This document shows positions 1 through 64,000 of a stretch of DNA of 64,000 nt, piece after piece. The notes under the pieces are model-generated. The model searched no databases. It saw only the letters and a list, made by a program, of their open reading frames with translations, and was not told where the DNA came from. Source of the stretch: Glaucostegus cemiculus (taxonomy: Eukaryota); assembly GCA_976551045.1 (NCBI GenBank), contig CDPCPM010000056.1, forward strand, positions 10,168,001 to 10,232,000, written 5' to 3'. A program made the translations under genes and the position numbers. Positions within the stretch are counted from its first letter, which is position 1, and each line of letters opens with the position of its first letter.

Positions 1-59
1 TGTAAGCATTTGCATCACAATCAGATTCTACCAACAACTGTCATGTCATCGGCAAATTT

Positions 60-1160
60 ATAAACTGGTCTATAGTTCCTTTTGTTTTCTCCCTCCTTTA
101 TTCCGTAGCAGGGTTACATTTGCTGCTTTCCACTGTGGCAACTGTCTGAGAATTTATGGAATTTTGGAAGAGGACAGCCAGTGCAATCAGTATTTCCAGA
201 GTTATCTCTTTCAAGGCTTTACATTGCTGGTCATCAGGTCCTGAGGATTTATCAGCTTTCAGTCCTATTTATTTCCCCATTACTAATTTTTTACTAATAC
301 TAATTTCAATTTCAGCCTGGGTCAGTTGTTCTTTTTCTCTTATCGATGCCTTGCTTCTCCTTTGCTGAATGTTGCCAATCTTTGAGTTTACTGGTCCAAT
401 GGCAGCACTGTAAGTCTATTCCTTTCATCTAATTCTGTCTTTGACTTCTCTTGATAGCATGGCTAGACCATATTGTCTTTTTGTTTGCGTTAAAGGAATG
501 CATATTACTTGCTAACTTGTGTTTTTTTTAACTGTTAGTCATTGCTTATTTACTATCATACCTTTTAATGTAGTATCTCAACCTATCATGGCTAATTCAC
601 TCTGCATACTTTAGTAGTTTGCTTTATTTGGGTTTAAGTTCCTGATTTTAAATTGTACTAAATCACATTCAATATTTGTATAAATTCTATCATATTGTAA
701 TCACTGTTCCCTAAAGACCTCTTAACCATCAGATCCCCCATTAACTCTTTCTTATTACACAATTCTAAACCTAAAATATCATGTTTAGTAGATATAGTAG
801 ATATATAGGAGATGTCAGGGGTAAGTTTTTTACTCAGAGTGGTGAGTGCGTGGAATGGGCTGCCGGAAAGGGTTGTGGAGGCGGATTTGATAGGGTCTTT
901 CAAGAGACTGTTGGATAGGTACATGGAGCAAAATAAGATAGAGGGCTATGGGTAAGCCTAGGAGTTTCTAGTGTAGGGACATATTCGGCACAGCATTGTG
1001 GGCTGAAGGGCCTGAATTGTGCTGTCGATGTTCTATGTTCCCTTATTGGTTCCTCAACTTCCTTATCCAGAAAACCATTATTTCCACACTCCTTGAATTC
1101 ATTCTTCACATATTATTCTTGGTTTGGTTTGACCTCTTTATATGTAGATTAAAGATGCCA
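60..1160 (-). mobile_element. Old CR1 LINE ORF2 fragment (endonuclease to RT), interrupted at 786-1039
   Basis: Minus-strand remnants GLKADKSSGPD, LGNSDYNMIEF, FKECGNNGFLDKEVEEPIRE. Confidence 0.75.
786..1039 (+). mobile_element. CR1/HER1-type 3' end fragment nested in the older CR1
   Basis: ggagatgtcaggggtaagttttttactcagagtggtgagtgcgtggaat... and tail gggctgaagggcctg...gttctatgttc; ATGTT at both ends. Confidence 0.8.
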
Positions 1161-1850
1161 AAATTATTGTATTGTCCTTCAAGCTTCTTGAGTTGTGCTA
1201 TGCTTATAGTCATTTCCTACCAATGTTTTCTTCCCTTTGCTATTTCTTAGCTGTCCTCAAACATATTCTGTGTTTTGATTTTCTGTACTAAGAACCATTG
1301 TTTTTACTGCCTATATCCGATTCTTTAATATCAGGGCTCCCCTTTTCCATTTTGTCAACCTCTTTCAAGAGTTCAGTGTCCTATAATATTCAACTCTCAA
1401 CCTGTTCCCAACCAAATCTATTTTAGTTCTCAGCATTATTTCATCCTCTTTCTTCTCGCTCATTTTGACTTTTCTCTTCAAATATCTTCTTTCCAAAATC
1501 CATTTATATTGCAGTGGTCCTATATCCTTCTACCAACGATTCACCATCTCTATTAGCTTGTGCAGGGATAACATTCTCAATATTAGACATCCTTAAAGTG
1601 ATGTAAATATTGATCTTCCTCTGAATCTTCTTCCAAGACTTTGATATTTGATTCTAAGATACATACTCCAGTGTTCTGAATCCATATGTTATTGGAGTTC
1701 ATTTAAATTGAAATATGGCTTTAATACTGATTTTGATCTTGTTGCATTTCCAATTCCACAATCACAATACCTTTTAAATTACTTCATTAATATTAAATGT
1801 TTTTGATGTCATGGAAAGCATTACATTTATGCAAGTCTTCTGTTTTTAAG

Positions 1851-1985
1851 CTTGAAAGTGAACTGGAAGAGAAACAAGTGCAGATAATAAAACAAAAGCA
1901 AACAACCTCAACTTTTCAGGAAGATATCTATGCCAAGGAAAGCAGAATTGAATCTTTGGAATTTCTGCTTGAAGAAACCAGACAG
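1851..1985 (+). CDS. CCDC18: CCDC18-like coiled-coil protein, coding exon (first in window; gene is 5'-truncated by the window edge)
   Basis: ttttaag|CTT acceptor; 135 nt = LESELEEKQVQIIKQKQTTSTFQEDIYAKESRIESLEFLLEETRQ, colinear with recalled vertebrate CCDC18 (LEAQLEKKDQQ...LESLDRLLTESKG); donor CAG|gcaagt (GC type). Confidence 0.85.
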
Positions 1986-3004
1986 GCAAGTTTTTAAAAT
2001 GAAAAATGTTTAGTTTTATTTTAATTGTTCATATTAAATTTTTGAAAAGATTGTAGCATAAATCAATGCACTTAAAATATTATAATGTTGACAGCATCTA
2101 GCTACATTTCTGCTAAGTCAGAAAAAGGAATTTTTTATTTGAAATGAGACTTTAATCATGGATGTGTGTTGTTAAAGTTAAATTCTTTTTTTGTGAAGTT
2201 GCGTTGCTAGAATTTCTTTTTCAAACTTTACTTCAAGGCACTCACTGCTGGGCTTTCCTGCCTTTATGAAAGTACATAAACATTTCAAATGTTTCCTTGT
2301 CTTCTTTGTACAGCTTTTCTCTAGTGGCCAGCAGTGGAAAGTTCATCTGGTACTTTCCTATCCCATGTGTTTGTGAATTATTGGAAAACTTAAAAGCATT
2401 CATCACTTAGCTCCTCTGTCATTCAATTGCACTACATCTGTCCACTTTAATCCAATCTCCTAGTATACTTGTCCAGTAAAATTCCATCATCATCAGTCTT
2501 GTATATTGGCTCAACATCCAGTTCTTTTGGGGGAGTAATTGATATTCGCTATGTGGAAAACGTGCTTTCAATCTCATTTCCAGATGGCCTAGAATTCATC
2601 GTAAGATTCATTCAGATCCCTGTGGTTTCTCTGGATCTACTTGACAGAATTCTTTAGTATATTTTAAACATCTTGATTAGATTACCTGTCACCCTTGTAA
2701 AATTAGAAAAGAAAATCTAGAAAATTCCTCTCTATTCCTTCTAGACAATCAGTAGTAGTCCAGGACATTGGATGGATCATGACACAGTATTTCGTATCTC
2801 TCTTTTGTACAAAGTAGTCTTCACCCCCCACACCACCCCCAGTAATCAGCACAGATCTCTCATGAATGATTGCAATAAATAAAAACTTGCCACACTAGCA
2901 AATAGCTTGTTCCATTCATCAGGAGTTCTGCAGGAAATTAGAGTCACCTCTAACTTATTTCCATTGTAATTTGTTGGATGACCAATGTTCACCTCCAGCA
3001 GGTG

Positions 3005-3342
3005 ACAGAATCAGGTTTATTATCACTGACATATGTCACAAAATTTGTTGTTTTGTGGCAGCAGTATCGTGCAAGACATAAAAATTACTGTAAACCACAA
3101 AAGTAAATAAATAATACAGAAGCAGAATAACAAAGTAATGTTCATGGACCTTTCAGAAATCTGATGGTAGAGAGGAAGAAGTTGTTCCTGAAATGTTGAG
3201 TCTTCAGGCTCCTATTACCTCCTCCCTGATGGTAGTACCTTGAAGAGGGCATGTCCTGGATGTTGAGGGTCCTCAATGATGGATGTCGCCGCCTTGAGGT
3301 GCTGCCTCTTGATGATGTCCTTGATGGCAGGGAGAGTTGTGA
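3005..3342 (-). mobile_element. Rex1/Babar-type LINE 3' fragment
   Basis: Tail cagaatcaggtttattatcac; same family as 58371-58968 (LPSGRR...NNFF motif region). Confidence 0.75.
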
Positions 3343-4289
3343 TAATTTGTCCTCCTATTATTTATCCTCCCTCAATTAGAGTGTGTCACGATCCATAGTC
3401 ACTTAAATTGTGTAGCTCTCTGAGCAAAATCTGTTTTAAACTGGAATCATTTTTTGACACCTCTTCTGAATGATTTTTTAATCTCAACATTACTCATTAA
3501 ATGAGACAGTATCAGTCCAGGCCTAGTAACAGTTTTGCAGTGAGTTATCACAGTAGCTTCATTTCTGTTTCATGGAAGGGTTGAGTGAGCTTAGTATCAA
3601 TTCTGCCCACTTTGTTAACAATCCACCTTGCCAAACCGGGTTTTACATCACCACTACTTCGTAATCTGTTTGAGGTTGCCTAATCTTCTGGTTTATTATT
3701 CTATTATTTGGGCAAATCTTGGTGTCAACCACAAAGCTTGAAATTATTTTCATCAGTTTGCACTATTAGAACAGCCATCTCTCTCTCTCATTGAAATTAT
3801 GCCAACATATTTCAAGAATTCAGATTACAAACCTCTGATAATTACAAATCATTTCCCTGCAGTTATATGTGTCAAACCTGTTTAGAAGTTATGGAGAAAG
3901 AGAATTTGTTGCTGTGTCCTGATCTGATGGCTGTTTCAACAGACAGGACAATTTAGGATTTACTCACATGTGCCATAAAGAAATGTGAATTCCTCCTTTT
4001 CCAGCAGTATATCAGAGCTGTAGCTATGAACATTTCTGGCACTCAGACATTCAGGTCATCTGTGGTGATGTTGTAAGGTCTGTAACATTTATAGGAACAT
4101 AAATATTCCAAAATTAATTGATATGATAACGTACCCGATGGCTCAGTCAATAATACTGATGTAAGGAGGAGCACACTGGTCACAAGTCCCATTCCTGCCT
4201 TTTGTTGTCTGCTTTAAAGTGGTTGTGTAAGGTAAATGAAAATCTGATGGAGATAAACTATGCTGCCTTCCAAATTTACATTTGTTATC

Positions 4290-4660
4290 TTGGTTCATGG
4301 ATGGTGGAGTTGAAATTAAATTATTGGACTAGCAGCCAGACTTCTGGACCAGGGACCCAGAAACATGAGTTTAAATGTCACCATGCTACCTCGGTATTTA
4401 AATTGGAAAGTAATTAAATAAATGTGAATTTAAAGAAAGAAATGTTTGATTGAATAACAGTAACCACTGGATTATAGTTTAAAAAAAAAACCAACTGTAT
4501 CACAAATCTGATTTAGGAAAGGAAATCTAAGCTATATGGGAACCTAGGCCCATCCATATGGTTGAGCTTTATATGCCTCCTCAGTTTAGGGGCAACTTAT
4601 GGTACACAATCATGCTCAGATTACCAGTCATGACCATGTACAGTGAATGAATAAATAAAT
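4290..4660 (+). mobile_element. Degenerate tRNA-derived chondrichthyan SINE
   Basis: ggactagcagccag...catgagtttaaatgtcaccatg head, ggaaggaaatct core, aataaataaa tail; related copy on - strand at about 19790-20010. Confidence 0.5.
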
Positions 4661-5104
4661 AACAGCTGCTTTGCCAAGGAAAGTAACCACTTGAGTACAA
4701 GAGAGCGAAGGGAAAGGAAGGAGACATCACTAGTGTTCCTAAAATTCAAACTTGAATAAATTTTACACCTGAATAATCATCATATGAATTACTGCATTCC
4801 TACATTGACATGGTTAAAATTTAGCATATTGACCATAAAGTCTCATTAATCATCAGTTATAATATTCAAACTCTTTGTTTGGTAATAGCATCTTAACAAT
4901 GCAGGGTAAAGAAAACATTGATGTTATTGGAAAAGTTAGTGACAATATGGACATTCAAAAGAGCTCTATTTGTCAATTGTAATATGGTTCAATGGCTGTA
5001 ACTACTTGGTGATTAAATACAGCTCCAGTGGCAAAATGGTGAAAACTTTGTGATCTCCCAAAGCCAAAAAGCATGTATACCAGTGTACTGGATGAGTTTG
5101 ATAA

Positions 5105-6990
5105 GCAGAACATTGCAGACATTGGAAATCTGAACTAAAATCAGAAAATCCTGGAAATATTGAGCAGGTCAGAGAAAAGAACCTGCTGGCTCTGAGAAAA
5201 ATAGAAAGGCTGGCTACCTGAAATTATTGTACTCAATATTGATTCATGAGGACTGTATAGTGCCTTGTGGGAAGATACTATGCCTTTCGTTGAGTTTAAA
5301 TTGGGCTTTATTGGAAAAGTGTAGGAGGTCATAGTCAGAGAGGTGAAGTGGGATTGGGATGGAGTTTTAAAGTGACAAGCATCTGGAAGCTCAGGATCAC
5401 CTTTGGAGGGTGGTGAAGGTGTTCTGCAAAGTGGTCACCTAGTTTGCCTTTGGCTTTTCCAGTGTAGAGACGTGAAAGCAAATGATCTGCAGTAAACTAG
5501 AAGAAATTTACCTGCTTCATCTGGGAGAAGTGTTTAGGTCCCTTTACAGTAGGAAGGGAAGAGATAAATGTGCCAGTGTTCCATCTCCTGTGATTGCGTA
5601 AGATGTGCCGTAAGGAGGGGAATATATGTTGCTGAAAATGGAAGAGTGAACCAGGGAGTTGTTGAGGGAACAGTCTGTTCAGAATGCTGAAAGTGGTGGG
5701 GAGGAAAAGGTGTGTGTAGTAATTATGTCATCTTGAAGGTGGAGACACAAGAGACAGCAGATGCTGGAATCTGGAGCAACAAGCAGTCTGGTGGAGGAAC
5801 TCATTGAGCTGAGCAGCATCCTTGGGGGGGGAAGGAACTGTCGACATTCCTCCAGCAGATTGTTTGTGGCATCACCTTGAAGGTGGTGGATATTACAGAA
5901 GATGATTTGTTGAAATTGGAGTCTGGCAGAATGGAGTGTCAAGACAAGGGAAACTCACTGGGTGGGAGAAAAAGGTCTGAGAGTAGAATTGCAGGAAATG
6001 GAATGGATGTGGCTCAGAGCCATTTCAACTGTGGTGAAAGGAGAACCATTGTTTAGAAAAAAGGAAGACCTGTTAGAAGCACCAGCATGGAAGAAGTTAT
6101 CATCAGTACAAATATGATGGAGCTAGGGAAATTGGCAAAATGGGTTGGAATCTTTACATGGGGTAGTGTTAGAGCAGTTATAGTTTAGATAGAAGTGGGA
6201 AGCTGTGTTTTTTGTAAGGGGAAAAATTAGTTCTGTAACATAAAAAATAAGCTGATGCAGCAGGTTGACCAGGACAGTCTTGCCTGTGGATTTTGGGGAA
6301 GAAGTAGAAGCAGGCAGTTGTTGAGAACATGAGAAGTGGGAGTTGAAGTTGGCCATATGACATTTTGTGCCTGCAGGGCCAATCCATGGATATCATTTAC
6401 CTCAGCACTACTTTTCTGCAGTAATCCTATGTTCCTTGATGCCCTTAATATCCAAAAATCTGATAATCTCTGGGGGACCATGAGGTTGGAGGCTCTGGAT
6501 GGAAGATCTATGTAGCAAACAAGGTAAATTATTATCTGGGAGATAGTGGCTTGATGTTCGTTGTTGGAGTCATGGTCCAGAGGGCCACTTGATTTTTCAA
6601 ATCAAAAATTAACCATGTTGATTTTTGAGCCTTTGCAAGGTAGATGTCAGTTTGTCTAATAATAATAGCACTGCCATGTCAACAAATTTATGGCATTGTT
6701 CTCCAAATTCAGAGCAAGATAGATCTAAGGAAGGATTAAAGGAATGAGTTTTGAGGTGAAGGTAGCAAAAGGAGAGTTCAGTATCATGTCAGCCTTGATT
6801 TTTTTGAAGTGGGGACGTGGTTAATGTTAAAGGTTGACGTAACTGGCCATTTCTGATGCAAACTAGAAAGGGTGGTTATCTGTGGATTGTAGAACTTTTC
6901 TCCTTCTCTTCACAATTCCTGATCCCTTGTTGGAGCAACCAAAAACAGATTAGGTTACTGCTTTGCAGAACCTCTACATTCAGTCTGCAA
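5105..6990 (-). mobile_element. Degenerate Penelope-like element (PLE), with inverted terminal part at about 11500-11720 beyond the CR1 insertion
   Basis: pLTR-like end (cagaaaatcctggaaatattgagcaggtcag), GIY-YIG region similar to 51300-51720; + strand mirror (caacatctcattttcag...ttcaggactcaatgctgaattcaacc) after the CR1. Confidence 0.65.
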
Positions 6991-7087
6991 GGTTCAACCT
7001 GAGATCACAAGATCACAAGACAAGGGAGCAGAAGTAGGCCATTCAGCCCTTCGAGTCTGCTCCATGAGAAAAGAAAAGATAACATAT

Positions 7088-10000
7088 CTATCCCCAATTT
7101 CCAGCCTTATCCCCATATCCCTTGATACCTTGATTAATTAGGTACCTATCCAACTCCCCTTTAAATGCCCCCACTGACTGAGCCTCTACAGCTGTATGTG
7201 GCAGAGAATTCCACAATTCCACCACCCTCTGACTAAAGTAATTTCTCCTCATCTCTGTTTTAAACTGGTTCCCTCTGATTCTAAGTCTGTGCCCTCTAGT
7301 CTTGGACTCACCCACCAAGGGAAACAGCCTTTCCACATCCACTCTATCCATTCCCTTCAACATTCTAAACACTTCTATGAGGTCCCCCCTCATTCTTCTG
7401 TACTCCAACGAGTACAGTCCAAGAGCCGATAAACGCTCATCATAGGTAAGCCCTTTCATACCAGGAATCATCCTTGTAAACCTCCTCTGGACCCTCTCCA
7501 ACATCAGCACATCCCTTCTAAGGTGTGGGGCCCAAAACTGCACACAGTATTCCAAATGAGGACGTACCAGTGCTCCATAGAGCCTCATCATCACTTCTCT
7601 ACTTCTATACACTATACATCGCGAAATGAACGCCAACATAGCATTTGCTTTCTTTATCACCGATTCGACCTGGTGATTGACTTTTAGGGTGTCCTGCACG
7701 AGTACCCCCAAGTCCCTTTGTACTTCCATACTTCCAATTTTCTCCCCACCTAGATAATAATCTGCCCGTTCATCTCTTTTGCCAAAGTGTACTACAGCAC
7801 ATTTGTCAACATTGAATTTCATCTGCCATTTCTTTGCCCATTCACTTAACCTATCCAAGTCTCTCTGCAGCCTTCCTGCCTCTTCTATACTCCCTGCTCC
7901 ACCGCCAATCTTGGTGTCATCCGCAAACTTAGCTACAAAACCATTTACTTCATCATCCAAATCATTAATATATAAAGTGAAAAGTAGCGGGCCCAACACC
8001 GACCCTTGCGGGACACCACTAGTAACTGGTCGCCATTCAGAACAGGATCCCTTTTATTCCTACCCGTTGCTTTCTGCCTACCAGCCAATGCTCGACCCAT
8101 TTTAATATCTTTCCTGTAATTCCATGCGTACTCATCTTATTAATCAAACTCTGATGCGGCACCTTGTCGAAGGCCTTTTGAAAGTCTAAATACACAATGT
8201 CCACTGCCTCTCCCTTATCCACCCTACCTGTGATTTCCTCAAAAAACTCCAATAGGTTGGTCAGGCAAGATCTTCCCTTTATGAAACCATGCTGGCTTGG
8301 ACCTATCCTGTCTTGAAACACCAGGTATTCCGTAACCTCATCCTTGAGGATCGATTCCAGTATCTTTCCCACTACTGACGTCAAACTAATTGGTCTGTAA
8401 TTACCTTTATGCTGCCTCCCACCTTTCTTATACAGTGGAACTACGTTCGCTACTCTCCAGTCCTCCGGAACCATGCCGGAGTCCATTGTCTCTTGGAAAA
8501 TAATCACTAATGCCTCTACAATCTCTAAAGCCACCTCCTTCAGAAGTCGAGGGTGCACCTCATCCGGTCCGGGTGACTTATCTGTCTTTAATCCTCTTAG
8601 CTTCCTTAGCACCTTCTCCCTAGTAATCTCAACTGTACTCAGTTCAATCCCCTGGAACCCCTGTCTATCTGGTATATTGCTGGTATCTTCCACAGTGAAG
8701 ACCGATGCAAAATACTTATTTAGTTCATCTGCCATCTCTGTATCTTCTATTATAATCTCTCCCACACCATTTTCGATTGGTCCTATATCAACCCTTGTCT
8801 CTCTTTTACACCTCATATATTTTAAAAAACTTTTAGTATCTGTTTGAATGTTATCTGCCAATTTCCTTTCGTAATTCATCTTTCCTAATGACCTTCTTAG
8901 CTTCTTTCTGCAGGTTTTTAAATGTTTCCCAATCCTCAGTTTCCCCACTTATTTTTGCTACCTTGTAGGCCCTCCCTTTTGCTCTTATCTTAGCCTTAAC
9001 CTCTCTCGTTACCCACATATGTGCCTTTTTTCCATTCAGAACTTTCTTTTTTCTTGGAACATACCTATCCTGCAACTTCCTTATTTCTTGTAAAAACTTT
9101 ATCCATTTCTGCTCCACCGTCCCACCTGCTAGCTTACTCTTCCAATTGATTTGAGGCGGTTCCTCTCTCATGCTGCTGTAGTTTCCCTTGTTCCATTGCC
9201 ATATATGTGCACCAGTTATGAGCTTCTCCTTTTCAAATTTGACTCCAAACTCAATCATATTGTGATCACTGGTTCCTAATGGTTCCATTACTTTTAGCTC
9301 CCTAATCAGCTCTGGTTCATTGCACAGTACCCAATCCAAAATGGCTGATCCCCTGGTGGGTTCATCTACAAGTTGCTCCAAAAAGCCATCCTGTAGACAT
9401 TCTACAAACTCAGTTTCCTGCGATCCACCTCCTCGCTGATTTTCCCAATCTACCTTCAGGTTGAAGTCCCCCATAATTATCTTCACATTGTCCTTTTGAC
9501 ACGCCTTTTCTATTTCTAACTGTATCCTATAGTCCTCCTCCTGGCTGCTGTTAGGGGGTCTATATATAACTGCAATTAGCGTCCTTTTACCCTTGCTATT
9601 TCTTGGCTCCACCCATAAGGATTCCACTTCTTCCACCCCTATGTCCTTCCTTTCTATCGATGTTATATTATTACTGACCATCAGGGCTACACCACCCCCT
9701 CTGCCTACCCTCCTATCCTTCCTATACACCGTATACCCTTGGATGTTCAGTTCCCAATCACATCCATCAGTAAGCCATGATTCGGTGATTGCCACGATAT
9801 CATATTTTTTAGCTTGTAGCTGTGCCACTAGGTAATCGACCTTATTCCTAATGCTACGTGCATTAAAATACAGTACTTTTAGAACAGCATCAACTGCAGA
9901 ACTTCTATTGATCTCTAAATTATCCTTACCTTCCACCCGCCTGTCCTTCTTACCATCTTCACTACACGTCGACTTGTTCCCGCATACCACCTCCTTTAAT

Positions 10001-10179
10001 CTAAGCTGGTTTCCTTCGTCTTGCCTGATTAGTTTATCCACCTTTTTACTATTTTGGCCTGTACTCTGCTTCTCCTTCCTCAGAGCCACTCTGTCTGTTA
10101 GATCTGCCTTTTCTGTAACCTCTACATCCTCTGACCTGCCCTCCTGGTTCCCATCCCCCTCGCCAACTAGTTTAAACTC
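7088..10179 (-). pseudogene. CR1 ORF2 (APE endonuclease and RT), two frameshifts
   Basis: YFNARS, ITESW, GDFN, SDHNMI, YRPISLTS, YLDFQKAFD, KFADD; versus the sister copy, a 5-nt deletion near 8880 and a 1-nt insertion near 8050. Confidence 0.92.
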
Positions 10180-11129
10180 TCATGAACCATCCAAGCATAC
10201 CGTGCTGCAAGGATATCTGCCCCCCTCTGGTTGGGGTGTAACACGTCCTCTCTGTACAGGCCCCACCTTCCCCAGAAGAGGTCCCAGTTATCCAAAAATC
10301 TAAAACCTCCTACCCTGCAGCACTTTCTCAGCCACGTATTTAATTGCCACCTCGCCCTGTTCCTACCTTTCCTATCACGTGGCACCGGTAGTAATCCTGA
10401 GATTACTACCCTTGAGGTCCTGGTCTTCAGCTTTCTGCCTAGCTCCATAAACTCCCTTTTCAGGACCTCATCCTTCTTTCTACCTATGTCATTGGTACCA
10501 ACATGAACCATGACTTCTGGCTGCTCTCCCTCCCACTCGAGAATCCTGTGAACCCGATCAGTAATATCCCGGACCCTGGCACCTGGGAGGCAACATACCA
10601 TCCGGGATTCATGTTCACTTCCACAGAATCTCCTATCTGTTTCCCTGACTATCGAGTCCCCTATCACCACTGCATTTCTCTTCCCCTTCTTCCCCATCTG
10701 AGCAGTAGTACTGGTCCTAGTGCCAGTGACCTGGGTACTAGTGCTTGGTCCCTGCAGGCTATCCCCCTCCACAGTTTCCAAAGTTGAAAACCTGTTATTG
10801 AGGGGAATAGCCTCCAGGGTTCTCTGCACTGTCTGGCTATTTGTTTTCCCCTTCCTTTTCCCTCCCCTGACAGTCACCCAGCTATCTACTACCTGGACCC
10901 CTGAAGTATCTGCTCTAAGTGGGGTGACTGTCTCCTGATGTGCCGCATCTATATAACTCTCTCCCTCCCTGATGCTCTGCAGTGTTTGAAGCCGTGACTC
11001 CAGCTCATCAATTTTGAGCCGAAGTTCCTCCAGCCTCACACACTTACTGCAGAAGTGGTCAACGTGGACCTCAACAGGGTCCACATCCTCCCACATCAAG
11101 CAGCTGCAGCACTGCACCATGCCCTCCAT
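10167..11129 (-). CDS. CR1 ORF1p: CxxC..CxxC zinc finger, leucine zipper, SGNH/GDSL esterase; intact 320 aa
   Basis: CCSC...CSKC, LEELRLKIDELESRLQTL heptads, VIGDSIVR, HVGTND, DVLHPN. Confidence 0.92.
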   Translation of the reverse strand: MEGMVQCCSCLMWEDVDPVEVHVDHFCSKCVRLEELRLKIDELESRLQTLQSIREGESYIDAAHQETVTPLRADTSGVQVVDSWVTVRGGKRKGKTNSQTVQRTLEAIPLNNRFSTLETVEGDSLQGPSTSTQVTGTRTSTTAQMGKKGKRNAVVIGDSIVRETDRRFCGSEHESRMVCCLPGARVRDITDRVHRILEWEGEQPEVMVHVGTNDIGRKKDEVLKREFMELGRKLKTRTSRVVISGLLPVPRDRKGRNRARWQLNTWLRKCCRVGGFRFLDNWDLFWGRWGLYREDVLHPNQRGADILAARYAWMVHESLN

Positions 11130-12228
11130 CTTAACTAGTTCCCCTTAGACCTGGTCTGTCCAACTATGTAACTTCAACAGGTAAGCTTTACTTACCAGTA
11201 ACCCCCCTGCCTCGCCCCTTCAAGCCGAAGCCCCTTGAGCCAAAGCCCGAACACTCTGCTCCCTCCTCACTCCGCTGCCCGCTCTAGAAGCTGGTTGCCT
11301 TTTAAGCTGCCCGTGTCGCGCCTGCGCAGTGCAGCCCTCACTCAACCCCTTAAAGCTTATATAACCCTACTAAAGATAACTTCTAAATACTATCTAACAC
11401 TAGTACCTTACACCATAGTGTAAGCTTTCAGTTACCTCTTCCTTTAATTCTCCACCGCAATCCTGTTTTTTTTTATCTCTGTCTTTGACCTCTTAGACTT
11501 CTAAGAAAGCTCAATGTAAGATCCAGAAACAACATCTCATTTTCAGACATGTTACACCCTTCAGGACTCAATGCTGAATTCAACCATTTCAGATAACTAG
11601 CCCTTCCGATTTGTATCAGAATTTGTGAGTTCCGGTAAAAGGTCGGCAACCTATAATGTTAAATCCATTTTTCTTCTTTCATGATTTTGCCTGATGATAT
11701 TATTTCCAGTATTTTTGTTCCCATTAATGGATGAGTTTCATATGACACTTATATAGACCAGCTGTCACTCTAAGATCTGGACTAGAACAGTTCAAAACAA
11801 ATCTGCATTTGTGCTTTACATGTTTCTTGTGACCCTGCAGAAAGCATTTATTGCTTATTACATTTTTCCATATTAGAAGAGTTCAAAGGAAGATGCTAAT
11901 ACGATTATAGTCTATAATTCTCTCTCTCTTTCTCTCTCTCCCTCTCTCTTTTCCCCACCCTACATCAGTTTTCACTCTTGTCTGTTCTTTCCCTTTTTGC
12001 TCTCTTCTTCAGATTCTTTCCCATTTCATACTTTGCCCTGCATCTTAATTGTGTATATTAAACATTGAAAATGTTTGCTCCATGACTAATAAAAATATAA
12101 TGTTCCAGGGTTTGGTTATATTGCATTGTCATAAAATACATATAATTCTTGTTTTGAATAGATCTGATGGATTAACATTATTTTTGAATGTCAATTTAAT
12201 TCCTAACAGACTTTATTCATACTTGCAG

Positions 12229-12306
12229 GAGTCAAAGAAGCAAGGTGAAAGAAATGATGCTGCACTAAAAGCCTTGCAAACTCAAGTAGGAGAAGGAACT
12301 TCCAAA
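12229..12306 (+). CDS. CCDC18: CCDC18-like exon (phase 0-0, 78 nt)
   Basis: ttgcag|GAG ... AAA|gtttgt; ESKKQGERNDAALKALQTQVGEGTSK resembles CCDC18 EMKKENMKKDEALKALQNQVSEETIK. Confidence 0.88.
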
Positions 12307-12510
12307 GTTTGTAAACTTTATCTTATAATAATTTAACATCAATATTATAGAATTTATCTTCTTTCATGTACTCAGAATAAATGTATAAATCTAAATGCAA
12401 CAGCTTCAGATTGGTGACCATTTTATGGCAATTTCTATTTCCAAGACCAGTAATTATTAATAACAAGTTTTAACTATTTTACCATATTGTCACCATGTTA
12501 TTAAAAACAG

Positions 12511-12627
12511 GTTAAAGAACTGGAAACTGCACTGGTGGAGTGCAAGGAGGAACTAAAAATGCAACTGCGACAGGTTGAAGAAAACAGAGAACAGCAAGAG
12601 AAACAATTGAGAAAAAAATCAGAAGAG
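12511..12627 (+). CDS. CCDC18: CCDC18-like exon (phase 0-0, 117 nt)
   Basis: aacag|GTT ... GAG|gtaaat; VKELETALVECKEELKMQLRQVEENREQQEKQLRKKSEE. Confidence 0.9.
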
Positions 12628-12993
12628 GTAAATTAAACTGTTGCACTACTGTATAAAACATACTTTTAGCTAACAGAACTGGTTATTGTCTTCCTTACAA
12701 TTGACAAGCTAAATATCAAATTTAAAAAATTCCTCTTACCAGTCACTTTTCTCAATTGTAGTAATTGAAAAGTTGCACAGAATGGCAATTGTACAAAAGA
12801 ATGCATAGTTTCTCTAAATTGTTTTTAAGAACAGGTAAGTATTTGACCATTTCTAATATCCATTTATCTTTTCAAAGCTTTTCAAAAGAACTCTTCTCTC
12901 CTTTTTGTCTTACCCAACTGATCATTTGCCAAAAAGATAATGCATACAGTGAATTATCTTCTTTGAGATCAACAAAATTGGCAATGTTGGAAA

Positions 12994-15900
12994 ATCACAA
13001 GATCACAAGACAAGGGAGCAGAAGTAGGCCATTCAGCCCTTCGAGTCTGCTCCATGAGAAGAAGAGAAAAGATAACATATCTATCCCCAATTTCCAGCCT
13101 TATCCCCATATCCCTTGATACCTTGATTAATTAGGTACCTATCCAACTCCCCTTTAAATGCCCCCACTGACTGAGCCTCTACAGCTGTATGTGGCAGAGA
13201 ATTCCACAATTCCACCACCCTCTGACTAAAGTAATTTCTCCTCATCTCTGTTTTAAACTGGTTCCCCCTGATTCTAAGTCTGTGCCCTCTAGTCTTGGAC
13301 TCACCCACCAAGGGAAACAGCCTATCCACATCTACTTTATCCATTCCTTTCAACATTCTAAACACTTCTATGAGGTCCCCCCTCGTTGTTCTTACTCCAA
13401 TGAGTACAGTCCAAGAGCTGATAAATGCTCATCATATGTAAGCCCTTTCATACCAGGAATCATCCTTGTAAACCTCCTCTGAACCCTTTCCAACATCAGC
13501 ACATCCCTTCTAAGGTGTGGGGCCCAAAACTGCACACAGTATTCCAAATGAGGACGTACCAGTGCTCCATAGAGCCTCATCATCACTTCCCTACTTCTAT
13601 ACACTATACCTCGCGAAATGAATGCCAACATAGCATTTGCTTTCTTTATCGCCGATCCGACCTGGTGGTTGACCTTTAGGGTGTCCTGCACGAGTACCCC
13701 CAAGTCCCTTTGTACATCTGTACTTCCAATTTTCTCCCCATCTAGATAATAATCTGCCCGTTCATTTCTTTTGCCAAAGTGTACTACAGCACATTTGTCA
13801 ACATTGAATTTCATCTGCCATTTCTTTGCCCATTCACCTAAACTATCCAAGTCTCTCTGCAACCTTCCTGCCTCTTCTATACTCCCTGCTCCACCGCCAA
13901 TCTTGGTGTCATCCACAAACTTAGCTACAAAACCATTTACTCCATCATCCAAATCATTAATATATAAAGTGAAAAGTAGCGGGCCCAACACCGACCCTTG
14001 CGGGACACCACTAATAACCGGTTGCCATCCAGAACAGGATCCTTTTATTCCTACCCGTTGCTTTCTGCCTACCAGCCAATGCTCGACCCATTTTAATATC
14101 CTTCCTGTAATTCCATGCGTACTCATCTTATTAATCAACCTCTGATGCGGCACCTTGTCGGAGGCCTTTTGAAAGTCTAAATACACAACGTCCACTGCCT
14201 CTCCCTTATCCACCCTACCTGAGATTTCCTCAAAAAACTCCAATAGGTTGGTCAGGCAAGATCTTCCCTTTACGAAACCATGCTGGCTTGGACCTATCCT
14301 GTCTTGAATCACCAGGTATTCCGTAACCTCATCCTTGAGGATCGATTCCAGTATCTTTCCCACTACTGACGTCAAACTAATTGGTCTGTAATTACCTTTA
14401 TGCTGCCTCCCACCTTTCTTATACAGTGGAACTACGTTCGCTACTCTCCAGTCCTCCGGAACCATGCCGGAGTCCATTGACTCCTGGAAAATAATCACTA
14501 ATGCCTCTACAATCTCTAAAGCCACCTCCTTCAGAAATCGAGGGTGCACCTCATCCGGTCCGGGTGACTTATCTGTCTTTAATCCACTTAGCTTCCTTAG
14601 CACCTTCTCCCTAGTAATCTCAACTGTACTCAGTTCAATCCCCTGGAACCCCTGTCTATCTGGTATATTGCTGGTATCTTCCACAGTGAAGACCGATGCA
14701 AAATACTTATTTAGTTCCTCTGCCATCTCTGTATCTTCTATTATAATCTCTCCCACACCATTTTCAATTGGTCCTATATCAACCCGTGTCTCTCTTTTAC
14801 ACCTCATATATTTAAAAAAACTTTTAGTATCTGTTTGAATGTTATCTGCCAATTTCCTTTCGTAATTCATCTTTTCTTTCCTAATGACCTTCTTAGCTTC
14901 TTTCTGCAGGTTTTTAAATGTTTCCCAATCCTCAGTTTCCCCACTTATTTTTGCTACCTTGTAGGCCCTCCCTTTTGCTCTTATCTTAGCCTTAACCTCT
15001 CTCGTTACCCACATATGTGCCTTTTTTCCATTCAGAACTTTCTTTTTTCTTGGAACATACCTATCCTGCAACTTCCTTATTTCTTGTAAAAACTTTATCC
15101 ATTTCTGCTCCACCATCTCACCTGCTAGCTTACTCTTCTAATCGATTTGAGACAGTTCCTCTCTCATGCTGCTGTAGTTTCCCTTGTTCCATTGCAATAT
15201 ATGTGCACCAGTTATGAGCCTCTCCTTTTCAAATTTGACTCCAAACTCAATCATATTGTGATCACTGGTTCCTAATGGTTCCATTACTTTTAGCTCCCTA
15301 ATCAGCTCTGGTTCATTGCACAGTACCCAATCCAAAATGGCTGATCCCCTGGTGGGTTCATCTACAAGTTGCTCCAAAAAGCCATCTTGTAGACATTCTA
15401 CAAACTCTAGTTTCCTGCGATCCACCTCCTCGCTGATTTTCCCAATCTACCTTCAGGTTGAAGTCCCCCATAATTATCTTCACATTGTCCTTTTGACATG
15501 CCTTTTCTATTTCTAACTGTATCTTATAGTTCTCCTCCCAGCTGCTGTTAGGGGGTCTATATATAACTGCAATTAGTGTCCTTTTACCCTTGCTATTTCT
15601 TTGCTCCACCCATAAGGATTCCACTTCTTCCACCCCTATGTCCTTCCTTTCTATCAATGTTATATTATTACTGACCATCAGGGCTACACCACCCCCTCTG
15701 CCTACCCTCCTATCCTTCCTATACACCGTATACCCTTGGATGTTCAGTTCCCAATCACATCCGTCAGTAAGCCATGATTCGGTGATTGCCACGATATCAT
15801 ATTTTTTAGCTTGTAGCCGTGCCACTAGGTCATCGACCTTATTCCTAATGCTACGTGCATTAAAATACAGAACATTTGGAACAGCATCAACTACAGATAT

Positions 15901-16314
15901 TGATGAACTTCTATTGATCTCTAAATTATCCTTACCTTCCACCCGCCTGTCCTTCTTACCATCTTCACTACACGTCGACTTGTTCCCGCATACCTCCTCC
16001 TTTAATCTAAGCTGGTTTCCTTCGTCTTGCCTGATTAGTTTATCCACCTTTTTACTACTTTGGCCTGTACTCTGCTTCTCCTTCCTCAGAGCCACTCTAT
16101 CTGTTAGATCTGCCTTTTCTGTAACCCCTACATCCTCTGACCTACCCTCCTGGTTCCCATCCCCCTCGCCAACTAGTTTAAACTCTCATGAACCAACCAA
16201 GCAGACCGTGCTGCAAGGATATCTGCTCCCCTCTGGTTGGGGCGTAACCTGTCCTCTCTGTACAGGCCCCACCTTCCCCAGAAGAGGTCCCAGTTATCCA
16301 AAAATCTAAAACCT
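12994..16314 (-). mobile_element. 5'-truncated CR1 LINE, same young family as 7003-11430 (ORF1 3' end plus ORF2)
   Basis: Near-identical to about 7004-10309; lesions near 13392 (-1 nt), 15138 (TGG>TAG) and 15408 (+1 nt); similarity ends at aaaatctaaaacct. Confidence 0.95.
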
Positions 16315-16509
16315 TTTAATGGTGCAGTGAATATTGTGAAGGAATGTTAGTTAACATACACAGGCTTAGGTTGGAAATTGCAGAAGGGGAGAGTAAAGGG
16401 GAGAGTAAATGCTTTTTTGAGATTTGTAGACGGGTGTATCCTAAGCATTGAATGCTTTCTGCATGATCAGAAGAAACGTGGAAAGCACAAATGCTGTTAA
16501 TATTTGATT

Positions 16510-16640
16510 TAGAACATAGAACAGTACAGCATAGGAACAGGCCCTTCATCCCACGATGTCTGCGTCGAAAACAGTGCCAAATCAAACTAAATCTCTTCTG
16601 GAAAAGCCCTTCCATTCCTTGCATATTCATGTGTCTAACA
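16510..16640 (-). mobile_element. CR1/HER1 3' tail fragment inside degraded CR1 sequence
   Basis: agaacatagaacagtacagcataggaacaggccc tail. Confidence 0.65.
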
Positions 16641-17020
16641 CCAATGTTGTATCTAAGGGTGGTGGAACAGTCATTAAGTATAGCCATTCGTAATCTGGAT
16701 TTAGTAAACAAAATTGACCTTATTATTGGTGCCAAATGAAGCGTTTGACAAACTACAATAGTTATAAAAAGGTGCTAAAGGAGGACAAGCTAACAGGAGG
16801 ATGGGTAAATGATGTACATCATTCAGGAAAAATGTGAGGTAATATACCTTGTGTGCAAAATTACAGAAACCAAATAAATCTTAAACAGTGGCAATCTATA
16901 TGAAGTACTTAACTTTTGGGGTATATATACAAATTCACTAAGGGTTGTGCAAGACATGGTTAATTATTGAATATGCAACTTCAAGAGGCAGTAAAGAATT
17001 CCTGAATTTATGTCTTGAAG

Positions 17021-17188
17021 GTACATCGCCTCCAGAAAGAGCTGAAAATATCTGCACGCAATTTAAAGGAAGCAAATGAGCAGAATGTTCAACTCCAGCA
17101 GACATTGCTGCAATACCAGCAAATGTTACAGCAAGGGACAGCTAGGATTGGAGACTTGGAGGACCACCAGGCAGTTCTAGAGAGAGAG
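17021..17188 (+). CDS. CCDC18: CCDC18-like exon (168 nt)
   Basis: tgaag|GTA ... GAG|gtgatt; [56 protein letters not shown]. Confidence 0.9.
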
Positions 17189-17291
17189 GTGATTCTGTAC
17201 AACTAATTTTTATAAGGTCACCTGTTTGATGGAATCAAGCATCCCCCCTGGGATAATATTGTAATAAAGCATACTTATATTTATGAAATAG

Positions 17292-17434
17292 GTTTCTAAA
17301 CTGGAGCAAGAGTTACTGAAGCAGAAGATGTCATTTACAGATGAGCTTTCCAAAGCAGAAGACAAGCTTTTCAAGGCCTATGAAGAACAGGATTCCAAAC
17401 ATCAGCAGGTGTCTGAACTTAACAGTGCTATGAA
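17292..17434 (+). CDS. CCDC18: CCDC18-like exon (143 nt, phase 0-2)
   Basis: aatag|GTT ... AA|gtaagt; VSKLEQELLKQKMSFTDELSKAEDKLFKAYEEQDSKHQQVSELNSAM. Confidence 0.9.
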
Positions 17435-18767
17435 GTAAGTATTGTGTTGAAGGTGATTAACACTGTTGTTTGTTTACTTTGTCACTTTTCATCATTGTTG
17501 AATCAGCTTGGTTAAATTATAAAATAAATGTTCGTGAGTAATAACTTTGTGTTCAAATTGCAGTTAACATCTTTGGAATTGTTAAATAGGACTCTGTGAT
17601 AGAATCTAGCATAACGGTCAGAGTCCTGCTGGATTTGAGTTGGGGACAGCTTTAATCATATTCTTTGGGGATTTGAGTTCATGACATGATGACAGTTGGG
17701 CTAAAAGATTAAACTGAAAATGCTCAGCATTCGGACAGCAAATGAAGGGATAAATGCTATTTAAACTGCACTGATTCCAGTGTTTATGTTTTTATTTTAT
17801 GACTTCCACTGCTTGAAGTTGGCTGTAAATTGTATGGCTAGAAAATTGTTTAATGAACATGAGATCAATTTTTGTTTGTGACATAAGGCATGATTAAATC
17901 TCACTTAAATTTCACTGGAGCCCTAATTATGCAGCTTATTGTCAGTGTGGCATTTGAGATGCTCTAAAATCTGTTGGGCATTCTGCTTAAATCCAACCTG
18001 TGAGACTTAAGGGGGAGGTGAAATTTTCATTAGTGGTCTGTGGAAACATTTCTGAAAAAGTCTGAACATGTGGGTTACTTGGATCCTCACTGTTGGTTAT
18101 CATATGGGGAAGCACATCTTGAATGAATCAGGGCCTCTCAAATGGCAGATGGATGCCATACCAACTATGCCAATTATCATGGGGGAAGTGGCTGAGAACT
18201 GTAGGACTGGGAAGGACTTAAAGCCACATCTGAGATGTTGAGTTGTATGCTACATTAGAAAAAGTGCAAGGAAATCTTTCTGTTTTCCTGCTCATTGTTT
18301 ATCCTGCATAAATCACAAAAGAAAAGTTCATCCTATCATTGTGGAAAGTTGGTTGCTGCACTTGCTTAAATTGCAAAATTGGATATACTATAAAAGTATT
18401 TTATTGGTTGTAATACAATTCTGATATCCAGAGGTTGTGAAAGTTGGGATACAAATGCACTTAAAAAAATTGATATCATTATTTGTTAACATGGTTAATT
18501 TTATTTTAAAAAGTAGTATTAATTTTCCATGTGAAGACATTAATTTCTTTCATAGAGAAAAAATCAAAACTATGCCTTTATGATTAAGATAGTCTTATGT
18601 CTGATTTTTTTAATTTTCTGAATAGCTAAGACTAAGCTTACACCTTGAGTACAGATTGCATGTTTGGGCATACACTGAAGCTTCAAGGACTTTGTACCTG
18701 GGAACTGCATACGATCGGTCACTCATGTTTTATTCCTAGTATTCATTTGTTTTACTATGCTCGTTAG

Positions 18768-18931
18768 AGACATAAAGACGGAGATGGAAAAATACAAAGA
18801 TGAAGTTACTGTATTGGAAAAAGAACTTTTTCAACTAAGGCGAGATATTGCAAGCAAGGATGTTTATCTTAACCAGCTAGAAATGACTCTGCATAATGAT
18901 CAGGCAGAATTGAACAAGAAATCGGAACAAG
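18768..18931 (+). CDS. CCDC18: CCDC18-like exon (164 nt, phase 2-1)
   Basis: gttag|A GAC ... CAA G|gtacta; DIKTEMEKYKDEVTVLEKELFQLRRDIASKDVYLNQLEMTLHNDQAELNKKSEQ; phases fit both neighbours. Confidence 0.88.
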
Positions 18932-19432
18932 GTACTAAATACTTTGTGTGGGTGTATATGACAAATTCATATGTACTCTAGGTACCTAATAGTCTTTCTT
19001 TTTGTCATAGAGAATTTAAAACTCTTGATTTTTGCAGTAAACATACAGCTAATACCATTGATATTCGGCATTTCCTCAGTGTACAGATAATTAATGAACA
19101 AAATTTTACAATGATTATTATACTTTCTAAAGCTATTTTGTGAAATTACCTGATAGAGCATCCTATTGATGACCATTATAATTTTAATTTTTTTGTATCA
19201 TTGGATTGCACTATTTGAATTTTCTTTTCATAATTATGTTCTAACTATGCATCTGGAAGTGGTATGTTAGAAAATTTGTTTTGGTAAAGTATTATGGCAT
19301 TTCTCTTAAATTTCCAGGGATTTCACCTTGTTCAGATGCAACTATATAATATCTGAATAGATAAATTTAACAGAGTGAAGATTTTTCTTTTGCCTTTATG
19401 TAAATATACTTAATTTGAAATATGCCCAATAG

Positions 19433-19646
19433 TTCATGATCTGGAAGAAAATCTGCACCAAACTGAGTCAGACTGGAGGAATTCGGTGCAGAAAGCTCAA
19501 GAGATGGACAATCAATTAAAGAACATGTATAAAGAATTACAAGATACTTTAGATCAGCTTAAGGAGCTTCGAGATGTACTTCAAAAGGCTCAGAACAGCA
19601 TTGAGGAAAAGAATTACACCATTGAAGAGCTCACAAATGAACTTAG
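19433..19646 (+). CDS. CCDC18: CCDC18-like exon (214 nt, phase 1-2)
   Basis: aatag|TT CAT ... CTT AG|gtgagt; includes [29 protein letters not shown], matching CCDC18 [29 protein letters not shown]. Confidence 0.92.
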
Positions 19647-20029
19647 GTGAGTTACAAGAGTAAAGAAATGAACTGCATGGATATTCATGTTTTGGAATAA
19701 GTTTTGAATTATGTTCTTTAATTTTTTTCATCAGTTTGCTCCATTAATTTCTGGTTATGTAGTTTGCTGCTACGTATAAATGTTGATTCATTCATTCGTG
19801 CGATGTGTGCATCATCTGCAAAGCTGACAGTTTTTGCCTGTTTCTAATTGTCCTTTGGTTTGCTAATCCATTTCAGAGGGTAGTCAAGAGTCAATCAAAT
19901 TGCTTTGGGCAAAGCTGCACATTAGCCATACTTGGATTGACTTCCATTCCTGAAGGAATTTGGTCCACTAGATGAATTTTTGCAACAGTTTTGCATTCTG
20001 ATTTATCTGTCTGTAGCCTCTTGCACTGC

Positions 20030-20700
20030 TCTAACAAAGCTCAACATAAGCTTAAGGAATAGCCATTATCTTTCTAAGCATGTTGTAACCTTCTGAACTG
20101 AGCAATGAATCTATAAACTTCATATAACTAGCTTTCTCTGCATCAAGCCTGACCAATTCTGCTGTGGATCATCCATCTCCAATACTAACTCAGATTTTCT
20201 CTCTTCACTAACACTGACTCATGAGCTGGGAACTTCCTTTAGCTCTGATCAGTATTTCACAGCGTTTACCCATTCTTTTATTTCTCTAATTTTCCTCATT
20301 AATCTTTCAACTAGATGGCTTCATCAGAAGCTAATCATTATGGCAACAGAATCAGAATCCGTTTTATTGTCACAACCATATACATACATAGTATGCATAG
20401 GAGCGAGATACCGTCCTCCTCAGGTGCTCGTCCCATTAAATAACAACCAACAGAGACACACAGACACACTTAACAAAATAAACATTAAAAACTACAGAAG
20501 TTAAAAGTAAATTAATACGCAGATTAAATTAAAAATGGCCGGTAAATAAATAAATAGTTATTAAAGTGAACAGTGGTGTCTCCCTATCAGAGATAATCCC
20601 TGCATTTGTCCAAACCTTTGCTGCCATCTCTACAATTTAACGCTGTTTTCTCTCTTCCCTACTTCTTACAAAGGCTCTTTGACCTGAAGCGTCTTTGACC
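20030..20700 (+). mobile_element. Penelope-like terminal fragment, interrupted by a Rex1 3'UTR
   Basis: aagctcaacataagcttaaggaatagccattatctttc... resembles the PLE C-terminus; decayed pLTR end near 20670-20695. Confidence 0.5.
20347..20571 (-). mobile_element. Rex1/Babar 3'UTR fragment
   Basis: Near-identical reverse complement of 33345-33590. Confidence 0.85.
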
Positions 20701-21229
20701 ATGTAGCACTCTGTCAATAGCTTTACTGAAGTCTGTATAGATTACATTACCAGATGAAATTGGACTTAATTGGAAATGCTTACTGACAAAAGCCACAAAA
20801 TCTAGGAGCAAACAATATGGTATGGAACACAAGGGTAGTAAAGAAAGCCCAAACATTTATGTTGTGCAAGTGCAGCAGGCTCACATGAACTCAAATTCTG
20901 TGTGATCGGCAAAGTGAAGATACCACACCAATTTAATGGAATCAAAATCTGTAATGTGCCAGTGGATTATTTCAGCCAGAAATTGGCATGGATGGAGAGT
21001 TGAATATTTAAAGAAAGGTTTGACAAGAAGTTTGTTCCTCATATGTAAGTGCCCTTGTAATCAAATGGCTTTAGTGAAAGACTGTCCTGCTGATGGATAA
21101 TGTCTCTTTTTTTTATCTTCATATCAAAAGGTGATAACACAATTGGGAAATTTTCATCTTCAAATGTGACTTCTGTATTCTAACTTACTGATGAAGGAAT
21201 GATTCCACACGTTTACAAAGAGTTATTTT

Positions 21230-22050
21230 GTATCTCAAGTAACGTCGAGTCAGAGCACAAGAAGGTATAGGGAGCCTTGTGACATGGTGTTATGACAACA
21301 ACCTTTCCCTCAACATCAGCAAAACAAAAGAGCTGGCCATTGATTTCAGGAAAGGGGGTGATGTACATGCTTCTGTTTACATCAATGGTGCTGAGGTTGA
21401 GAGGGCTGAGAGCTTCAAGTTCCTAGGAGTGAACATCACCAACAGCCTGTCTTGGTCCAACCATGTTGCTGCAATGGCCAGGAAAGCTCACCAGCATCTC
21501 TACTTCCTCAGTAGGTTTAATAAATTTGACAAGTCCCCTTTGACCCTCACCAATTTTTATTGATGCACCATAGAAAGCATCCTATTCAGATGCATAATGG
21601 CTTGGTATGGCAACTGCTCTGCGTGTGACTGCAAGAAACTGCGCAGAGTTGTGGACACGGCTCAGGACATCATGGAAACCAGCCTCCCTTCCATGCACTC
21701 TGTCTACACTTCTTGCTGCCTCAGTAAAGCAGCCAGCATAATCAAAGACCCCACATTCTCTCTTCTCCCCCCTCCCATTGGGTAGAAAATACAAATGCCT
21801 GAAAGCATGTAGCACCAGGCTCAAGGACAGCTTCTAACCCGCTATTGAATGGTTCCCTAATACAATAAGACAGATTCTTGACCTCACAATATACCTTGTT
21901 GTGACCTTGCACTTTACTGTTCACCTGTATTGCACTTTTCTATAACTGTAACACTTTATTCTACATTCTGTTATTGTTTTACCTTGTACTACCTCAATGC
22001 CCTGTTGTAATAAATTGATCTGTATGAACGGTATACAAGACAATAATAAA
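21230..22050 (+). mobile_element. Rex1/Babar-type LINE 3' portion
   Basis: [45 protein letters not shown]; 3'UTR shared with 61550-61945. Confidence 0.85.
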
Positions 22051-24115
22051 TCAATTTACCAATTTATTGATCTGAACTATTATAAAAGAGTGTTAGTAAA
22101 GAAAATTATTTGGAATGTTTTTTCAAGAATCTGACTGTTATGGATGCGATTAATGTAGTGTCCAGAGTGTGGAGTACAGTGAAACCAATCATGCTGATCA
22201 ATTCCTGGAGCAAAATCTTTAAGAACCACACAGTGATAATAGCTTGGATGAGGAACAAATTTCAACAACAGGTCTAGCAGAAACTGAGCAGTAAATGGAT
22301 GGTGGTGAAAACGATCCATAAAATTTTGAGGAGCAGCTTGATGTTGATTGCCATAGGCTAATTACTTTCTGGCATGTAGGTGGCTATACCACTGTGTCAA
22401 GCAAAAGTGAGGGACAGGAAAACATGTGATTCCACAGAATTGCAGTTTGTACAGTGCCATCCTCATCTGTTTAATTACGTAGAGCAACAAAATGCTTCAC
22501 CCTTGAACAACTATTTCTCTGTGTGCTACCAACAAATATTCACAAAAGGGCAAGAAACAAACCAACATGACTGAGCATTTTAATAACAGGAAAGTATTTT
22601 GCAAGAAACCTGATGCCTTGTTTAACTTCATGGTATAGTGCACTTTGCTCATTATATACTTGCCACCTAAACATAGATTAATAATTTACCATAGCTTACT
22701 GTAAATACAGTTATATCATTAAAAGGATGGTTAGATAAAGTAAATGGTTGTCTGCATAAGTGTGTGCACATACTGTAATATTGAATTATTTATTGCAATC
22801 TGTTGTGTAAGGGTTAAAAGTATTTCCATCCTTTACAAATAGCTTTTTGTGTTGTGCACATGGATTCGATTTAGATATGTTTCTAAGTTTAACTCTGACT
22901 TGAAAATAATTATACTGTGTTTGCAAACCATACAAAATGCAACAGACCCTGCAGCAATTGGCATTACACATTAGACAGCTAATTTTTTCCATATGTCTGC
23001 AGAATAGAAGGTTCAACTTGAAAATGTATCTGAAGTAGTAAGCAAATCAAAGTTTTCTTGTTTGCACCAAGCTTAAAATGAAAACATTGTCTTGACTTCA
23101 ACGAATGCTTTTATCTTATCATATGTATTGTATTTTAACTGTATTGGCCATACACTTTTATGGAATGAAAAGAGCATTGGTTTCTACTCCTAATCTCCAT
23201 CAGTACTCCATGTTTTGTGGTATCTTGTGACACAGTTCATGTGGCAACTATCTGGAGAGGCTAAGGTTTGGGAACATTAGTGCAGAGCAGTCGGAAAGAA
23301 TTACTAATCATTCTAGAGAGGTTCTTGAAGTTTAGCAAATCATGTCAAGGTTTTTACTGTGTGAACTGAGTATTTTCTGCAAGCCTGATTCTGTCATTTG
23401 AATTTTCTTGCACAAATTTTCTAAAATTGCATTGTGTTTTTAAATGCAACAGGATTGAATATTGACGTAGTTGTATAAATCTCAAATGTGGCTATTGTGT
23501 GAGAATCCCAGAGTTCACAAAATTGATAATGTACCAGCACATGGTGAATGTTTGGCATACAGAATGTGCCCAGACTGACATTATCCATCATGTAACTCAC
23601 ATTTTGATTGTTGTCAGTTGAAATTAGATCAGACCTTTCTACTTTGGAAAAATTATTGACAGTCACAGGAAAGCTTTTTATTTTGTGGCACTCCATTCAC
23701 TGCAACTGTATGATTTAAATGGCTACCTGTTCCCTTCATACTTAATTCTGTAGTCTATGCCAGGCTGAAGGCTGCCTGGGTGATCAGGAAGATGCTTTAT
23801 TTGCAGACAGAATTTTGGTGATATGTACTGCCATTTCTGCATTTATTACCTCTTCACCAATGAATGCAGAAATGGCAGTACAGTTCGTCCCACCAGGTGT
23901 GCTGTGTGGGCTGGAACTGCAGGCTAATGTCAAAGGCAGGTCTAGACATACCTGGGGACCATAAAGGAAATCGGGAAGAAGGACTCCTGTACCAAAAATA
24001 TTCAAGAATCCTTGTTCAAATCTCCAGTTCTCTGAAGACCAAGACTAAGGCTTTCCTACGCAATATGCTGGAGGAGCTCAGCAGGTCAGGCAGCATCTAT
24101 GGAGGGAAATAAACA

Positions 24116-24364
24116 GGGCGGCATGGTAGCATTTGGGGTGGCACGGTAGCATAACGCTATTACAGCACCAGCGATCAGATATCAATTCCTACTGCTGTCT
24201 GTAAGGAGTTTGTACGTTCTCCCTGTGACTGTGTGGATTTGCTCCAGCTGCTCCGGTTTCCTCCCACATTCCAGAGATGTATGGGTTAGTAGGTTAACAC
24301 GGGTGTAATTGGGTGGCGCAAGTTTGTTGGGCCGGAAGGCCTGTTACCCTGCTGTATAAATAAA
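24116..24364 (+). mobile_element. V-SINE (HE1-like, tRNA-derived head, V-domain, LINE-like tail)
   Basis: gggcggca...gtagc head; gagtttgtacgttctccc...ccggtttcctcccaca V-domain; gggccggaaggcctgtt...ctgta tail. Confidence 0.85.
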
Positions 24365-24484
24365 GTTAAAGAATTTAGAGAGATAGTGTCAGGGCCAGTT
24401 TTCTTGCCTGCAGGTTCCTTTAAGGACCCTGCTCCCATGTTCAGAGGGGAAGGTAATGTAATAATGATAGGTAATTGGTCTTTT

Positions 24485-24735
24485 AAAATTAAAAAACTGT
24501 ATTTACAGTGGTAACAGGCCCTTTCGGCCCAACAAGTCCGCGCCGCCCATTTTAAACCCCCAAATTAACCTACCGTACGTCTTTTTAAGAATGTGGGAGG
24601 AAACCAGAGTACTCGGAGGAAACCCACGCAGACACGGGAGAACGTACAAACTCCTTATAGTCAGCGATGGGAATCGAACCCCGATCGCTGGCGCTGTAAC
24701 AGTGTTGCACTAACCGCTACACTATCGTGCCGCCC
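24485..24735 (-). mobile_element. V-SINE (HE1-like), well preserved
   Basis: Minus strand gggcggcacgatagtgtagcggttag (A box), ggttcgattccc (B box), V-domain, tail. Confidence 0.9.
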
Positions 24736-25021
24736 TTTTGTGTCAGAGCTGGCTAGTTCTGATGTAAGGTCATCCACCTCTAACATTAATTCACTTTTTC
24801 TCGCACCAAAGATGCTGCCTGTTCTGGTTATTTCCAGCATTCTCTTTTGATTCAGGTTTCCAGCCAACATATTCCTTTATAAAGTGCAGCACCTTAACAT
24901 TTTGAGTGGAATATTGAAAGGTTTGTTTTTTAGTGAAACTGAAAGGAAAATTGGTTTAGTTATAGTTGTCCTTCATGAGCTCTTTGAAACTATTTTTGCT
25001 GAATAATTTTTTCTCCCATAG

Positions 25022-25121
25022 ACAGTGCAAAGATGGATTGCAAGAGAGAGATGCGAAAATCATTGACATGGACCAGGCACTTAAAGACAGGCAATGGGAG
25101 CTCCAACAGAGGGCAGCTCGG
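25022..25121 (+). CDS. CCDC18: CCDC18-like exon (100 nt, phase 2-0)
   Basis: cccatag|A CAG ... CGG|gtaatc; [33 protein letters not shown] (CCDC18 motif MDQALKERNWELKQRAAQ). Confidence 0.92.
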
Positions 25122-25599
25122 GTAATCCATGAAACAAATTGATTTTTATTCAATAAATGATGCTCAGTATTTTTCCTAAAGTTGTTATTTTTCAGTTAAT
25201 AATTAATATATATTTTCCATGTTACTCACTGTATCCATCAATCTTTGCCTAATTTTTTGTTGGTATGAGTTAAGTGGTCAATCATTTAAAATGCATGTTG
25301 AATAGTTTCTTTATTTATTCTGAGAAGTATTTCAGTGGTTAACTGATTACTTTGGTAGAGCAGTAGTTAGTAATGAATGGGGAAATTTAAATTGATACAT
25401 TGAGGGGACCAATGTGACATTTTGAAGGTGTTGGAACTTTGCTATTTGAGATGTAGGATGACTTTGGTTCTCTAATCTGAAGAATGAGAAAATCTGGTTT
25501 AGTTTTTTTTGTAGCTATTTGATCTAAATTGAGCCAATTATGTTTGCAGTGCAAGAATTAAGGATCAGCGTTTAACAGGGTTTTCATTATTGACTGTTG

Positions 25600-27560
25600 G
25601 ATGCATTTAGAAGTTCAGGAAGCATCAACAGAAGAGAAAGAGAGTTGATGTTTCAATCACGGACCCTTCATCAGAACTGGTAAAGAAAGAAAACAAATGA
25701 CTTTTGAGTTGCAGAGAGGTGGAAGTGGTGTTGATAGTGGAGGAGGGTGCTGTGCAGAGAACAGAAGAAATTTCTGTGATACAATGCATATCAAACTTGT
25801 CATGATAATGATTATTTCAGAGAGAAAAGATAAATGAAGCAAATTAAAACAGGAAGGTACAACCACATCTGTGGAGAGGACAAAATGGACTACTGAAATT
25901 AATAAATTCAGTATTAAATCTCGATGGCCTCATTGTACTCAGAGAAAGGATAAGGTGCTGCTTCTCAAACTTATGCTGGAACAACGTAAGAGGTTGAGAA
26001 CAGAAATGTCAGAGTGCAAGAATTAAAGTGCTGGAGATTGGAAGCCCGGCATAACCTGTGCGGCTTGAACAAAAGTGTTTTGTAAAGTGAGTACCCAACT
26101 GTGACTGGTTTCTCCAGTATGGAAGTGACCATGTTGTGAGCAGTGTGTTAAATTGGAAGGAGTACAAGTGAATTGCTGTGTCACCTGGAAAGACTGACTG
26201 GGTCCTTGGATGGTGGGAGAGCTAAAAGGGCAGGTCTTGTATCTCCTGTGGTTGCATGGGAAAATGTAGTGAGAAAGTGAGCATTTGGTGGAGATGGAAG
26301 AATGGACTGAGGAATTGCAGAGAAAATGGACTCTCGTGAATGCTGCTAGGGGAAGGGAGGAGAGTGGAAGATGTGTTTGTTCGAGGTGGCAGAAACAATG
26401 GCGGATGATCTATTGAGTTTGGAGGCTGATGGAGTGGAAGGTGAGGGCATGGAAAATACTATCTGTCTTATTGTTGGAATAAAAGGGAGTGATGGCAGAG
26501 GTGTGGGAAATAAAGGAGACTCAGTTGAGGGCCTTGTCAACTATGAAAGAAGGAAAGCCACTGTTAAGGAAAAAGAAATACCACTGAAGAGCACTTGATG
26601 TGGAAAGTCTCATCATCGGAGCAGGTACAACAGGGAAACTGAGAGAATAGAAGAGAGTCTTTTTAAGAAGTAGATGGAAGGAGATGCAGTGGAGGTCAGT
26701 GAGCTTAAACTGGATACAGAAAGTTGGAGGTAGGGATGTCTAGAAAAGGGAAGGGTCAAATATGGGCCACGTGAGTGTGAGGGCAGAATGGAAATGAAAT
26801 GGCAGCAAAGGTAATGAAATTTTTTTAGGAATGCAGAAGGCAGTACCAATAACAAAAAAATTGAAGGATAGGACCTGAATAGGACTGAGGCAGAGATCAT
26901 TCCTAACAAAGGTCCACGTGAGTTCTCTCTAACTTGGAGAAAGGGAATGGAGTTGAAGTTATTCAACATGAGAATGAGTTCAGCCAGGCAAAGGCTGGCT
27001 GAGGAATGGAGGAAGAATACTTAGACCTCTGTTCAAGGAAGAAATGAAACACCCTCAGAGCATCCTCTTATGGAGGGATTGGATGTCTATTGTAAAGGAG
27101 AGTTGGTTGGGACCAGGAAAATGGAAACTGTCAAGTCATACAAGAGCAAGCTGAAACAATAGATCTACCAGGACAGCTGTCTGTGGATCTTGCAAAAGAG
27201 GTAGAAGGAGTTGGTGACCTATGAGGCTGCAGGCAACTCCACAGATGCTGCCTGACCTGTTGTGTATTTCTAGCGTTCTCTTTTGTTTCATGCTTCCAGC
27301 CGGCAGATTCCTTTGTAACTTTTTTCTCTAGCTGCTGATACCTAAGTATTCATGTGGCCAGGAAAGCATTTGTCAGTACCCTAACACAGATATTTCCTCC
27401 CCACCCTTCCCACTTCTTGCAATTTAAAACTGTTTTCTTATTGTCACAGCTCTGATGAAGGATCCATGACCCAAAACATCAACTCTTGTTTTCTCTCCAC
27501 CATTGCTGCCTGACCTGTTGAAAGCTTCCACATTTTCTGTTTTTGCTTTGGAATTGCACT
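25600..27560 (-). mobile_element. Degenerate Penelope-like element with inverted pLTRs at both ends
   Basis: pLTR on - strand at about 25600-25720 and on + strand at about 27400-27550; internal GIY-YIG/RT-like remnants parallel to 5105-6700. Confidence 0.7.
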
Positions 27561-27942
27561 TTTTTTTAGTGTATTTTTTTATTATAAATGTGGCCTTAAT
27601 GATTTGGATAAATTACCACTCATTTAGGTGATTGCGAAATTATCACAGAATTTTTAGGTAGCTTTGGAACTAAAATTATTTCCAATTTTCTTTTTGGGAA
27701 TCATAAACTGGCTAATATCTCTTAATAAGAATACATATCAGTGCCTTCATTGTATTATTCCATTTAGGCAAGGATTATACAATGTGCAATTAATTAATCC
27801 ATATTCAGTTTGTTAGCATCTTTGAAGTTTCAATTCTTGTTGCCAATTTCATTTTGCTGTATAAGACTTTAGTTTAAATAGAAAATAAAATTATGAAGTT
27901 TAATATTAGTTTAATCTCACATAAATATTACTTACTTCGCAG

Positions 27943-28059
27943 CTTACACAATTGGATATGGATGTTCGTGAACACAAAACTGAGATGGAGCAGAAAATTA
28001 TTTATTTACAAAGTTCTTTGGAGAAATCGGAATTGACTATTAAGGAACGCAATAAACAG
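27943..28059 (+). CDS. CCDC18: CCDC18-like exon (117 nt)
   Basis: tcgcag|CTT ... CAG|gtttga; [39 protein letters not shown]. Confidence 0.92.
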
Positions 28060-29742
28060 GTTTGATGTGCCTCCTTCTTAAACATAAAATGCTTAACTTT
28101 GTCTTCAAAATTAAGCCAGATAATCTCTGAGTGGCCCCTTAAAATAGGACATTAGATATTCCACTTTAGCTTTATCACTGTAGAAACAAGAAGTCAAGAC
28201 TTACCATAAAGTAGGGCATCTTTAATCAATGATGGGAAGATTACTCTTTCCAGCAATCCTATTTGCCTGGATTTTGCTGGGCATCGCAGGCAGGTCAGTG
28301 TGAAATGACATTTATCAACATAAGTACTGTTGAGTTTCAAGATTTCTGTATTCTTGCAGAAGTCAAGAACTTGCTGATCAAGTTGCATGGAGTCCAATGG
28401 CAGATCAAAGGCTTACTGGGATCCCCAGCATTTACACAGAAGACTGTTTTTGGATCCTGTGCAGCATCTGTGACCCCATTGTTGTATGGTAGTCTTCAGA
28501 GGAGAAAAGGAAGTTAGTTATTTAAAAAAAAATTCACTTGGTTCATGGTATTAAATCATTGAAGTATATTTAAGTATTTTTAAAATAAGTGATCTTAATT
28601 TAATAAAAATACTGAGACATACTTCACTTTTAACATATTTGAATGTTTCTGAATTGTGAATATCAGTGACATTTGGAAACATTCAAAACTGTGACTATTT
28701 TGACAGATAGCTAAGCCTACTGTTTTTGTACAAATATCGGTTATTTAAGTATTGAGACATGAGAACTAGCTGTCATGAAACTTAAAAGGTAGGGCTGATT
28801 CTGGTCTACTTTTGTAAAGCAGTCATACTGTTTGAGGTCTTGCTGTTTCTAAGGTCCTTACTGCTTGGTGCTAAGGTAGTCTGAGCCAGTGAGCAGCCTT
28901 CTGGATCCAGAGAAATTAAGTTCCAGAGAACATGGGCAGTGGGTCCTACTCAGAAAATCAGGACATGCATAAGTATGTTGTAGAATTGTTGTCATCATTT
29001 ATTATTCCCTTTAGGTTTCAGGTGATATTTGATTGCTTTTTAGTTACTTTCATGATGGCAGATTGTGATGTTTCAATATTTATTTGGAAAGTAACTGATC
29101 TTTGTGCAAAAAGAAAAAGGAATCCACTTTCAGTATTTTATTGTATCACATTCAGTAACATGAGTTTGCAGTTCATTAATATATCAGTTTTGTCTGTTTT
29201 TTTAATTGAATTCTGGAGCATGCTTTCTCTACTTGTGATATCCAGTGTGCCCAAAAATGAGAAGCATTCTTGGTAGGACAGTATAAGATCTGAGTGCCTG
29301 AGGACATTTAAAGTGAAGGCAAGATAGTTTGGAGAGGATTACCACATGTGTCTGTGTTGTCAGTGATTGCAGCTTACTGAAAGAGCGTATCAGAATTAAT
29401 GTGAACATTAGAGGAGGGATTTGAGGTATTTTGGACAATTGATCAAATCAGTTCAACTGAAATAATTCAGAGATGCTCGGTAGTGCAGATATCTCTGAGC
29501 TTATCTAGAGTAGCTAAAATGTCATTTCAGTAGGCAAAAACAAAATGTTATTTCTTTTCTTTAATGATGTATTGTTTGAGGGAAAATGCTCATTCTGTAT
29601 TTGCTGCTTTAAGGTATACAGCTGAGCAGTAAATATGTCTATTCTTTCATATTTCTCTTTCTACCTCTCCCTCTACCCCATCCGAACACCCAAATTGCCT
29701 CCCAATACTGAGACTAATTTTAACATAATTTTCTATGGACAG

Positions 29743-29886
29743 GTGGAAACTTTGGATGAAAAGCTACAGCTCACACAAGAACAGTTATGCGAAAAAGACT
29801 TTGTACTGCTACAGAAGGAACAGCAAATAAATCAGCTGAAAAGTGAGGTTGAAGGAAAGCATTTACAGATTGAAAAATACGAGCAG
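29743..29886 (+). CDS. CCDC18: CCDC18-like exon (144 nt)
   Basis: gacag|GTG ... CAG|gtagaa; VETLDEKLQLTQEQLCEKDFVLLQKEQQINQLKSEVEGKHLQIEKYEQ. Confidence 0.88.
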
Positions 29887-30444
29887 GTAGAAGTACCCAA
29901 GTAATGCTTAAGCAACACAAACCTGTATAGGTCATAGGATCTTTAATGTGGAAAAGCATCCCAAGGTATTTAAGAAATTAGAGGAAAAAAATCGTAAATT
30001 AGGAAAGACAACAAAAATATATTTGGTTAATCTATTGTTTTTAAAGGAGATGAGGGAGAAGGAGGATAGAAAGGACTGAGAAATAAAGTATCAAAGACTT
30101 GGACTAAAGCAGCTGAACATACATTTGCCAGTGATGGCCTAAAGGAAAGGGCAGGGAGCTTCATAAGATCCTAATACCAGGGAACATTGTAGGGTGGGGA
30201 AGATGATGGATTAGAGGAAATTATTGAATTGAGGATTGAAACCATTGAGGATCTTTAAGACAAGGGGAGAAGTGTTAAATAACAGGTAGTAGAGGATTGG
30301 AAGCCAATATAGATAAGTAAAATTGGGCAAGGAAGGCGCTTGATTACAGGAGCAGGGTTTTGGGATTATGGCGCTGGGAGACCAAAAGAGTGTAAGAATA
30401 ATCAAAGCTGGAGATGGTTTGATATTTCCTTAAATTCTGCAGGG

Positions 30445-30557
30445 AGAACAAAATAATCTTCCACGAAACAACAAATTTCACGTCATCTAAGTCAGTGATA
30501 ATAATTCTGATTCTAAATCTGATTCTGATTCTAAATCTGATTCTGATTCTAATCTGA
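30445..30557 (+). repeat. Short Rex1 3' tail with expanded (CTGATT/CTAAAT) microsatellite
   Basis: aacaaatttcacgtcat...gataataattctgattctaaatctgattctgattctaaatctgattctgattct. Confidence 0.7.
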
Positions 30558-30788
30558 TGTAGTTTTATGACAAATCGTGGCTCTGTATTGCCCCAGTATC
30601 AAACAACATGGGATTTCCATATTTTTTGTTCAGCTTTGAGCTATTTAAATAAGAACTCTGTGTACTAACTTAAATGTAGAACAACTTTGCAATATCTGGA
30701 GTACCACACTGTAAAAAGATATAGCCATCATCCTGGCTACGCCTTAAAATTTTGGGACTTGCTACTCACTGACTTGTTTTACTCTCAG

Positions 30789-30992
30789 ATTCTAAAAAGT
30801 AAGGAGCAGTGCATTTTAAAACAACAGCAGGAGGTATTAGGTGAAAGTCAACAAGTGCGCCTAGCTCGTGAACAAATGCAACACTGTCACCTGGAATTGA
30901 GGGAGACTCAGCAACGGCTAGCTCAGGTACAAAGAGAGGCAGACCGTTTAACTCTTGCGCTGGATGAAACTATTCAACTATCTCGTGAAAAG
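30789..30992 (+). CDS. CCDC18: CCDC18-like exon (204 nt)
   Basis: ctctcag|ATT ... AAG|gtaact; ILKSKEQCILKQQQEVLGESQQVRLAREQMQHCHLELRETQQRLAQVQREADRLTLALDETIQLSREK. Confidence 0.9.
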
Positions 30993-31659
30993 GTAACTAT
31001 GAAAAGTGGTCTACTTGAGGCAATGAAACAAAAGATAACCTTGTGTTGCAATAACTAGAAGGAAACTGGCTTTTGCCAAAGATAGCTATACAGGCCAATT
31101 TGGGTTACTAATACAATATAAAAGGTTTATATCTAAACTGCTATGTCTTAGTGTGACAATCTCTGTTGTGATTCTAGGAAAAACTGGGAAAATTGCACCA
31201 AATGTAGAGATTTATAACTTAGGTGGCTAGGAAATTAAGTTGTGAAGAGGACTTAAAGCAGACAATATGGTAATGATTGGTCTTCATTTATAGATAGAAT
31301 AAGTAAATACCATTGCAGTAGCAATACCAATACCATTGAACACCAAGGGTAGGTGGTGAAACTCTTGTGGGAGATGGTCACTCCCTGGCACAAATGTTAT
31401 GCCACAGCATGCTGGGGGTGCTGTCACCATGCCTGAATGTTGTTGGGGGGTCTCGCTACTTGTGGGCACAGACTTTAGTTCAGAGGTTGTGAATGAAAAG
31501 GAAAATTGTGCATGCCTCCTGAGCATCCCCATTTCTGAATTAACAGCAGTTATTTTAATGCTTCAACAATTACTAGACTGGCTGTGAAGGAGGGGGCTTC
31601 CGGAGACATTAGGGGGCTCATACCTTGCTTGGCAGAGTCTGACAGTTTCTCAAATTTCT

Positions 31660-33590
31660 GACAATATGCAGAAAAGATAAATAATAATTTCACCAACGAC
31701 AGGGATGTGAGGCGCCTGTGGAAGGGAATCCAGGTCATCACTGACTACAAAACTCCACCCCAGGTTTGTGATGGTGACTCATCCCTACCAGACCAGTTGA
31801 ATGAATTTTATGCAAGGTTTGAGGCCATGAACAATACACCTGCCTCGAAAGCCCGGCCTTCGCCAGAAGAACAGGCTTTGAGTCTCACCCCAGCCAGTGT
31901 GGGGAAAGCCCTTTTACAGGTTAACCCTCGGAAAGCTGCGGGACCGGATAACATACCGGGGCGGATACTTAGGGACTGTGCGGACCAGCTTAAAGATGTA
32001 CTGGCTGACATCTTCAACATCTCCCTACAGCAGGCTGTTGTTCCTAAGTGCCTAAAATCTGCCACCATCATACCTGTTCCTAAGAAGTCTCCTCCAATGT
32101 GTCTGAATGACTACCGTCCCATAGCTCTAACTCCGATTGTCATGAAATGCTTTGAGAGGCTAGTTATGAAGCACATTAGAGCCATCCTCCCCCCATCCTT
32201 GGATCCTCATCAGTATGCTTATCGGGCAAACAGGTCCACCGATGATGCAGTCTCCTCTGCCATGCACTCTGCACTATATCACTTAGAGAAGAAGGATTCA
32301 TACTGCTGACTGCTATTCATCGACTTCAGCTCCACTTTCAATACCATCATCCTGCAACAGCTAATCAGGAAGTTGAGCGCTCTGGGCATTAACTCTCCTC
32401 TCTGTACTGGATACTGGATTTTCTAACTTGCAGGCCGCAGTCAGTCAAAATTGGTGAAAACACCTCAAGCACCATCACACTGAGCACTGGCTTCCCACAG
32501 GGTTGTGTGCTCAGTCCGCTCCTGTTCACCTTGTTGACTCACGACTGTGAGGCCAGATCCAGCTCCAACCGCATTGTTAAATTTGCTGATGACACGACAG
32601 TGGTGGGTCTTGTCACGAATGATGATGAGTCAGACTACAGAGAGGAGGTGAAACAACTAGCCGTGTGGTGCTATGACAACAACCTCTCCTTGAATGTGGA
32701 TAAAACCAAGGAGATGGTGACCCTTCCTAAAATCCACTATCGTGTGCACGCCCTGCTGACCATCAACGGGTCTGCTGTGGAACAAGTATGCAGCACCAAG
32801 TTCCTGGGGGTGCACATGACCGACGACCTGACCTGGTCCACTAACATTACGGCCCTCACGAAGAAAGCTCAGAAACGCCTCTAGTTCCTGCGGAGACTGA
32901 GGAAAGCGTACCCCCCCATCCCTCCGTCATGAAAACCTTCTATAGGGGGACCATTGAGACCATACTAACTCAATATATCACTGTTTGGTTTGGAAGCTGC
33001 TCAGCTGCTGGGCGGAAGTCCCTCCAGAAGATAGTTAGGGCTGCGGAGTGGATCATTGGTGTCTCGCTTCCATCCCTCGCAGACATATACAAAGACCGTT
33101 GTGTGAGGAAGACCAAAAGCATAATGGCCGACCCTTCTCACCCCTCCCACCACCTCTTTACAATTTTGCCATCAGGGAGGAGGCTTAAATGTATCAGGGC
33201 AAGAACGACCAAGCTGAACAATAGCTTCTTTCCGCAAGCCATCAGAACTGCAAACTCTCTCATCCCTCCATCTTCCTTTGTTAACACTAAGAGATGCTAG
33301 GTGCACAGAACTGCACCAGCACTTTAAATGCCTGACACCAGCCCGTTCACTTTAATAACTATTTATTTATTTACCGGCCATTTTTAATTTAATCTGCATA
33401 TTAATTTAATTTTAACTTCCGTAGTTTTTAATGTTTAATGTGTTTTTTTAATGTCTATTCTGTCAAGTGTGTATGTGTGTCTCTGTTGGTTGTTATTTTA
33501 TGGGACGAGCACCTGAGGAGGACGGTATCTCACTCCTATGCATACTATGTATGTATATGGTTGTGACAATAAAACTGATTCTGATTCTGA
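31660..33590 (+). mobile_element. Rex1/Babar LINE, about 1.9 kb 5'-truncated RT copy with stops and frameshifts
   Basis: [48 protein letters not shown]; tail aataaaactgattctgattctga. Confidence 0.92.
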
Positions 33591-33935
33591 AATGAATGAA
33601 GATCTTGCAAATGGAGTATGATGTGGGAAAATATAAAATTGTCCATTTTGGCAAGAAAAATGAAAAGCAAAAGCTAGATGAGGCAATTTTTTTTCTCTCT
33701 TTGAGATTGTTGAGTCTTTGGAACTGTCTTCCTTAAAAGCTGATGGAAGCAGAGTCTTTGAATATTTTAAGGTAGCAATAAATTAATTCTTGATAATCAA
33801 GGGAATGAAAGGTTAATGCAGACAGATAGGAATACGGAGATGAGGTTACAGTCAGATTAGCTATGATTTATTGAATGGTAGAGTTGGCTTGAGGGGCTGG
33901 GTGGCCTATTCCTACTACTAGATCATATGTTTCTA
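33590..33935 (+). mobile_element. Old CR1 3' fragment (internally deleted)
   Basis: QMEYDVGKYKIVHFGKKN-like segment joined to a CR1 3'UTR (gagggg...tggcctattcct...atatgtttct). Confidence 0.65.
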
Positions 33936-34538
33936 ACTGACCTTGTCGCAAACTTTGCTTAACAATTGAAATTTCATGTATGGATCTGAATTATAAATTT
34001 CCATTACGTAAACTTAAGATTTGGTGTATTTCCCTTTACAATAAAGTTCATCATGATTGTAAATGTGAATACCAATGCTTTCCCCTAGAGAGAATGAAAC
34101 ATTCATTAGGAATTTAAAATCCAGTGCCAGTAATAGGTAACCAGATTTGGCATAACATCAAATGAAATGTTAGATTCTCTGCACTATGATATTGGTACGT
34201 GCCACTTTTTAACCCACTTCACCACCTTTCCATGAAGATTCGATTACATAAGCGACACCAATACTTATGATTAATATTTGATTTTAGGGAGGCATATTTA
34301 ACGATTGGAGGCAGTGAGCTCAAGCTGAGGTCAACAATACACACTGTTAGCAGAGGTCACTCAGTGAATCTTGAGTGATGTTAATTGTGTGTGATGATGC
34401 TTTTCCAAGCAAAGATTATTTCTATTTGTGAACATAGCTATATAAAAAAACTCTTAGTATCTTGTTTTCATATAATCTAAGAACTTTCATAATCTAATAA
34501 TTCAGTAATTCACTTCTGATGATGATTGCTGCCTCCAG

Positions 34539-34676
34539 GAAGCTGATGCTGTTCACCTTGCAGAAGACTTGTCTGCCGCTCAGGCTCGAGAAGCTCAATT
34601 AGAAATCAAGACTCGGGCAGAGATAAAGAAGTTAAAAGAATTGGTGGAACACTTGAAGAATGCTCACGAGAAAGAG
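34539..34676 (+). CDS. CCDC18: CCDC18-like exon (138 nt)
   Basis: ctccag|GAA ... GAG|gttggg; EADAVHLAEDLSAAQAREAQLEIKTRAEIKKLKELVEHLKNAHEKE. Confidence 0.88.
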
Positions 34677-35109
34677 GTTGGGTTCAATTTATTCAATCAA
34701 AAATGATGGAAACCTATTAGTAATATGGTACTTGTATCAGTTTAAAAATGCTGGTAAATCTTTAGTATTAAAAATACAACAAAGCAATAGATACATGATG
34801 GTCTTTGCAACAATTTAATGTAGCTATGTGTAAATTTGTTATGATGATTGTATAATATCGTCATATTTTCCTTCCTTGGACTGAAATATAGCCATGAGAT
34901 TTTTAGGCAATTGTTTTTCTCTGTACTTGCAGGCAAATCTGTTCCTGTGTACATTTCCTTTTTATCTTCCCTGTGGAACATACCTATTCTCTGCACAATG
35001 TTTTCAAGGTGACACAACTGAGGCTAAAAATTGTGTTGCTGGGAAATTATGGGCATGGTTAACCCAATGTACTGAAGTTACTTTGTACTTTCTTTTTCTT
35101 GGTGGGCTC

Positions 35110-35315
35110 CTGACTGCTGCCAGGGAGGTGGTGGTAGAGGCTGATACAATAGGGAAATTTAAAAGACTCTTAGATGGGCACATGGATGTAAGGAAAATGA
35201 AGGGTTATGGGCTGTGTAGGAGGGAAGGGTTAGATTGATCATGGGCCCATAGATTGACCATAGATTGACCATTAGATTGACCAAAGGGCCCATATTGTGC
35301 TGTACAGTTCTATGG
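35110..35315 (+). mobile_element. CR1/HER1 3' end with internal (CATAGATTGAC) tandem
   Basis: EVVVEADTIGKFKRLLDGHM; tail aagggcc...gtgctgtacagttctatg. Confidence 0.75.
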
Positions 35316-35349
35316 CAGTGGATATTGTCTATATGGACTCTAAGCTTAG

Positions 35350-36265
35350 TGTAGTCTCCTAGAGTCTCTCCATAGTCTCCACATCCTTCCTGTAATGTGG
35401 TGACCAGAATTACACACAATACTCCAAACGGGGTCTAACCAAAGTTTTATACAGCTGCAACATGACTTGCCAACTTTTATATTCATTGCCCCGACCAAGA
35501 GAGGCAAGTATGTTGTACACCTTCTTTACCACCCTATTTACTTGTGTTGCCACTTTCAGGGAGTTATGGACTTGCACCCCAAGATCAGTGTACATCAAAG
35601 CTCCTCAGAGTCCTTCCATTTACTGTGTACTTTCCTCTTACCTTTGACCTCCCAAAGTGCAATTCCTCACACTTGTCTGGATTAAACCCCATCTGCAATT
35701 TTTTTGCCCATATTTCCAACTGATCTATATCTTACCGTATTCTTTGACAAACTTCCTCACCATCCACAATTCTGCCAATTTTGTGTCATCTGCAAACATA
35801 CTAATGTGCCCACCTACATATTTGTCTAAATCATTTATAGATATCACAGACAGTAGAGATCCCAGCACTGGTCCCTGTGGAACACCATTGGCCACAGACC
35901 TCCAGTCAGAGAAACACCCCTCCAGTACTATCCTCTCTCTTCCATGGCCAAGCCATTCTTGAAAACAATCTACCGAGTCTCTGTGGATCCCATATGCCTT
36001 AGTCTTCTGGATCAGCCTGCCATGAGGGATCGTGTCGAAAGCTTAGAGTCCATATAGACAACATCCACTGCCCTACCTTCATCAACCATCTTCGTCACCT
36101 CCTCAAAAAAAATCAATCAAGTTTGTATAACATGACTTCCCCTGAACAAAGCCATGCTGACTATCCCTAATAAGTCCATGCCTTTCCAGATACAAATAAA
36201 TCCTATTCAATAATTTCCCTACCACTGATGTAAGGCTCACCAACCTATAATTCCCTGGTTTGTCC
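35350..36265 (-). mobile_element. CR1 RT fragment
   Basis: GNYRLVSLTSVVGKL, SQHGFVQGKSCYTNL, LYKTLVRPRLEYCV. Confidence 0.88.
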
Positions 36266-37377
36266 ACATGTTCAATAACCAAAGATAATGACTTAATTGG
36301 AGGGCATTTCAACTTGCCCAGTCTGGCATGTTTGAACAAACATTCTGACAGTTTAGAGGGAAAGGCTTTCTATTTAATTCTAATTTGTCTTTGGACATAA
36401 CCTATTGATCCATTAGGTTTTACGTTGTGTGGTTCTTTTAACTTTATGGTCAAATTGTACCCTGTAAAATGTCATTGCATCAGTGTGCTTTTCAACCTCT
36501 TTGAAGCGATAATAGATGCCCAATTTGGGGTAGTCTTATGAGACCTGAGAAAGTGTAATAGTTCCTTTTTTGAGGATACCAGTTTACCTAATCCATAATA
36601 TTTGAAGGATATCTTCATCTAAAAAGATGAAGACTGCACAAAAGTGTGGAGAATAACTTGTCAATTTTTAAAATCTATTAATGACAATGAATGTTCTCTA
36701 TATGCTGTCTACTACATTTTTTTTTGAAATCTGTATTGTGTCTTTCCTTTCTCAAGTTAACTGAAGATATTAGCTCCTTTCTGGAATACAGTTCCACAGT
36801 TGCTAGTATCTTATTAAGTGGGCATTATTTACGTACATGAAAGTGTTCAGTGGTAGCCTGTTTGACTTGGGTTGTACCATTGTGTGGCCATATCCTGTCC
36901 TATCCTGATGTCCTCAGTGCGATTGCTAGGTAGTGAACATGAGCTGAGAACCTGGCTTGGTCTGTATTGGTTTTTCTTCTTAAACCAGGATGTGGAGGAA
37001 CTAGTTGTTGAACAGCTGCCACTTGAGATTAGCTAAATCAGATTAGAGGCTGAGGTTGGTGGTTTTCTGGCCCCCACATTTCAGTTATTTCACAAATGCA
37101 TTGAGCTGTTGGGGGAGGTTTGAAATTACGTACAACCATGTTGCATTTTATCTCATTCATAAATAAAGCCATATGTTTTTGGCAATTTGTATGTCTTACT
37201 AATATCATTAAATCTGGTTACAGCAAAGCATATATTTCAACATGCCTGAGAAAATTTACATTACAAGGAGAACTCCCAGTCTATTTGATGTGGACTTTCA
37301 CCTTAGTTGTGGAAAGATGGGACAGATTCTAACACTCCAATACCTATCTTTAAAAGTGCATTTTTTTTATGTCACAG

Positions 37378-37575
37378 ATCAACATGCTTAAAGAAAGCAG
37401 ACTGCAATTATTAGCATCAACTGAGGAGAGCTCTGCTACTCGTATATCAAATGAACAGGTACTACAGTTGAAACAGGAGCTAGAAAAAAGCCAGGAAACT
37501 ATCCTACATCTTGAGTCAGAACTCCACACTCAAAGGGAGGTGATAAGTGCTGCTAAAGAAGCTCTCATAATTAAG
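37378..37575 (+). CDS. CCDC18: CCDC18-like exon (198 nt)
   Basis: tcacag|ATC ... AAG|gtaagt; ends EVISAAKEALIIK (CCDC18 EVIEAANEALLTK). Confidence 0.88.
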
Positions 37576-37729
37576 GTAAGTTCTTCTTTTGGCTGAGACA
37601 TTAAACAAAGGTCTAATTTTTAACAACAACATTAATAAATTGCCCACAATACCAAAGATTTGTCAAGGCACTTTGCAAATAGAAGTATGGAAAACAGAAA
37701 CCAAAACAGAAAAAGGAGGAATTCAAAAG

Positions 37730-38152
37730 CAGAATCAGTTTTATTCTCACTTCCATATACACATTCAGCATGCATGGGAGCAAAATACCATATTCCACAG
37801 ATCAAGGTGCGCCGGTCACATTAAAAACAATGACAGACGCAAAGACAGAGAGACATTAACAACATTAGAACCGCAAAAAATTAAGTAGAGACTCGAGTAA
37901 ACATTTAAAGTGCTGGTGCATTTTTGTACGCTTAGCATCCTTTGGTGTTGGCAGGAGAGATGGAGGGATGAGGGAGCTCATGGTTCTGATTGCTTGTGGG
38001 GAAAAAGCTATTGCACAGTCTGGTAGTCCTTGCCCGGATGCACTGGAGCCTTCTTCTGGATGGCAAGAGTGTAAAGAGGTGATAGGAGGGGTGAGAAGGG
38101 TCAGACATTATGGTTGTGGCCTGTCTGACACATCTGTCCATATATAGGTCCG
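37730..38152 (-). mobile_element. Rex1/Babar 3' fragment
   Basis: DPSHPSYHLFTLLPSRRRLQCIRARTTRLCNSFF; 3'UTR related to 59526-59935. Confidence 0.85.
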
Positions 38153-38767
38153 CAATAGAGAAAGCAGTGGGTTTTGGAAAGATGTGAAAAGATAAGGGTG
38201 GAAATGTGGTGCAGTAAAATGATTTAGAGAGGGAATTCCAGAGAGTAGGACACCCACAGCTCAAAAATGTGCTGCCAGTAATGAGACACATGGAAAGCAA
38301 AATATGTAAGAGACCAGAATTGTAGTCCAGAGTGGCATGGAGGTAGATAGGGCTGGTTTGAGACATGTTTTCAAACACAAGGATCTGGCTTCTGTATTTT
38401 CCACAATTATTTCTGTTTGGAAATAGTGTGTTTGAGAATTTACATGTGAATATTTTTTGGCCTGATAATTCAAAGAAACCTCACCCCTTAGATATGAATA
38501 TCAGCTTTCATTTTTATATGCACATTTCTTTAAACATAACAGAAGTATATATACATTTGAAGTTGTGATGTAGTTTTGAACTTTCTAACACTGAATGCAC
38601 TATTCTTTTAGTAAAAATTAATCTTTTAATTGTGTCTAAAGTCATGCAGTTTTTCAGAATTTTCACTATAACTTTTGCATAGAAGAACTGCATCTGAATG
38701 GGAAGCATGGATGAGCAGTTTCATAAAGACATTTCTGTCATGTGGTGTTTTCCACTGCTAATTCTAG

Positions 38768-39334
38768 GAATCTGAGGTAGCAAGGCTGCAAGTCAAAATT
38801 TCTGGATTTGAAAGAGCAAAAGGAAAACAGCAGCTGCCCTCTCCTATGCTACAACCTCAAAATGAAGCTGAGAATAGAAAAGACTCAACAATGCAAACTT
38901 GGAACTTCTACCCTTTTGCCAAAAACATCATTAACACTGAAAGGTCTGTTCATATGTATGGAACTGATATTCGTTCAGCATTAAATTCCCTGAATTGCTC
39001 TAACAGGATTCGAGAAATACTTGAACAGTCTTTCAACCCCACAAACATCAGTTTACAAGATATTAAGGACATTTCCTGTCCAAAGCAACCAGAGGGTGCT
39101 GCTTTACTCACTAGCTCTCCAAAAGCAGAAACTAAAGAGGATTTGGAACCGACTAACCTGGCTAGCAACAGTGACTTGGAAACTTTAAGTGGAATGTTCA
39201 ATCATTTGATTGCCGAGGAGCGAAATAATACTAAACTGGGGTCCCCAGTTGACAAGTCACCTGGATTGTCTAGTGAACAGATTAAATCAAGAGTGGAAGA
39301 ATGCTCAGCAGGAAGGTGCAGAATTTCAAATGAG
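38768..39334 (+). CDS. CCDC18: CCDC18-like long exon (567 nt), end of coiled coil and C-terminal region
   Basis: ttctag|GAA; ESEVARLQVKISGFE (CCDC18 ESELTRLQAKISGHE), in frame with ORF 38846-39409; contains SDLETLSGMFNHL (CCDC18 NDFNTLSGMLRYI); donor GAG|gttagt. Confidence 0.82.
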
Positions 39335-39559
39335 GTTAGTGTTGTATGCTTCTTAAGTAATGTATTTCTATTCCAATTGGTTTCATTACAACTTGTAAGC
39401 ATAGAATAATGCTTTAAGTGATGAGATTTAAATCAGTGAAGTCAGCATTGTGTGTGTTAGTATCACTGCATAATCAGTACAGTATACTGCTGTATTACTA
39501 AATACTTGCAAATTGTTTTATGCATTTAACTCGCACAGAATCACATATTTTTTTGTGTT

Positions 39560-41250
39560 GTGTCTGTACCAGCCCTTTGAAAGACTAATACAATTATTCC
39601 ACAGTTTAATCATTATGGACTTTAAAACTGCTCATTTTTAAGTAAATACAGTTACATTTTGAATGTCTAGATTGAATCTGCCTCACCATCTTTTTAAGTA
39701 GTCCATTCCAGATCCTGTTTGTGCATTCAAAGGCAAAATATATTTTTTTCAGTTATCTTAAATCTCTTATTTCTGGTTACAAATATTCATGATAGAACAA
39801 GCAGTTTCTCCACCTGTGAGTCTATCCCAACTTTGTTGGTCTTGCCACATGAACTGAATTCCCACATCCGCTGTACCATTCTAGTAAATCTCTGAGCACA
39901 ATATTTATAGATCCCAGATCCTGAATATTTTTTTTCACCACTTTGTTGCCTGCTCTTTCCAATAAACCATGCACCTTTGCCTCAGATCTCACTGTATTTG
40001 TACCCCATTTGGAATTGTGTCCCCTAGTTTATATAGCTTCTATTCATTCTTTCTGTAAAAATGTAATGCATCACATTTCTTAGCATTAAATTCTACCACC
40101 CATTCCACCACCCTATCTATCTCCTAGAATTCTTATTACTAACTTCCTCACAGCTCACCTTGCCTCCAAGTTTTGCATCATTTGGAACTTATAGCCACTG
40201 CATCCAAGTATAACTCATTAATATAAAGAAAACAGTGACTCTGAGACTCTACTGCATACTTCCCTCTAAACTAGACATAACCTCTTCCTGCTAATCTGTT
40301 TTCTTCCGTGTTGATGCATACTCTTTCATTCCATGACTTTCAGTCTTGATGACAATACTACTATGAGGCACATTATCAAACACCATTTGGATGTCTATAT
40401 ATACCACATTTCACTCATTGGCTCTGTTATTTCATTAGAAAAACCCAATTGCAGAGCCATGCTAGATTTTCCTAATCAATCCATATTTGTCCAAGTGACT
40501 GCTAATCCTGTCCCTGATTCTTGTTTTGAGAATTTACTCCGCCACTGGGGTTAAACTGACTGCTCTGCAGTTACCGAATTTTTCCATACATCCTTTTATG
40601 ATCAGGGGTATAAATTTCCTGTCCTTGGGTACCACTCAATCTATAGATGCTTGGAAGGTTATTGTCCTCTACAATTTCCTCCTTGACTTTCCTCAACAAT
40701 CTAAGGTGCATCCCATCTGGACATTGATGTGATTTATCCATTTCATGCGCAGCCAGTCATTCCAATACCACCTCTATCAATTTTTAGCCTATTAAGAATC
40801 TCAATTACATCATCATTTGCTGAGACTCCAAAAGCAATTTCTTCCTCAGTGAAAGCTAATGTAAAATACTCATCTAGTGCCACAGCAGTGCCCTCTTACT
40901 CCGTGAGTAGATTCCTTTTTTGATCTCTGATTCCTCTCTTCATCTTCTAAGCTTTATCCTGTTCACATGTCCATGGAGTAATTTTGAATTCCTATTTATA
41001 TTTTGCTGCCAGTCTTTTCACATGCTGTCACTTTGCCTCTCTCATTTTCACTTTTAATTTATTTTACATTCTTCCTCTAAACTTTATATAAACAACATAT
41101 TCTATTAACAACCTGACATCTTTCATATGCCCTTTTCTCTGCTAATTTTACTCTCTATCATGTCGATCTTACAGAAAGCTCTGGTTTAATATCTCTACCC
41201 CTCCGCCTCAAGGGAATATACCCAGAATGTAGCTCACCAACCTGGTGTAA
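39560..41250 (-). mobile_element. Highly degraded CR1 ORF2
   Basis: Remnants of CR1 RT motifs (ccactggggttaaactgactg = RPVSLT-like; gcatcccatctgga = PDGMHP-like). Confidence 0.55.
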
Positions 41251-41479
41251 TGCATTTTATCCTCGATCTTACTGGAATGGAAGGATATGGATCTTGTGCA
41301 GACTGATAGGTTTTGTTTAATTTGGCATCATGGTCGACACAGACATTGTGGGTGGAAGGGCCTGTTCCTGCACTAAACTGGTCTATGTTCTTACTGTCTT
41401 GACTCAGTCCTTTCTTAAAACTTCACTTTTTTTTTCTCTCCCAATCCTTTTTCTCCTTTTGATTGCTATCTTTCTGTGC

Positions 41480-42260
41480 ATAATCACCTGCTAAATTAGT
41501 TTAGTTCCATACACGTCCAACACCAGTGAATTTGCCTGTGAAGATGGTGGTTCTAGGTCTATGGAGGTGCAATCCATCCAACCTCTACAAATCCCAACTC
41601 CCCCAGAATTTTGTCAATGCCCCAGGGATCTAAAGCCCTCACACCTGCACCATTACTCCAGCCTCATATTTCCACGTCCTCTCTTCCTGTTTCAGTGTAT
41701 ATTGACTCATGCCACAGTGAGTAATCTGGAGATTTCTGCATTTGAGATCTCAGTCCTTTCTCCTTAAAGTCTTCCTCCAGGGCCTCATCCCCTTTTCTTT
41801 TTATAGATGGGTGTGGACTACAACCTCTGGCTGTTTGCTGTCCCTCTGCAAGATTTTTTGCAGCCACTCAATGATACCCTTAACCCAGGCATCAGAAGAT
41901 ACCATCACTTCTTCAACTACAGAAATGCCTGTCTGTTCCCTGAAATGATTAATAATTAGGGGGATAGATACCTACAGGCTAGATCATTTTTGTCTGTTTG
42001 ACAACCATCCATTCCCTATGCCTGCATTCTCTTGAGCTGCAGGGTATCACTTCCTGAAATGTCCCGTCTGCAAAGTGCTCAGTCTCGTGGATGGACTGTG
42101 GTGATATCAGGTGTTGCTCAACTCCAAACCTACAAGTGGAGCTTCTCCAAGTGACAACGCTTCCTGTACCTACAGTTATCCAGGAGATGGAAGCGTTCTG
42201 GAGTTACTCTATGCACAGGTGTGCATTTGGCAGACCTGAGGTGACTCTCTGTATTAGATT
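41480..42260 (-). mobile_element. Degraded CR1 ORF1 (esterase) fragment
   Basis: Parallels ORF1 at 10167-11129 (agtaatctggagatttctgc, gggatctaaagccctc). Confidence 0.6.
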
Positions 42261-42439
42261 AATTCAACCAACAGAGAATAAAATATTATTACTGTAAATA
42301 TTATTAAAAAACTATTGCTATTAGATTACTTACTGTTTTACTTAACTCAGTGGAACTATGGCTGTTTATTTTAAAACAAATGCTTGTTTAAACTCACAGG
42401 GATTCCGTTTCCTCCTTTCATTTTTAAGTTCACTGGGCT

Positions 42440-45372
42440 TTGATTCTCTTTAGATTCATGGGGCATTGGAACCAGTTCTGGGGGAGGTGGGCCCAGTGCA
42501 AACTGGACAGTCTACACCTGAACAGGGCTAGGATCAATGTCATAGGGGGATTGTTTGCTTCTGGGGAGGGTTTAAACTAATGTGGCAGATATGAGAGCAA
42601 AAGGTGGAGAAAAGTAAGAGTGGAGTACAGAAAAGTCCAATGGAAAGGACACAAAGGTTACGAGATTCTAAAAATCAATGAGTGTAAGGGCACTTTATCT
42701 GAATGCCTGTAGTATTCAAAATAAGGTCAGTGAACTAGTGGCTCAAATCAGTATGAAGGGGTATGCTTTAGTGGCCATTACAGAAACTTGGTTGCAGGGT
42801 GGAGATGAGTGGGATTTAAATTTCCAAGGATATCAGGTAATACGGAAGGTTTGGCAGGGAGGTGAGGGAGGTGGGGTAGCACTCTTAATTAAGAAAGAGA
42901 TCATGGCAATGGTGAGAGATGATATAAGATCTAGAAGGCAAAATGTTGAGTCCACCTGGGTATATAGAACATAGAACATTATAGGCCATTCGTCCCACAA
43001 TGTTGTGCTGACAGTTTATCCTGCTCTAACATCTATCCAACCCTTCCCTCCCACATAGCCCTCCATTTCTCTATCATCCATGTGTGTATCTAAGAGTCTC
43101 TTAAATGTCCCTAATATATCTGCCCCCACAACTTCTGCAGGCAATGCATGCCACGCATCGACCACTCTCTGTGTAAAAAAAATTATCCCTGACATCCCCC
43201 TTGTACCTTCCTCCAGTCACCTTAAAACTATGCCCCCTCGTGTTAGTCATTTTCGCCCTGGGAAAAAGTCTCTGACTGCCCACTCAATCTATGCCTCTTA
43301 TTATCTTGTACACCTCTATCAATTCACCTTTCATCCTCCTTTCCAAAGAGAAAAGCCTTAGCTCACTCAGCCTATCCTCATAAGACATGCTCATCAATCC
43401 AGGCAGCATCCTGGTAAATCTCCTCTGCACCCTCTCTAAAGCTTCCACATCCTTCCTATAATGAAGCGACAAGAACTGAACACAATACTCCAAGTGTGGT
43501 CTAACCAGAGTTCTATAGAGCTGCAACATTACCTAGTGGTTTGTGAACTCAGTACCCCGACTAATGAAGGCCAACACACCATATGCCTTCTTAACAACCC
43601 TATTAACCTGCACGGCAACCTGGAGGAACCTATGGATGTGGACCCCAACATCCCTCTGTTCCTCCACACTGCTAAGAGTCCTACCATTAACCTTGTATTA
43701 GGGTAGAGATTAGGAATAATGAAGGGAAAAAAATCACTGGTGAGAGTTGTGAATTGTCTATAGGCCACTAAATAATAACATTACAGTGGCACAGGCAATA
43801 AACCAAGAAATATTTGATGCATGTAAGAATGGAACAGCAGTTGTCATGGGTGACTTCAGCATAGATTGGGTGAATCAAGTTAGTTGAGGTAGTCTTGAGG
43901 AGGAATTCATAGAATGCATCCGTGATAGCTTTCTTGAGCAGCATGTTAGTGAACCTACAAGGGAAAATGCTAGCTTAGATCTGGTCCTGTGCAACGAGAC
44001 AGGTAAAATTAATGATCTTGTAGTTAGGGATCCTCTTGGAAAGAGTGATCATAGTATGACTGAATTTCTCATACAAATGGAGGGTGCAATCATTCTATCT
44101 AAAACCAGTGTATTATGCCTGAAATACGGGAGACAACGGGATGAGAGAGAAGTTAGCTAGCATAGACTGGAAACAGGCTATATAGTGGGACAGTTGAGAA
44201 ACAGTGGAAGACTTTCACAGAGATTTTTCGCAGTGCTCAACAAAAGTATATTCCAGTTAAAAGCAAGGACAGTAAGGGTGGGGAGAGCCAGCCTTGGATA
44301 ACCAAGGAAATAAAAGAAGGCATCAAGCTAAAAGCTCATGCATACAAAGCCGCCAAGAGTAGTGGGAAACTGGAAGACTGGGAAACTTCAACAAGCAACA
44401 AAGAACCACTAAGCAAACAATAAGGAAAGGGAAGATAGATTATGAAAGTAAACTAGCACAAAATATAAAAACAGATAGTAAAGGTTTCTATAATTACATA
44501 TGTAAAGTGGAAAAGGGTAGTTAAAGTGAATGTAGGTCCCTTGGAAGCTGAGAAGGGGGAATTAATATTGAGTAATGTGGAAATGGCCAAGGCCTTGAAC
44601 GATTATTTTGTGTCAGTCTTCATAGTGGAGGATATGTGTAATGTGCCAAAGGGAGATGTTATATATGCAATGGGAGGTGAAGTCCTCGATACAATCACTT
44701 TCACTAAAGAAGTAGTGATGAGCAAGCTAGTGGGCCCAAGGTAAACAAGCCCCCTGGCCCTGATGGGATGCATCCCAGTGTACTGAAAGAAATGGCAGAG
44801 GTTGTAGTAGAGGCATCTGTGATAATTTTCCAAAATTCTCTGGACTTCTGGCAAGTCCCACCAGATTGGAAGACAGCATGTGTCATGCCACTGCTTAAAA
44901 AAGGATGTAGGCAATAGGCAAGTAACTATAGGCCAGTTAGCTTAACATCTGTAGTCAGGAAAATGCTTGAAGCTGTCATTAAGGAAGAAGTAGCGAGACA
45001 TCTGGATAGAAGTGGTTCCATCAGGGAGACACAGCATGGATTCAGGAAGGACAGGTCCTGTTTGCCAAACTTACTGGAGTTCTTTGAGGATATAATGAGT
45101 GCAGTGGATAGAGGGGAATTGGTGAATGTTGTATACTTGGATTTCCAGAAGGTATTCTATAAGGTTCCACATAAATGATTTATCCATACAATAAGGATGC
45201 ATGGATTTGGAAGTATTGTATTAGCATGGATGGAGGATTGGTTAACCAATAGAAGGTTGGGAGTTGGGATAAATGGGTGTGTCTCCGGTTGGCAATCAGT
45301 GGTGAGCGGGGTGCCACAGGAGTCGGTGTTAGGCCCACAGCTGTTCACAAAATATATTAACGATTTGGAATA
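42440..45372 (+). mobile_element. CR1 LINE (ORF1 3' end, ORF2 endonuclease to mid-RT), 3'-truncated, with nested insertion
   Basis: GEGLN* ORF1 end; LYLNACSIQNK, ITETW, YLDFQK, SGVPQESVLGP; stops at YINDLE. Confidence 0.9.
42963..43700 (-). mobile_element. CR1/HER1 3' fragment nested in the + strand CR1, flanked by a GGGTA duplication
   Basis: LYRTLVRPHLEYCVQF, tail atagaacatagaac; GGGTA at 42958-42962 and 43701-43705. Confidence 0.9.
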
Positions 45373-45679
45373 GGGGCAAGATTAAGTCGCTTGATGTAAT
45401 GGATATCTGCTGGATCATCTCCTCAAACTACAAATTATTTTTATAACCATTTAGATTTAAAGAAACACTAGGAAATAATTTCAACAAAAATTATTCTGTC
45501 AGCAGAATGTCGTGTCACTTGCAAGAGTTCATGACCATGTTATTGAGGTGCCAAAGTCAGTTTTAATTCATTTGCTGTGTATTTCTGAATTTTATTTGCA
45601 TCAGTATCCTTGCACTGTTTTCTTGCTACTGAACCTACTTTTACTATTTTTAAGTAAGGTTTTGATTTTTTCCTGACAG

Positions 45680-45786
45680 GACAGTGCCTGCTGTAGCCTG
45701 AATGATTCTGACTTAAATATCCCAAGTCATTCTTCCCTGCCATTGAAATATGCTGGAAAATGTCATTTACTTCAACTTCATCAGTG
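45680..45786 (+). CDS. Probable penultimate coding exon of the CCDC18-like gene
   Basis: Pyrimidine tract ttttttcctgacag|GAC, open frame DSACCSLNDSDLNIPSHSSLPLKYAGKCHLLQLHQ, donor TG|gtaggt; phase fits 39334 and 47116; no homology support. Confidence 0.5.
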
Positions 45787-47115
45787 GTAGGTATTAATAA
45801 CATGGAAAATATGCATGTTTCTCCAGCTTGGAAGTTTCAAATATGATTGTAAATTGTTTTGTAACAATTCTTTGTGAGAAGGGTGCTTGAGATACTCTTC
45901 CTAGCTTTGTGATTAGATAGGCTCCCCCCTTGCTCCTTCATCTCACTGCACTGAGGAAATAGCAATTAACCCTGCTTTTGTTATCCACAACTGTGCTCTT
46001 CTACACAAGAACATGAAGAAGCCAGTCACCCATTTCTTGAAAGTGTCTTTAATATTATTTTCTTGGATATCAACTCCAGCTATGAGAGGGATCAAAGAAC
46101 GTATTTGTACCTCATTCCTTTTATATCCAGCAGACATATCATGGGTATCACACTGATACATTTGAGATACCAATGTAAAATTCTCCATTGTTGTCTCCTG
46201 TCCCGCTGAAGTAAAGCCCCACAGAGCTAAAGGCATTTGAGGTCACAACACTTAAATAATGAAATGCAGTTATAGTTTAATTTCCAGAAAGGGAGATGAA
46301 AGGCTCAAAGTTACCATCCTCAAAAGAGATGGAAAAAAATTGTTTAACTTGTAATGTTCGTTGATACATCCTTGTACCAGTTACCCAATGATATAACCCT
46401 TTCAAACCTATCTCTTTCTACCTTCTAAAAGCCACCTTAAAGTTTTTAGATCAGCCATGATCTGATTGAATATTGGAACATATTTGAGGTGCTGAATGGC
46501 CAAGGCTTTTCCTGGTCTTAACTATAGCTTGAGTTATCTTCCCTACCTCCTTTTAACTTTTGCTTGTTGTCTGTTTCCTCCTGCACTGTTTCATAGGATG
46601 TTCTGATATGCTAAATGCGTGAGATATTTTAGAACAAGTATTTTAATTGAAATAAGCCAGAGATATTTTCTGTGTTCTATATGTTGCTAGATATGGAATG
46701 GACAAAATGCACCATGGCTAAATGAAGAATAGGGCAGGTCGAAAATTACCAAATATTCAGGGGTTCTCTTATATTAAATGTTGTATTCAACATAACATGA
46801 AGCACTATTTTATGGATGTATTAAAGGAGTAGAAAGATAAAAAGTAATTACACATTTTATATACCTAATGCAAAGTGATACAAGGTGTACTTAATTGTCA
46901 AACGTGAACTCTATTCCCCTCAAATTACAAGTAGGATCAAGATTTTATTAACTTTGGGGAAAACTATACTGTCTTGTACCCCAATTTCTCTTTGATTTAA
47001 AATGGCTAGTTTAATAATGAATTGTCCAAACTTCAAAGGCTGAACAACGTTTTAAGTAATGTATTTTACAGATTTTTGGAATGCAACTTTCTGGTTTATT
47101 TTCAATATGTTGCAG

Positions 47116-47164
47116 TATGAATGATCTTTCTGAAGGATCTGAACAAGATGAGTCACAAAATTGA
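47116..47164 (+). CDS. Probable last coding exon (coding part) of the CCDC18-like gene
   Basis: tgttgcag|T ATG AAT ... AAT TGA gives (C)MNDLSEGSEQDESQN*; followed by AT-rich UTR-like sequence with three AATAAA. Confidence 0.45.
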
Positions 47165-47294
47165 ATCAACCACAAGATGAAGATATAGCAGGAACTTGTT
47201 GAACACTGGTTTCTAACTAAGTGGCACTAACATGCAATATACAGCAGTGATGGAAATGCATTGACACTGTCTTTATGCCAAACAGAGCTTTGGC

Positions 47295-47470
47295 AATAAA
47301 ACTTTTCTAATTTTATAGTGCCATGCAGGTGTATGTGGGTGTTGAAAAGTAACTTTTTTATGTTGGTGAGCATTTGTTTTTAGAGAAATAAAACAGATGT
47401 ATTTCATTGAAATGTTAATTTTATTCTGTATAAAATAAACTCTCTATTGCTGTATGTGTTTCCATCTTTT
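47295..47470 (+). promoter_or_regulatory. Polyadenylation signal cluster
   Basis: AATAAA at 47295, 47387 and 47434; the last is followed by a GT/T-rich tract (tgctgtatgtgtttccatcttttt). Confidence 0.5.
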
Positions 47471-48769
47471 TGACATGCACATATTCAAATTTAGTCTAGA
47501 TTGTATTCTTAATGAGTGTATGAAATACAGCTACATTTAAGGGGATAATTCACATAGCAGTAAATTCACACATCTCTAAAGAAACAGCACCTTGCTTTTA
47601 ACTGATTGAAGATTAATGTAATTTTGTATTTGTGTATCATGAATAGTGCATGACATAAGCTCTTAAAAGCTGTCTAGGATAGGTACCACAATAGAATTAT
47701 GCCCTTTGAGGAAGTAAAGGATTGATATGGTTCAATAGATATAATCTGGAGATAGGCTGATGCCTATATTTGAGAAGTTATGATGGCATGTCAAAAGCAG
47801 CTTGAGAAATGGAACAGGGAGAATCTCGTGAGTAAGCTTATCAATGCATGAAGACTTCTCAATTTCAGGTGATTAATCAGGGGCACCTTTGGAGGTGAAA
47901 AATTACAGGAACTGTGGGCATACTCACTGCAGTCAACCTTCCCAAACTGTAGGTCACTGCTACAAATGGGGTCTCATCATCAGCTGACAGAGCTGCGCGG
48001 TCTACAGGTTGCATTTGGCTCATTATGTTGCTTCAAACTTTGGACATCTCCCCTCCCCTTCCCCCAATACTCTCACTGTCAGATCCTTACAACACCTGGT
48101 GTAGAGTTGCCCCTCCCTACTCATGCTGTCTCAATAATCTGTGTAATCTTGAAGTGTGGAAGTGAAGGTCTATCTACTTACTTTGCTGATGTCCAGTGTC
48201 TGCAGGTAATTGTATTCTTCCAGGAGTTATTGCTGCCTTGTGATCTGCTGGGCAGAAGGTGCACCAAGAGAAGGGAGGGAAGGAAAGCAGTTAACAAAAA
48301 AAGCCTGTGTGCTGTACTGGGTAGCAGATGTGTAGCAGGGCAAAGGGGTAGAGGAAGGAGAGCAAGTGGGAAAGGAAGTGAAAGCATATACATTCACTCT
48401 GCTGTGCAACAAGTGCCCTTGTGCAGTTAGCATGTGAGAGAGGAGGAAAGGAAACAAAGGAAAAGAGTGCACCCTTGTTGAGATGAACAATGGCATCCTT
48501 CGTACTCTGATAGGAGCTAGCACCTGTGATGGCTGTGGGAAGAAGGGAGAGAGAGCATGAGAGAGACTGGGGAAAAGTAATGGAGTTGCAACCACCTCTT
48601 GTCCATTGGTCGGGAGCTTATGTCTTCTGATAAGATGCCAGAGATTGTGATGTGCAGGCCTGTGGGAGTGCCTTTGCATACAAGTTGTGGAGTAGTCAAA
48701 ATTTGAATATTACTGCAAATGCCCTCAAGTGATTGCATTCTTAGTTAGAATTCCATTCTGGAGATTTCA

Positions 48770-49000
48770 GCAAAGAAATCTAAGTTGAAACTCCATGCAG
48801 TTGTGAAGGAATGACGCATTGTTAACGGTGTCATCTTAAAACAGATGTCGTCTCTTCCCTCAGCCCTAATACTTTGAAGAATATTCTGTGGTTCTTCTGC
48901 TGTCCTAGCTAATGTTTATATATTCAAACAGAACTATAACTAATTACCTGGACATCAATGCTTTCCTATTTGAGGAATCTTATTTTGCACCAGTTATTAA
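48770..49000 (+). mobile_element. Degenerate DeuSINE-like element (SacSINE1/AmnSINE1-type Deu domain)
   Basis: aaatctaagttgaaactccatgcag...tgtcctagctaatgtttat...attacctggacat resembles the recalled Deu-domain; similar 3' remnant at about 18240-18460. Confidence 0.45.
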
Positions 49001-49714
49001 GTTGCTTGATTGTTGTTTAGCTTTGGCTGACTTCTGGAATCATATGATATCTCAAGTATTAAAATGGGGTTGAAATGAAAAATAGTTTGGGAACCTCTGG
49101 TTCATATTGTATATTTTAGCTGTGATGTAAGACCAGCATGTTGCATGTGTGTGTTATACTATTTGCAACCAGTGTAAGGTACAAGGAGAGCAAAATGAAT
49201 ATTTCCAGATTTTGTTTCACTACATTAAGGATGATTGACAGATGCTTAAAATTCTCAATTTTTAAATATCATTCTGAGTACATCCAGGGAATATTTTCTT
49301 AGAAGAACAAGATTGAACAGTAACCGCTTTATGATCTGTTGCATTCTGCTGAGCTGAGATTCTAAACATTGGTGAGCTAACTGAATTGGGATTTATTCAG
49401 GGAAGTATGGACCCACTTTCATCAACACTGAGAAGCAAGACAATGCAGGTGTTGGAAATCTGAAATAAAAACAGACCTTTTTGGTAAAAGGTTATCAACC
49501 TGCGACATTAATTCTGCTTTCGTGTCCATAGATGCAACTAGATCTGACAATTCTTTCCAGCATTTTTTTCTTCTTATATAAGAGAACTGAGGTTCAACAG
49601 ACTTCTAATAGGCTTCAAAAAATTAAACTCTAAGCATTATTGGTTCTTTAGGTCCACACCTAAATTCAAGCATAACAATGCATCATTATTTTCCAGTGCT
49701 GAAGGTAATGAGTG

Positions 49715-49850
49715 ATGGATGAGGGAATCAAGGGATATGGGGACAAAGCAGGAACAGGATATTGATTGTTGATGATCAGCCAATATCTCAAAATGGTGCT
49801 GCAGACTCGAAGGGCCGAATGGTCTTCTGCACCTATTGTCTATTGAGTAT
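49715..49850 (+). mobile_element. CR1 3' tail
   Basis: GIKGYGDKAG; gcagactcgaagggccgaatgg...tctgcacc stem-loop like 7025-7063. Confidence 0.75.
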
Positions 49851-50619
49851 AACTTATAACCTGGCACCATTTATAGGGTTCACTGTTTAAACTTTATTCT
49901 TAAAATGCATGAATAGAAAAGATGAGGTGAATTTGCCTACCCAACCAGCTTAGTCTGTGATTAAATGTTCCATCTGGTATGGCGTAATTCAGAACGACGC
50001 CAGCTCTGAATCCTGGGCCCTGTGTTAGTTCATTCATTTCAACATGGCTGCACTTAAAACAGACTCCAGCATCTGCAGGATCTCTTAAGGCTGTATTTAA
50101 ATTGGCTTTGGCATCCTTAGACCATGAGGGCATTAATTTCAAGTGGGGTTCATGTTTTTACATTCTTTACATGATATAGAAGTGGCTCTGGTATGTCCAT
50201 GCCAGAGTGTTGTGTCTAATTCCAAAGTGGTGTTGTAGCCCGTCTTGGATGACATCACAGGAAACAGAATTCCTACTTATTTGGGAAGTGGAATTGAAGC
50301 CAACCCTCATCTCAGGAATGTTCTTACTGAATGGCAGAGTAGGTTTGAGATGCTGTACAGCCTACTTGAGCTCTTATATCTCGTGTCAATTCTACAGTAC
50401 AATTAATTTAGAATTCTGTTCCTTGTGATGTGGTCCAAGACAAGCTGCAACACCACTTTGAAATCAGAGACAACACACTGGCATCAGACTCACAGTCACT
50501 TCCTGACCTAGAGAGAGCTGACTTACTTGCTTAGAGAGTTTGGCATATCCATTCCCTGCTGTTAGTCTACTTGAAACTAACAGGCTGATTTGGAACTTAA
50601 GAGTACAAATTTAAATGGT

Positions 50620-50722
50620 CTAAGACGTACGGGTAGGTTAATTTGGGGGTTTAAAATGGGCGGCGTGGACTCGTAGGGCTAAAAGGGCCTGTTACCACGC
50701 TGTAAATAAAATTTAAATTTAA
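50620..50722 (+). mobile_element. 5'-truncated V-SINE 3' part
   Basis: Near-identical to the reverse complement of 24495-24585. Confidence 0.8.
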
Positions 50723-50859
50723 GACTAAAGTTCTAATAGAGAACTTATAGAGCTTTGCATTATTGTATGGCACAAATCTTGTTATTTTCTCTTCTTGCTG
50801 TTAGTTTGCTGCAAAGCTATCCAGTTAATAACATGCAACTTAGAATAGGGATCCTGTGC

Positions 50860-51722
50860 AAAAAAAACCAGATTACTAGAGGAACTCAGGGGTCAGGCAG
50901 CATCTGTGGAGGGAACTGGACAGTTGATGCTTTGGGACAAGACCCTTCATCTGGACTGAAAGATAGATGGGAGAAAGCCAGTATAAAAAGGTGAGGGCAA
51001 GGCGTGGAGCAAGAACTGGCAAGATGATAGGTGGAGGCAACAAAGGGCTGAAGATGATGGAATCTGATAGGAAAGAGGTGGAGCATGGAACCAAGTAAGG
51101 GAGGTGGGGTGGACAGTTGGGAACAGTAGGGGGAGGGGATCCAGTGGGAGGAGTGTGCAGGTGATGGGCAGATGGAGTGTGTGGAGGGGGAAAAGAAATG
51201 GTGATGGGGACTTGGGGGGGTGTAGGGTGATGGGGTGAGTGTAGGAGGAACTGGTTAGATCAGGGGGAGAGGGAAAGGGAAGAAGGAAAAGGGACAGAGA
51301 GGGAGCAGTTCACCTGAAATTCAGTGTTCATGCCTTTGGGTTGTAGACTACTCAGGCCAAATATAAAGTGCCGCTCATCGAGTTTGCATTGAGCTTCACC
51401 ATAGCAGTAGAGGAGACGAGGATAGATTGGTCAGTGTTGAGAGAATGGGGAGTGGAATTAAAATGACTCGCAACCTTGAGCTGTAGAAGGCCATGGAGGA
51501 CAGAGCACAGGTGCTCAGCAAAGCGGTTGCCTAGTCTGCCCCAGAGGTGGTCACATTGTGACCATCAAATGCAATAAACAAGGTGGAAGGAGATGCATGT
51601 GGATCTCTGCCTCACCTGGAGGGACTGTTTAGGGCCCAGGATGATGGTGAGGGAGGTGGTGTAGGGGCAGGTGTTACACCTCCTATGGTTGCAGGGGAAG
51701 GTGCCTGGGGAGGAGGAGGGAA
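50860..51722 (-). mobile_element. Penelope-like element 3' portion (GIY-YIG region plus pLTR)
   Basis: GTFPCNHRRCNTCPY...GPKQSLQVRQRSTC...LVYCI (PLE Cys-rich/GIY-YIG segment); pLTR with decayed hammerhead at 50921-50958. Confidence 0.8.
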
Positions 51723-52349
51723 TAGGGATTTTTTTATTGCTATGACAGAAGTTGTGGGTTAAGAATGGTCTCTGGAGCATGAATGTAATTTAGGGTGTTG
51801 GTGAAACCATCTGTAATGTATTTGTTTCTCGTGTAGTACATTGATGTATCATAAACAAATTTATGACCTAAGCATGGTAATTTATTCTAATGGTGTTGGA
51901 AAAATTGTCCATGCATTGTTAATGCACAAATATTTGGAACTTTTTTGTTGGGATAGTAACCTTGTCTTAGCAATACATTTTTGAGATGAGTAGTATTCAG
52001 ATTTTGATAAGCAAAAAACTGAGGGGCTAGAAATCTAGGTAAACAACACATAATGCCAGAAATACTCAGCAGACCGGGCAGAATCTGTAGCGAAAGAAAG
52101 GTTATTGACGTGAAACAATAACTATGTTTCTCTCTTCACAGCTGCTGAGTATTTTTTTGCAATTGAGTTTTGGTTTGATTCTTTTAAAGATCATGTAAAA
52201 TGGAAAATTCTTGATTTTATAAAACAGTTTGGAATTAATTTTTAACCATACAGATTAAACTTGTATTTATGTTATGCTTTTCCATACCTTGCAGTGTCCT
52301 AATACAGCAAGTAATTGGGAAAGAGGGAGCTGCAGTAAGACACCCAGGC

Positions 52350-53365
52350 CTCATTATACCTCTCCTTTTCCTAATCTATTGCCATTCAGTTAATAATCTG
52401 TCTTCCTGTAATTGCCCCTAAAGTGGATAACTTCACATTTATCCACATTATACTGCATCTCTCATGTATTTTCCCACATCCTCAACCCATCCAAATCATA
52501 CTGGTGCTTTTCTGCACCCTCCTCATAGCACACACTTCCACTCAGCTTTGTGTTATTTGCAAGCTTGGAGATATTACATTTAATTCCCTCAACTAAAACA
52601 TTTATATATGTTTTGAATAGCTAGGGACCCATCACTGATCCCACTCATCACTGCCTGCCACTTGGTAAAATACATGGTTATTCCTGTTGTTTATTTCCTG
52701 TGAGCCAGGCAGTTCTCTATCCATGACAGTACATTATCCCCAATCCCATGCACTTTAATTTTCACTTTCATCTCTTATGTGGGGCCTTTTCAAAATGCTT
52801 CTGGAAGTCCAAACATACCACATCCACTAGTTCTCCATCTATTCTGCTAGTTATTCCAGTAGATTTTTCAAACGTAATTGCCCTTTCACAAATCCACGTG
52901 GACATTGTCTGATCCTGTCACTGTATTCCAAGTGCATTGCTATTACATCTGTTGTAATGGACTCTAGCATTTTCCCCACCATGGTTGTCAAACTAACTGG
53001 TCTATAATTCCCTGTTTTCTCTCTACCATTTTTTCTGAATAGTGTGGTTACAGCAGCAGCTCGCCACAAATACACTGGTACTTCCATACGTACTCTGGGC
53101 TAAACTATCAGGCCCTGGGAATTTATCAGTCTTTAATCCCTTCAATTTCCCTAACAGCATTTTGCTTCTAATAATGATTTAATTTAATGAATCCCCCTCA
53201 CTACACCTGTGTTCCCCAAAATTTCCAAGAGATTATATGTGTGTTCTTTCTGCAGACTGAATCAAAATATCCATTTAACTGGTCTGCCATTTCTTTGTTT
53301 CCCCATTATAATTTATGGTTCTGACTGTAAGGGCCTACACTTTTCTCATTAATCTTTTTTTCTCA
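52350..53365 (-). mobile_element. CR1 RT fragment
   Basis: GREKTGNYRPVSLTTMVGKMLES. Confidence 0.8.
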
Positions 53366-53379
53366 GAAATTAACTTCCT

Positions 53380-53950
53380 GGTAGTGATGTTACCATGTGC
53401 CTGCTGCTCTCAACTTTCTTTGTGATAGAAGACACCGGTTTGGGAAGTGCTGTTAGAGTAACCTACAAAGTCCACTTTATAGATAATACACACAGCAGCT
53501 ACGATGTTAGGAAGGAATGTTTAGATGGAGTACCAGTCAAGTGGGTTGCTTTGTCCTGGTTGGTGTTGAGCCTCGAGAGTTGTTGGAGCTGCATTCTTCT
53601 AGGCAAGTGGAGAGCTCTTGACTTGTGCTTTGTAAATGGTGGAAAGGTTTTGGGTGAGAAGAAGTGAGTCACTTGCAGGATACCGTGCCTCTGATGTGCA
53701 TGTGTAACATGTGTTGATGACAGTGATGTCCTGGGACTGGAATGACTTGCCTCCAATAACCACAACTATATTATTGCAAGTTATTACTCCAACCGAAATG
53801 GCCACTGGTGAGCAGGTTATTTTGGTTAAAGGCTGCCTGATACATTGTGAAGGACACCTTCCATTAGTTTGCTAATGATTGGGCAGCGATTTTCAGATTG
53901 GGTATGCCCTGCATTTTGTGAGGGCCAAGAACCGATCCCTTTGGTGTCCC
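53380..53950 (-). mobile_element. Old CR1/L2-group LINE fragment
   Basis: LSTIYKAQV..SPLA and NQDKATHLTGTPS remnants; related pieces at about 31310-31600 and 59100-59340. Confidence 0.55.
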
Positions 53951-53994
53951 ACTAATGGTCAATCTGGAAACAATTTGTTTATTCCAACTAAAAG

Positions 53995-54430
53995 CCAAAA
54001 ATAAATGGAGATGCTGGAAGGCTGAAACAAAAAGAGAAAATGCTGGAAAAATTCAGCAGAGTTTACAGTAAAATTTCTGTCTGTATCAGGCATGGCCATT
54101 TCTGCCCATTCTTCCCTTTTTTCTTTCATTTGTATATTCTGGCCTGCTGGTAATGTCCCTGTAGACCAAACTATAAAATATTAACTGAACTTTACAACAT
54201 TAGCAACACATTACACAGACAACATTATTTCATTGTTAACTGCCTACATTATTTCACCCTATCAGAAATTTCCTTTGTCACATCCATTGCCCTCCCCCAC
54301 CCTCTTTGCTACGTAGACTAACTTCCCTCTTTCTCAGTTTTGATGAAGGATCTTCAGCCTGAAATATTAACTGATGCTCTTCCCACAGATGCTGCATGAC
54401 CTGAGCTTTTAATAGCATTTTCTGTATCTG
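53995..54430. mobile_element. Non-autonomous Penelope derivative with inverted pLTR ends
   Basis: Left end gatgctggaaggctgaaacaaaaagagaaaatgctgg (-), right end hammerhead motif plus cacagatgctgcatgacctgagc...agcattttctg (+). Confidence 0.6.
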
Positions 54431-55479
54431 TTTATTCCAACTCATTGGCCTGGATTTTGCTGAGCCATTAGAATGCACAATTCTCTCAGACTTATTGCAC
54501 GCATATCCCTAAAAAAAACTGCATGCTGAGAATATTCTGGACCCAGTAAACAAGGTGCAGAATTCTCTGCCACACTAGAAATGCCTGCTGTGTATTGCTC
54601 GCAAACCTTTTCATTTTAGCATTCAACATTTACTTTCTTGGATCTTAACTCACTAATATTGTGGCTGCCACCCATCAATGCTCTAATACTGTTTTTCCAG
54701 TAAAGATGCAAAGTTCATGTATATTATATTAAATAGTTAATATTTCTCATTGTTTTGCCTTGATTCCGCATCCATCAAATTGCTCAGTAGCTTGGATTTC
54801 AAAGGTCTCCAGATAAGGTAATCGAGGATCCAGTTGCAGAGGGAGGTACAGAGGCCCAGGTTTCTAGATTTATGAGTGGTGTCAGGACTGGAGAGAAACA
54901 AACTCTGTGACTGTTTCACATATCTCTACGCTGAGCTGATCTGCCCATCTTGTGGTGTCCTGAACGTGAGACTGTTTTCCTTAGAATTTGGTGTAGGCCC
55001 CATGTAAACTTTAATATTCTTCCTGTTAAGATTATGTAAAAATTACTTGAAGAAGCAGAAGACAAGTTGCCCAGAGGTTGATGAATGGGACCATCATCAC
55101 CAATCCATAAAACATTAATTCGACTACCTGTTCTTTGGCGTTTAGTCATCCATGTCTTTAATGACTCCGACACATGACCTACTTTGTGAGTATTTTTTTT
55201 CAGTTAACTTTTCAAACCAATTATTATTTTAATATTCTTTTATTATTTTAGTTCTCTTTTAATTAAAGAACACACAGACCAGAGGAAGTGTCCTTGTTTT
55301 ATAATCAAATAATTATTTATTTTTCATTATATTTTAATATTTCAAGTATGTTAGTGAAAGTTCCAGACTTTAGTTTGCTGGAAGAATTCCAGTGAATTTA
55401 TTTCTGCAGGTTTTAAGGTTTGCCTTGTTTCATACACATGTTGCTCCATTGAATACTGAGGGATATCACTAGTTCAGCA

Positions 55480-55970
55480 TAAGAACATAATATAGAAGTA
55501 AGAGTAAGCCTTTTGGGCTCTTGTATCTGTTCCACCATTCAATAAGATCCTAACTAATCATTTATGTCACTGTCACTTTCCTGCACCATTGTTATATTCA
55601 AAAATCTATGGATCTCTGTATTGAATATACATAACAGTCAAGTCCCCACAGTCCCCTTGGGTAGAGAATTCCAAAGATTCACTTCCCATGTCAGTTGTGA
55701 ATGTCCAATCCTTATTTTGAGACTGTGACCCTTTCTCCCACGTACTGTAATTTTGCTTAATAACCTAATGTGTGCGACCTTTTCGAAGACCTTATGAAAC
55801 TCCAAATGCACTTCATCTACTGGTTCTCATTATCTGTTCTGAATTTTGAAAAACTCTGACAGGTTTGTCCAACGTGATTTTGCTTTCATTGATCCATGTT
55901 ACTTATTTTTCAAGTTCTCTGCTACCAGTTCCTTAATAACAGGTTCTACCATATTATCTAATATTGATGT
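55480..55970 (-). mobile_element. Degraded, internally deleted CR1 3' part
   Basis: cataagaacataa tail; gtagagaattccaaagattc (LWNSL); cgaccttttcgaagacc (FEKV). Confidence 0.6.
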
Positions 55971-58370
55971 CAGTTTTTTGTACAGATCTGCCATGCAGCC
56001 TTTAAAGCAAAATAATTTTTACTTTCTTGTGTAACAATTCAGGATAATGCAGGCTGTTGAGTAATATCTATGGGCCTAGCTTGTGTAATATTTTGCTATG
56101 CTTGCTAATTTTACTGAAAACTGACAAATGTAAAGCAGGTAATGCAGCTTTGTTTTCTCTCTTTTTAACCCAGATCAGAGAAAAACATCACTTTATGGAG
56201 GAAACAGCTTAGGAGGTTGTTATGAACGCACAGTAATTGATAAAAGAAATATTCTGTCACTCATGGCCATCAATTTCTGACTGCAGCCGGCTCTATTCAA
56301 TGTTTGCCTTTGTGCTCTTATTTCCCTTTTCCTGATCTATTTCCTCAACTTCTGCTAAATGTGCAGAACTGTAACTTGTTCCCAAACTTGTGCCTGTGTT
56401 TCCCAGTTATAACCAGACAGTAGGAGCTGGAATGCAATCAAAATTATAACCTCTCTCTTGATTTAATTTACACAGGATAAATTCATTGCTGTCTTCTTAA
56501 GAACAAATACATCAACAATTCCCCATATATAAATCATAGATAAAAGACCTTGTGGTGGCATTTTAACTGTAGATGTCTTTGTTGAAAGTGTCTCCATAAT
56601 CATGCACCTTACTATTAACACCAGAGTACATGACTTTGCAGTTCTCAGTCACAATATATAATTTATAATGTTGCACAAACCCCTTGTTTCAGCATCATAT
56701 TAAGGGTATTTCAGGTACCCAGGTTACTATTTAATTCATATATCAGTGCAACCCTCTTCTCATACCCAATGCCAGGAACTGAAAGTGGTATTAGAAATGC
56801 ACTTTTTAATAATCTTAGACTTAGTTCTAAGTTTTGCAAAAAAACACATTGAAACTAACTGAGTATATTGTGACATGATATTTCCACATTCTCTGAATTT
56901 CTGTGGTCACAGCTGGTGAAGTAATGATTCTGGTACTCAATTTCCAAATTGATCATGTGTGTACTTCCCTAGTGCTTTGGTGACAGTAACCCACAGAGTA
57001 TCTGAATTGTCCAAACTAGAAAACACAACTCCTTCCTTTGGTTCTGCAATAATAAACTAAATGAGAGAAAACTACTTAAAGGGATAGCTACATATTGGGA
57101 ATGTCAGCTATTAGAAATTCTGTAATGATAGCCTTCCAGCTGAAAAGCCCACACTCTCTAACCAACTTGTTGAATTATAGGCAGGGTAACAGATTCATAA
57201 TCCAGTAAAGAATTATTGTTTCAGTAACAAAGGATGGCATAAAAAGTGTAAAACATTTTGTTTTAACCAGTAGATCCTGGGAGTGGCCTGTCACTGAGTG
57301 GAATATTCCTTCTGCAAATGGTTCATTGCTCTGTAGTAAAATGTTTGGAGATGATTTTTAGGTTTTTTTTCTCTAATTTATTTAAGTCAAAGTAGTGACT
57401 CATGCAGGGTATGGTTTGAATTTGAGATCTTTCTGATCTTTTTTTCCGAATGACTCTCAAGAGAGTTTAGGGTTTTGGTACTGAACCTTGGAAAAAGTTG
57501 CTTTTCATGTGTTTAGCAGATCTCCATTTTCTATCCTTCCTATCCAAGTCTTTGTCACAATTTCTTTACAAAGGCACTGGGGTCTGGAATTACTCTCCAG
57601 AATGAGTCAGATTATGTTTATTTTATATATCTATAATGAATGTTTTGAACTTGGGAATGTTTGTCTGGGTCTTAATTTTTTTTATATAACAATCATTCTC
57701 CTTAGGCTGTTCTTTTGGGTTTGAGGATGCCTTGTTTCCCCTCTGGTTTTATGGGTTCTGATGTGGCTTATGGGGCCAATTGGGAATGACAGACTCTTCC
57801 ACGGAGCAGGAGATACCTGACGGGGCAATTGGGTGGGTGGCACTTACGTGGAGTGTCTGCATGTTCCTGATTTATGGACACAAGGTTCTCAATACTACAC
57901 CAAATATTTCTTCTACACTTTAAACTTTAAGATTCCCACAGATAATTGGGGACAATGCATTTCTTTAAGGAGGGTTTGAATACATTCTTGAATTTATTTC
58001 TTCTGTCTGCCTGATAATCTCTTCCTGTGACAGAGCTCAGAATAGAGTGTCTGTTTCAGGACTCATCCTATTGCAGTTGCTTATTAAAGCCTTTATTGAT
58101 ATTAGTGTATCTAAGCACTGTGCAGTAGATTTATGAGAAGCCCTTTGATCAATCTCTCCCAGTATATACTCACATTCTTATTGGAAGTTGTCACCATTTT
58201 GCTTTGATGCAAATTTGGTTTTGATAACTATGCCATAAAATAATTAAGAAATTTATTAGATATTAACTGGTTAGCATTTCACTTTTTTTGTGACAAATTC
58301 CCACATTTCTTAGTTGTTTAGGATGCTGTGTGATTTGGAGGGGAAAATGCACTGATGTTCCATTGTTACA

Positions 58371-58968
58371 GTTAACATCTCAGAGGATCTATTGTGGGCC
58401 CAACACATTGATGCAATCATGAAGAAGGAATGCCAGTGGCTGTACTTCATTAGGAGTTTGAGGTGATTTGGTATGTCACTAAAGATTTTTGCAAATTTTT
58501 ACAGATGTACAGTAGAGAGCATTCTGACTGGTTGCTACACCACCTGGTATGGAGGCTGTAATATGCAGGATCGAAAGAAGCTGCAGAGGGTTGTAGACTC
58601 AGCCAGCTCCACCACCAGCACAACCCTCCCCACCATCGAGGACATCTTCAAGAGGCGGTGCCTCAAGAAGTTGGCATTCATCATTAAGGACCCTCACCAT
58701 CAGACACCTCCTCCCTGATGGTTACTATCTTCAGGGAGGAGGTACAGGAGCCTGAAGACCCACACTCAATGATTCAGGAACAGCTTGTTCCCCTCTGCCA
58801 TCAGATTTCTGAATGGTCCATGAACACTACCTCGTTATCCCTCTTTTGCACTATGGATTATTTTTATAACTTATAGTAATTTTTATGTCTTGCACTGTAC
58901 CACTGCCACAAAACAACAAATTTCATGACATACTTCTGTGATAATAAATCTGATTCTGATTCAGATTC
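58371..58968 (+). mobile_element. Rex1/Babar-type 3' portion
   Basis: NFYRCTVESILTGCYTTWYGGC, IIKDPHH; tail aataaatctgattctgattc. Confidence 0.85.
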
Positions 58969-59525
58969 ATAGAGCATTTCACAGCACAGGAAATAGGCCC
59001 TTTGGCCCAACTCGTACATGCTGACCAAGCTGCCCATCTAAGCTAGTCCCATTTGCCCACGTTTGGCCCATTTCCCGCTAAACCTTGTTCTCATGGTCCT
59101 TTGCATTTGACCTTGTAGGTGGTACAGGTTACAGGTTTTAGAGGTGCTGTCAAAGGCAAAGTTGCTGCAGGACATTTTGTAACTGTTCACATTGTAGCTA
59201 TAGTGCACCACTGACAGAGGGAGTAACCGTATGGGTGGTGCTACTCATCAGACAGGCAAGCTACTTCATCCTGGATGGTGCCAAGCATTTTGACTGCTGT
59301 TGGAGCTGCACTCCCCTAGGTAAGTAGAAATATGTATCTAACATGTGGGGGGGGGGAGGGGGGTAGTCTAAAGATGAGGAATTCACCCAGCCTTTGATCT
59401 TTTGGTAACTGCTACAGTATTTTTGTGATAGTTCTGTTTTAAATTTCTGGTCAGTAATGAACTCCTCCCACCACCCCTTCCAACACATCAAAACACTGCT
59501 GATGTAATGATGTAACAAAAATATA

Positions 59526-59935
59526 ATGTTGGATCCTTCTCACCCCTCCCATCATCTCTTCACACTCTTGCCGTCTGGAAGAAGGATCAAATGCATCAAG
59601 GCGAGAACAACCAAGCTGTGTAATAGCTTCTTCTCGCAAGCCATTAGATCTGTGAACTCTCTCATCCCTCCATCTCTCCTGCCAACACTAAAGGATGCTG
59701 GGCGTTCAGAAACGCACCAGCACTTTAAATGTCCGCTGCCAGTTCGCTCATTTTAAGACTATTTATTTAAGTTGCATAATTTAATTTAATTTTTGTGGTT
59801 CTAATGTTTCTCAGTGTCTTTCTGTCTGTCTCTTCTGTTTAATATTTAATGTGACGTGCATCTGTGGAGTACGGCATCTCGCTCCTATGCATACTGTGTG
59901 TGCATATGGTTGTGACAATAAAACTGATTCTGATT
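59526..59935 (+). mobile_element. Rex1/Babar 3' fragment
   Basis: DPSHPSHHLFTLLPSGRRIKCIKARTTKLCNSFF; tail gacaataaaactgattctgatt. Confidence 0.85.
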
Positions 59936-61549
59936 CACTCGGTGTTCATTACAGGGCTGATACTTACTAATTACCTGTGTTAGATAATTGTCCAGGTCTG
60001 GCTGCAGGGAGGTATTGGCTGCTTCATTTTATGAGTGGCTGGGAACAGAACTAAATGTTACATGATCATCAGCAAACAGCCCTACTTCTGAAGCAGAAAA
60101 TCTTGGAAGTACTTGGCAGATGAGGCAGTATGTGTGGAGAGGAGAGTTAATGTTTAGGTTGATGATCTTTCATGAACGCTGGGGAAAGTTCCATCTAATC
60201 ATGTTCCCTCACTTTCACTTGTAAAATATGCTGCCTGATCACCACACCTGAGGCCATGCTTGGGGGGAGGGGGGTGGTCAGTGGCAGACTTCAGGGGCCG
60301 GTAGATGAGGGTTAGGGGGTGGTGAATGGGGAGGGGTGTGGAGGGTGATTGATCAGGACTCACCTGTACTTCTTACACGACAGAAGGGTTAGGACTTAAC
60401 AGCAGTGCTGTTAGCTGGGTTGGAGAAAGGAGCAGTGATGTTGCGAGGAAGCAGGACAATGACTGTGTTGTGCAGCATGGGGGGGAGAATGGAGGAGAAG
60501 AGAGATCAGGATGTAGTAGCAATGTTGTGAGGGGAAGAGCACATATGGGAGAGTGGGTTGCAGGCCAGGGCAAGGACATTGCAAGGTCAAGTGCATCCCA
60601 CAGATTGGATTGATTGATGGGGGGAGGTGGTGGGAATTTTATTGCAAGGGATTTAAGTGAGTGCTTTACTTCCCAGGTCAGTAGTGCAATCCCAGGAATA
60701 CCCAGCAGTGGTTGCCCACTGGACAATGCCTTCCACTGCCAAGGGAATCATCTTCGGTCACAAGGATGACACGTGACAGTGAATTTTCTGAGTGGCACAA
60801 AACAACCAAGCTATGGTCGTTAGCATGTTTAATTCTGGAAAGTCTTGTTTGCAGTAGCGTAAGGCTGAAAAAGACAGGATTATGTTATTGAATTTTCATG
60901 CTCGGATGGATGAATATTGATCACATAAAGAAAATCCTCTGCAATTTCCCTCTGTCTCCAGTTGAAGATTTATATGACCCAGTGTTAGGATCAGGAATCA
61001 ACAGATCATTATTATCTTTCTAATTGGCAAGTCCCTGTTTGCAGTTTGTTGGTACAGAATTACAGTATATTAGCAATGGTTCTGCAGTGTGAACCAATTA
61101 GTTGATTTGTTTTGCGTTAGTTGAGTATGTCTGTTGTAAATTTCACAAGAGATTTCAAATTGCATGCTGTGAAATATGATTGAAAACCTAGTACCATATT
61201 AATATTTAAAACATCAGCATTATGTGAGGACAACCAATAATTTTATTTTCAGAAGTAATTTTATCAGTAAGTACTTCTAATTTACATTCTGTGTTGCCTC
61301 TATGGTACTGGTGGCTACTGATATTTAGAAACTTGCATCCATCAATTGCATTTCTCTTCTACATCACCTCTTTGACTGACCATCCCTCCATGTTATTGTT
61401 TTGCTATAGTCTCAAAAAAAAATTGCTATTTATTTTAACCCTTCTGTGTACAAAATCCTAGAAACTTGTGGGACAGAAGGAGGCCATTCAGCCCATGTGT
61501 CCATGCCAGCCAAAGATGAGCTTCAGGTTAATCCCGTTGCCAAAAGTTC

Positions 61550-61945
61550 CAATTTATTTGGTATTGGTTTATTATTGTCACTTATACCGAGGTACAGTGA
61601 AAAACTTGTCTTGCATACCGATCGTACAGATCAATTCATTACACAGTGTGGTTACATTGAGTTAGTACAGAGTGCATTGAGGTAGTACAGGTAAAAACAA
61701 TAACAGTACAGATTAAAGTGTCACAGCTCCAGAGAAAGTGCAGTGCAATAAGATGCAAGGTCACAACAAGGTAGATCATGAGGTCATAGTCCATTTCATT
61801 GTATAGGGAACTGTTACTACAGTGGGGTAGAAGCTGTCCTTGAGTCTGGTGGTATGTGCCCGCAGGCTGCTGTATCTTCTACCCGATGGAAGGGGAGAGA
61901 AGAGAAAATGACCCGGGTGGGTAGAGTCTTTGATTATGCTGGCTT
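61550..61945 (-). mobile_element. Rex1/Babar-type 3' fragment
   Basis: KASIIKDSTHPGHFLFSPLPSGRRYSSLRAHTTRLKDSFYP; 3'UTR like 21850-22050. Confidence 0.85.
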
Positions 61946-63264
61946 TATTTACTTGAAATTGCATTCCCCAGCTGCCATGGTAAAATTCATGCTCATGTCT
62001 GTGGGTCAATGATCCAAGCCACTGGATACTGCTTCAATTAGTTAGACTGTTCCACCTTACCCCGATTCATTACAGGAGTGCACTTGATGTCAACCTTGAT
62101 GTTGTGCTTGTGTCTCTGTTGTGGGTTCTTGAGGCCGGACCTTTTTTTTAAGTCAGTGAACTGGTGCCATACAAACCAGCACAGTCTGTTCAATGTCAGC
62201 AACTAAGCCAGCCTCCTCACCTGAGATAGCCTGGGTGACGATTGTGTATGGATACTCAGTAGAATCTAAAGCCAAGACTTGTGTCAAAGGACTTGTGTCA
62301 ATGCTTCCTGTGAGCCAGTGGTTATCCATAGCTCAAAAAGAGATGGGTCCCACCAGGTCACAATGTCCAAAGAATTACATATGGTAACAGAGCAACTCAA
62401 CTAATCTCTCACCAGATTGGGTGATGTTGAAGCAAGGGTGCTGTAGCATTAAAAGTAATTCAACAGTGAAAACTGAAATGAGTTAATTGAAATGAAATGA
62501 CTGGACCCAAAACATCCTAACTCTGAAGCAAGAGTGTTAATGCTTTGAGGAAACCCGCATTGGGATAACAGGTTCAAAACATCTATGGGTGGGGAGTATT
62601 TGTTTGATTACATGGCATGTGATTGATTGAATTGTATGAATAGTGACTGAAAGTGAATAGAAGATGTGTTTGTCATGTTTCAGCAAGTTAGTTAGAGTGA
62701 TATTTGAGTGGAAAATAAAGAAAATATTATTGGACATCATTATCAATGCAAGATTCTGTTCCGGAATTTACTGCGTGTAAGGGTGATGGAAAGAGAGTCA
62801 GTCAGGGCTTTCAAATGGGAATTGGACAGGGGACATAATTTATAAGTCTATGGGGAATGTGAGAAGATTTCATTACAAGGAGTTCGGATTTGATGAGTTG
62901 AATAGACTCTTGTTCCTAAAATTTGTGGATTAGATTATACATGTGACAAATAAAGATCTTCTCTTAAATATTTACTTGTATCATTAAGTTATTTTTTGAA
63001 GATCTACAGTTTTCTTCTTCACAGCCAACCCCTGTGGGCAGAGGGTGACTTGCATCCACTCCAATTCTGGAGATGCCTACATGTGAATTCTTCCACTGTG
63101 GGTGATCGCTGTACCACATGGACTTGATAGAATGTGGTCTTGGATGAATGAGAAGGAGAATCAAGATGATTGCTGACCAGACTCTGTTGTACAGACTTAG
63201 CACATACAAGTCTGTAGGGACACACACGCATACACTCTTAAGGTATACAGATGAAATCTGATCT

Positions 63265-63274
63265 CATGCGTGCA

Positions 63275-63306
<32 letters not shown>
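63265..63306. repeat. Alternating purine-pyrimidine tract ending in (CA)14
   Basis: catgcgtgcacgcg followed by (ca)n. Confidence 0.95.
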
Positions 63307-63307
<1 letters not shown>

Positions 63308-63824
63308 CCTTGTCCGCACTCTTCTCCTAAAGCCCCCTCTCTCATAACCTGCCCACACTCTGAACCCCTCCCTACTGCAAGCCTTGTCTCCCCCTCTGTC
63401 TTCCTTTCCCTGACTGCCTCCCTTTGCCTTCTCCCTCCTTCTTGTATCCCTCCCCTTTCACTTATCTTGTCCCTTATCCCCACCATCCTCCTTTCCCTCT
63501 TGATTACCCAACCTTCCACCTTTGTCTGGCTTCCTCTCACTCTCCAGTGGCCTGTTGCTCGTTCTGTGGCCACCCATCAATGGCTGTTGTTTGCAGACTT
63601 CAGAGCCACTCCTTTGCTAACTCCAGTCACAAAAGTGGGATCATGCAGTGCTCTGCGGGCACATTGCCGGGTCCTGCTATGTGGATTCAGTGCCCTGGAA
63701 GCAAGAGCATGTACATCATCACTCAGCATATACAATGACCTCAGAAGCCTGTGTCATCCAGGGGCTACTTAAACTCAGGGTTCTCTGACACCCAGAGTCC
63801 TCTTAAACTCAGAGCCCTCTGTCC

Positions 63825-63960
63825 CCACAGTCAATTTGTACAAGGTTTGGGGAGACTGCACTTGGAGTATTGTGTACAGTTTTGATTAACCTGTTCTAGG
63901 AAAGACATCATTAAGCAGGAAACTGAAAAGACTTATGAGGATGTTGAGGGCCTGAGTTAA
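63825..63960 (+). mobile_element. Degraded CR1 RT fragment
   Basis: tgcacttggagtattgtgtacagttttg (HLEYCVQF). Confidence 0.65.
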
Positions 63961-64000
63961 GATAAGATGAACTTTATTAGTCACATATATGTTAAAACAC

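Follow-up and report, generated by a model that had tools for sequence, protein, structure and literature searches.

On comparative grounds, the junction between the two open reading frames of CR1 LINEs is a real and deeply conserved signal of the recoding type. In the vertebrate esterase-type CR1 elements this junction is likely a site of programmed -1 ribosomal frameshifting, which would give rise to an ORF1-ORF2 fusion protein. The signal is centered on a heptamer, U_UUA_AAC, found in the zero-frame X_XXY_YYZ phase at the very end of ORF1. The expression of ORF2 in bicistronic LINEs is a question settled mainly for L1 and SART1, which use reinitiation and produce a free ORF2 protein. The window—the whole 64,000-nucleotide stretch of Glaucostegus cemiculus DNA that was analyzed—contains the following features:

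~7004..11414, minus strand: full-length copy of an esterase-type CR1 LINE, dead because its ORF2 is split over three frames
10167..11129, minus strand: ORF1, 320 aa, ending in ESLN-stop
within 10167..11129, minus strand: ORF1 domains, comprising a Cys-rich N-terminus, a predicted coiled-coil-like stretch and an SGNH esterase (PF13472)
10170..10176, minus strand: slippery heptamer U_UUA_AAC in the ORF1 phase, invariant in 9/9 lineage majorities
10167..10169, minus strand: ORF1 stop codon TAG, adjoining the heptamer
10155..10159, minus strand: GGGGG run after a 10-nt spacer, a candidate stimulator
10180..10182, minus strand: TGA shutting the -1 frame upstream and bounding the entry window
9877..10169, minus strand: -1-frame linker from heptamer to endonuclease, free of stops and of AUG
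8851..10179, minus strand: first segment of ORF2, comprising the linker and the APE endonuclease (from ~9876), with its first AUG at 9681-9679
7088..8948, minus strand: ORF2 reverse transcriptase, in two further frames (8948-8037 and 8053-7088)
7004..7020, minus strand: 3' tail of two 8-nt units (TCTTGTGA), common to this copy and the sister copy
12994..16314, minus strand: sister copy, 5'-truncated and 96.8% identical, with its heptamer at 16182-16176
42571..42580, plus strand: TTTAAAC-TAA junction of a decayed copy from a diverged CR1 lineage (family 2), with the ORF1 end GEGLN

The element shows the domain set of an esterase-type CR1, namely an SGNH esterase in ORF1 and an APE endonuclease and reverse transcriptase (RT) in ORF2. 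CR1 elements end in short tandem repeats instead of poly(A) and leave 5'-truncated copies; ends of this kind are seen here, with two 8-nt units closing both window copies and 5' ends that vary between copies. The best named match to the window ORF1 is a sawfish protein (73%), followed by those of other rays and sharks. In a quick tree of the ORF1 esterases the window protein groups with turtle, lizard and snake proteins, apart from the fish-L2 type. At first look, the 2.85-Gb genome holds 2550 candidate CR1 copies.

On the minus strand, ORF1 of the window copy closes with ...CAT GAG AGT TTA AAC TAG (10182-10167), and the -1 frame is then open over 442 codons, reaching the endonuclease (PF03372). 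The preliminary description of this DNA had read a candidate -1 frameshift from the heptamer, the stop and the upstream TGA, and the positions of all three were borne out base for base. It had also taken 10089 to be a GTG in the -1 frame, which it is, and had placed the first AUG (9681) behind the conserved NARS motif of the endonuclease, which holds as well, the AUG being codon 165 and NARS codon 104. The same arrangement was claimed for the sister copy; the heptamer is indeed present there, but it adds no independent weight because that copy is 96.8% identical and 5'-truncated. Across the 64-kb window, TTTAAACTAR occurs four times against 0.66 expected (at least four in 0/100 shuffles), and three of the four sites are CR1 junctions, including the diverged one at +42571, which comes in addition to the copies named earlier. 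The family-2 fragment around the latter (~42440-42960) is decayed, and other sequence interrupts its downstream part.

For comparison we assembled nine lineages, eight from the Glaucostegus cemiculus genome and one, L031, from a sturgeon-like metagenome contig whose ORF1 matches a sturgeon protein at 96% identity along 55% of its length. Four diverged protein queries ended about ten residues short of the ORF1 end, a further DNA query ended upstream of the junction, and one DNA query spanning the junction gave 29 copies, a set biased towards the motif. From the matches of the protein queries, 20 stretches were chosen for long open ORF1 frames. Junctions were anchored with an esterase profile lacking the last residues, and 14 weak metagenome or prokaryote matches were removed, as were all identical duplicates and one of the window copy. 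The resulting 160 junctions clustered into seven families plus L031, with family 6 divided in two (6a and 6b), and the addition of 29 lineage-5 copies brought the total to 189. As the nine lineages share ancestry, their counts are not independent events, and the controls given below were taken from the same alignment. A TTTAAGC variant that held the majority among six lineage-5 copies was dropped once the 29 further copies were included, TTTAAAC then being the majority form (20/35 exact). A contrast family of the fish-L2 type was sought in the Glaucostegus cemiculus genome and not found, the matches being lineage 6b copies. At one locus, L045, a lineage-7 element sits just within the linker of a lineage-1 element, and the heptamer is kept at both junctions (~1840 and ~2320).

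Over the 249 nt upstream of the junction, the nine lineage majorities are 49-92% identical, with 29% of columns invariant and no invariant run longer than 5 nt. At the junction itself, TTTAAACTA is invariant in the column majorities of all nine. The codon that supplies the first U of the heptamer encodes S, C, G, A or H, yet its last base is T throughout, while the third base is kept in only 5/62 amino-acid-variable codons upstream. The junction leucine is TTA in 9/9 lineages, a codon that accounts for just 12/82 Leu codons overall, and each of four other invariant leucines uses three to five different codons. AAC likewise makes up 16/42 Asn codons, yet it is fixed here; among 18 degenerate invariant residues only three keep their codon. 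As the stop that follows, six lineages use TAG and three use TAA. Counted by copy, the exact TTTAAAC is present at 146 of the 189 junctions, with TAA or TAG next in 132 of these 146 and at least four G at +11 to +15 in 139; copies lacking the exact heptamer fall mostly in old, decayed families. We conclude from these codon patterns that the constraint on the junction is one acting on nucleotides. A comparison of junctions of this sort had been proposed in the preliminary description, and it finds the heptamer, the adjoining stop and the -1 phase kept across lineages far beyond amino-acid constraint, so that its frameshift interpretation is supported, with the fusion protein being the predicted outcome.

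The sequence between the heptamer and the endonuclease is 93, 129, 132, 150, 150, 168, 198, 300 or 312 nt long in the nine lineages (the window's subfamily also has a 309-nt variant). All nine lengths are multiples of three. Read in the -1 frame, these linkers are free of stops, while the other two frames contain 33 and 54, with ~35 expected by shuffling. Past the first dozen codons they are mostly dissimilar in sequence, and still the frame is preserved all the way to the heptamer. On its upstream side, a stop shuts the -1 frame one to eight codons before the heptamer in 9/9 representative copies, and the overlap contains no AUG. The open linker shows, as far as reading frames can, that translation of ORF2 starts at or near the junction.

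That much is likewise predicted by termination-reinitiation, in which ribosomes stop at the end of ORF1 and restart without an AUG, or at a nearby one, to make a separate ORF2 protein. It is the established route for bicistronic LINEs according to the covered parts of PMC2881922 and PMC10275272, in which L1 and SART1, like CR1, are bicistronic and depend on ORF1 translation for ORF2. A lineage-6b AUG lies in frame 5 nt past the stop, and four other lineages also carry linker AUGs. The linker is free of AUG in four of the nine lineages (6a, 7, 5 and L031); the other five carry one or two each, at codons 5; 18; 28; 39 and 52; and 15 and 51. As these positions are not shared, there is no common AUG start, nor does any near-cognate codon common to the lineages follow the stop. 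Lineages 6a, 7, 5 and 2 do have an AUG inside the G run, but it belongs to the ORF1 frame and not to that of ORF2. The UAAUG stop-start coupling of the SART1 type is absent in eight of the nine lineages, and in 6b the AUG does not overlap the stop. Frameshifting and AUG-independent reinitiation are told apart by the heptamer and not by the open linker alone: unlike a -1 shift, the reinitiation of L1 and SART1 yields a separate ORF2 protein and needs no slippery site, so it requires neither the X_XXY_YYZ phase, nor TTA, nor the upstream U, and it leaves the alternation of ORF1 ends described below unexplained. We therefore regard reinitiation as unlikely. The young, abundant lineage 6b (e.g., L214, L223-L237), which combines its AUG 5 nt past the stop with a preserved heptamer and G run, is a natural test case for reinitiation versus frameshifting.

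A second alternative, which we consider very improbable, is that a donor in the 5' UTR is spliced to an AG before the G run, with the motif serving as branch point and acceptor, and ORF2 is translated from a subgenomic mRNA. A CTG/GTAAGT site does occur 30-75 nt before the ORF1 AUG in lineages 6a, 6b, 7 and 4 (seen in the window copy and in L214, L216 and L217), and eight of nine lineages have an AG before the G run or overlapping it. Against this, the polypyrimidine tract is missing, as is a U12-type CCTTAAC core, and lineage 6b has no AG. Moreover, the 5' UTR of the window copy upstream of the donor (11414-11196) contains no AUG, and as the ORF2 frame lacks an AUG ahead of the endonuclease in four lineages, a spliced mRNA could not encode an intact ORF2 there.

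The donor-like site of the window copy (11198-11190, minus strand) lies inside a short inverted repeat, GGTAAG...CTTACC. The 5' UTR CTG/GTAAGT could be a U1-binding or splice signal, and several database proteins are host-gene models fused to ORF1. A U12-donor-like ATATCCTT ~40 nt upstream of the window heptamer was rejected, being too near for an intron and simply encoding D/N-I-L.

The imprint of the heptamer can be followed in ORF1 proteins as an xLN end. Such ends are found in named proteins from Pristis, Mobula, Leucoraja, Callorhinchus, Latimeria, Acipenser, Synaphobranchus, Paramormyrops, Chrysemys, Macrochelys, Zootoca, Varanus, Erythrolamprus, Hirundo and Tauraco, thus covering rays, sharks, chimaera, coelacanth, sturgeon, eel, mormyrid, turtles, lizards, snake and birds. 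In these named vertebrate proteins the end usually comes 26 residues after the DxxH motif; overall, LN is found 25-39 residues past it, varying by clade. In a set of 100 LN-ending proteins, 12 different amino acids occur directly before LN. Just one of the proteins has there a residue that no U-ending codon can encode; the next two positions hold 41 and 37 such residues, although this K/E/Q/M/W control is also low (1-15%) at several other positions. Two database proteins from copies that read past the junction (P0037 and P0172) show the -1 frame as FKL, the prediction from TTT AAA CTA.

Could the heptamer be a by-product of protein constraint and codon bias, with ORF1p requiring a C-terminal Leu-Asn? 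All 33 ORF1 proteins in an alignment chosen for complete ends share the terminal N, and T-ending codons are common in CR1 elements. However, TTA and AAC are both fixed at the junction despite their modest shares of the Leu and Asn codons, and neither the fixed G run nor the expression of an AUG-less ORF2 is explained. The ORF1p esterase of ZfL2-1 (PDB 4c1b), an SGNH homolog of the window ORF1 (E 1.5e-39; PMC3905857, as far as its covered part describes it), ends without LN, as does the ZfL2-1 clade in general, from which it follows that the esterase fold needs no LN. We find this explanation hardly probable.

A broader survey of protein ends used a 50%-identity library, in which 92 of the best 150 representatives had a scorable end. 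Tripeptides compatible with a slippery heptamer close 54 of these 92 proteins, as against 3.5% of internal positions; they comprise 43 of 44 LN ends, nine QGN and two SKN. Seven further representatives carry xKN at this position but terminate later, and 38 of the 92 have no compatible end tripeptide, among them the fish-L2-type clade. That clade, the solved ZfL2-1 esterase included, is without the xLN signature, which is therefore not universal among esterase LINEs. In a quick tree, an unnamed group of 55 proteins outside the vertebrate clade contains 17 LN, nine QGN and two terminal SKN ends and seven cases of xKN with a later stop. Read from protein alone, the LN, QGN and KN ends would match U_UUA_AAC, G_GGA_AAC and A_AAA_AAC, a correspondence that we find suggestive. 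These are three of the four shiftiest heptamers named for mammalian ribosomes in the covered part of PMC5009743. DNA of distant relatives was sought in viral contigs, with none or one weak match, in genome contigs, with weak matches only, and in a metagenome scan, with one usable locus out of 11. Tentatively, and at somewhat less than an even chance, the dominant LINE of birds, reptiles and sharks together with its wider relatives might make RT as a Gag-Pol-like fusion through a structure-free signal composed of the heptamer, the stop and a G run 10 nt on that would bind a protein or stall the entry channel, the heptamer having switched among these three forms.

A small clade nested among the QGN proteins (P0182, P0203 and P0229) ends in FFH or FFR, which may reflect a U-rich slip site; a compatible preceding residue is seen in P0203 only.

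A bare slippery heptamer normally shifts weakly, and we searched the junction for a stimulator. The window RNA downstream of the heptamer folds no better than shuffled sequence (z = +1.38), and z exceeded -1.5 in 26 of 27 fold tests over the nine lineages, the remaining one reaching -2.07. No stable first stem was found downstream of the heptamer with folding programs that do not model pseudoknots, and Rfam gave no match at the junction, its sole sub-threshold match lying far from it. A three-tier G-quadruplex at the G run was rejected, since four GGG runs are absent from most lineages. Nor did the G run have a shared long-range partner in a search without shuffle control that omitted lineage 1, whose copy had no exact motif: the best partners differ in place by lineage. 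A weak recurring pairing match of the G run in the RT region was seen in lineages 6b, 7 and 5. As the test for a stimulatory structure failed, the CR1 junction does not fall in the canonical structured -1 class.

What is conserved instead is linear. The preliminary description had noted a G-rich tract about 5 nt downstream; a tract is present, but its conserved part is not the GGCGA at that distance but GGGGG (10159-10155), which lies exactly 10 nt past the heptamer in 9/9 lineages; in eight of them, two further bases and then GG or GGG come next. The run does not vary even at third codon positions, which marks it as a nucleotide signal. According to the covered part of PMC5009743, most 3' stimulators lie 6-9 nt from the shift site and some 12-15 nt, and most are stem-loops or pseudoknots; an umbravirus frameshift requiring a nearby stop is also cited there. 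The least certain part of our reading is that the stimulator would not be a local RNA fold and would most likely be the GGGGG run, which would either be bound by a protein or signal a pause at the entry channel, helped by slow termination. With canonical structure absent, and with the heptamer no more strictly fixed than the stop and the G run, one might take the motif for an RNA signal of another kind, serving RNP assembly or packaging or a +2 or stop-associated shift or hop, and not for a site of tandem -1 slippage, but the exact X_XXY_YYZ phase and the alternating tripeptides that fit canonical heptamers make this scarcely credible.

Under the favored frameshift reading, U_UUA_AAC would make a minority of the ribosomes shift back by one base, with tRNA-Leu and tRNA-Asn re-pairing from UUA/AAC to UUU/AAA. 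Decoding would resume at CUA to give the junction ...ESLN-LVGEG..., and the predicted transframe peptide spans ...ESLN-LVGEGDGNQEGR. Slippage would be raised by a bound or pausing G run along with slow termination at the adjoining stop. The product would be an ORF1-linker-endonuclease-RT fusion of ~1,320 aa, a size predicted from one natural lineage-6b copy with an intact ORF1 and 1001 open codons from the heptamer. Most ribosomes would stop and release free ORF1p, presumably maintaining a high ratio of ORF1p to RT as in Gag/Gag-Pol.

The closest parallels among LINEs are the Dictyostelium elements TRE5-A and TRE3-A, whose ORF2 is said to require a -1 frameshift in a figure legend in the covered part of PMC5911963. 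Like CR1, they are two-ORF APE-type non-LTR retrotransposons with a -1 shift stated for ORF2; unlike CR1, they have an unrelated ORF1 and host, and the likeness is one known from a review statement. In the coronavirus 1a/1b junction (IBV U_UUA_AAC) both the heptamer and its phase are the same as in CR1, and coronaviruses and retroviral gag-pol share with it the logic of fusing a structural protein to a polymerase (PMC5009743, part covered). In contrast to these viruses, CR1 has no detected stem-loop or pseudoknot; its heptamer is followed at once by a stop and, at +11, by a linear G run. A nearer resemblance in this respect is the PRRSV nsp2 frameshift, in which CCCANCUCC, bound by nsp1-beta and PCBP, lies 11 nt 3' of the shift site (same part of PMC5009743). 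Both have, in place of an RNA fold, a linear homopolymer-rich motif that is short and lies at a constant distance (11 nt there, a 10-nt spacer in CR1); however, the CR1 motif is G-rich and not C-rich, belongs to a host LINE and not a virus, and has no known trans-acting protein, so that this is a resemblance only.

As to priority, PMC5009743 names HeT-A and TART among non-LTR elements and does not mention CR1 in the part covered; the covered part of PMC5006619 mentions frameshifting for DIRS-1 only; that of PMC3905857 contains no occurrence of the word "frameshift"; and that of PMC11835228 gives the two ORFs of CR1 but no mechanism for ORF2. No report of CR1 frameshifting was found in the literature searched, whose coverage did not extend to the original descriptions of CR1. 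Early CR1 papers reportedly described the ORFs as closely spaced or overlapping and may have suggested frameshifting, which leaves priority uncertain.

If CR1 frameshifts, its active enzyme would be a fusion of the esterase, endonuclease and RT, any annotation in which ORF2 begins with the first AUG would be wrong, and mobilizing CR1 in cells would need the native junction. Vertebrate genomes would then hold very many copies of a possibly new, structure-free frameshift stimulator; CR1 makes up 11.8% of the chicken genome, as given in the covered part of PMC11835228.

Two further observations concern the wider family. At L036 (1320-1335), GGT TGA CTA connects a distant esterase ORF1 to a second ORF that lies in the same frame and begins like an endonuclease. 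UGA-CUA is a context typical of stop readthrough, and in related LINEs ORF2 may be reached by readthrough instead. Finally, P0009, a CR1 ORF1 ending in GLN that NCBI lists, from a 4-kb contig, as an SGNH hydrolase of Pseudomonas aeruginosa, is probably vertebrate contamination.
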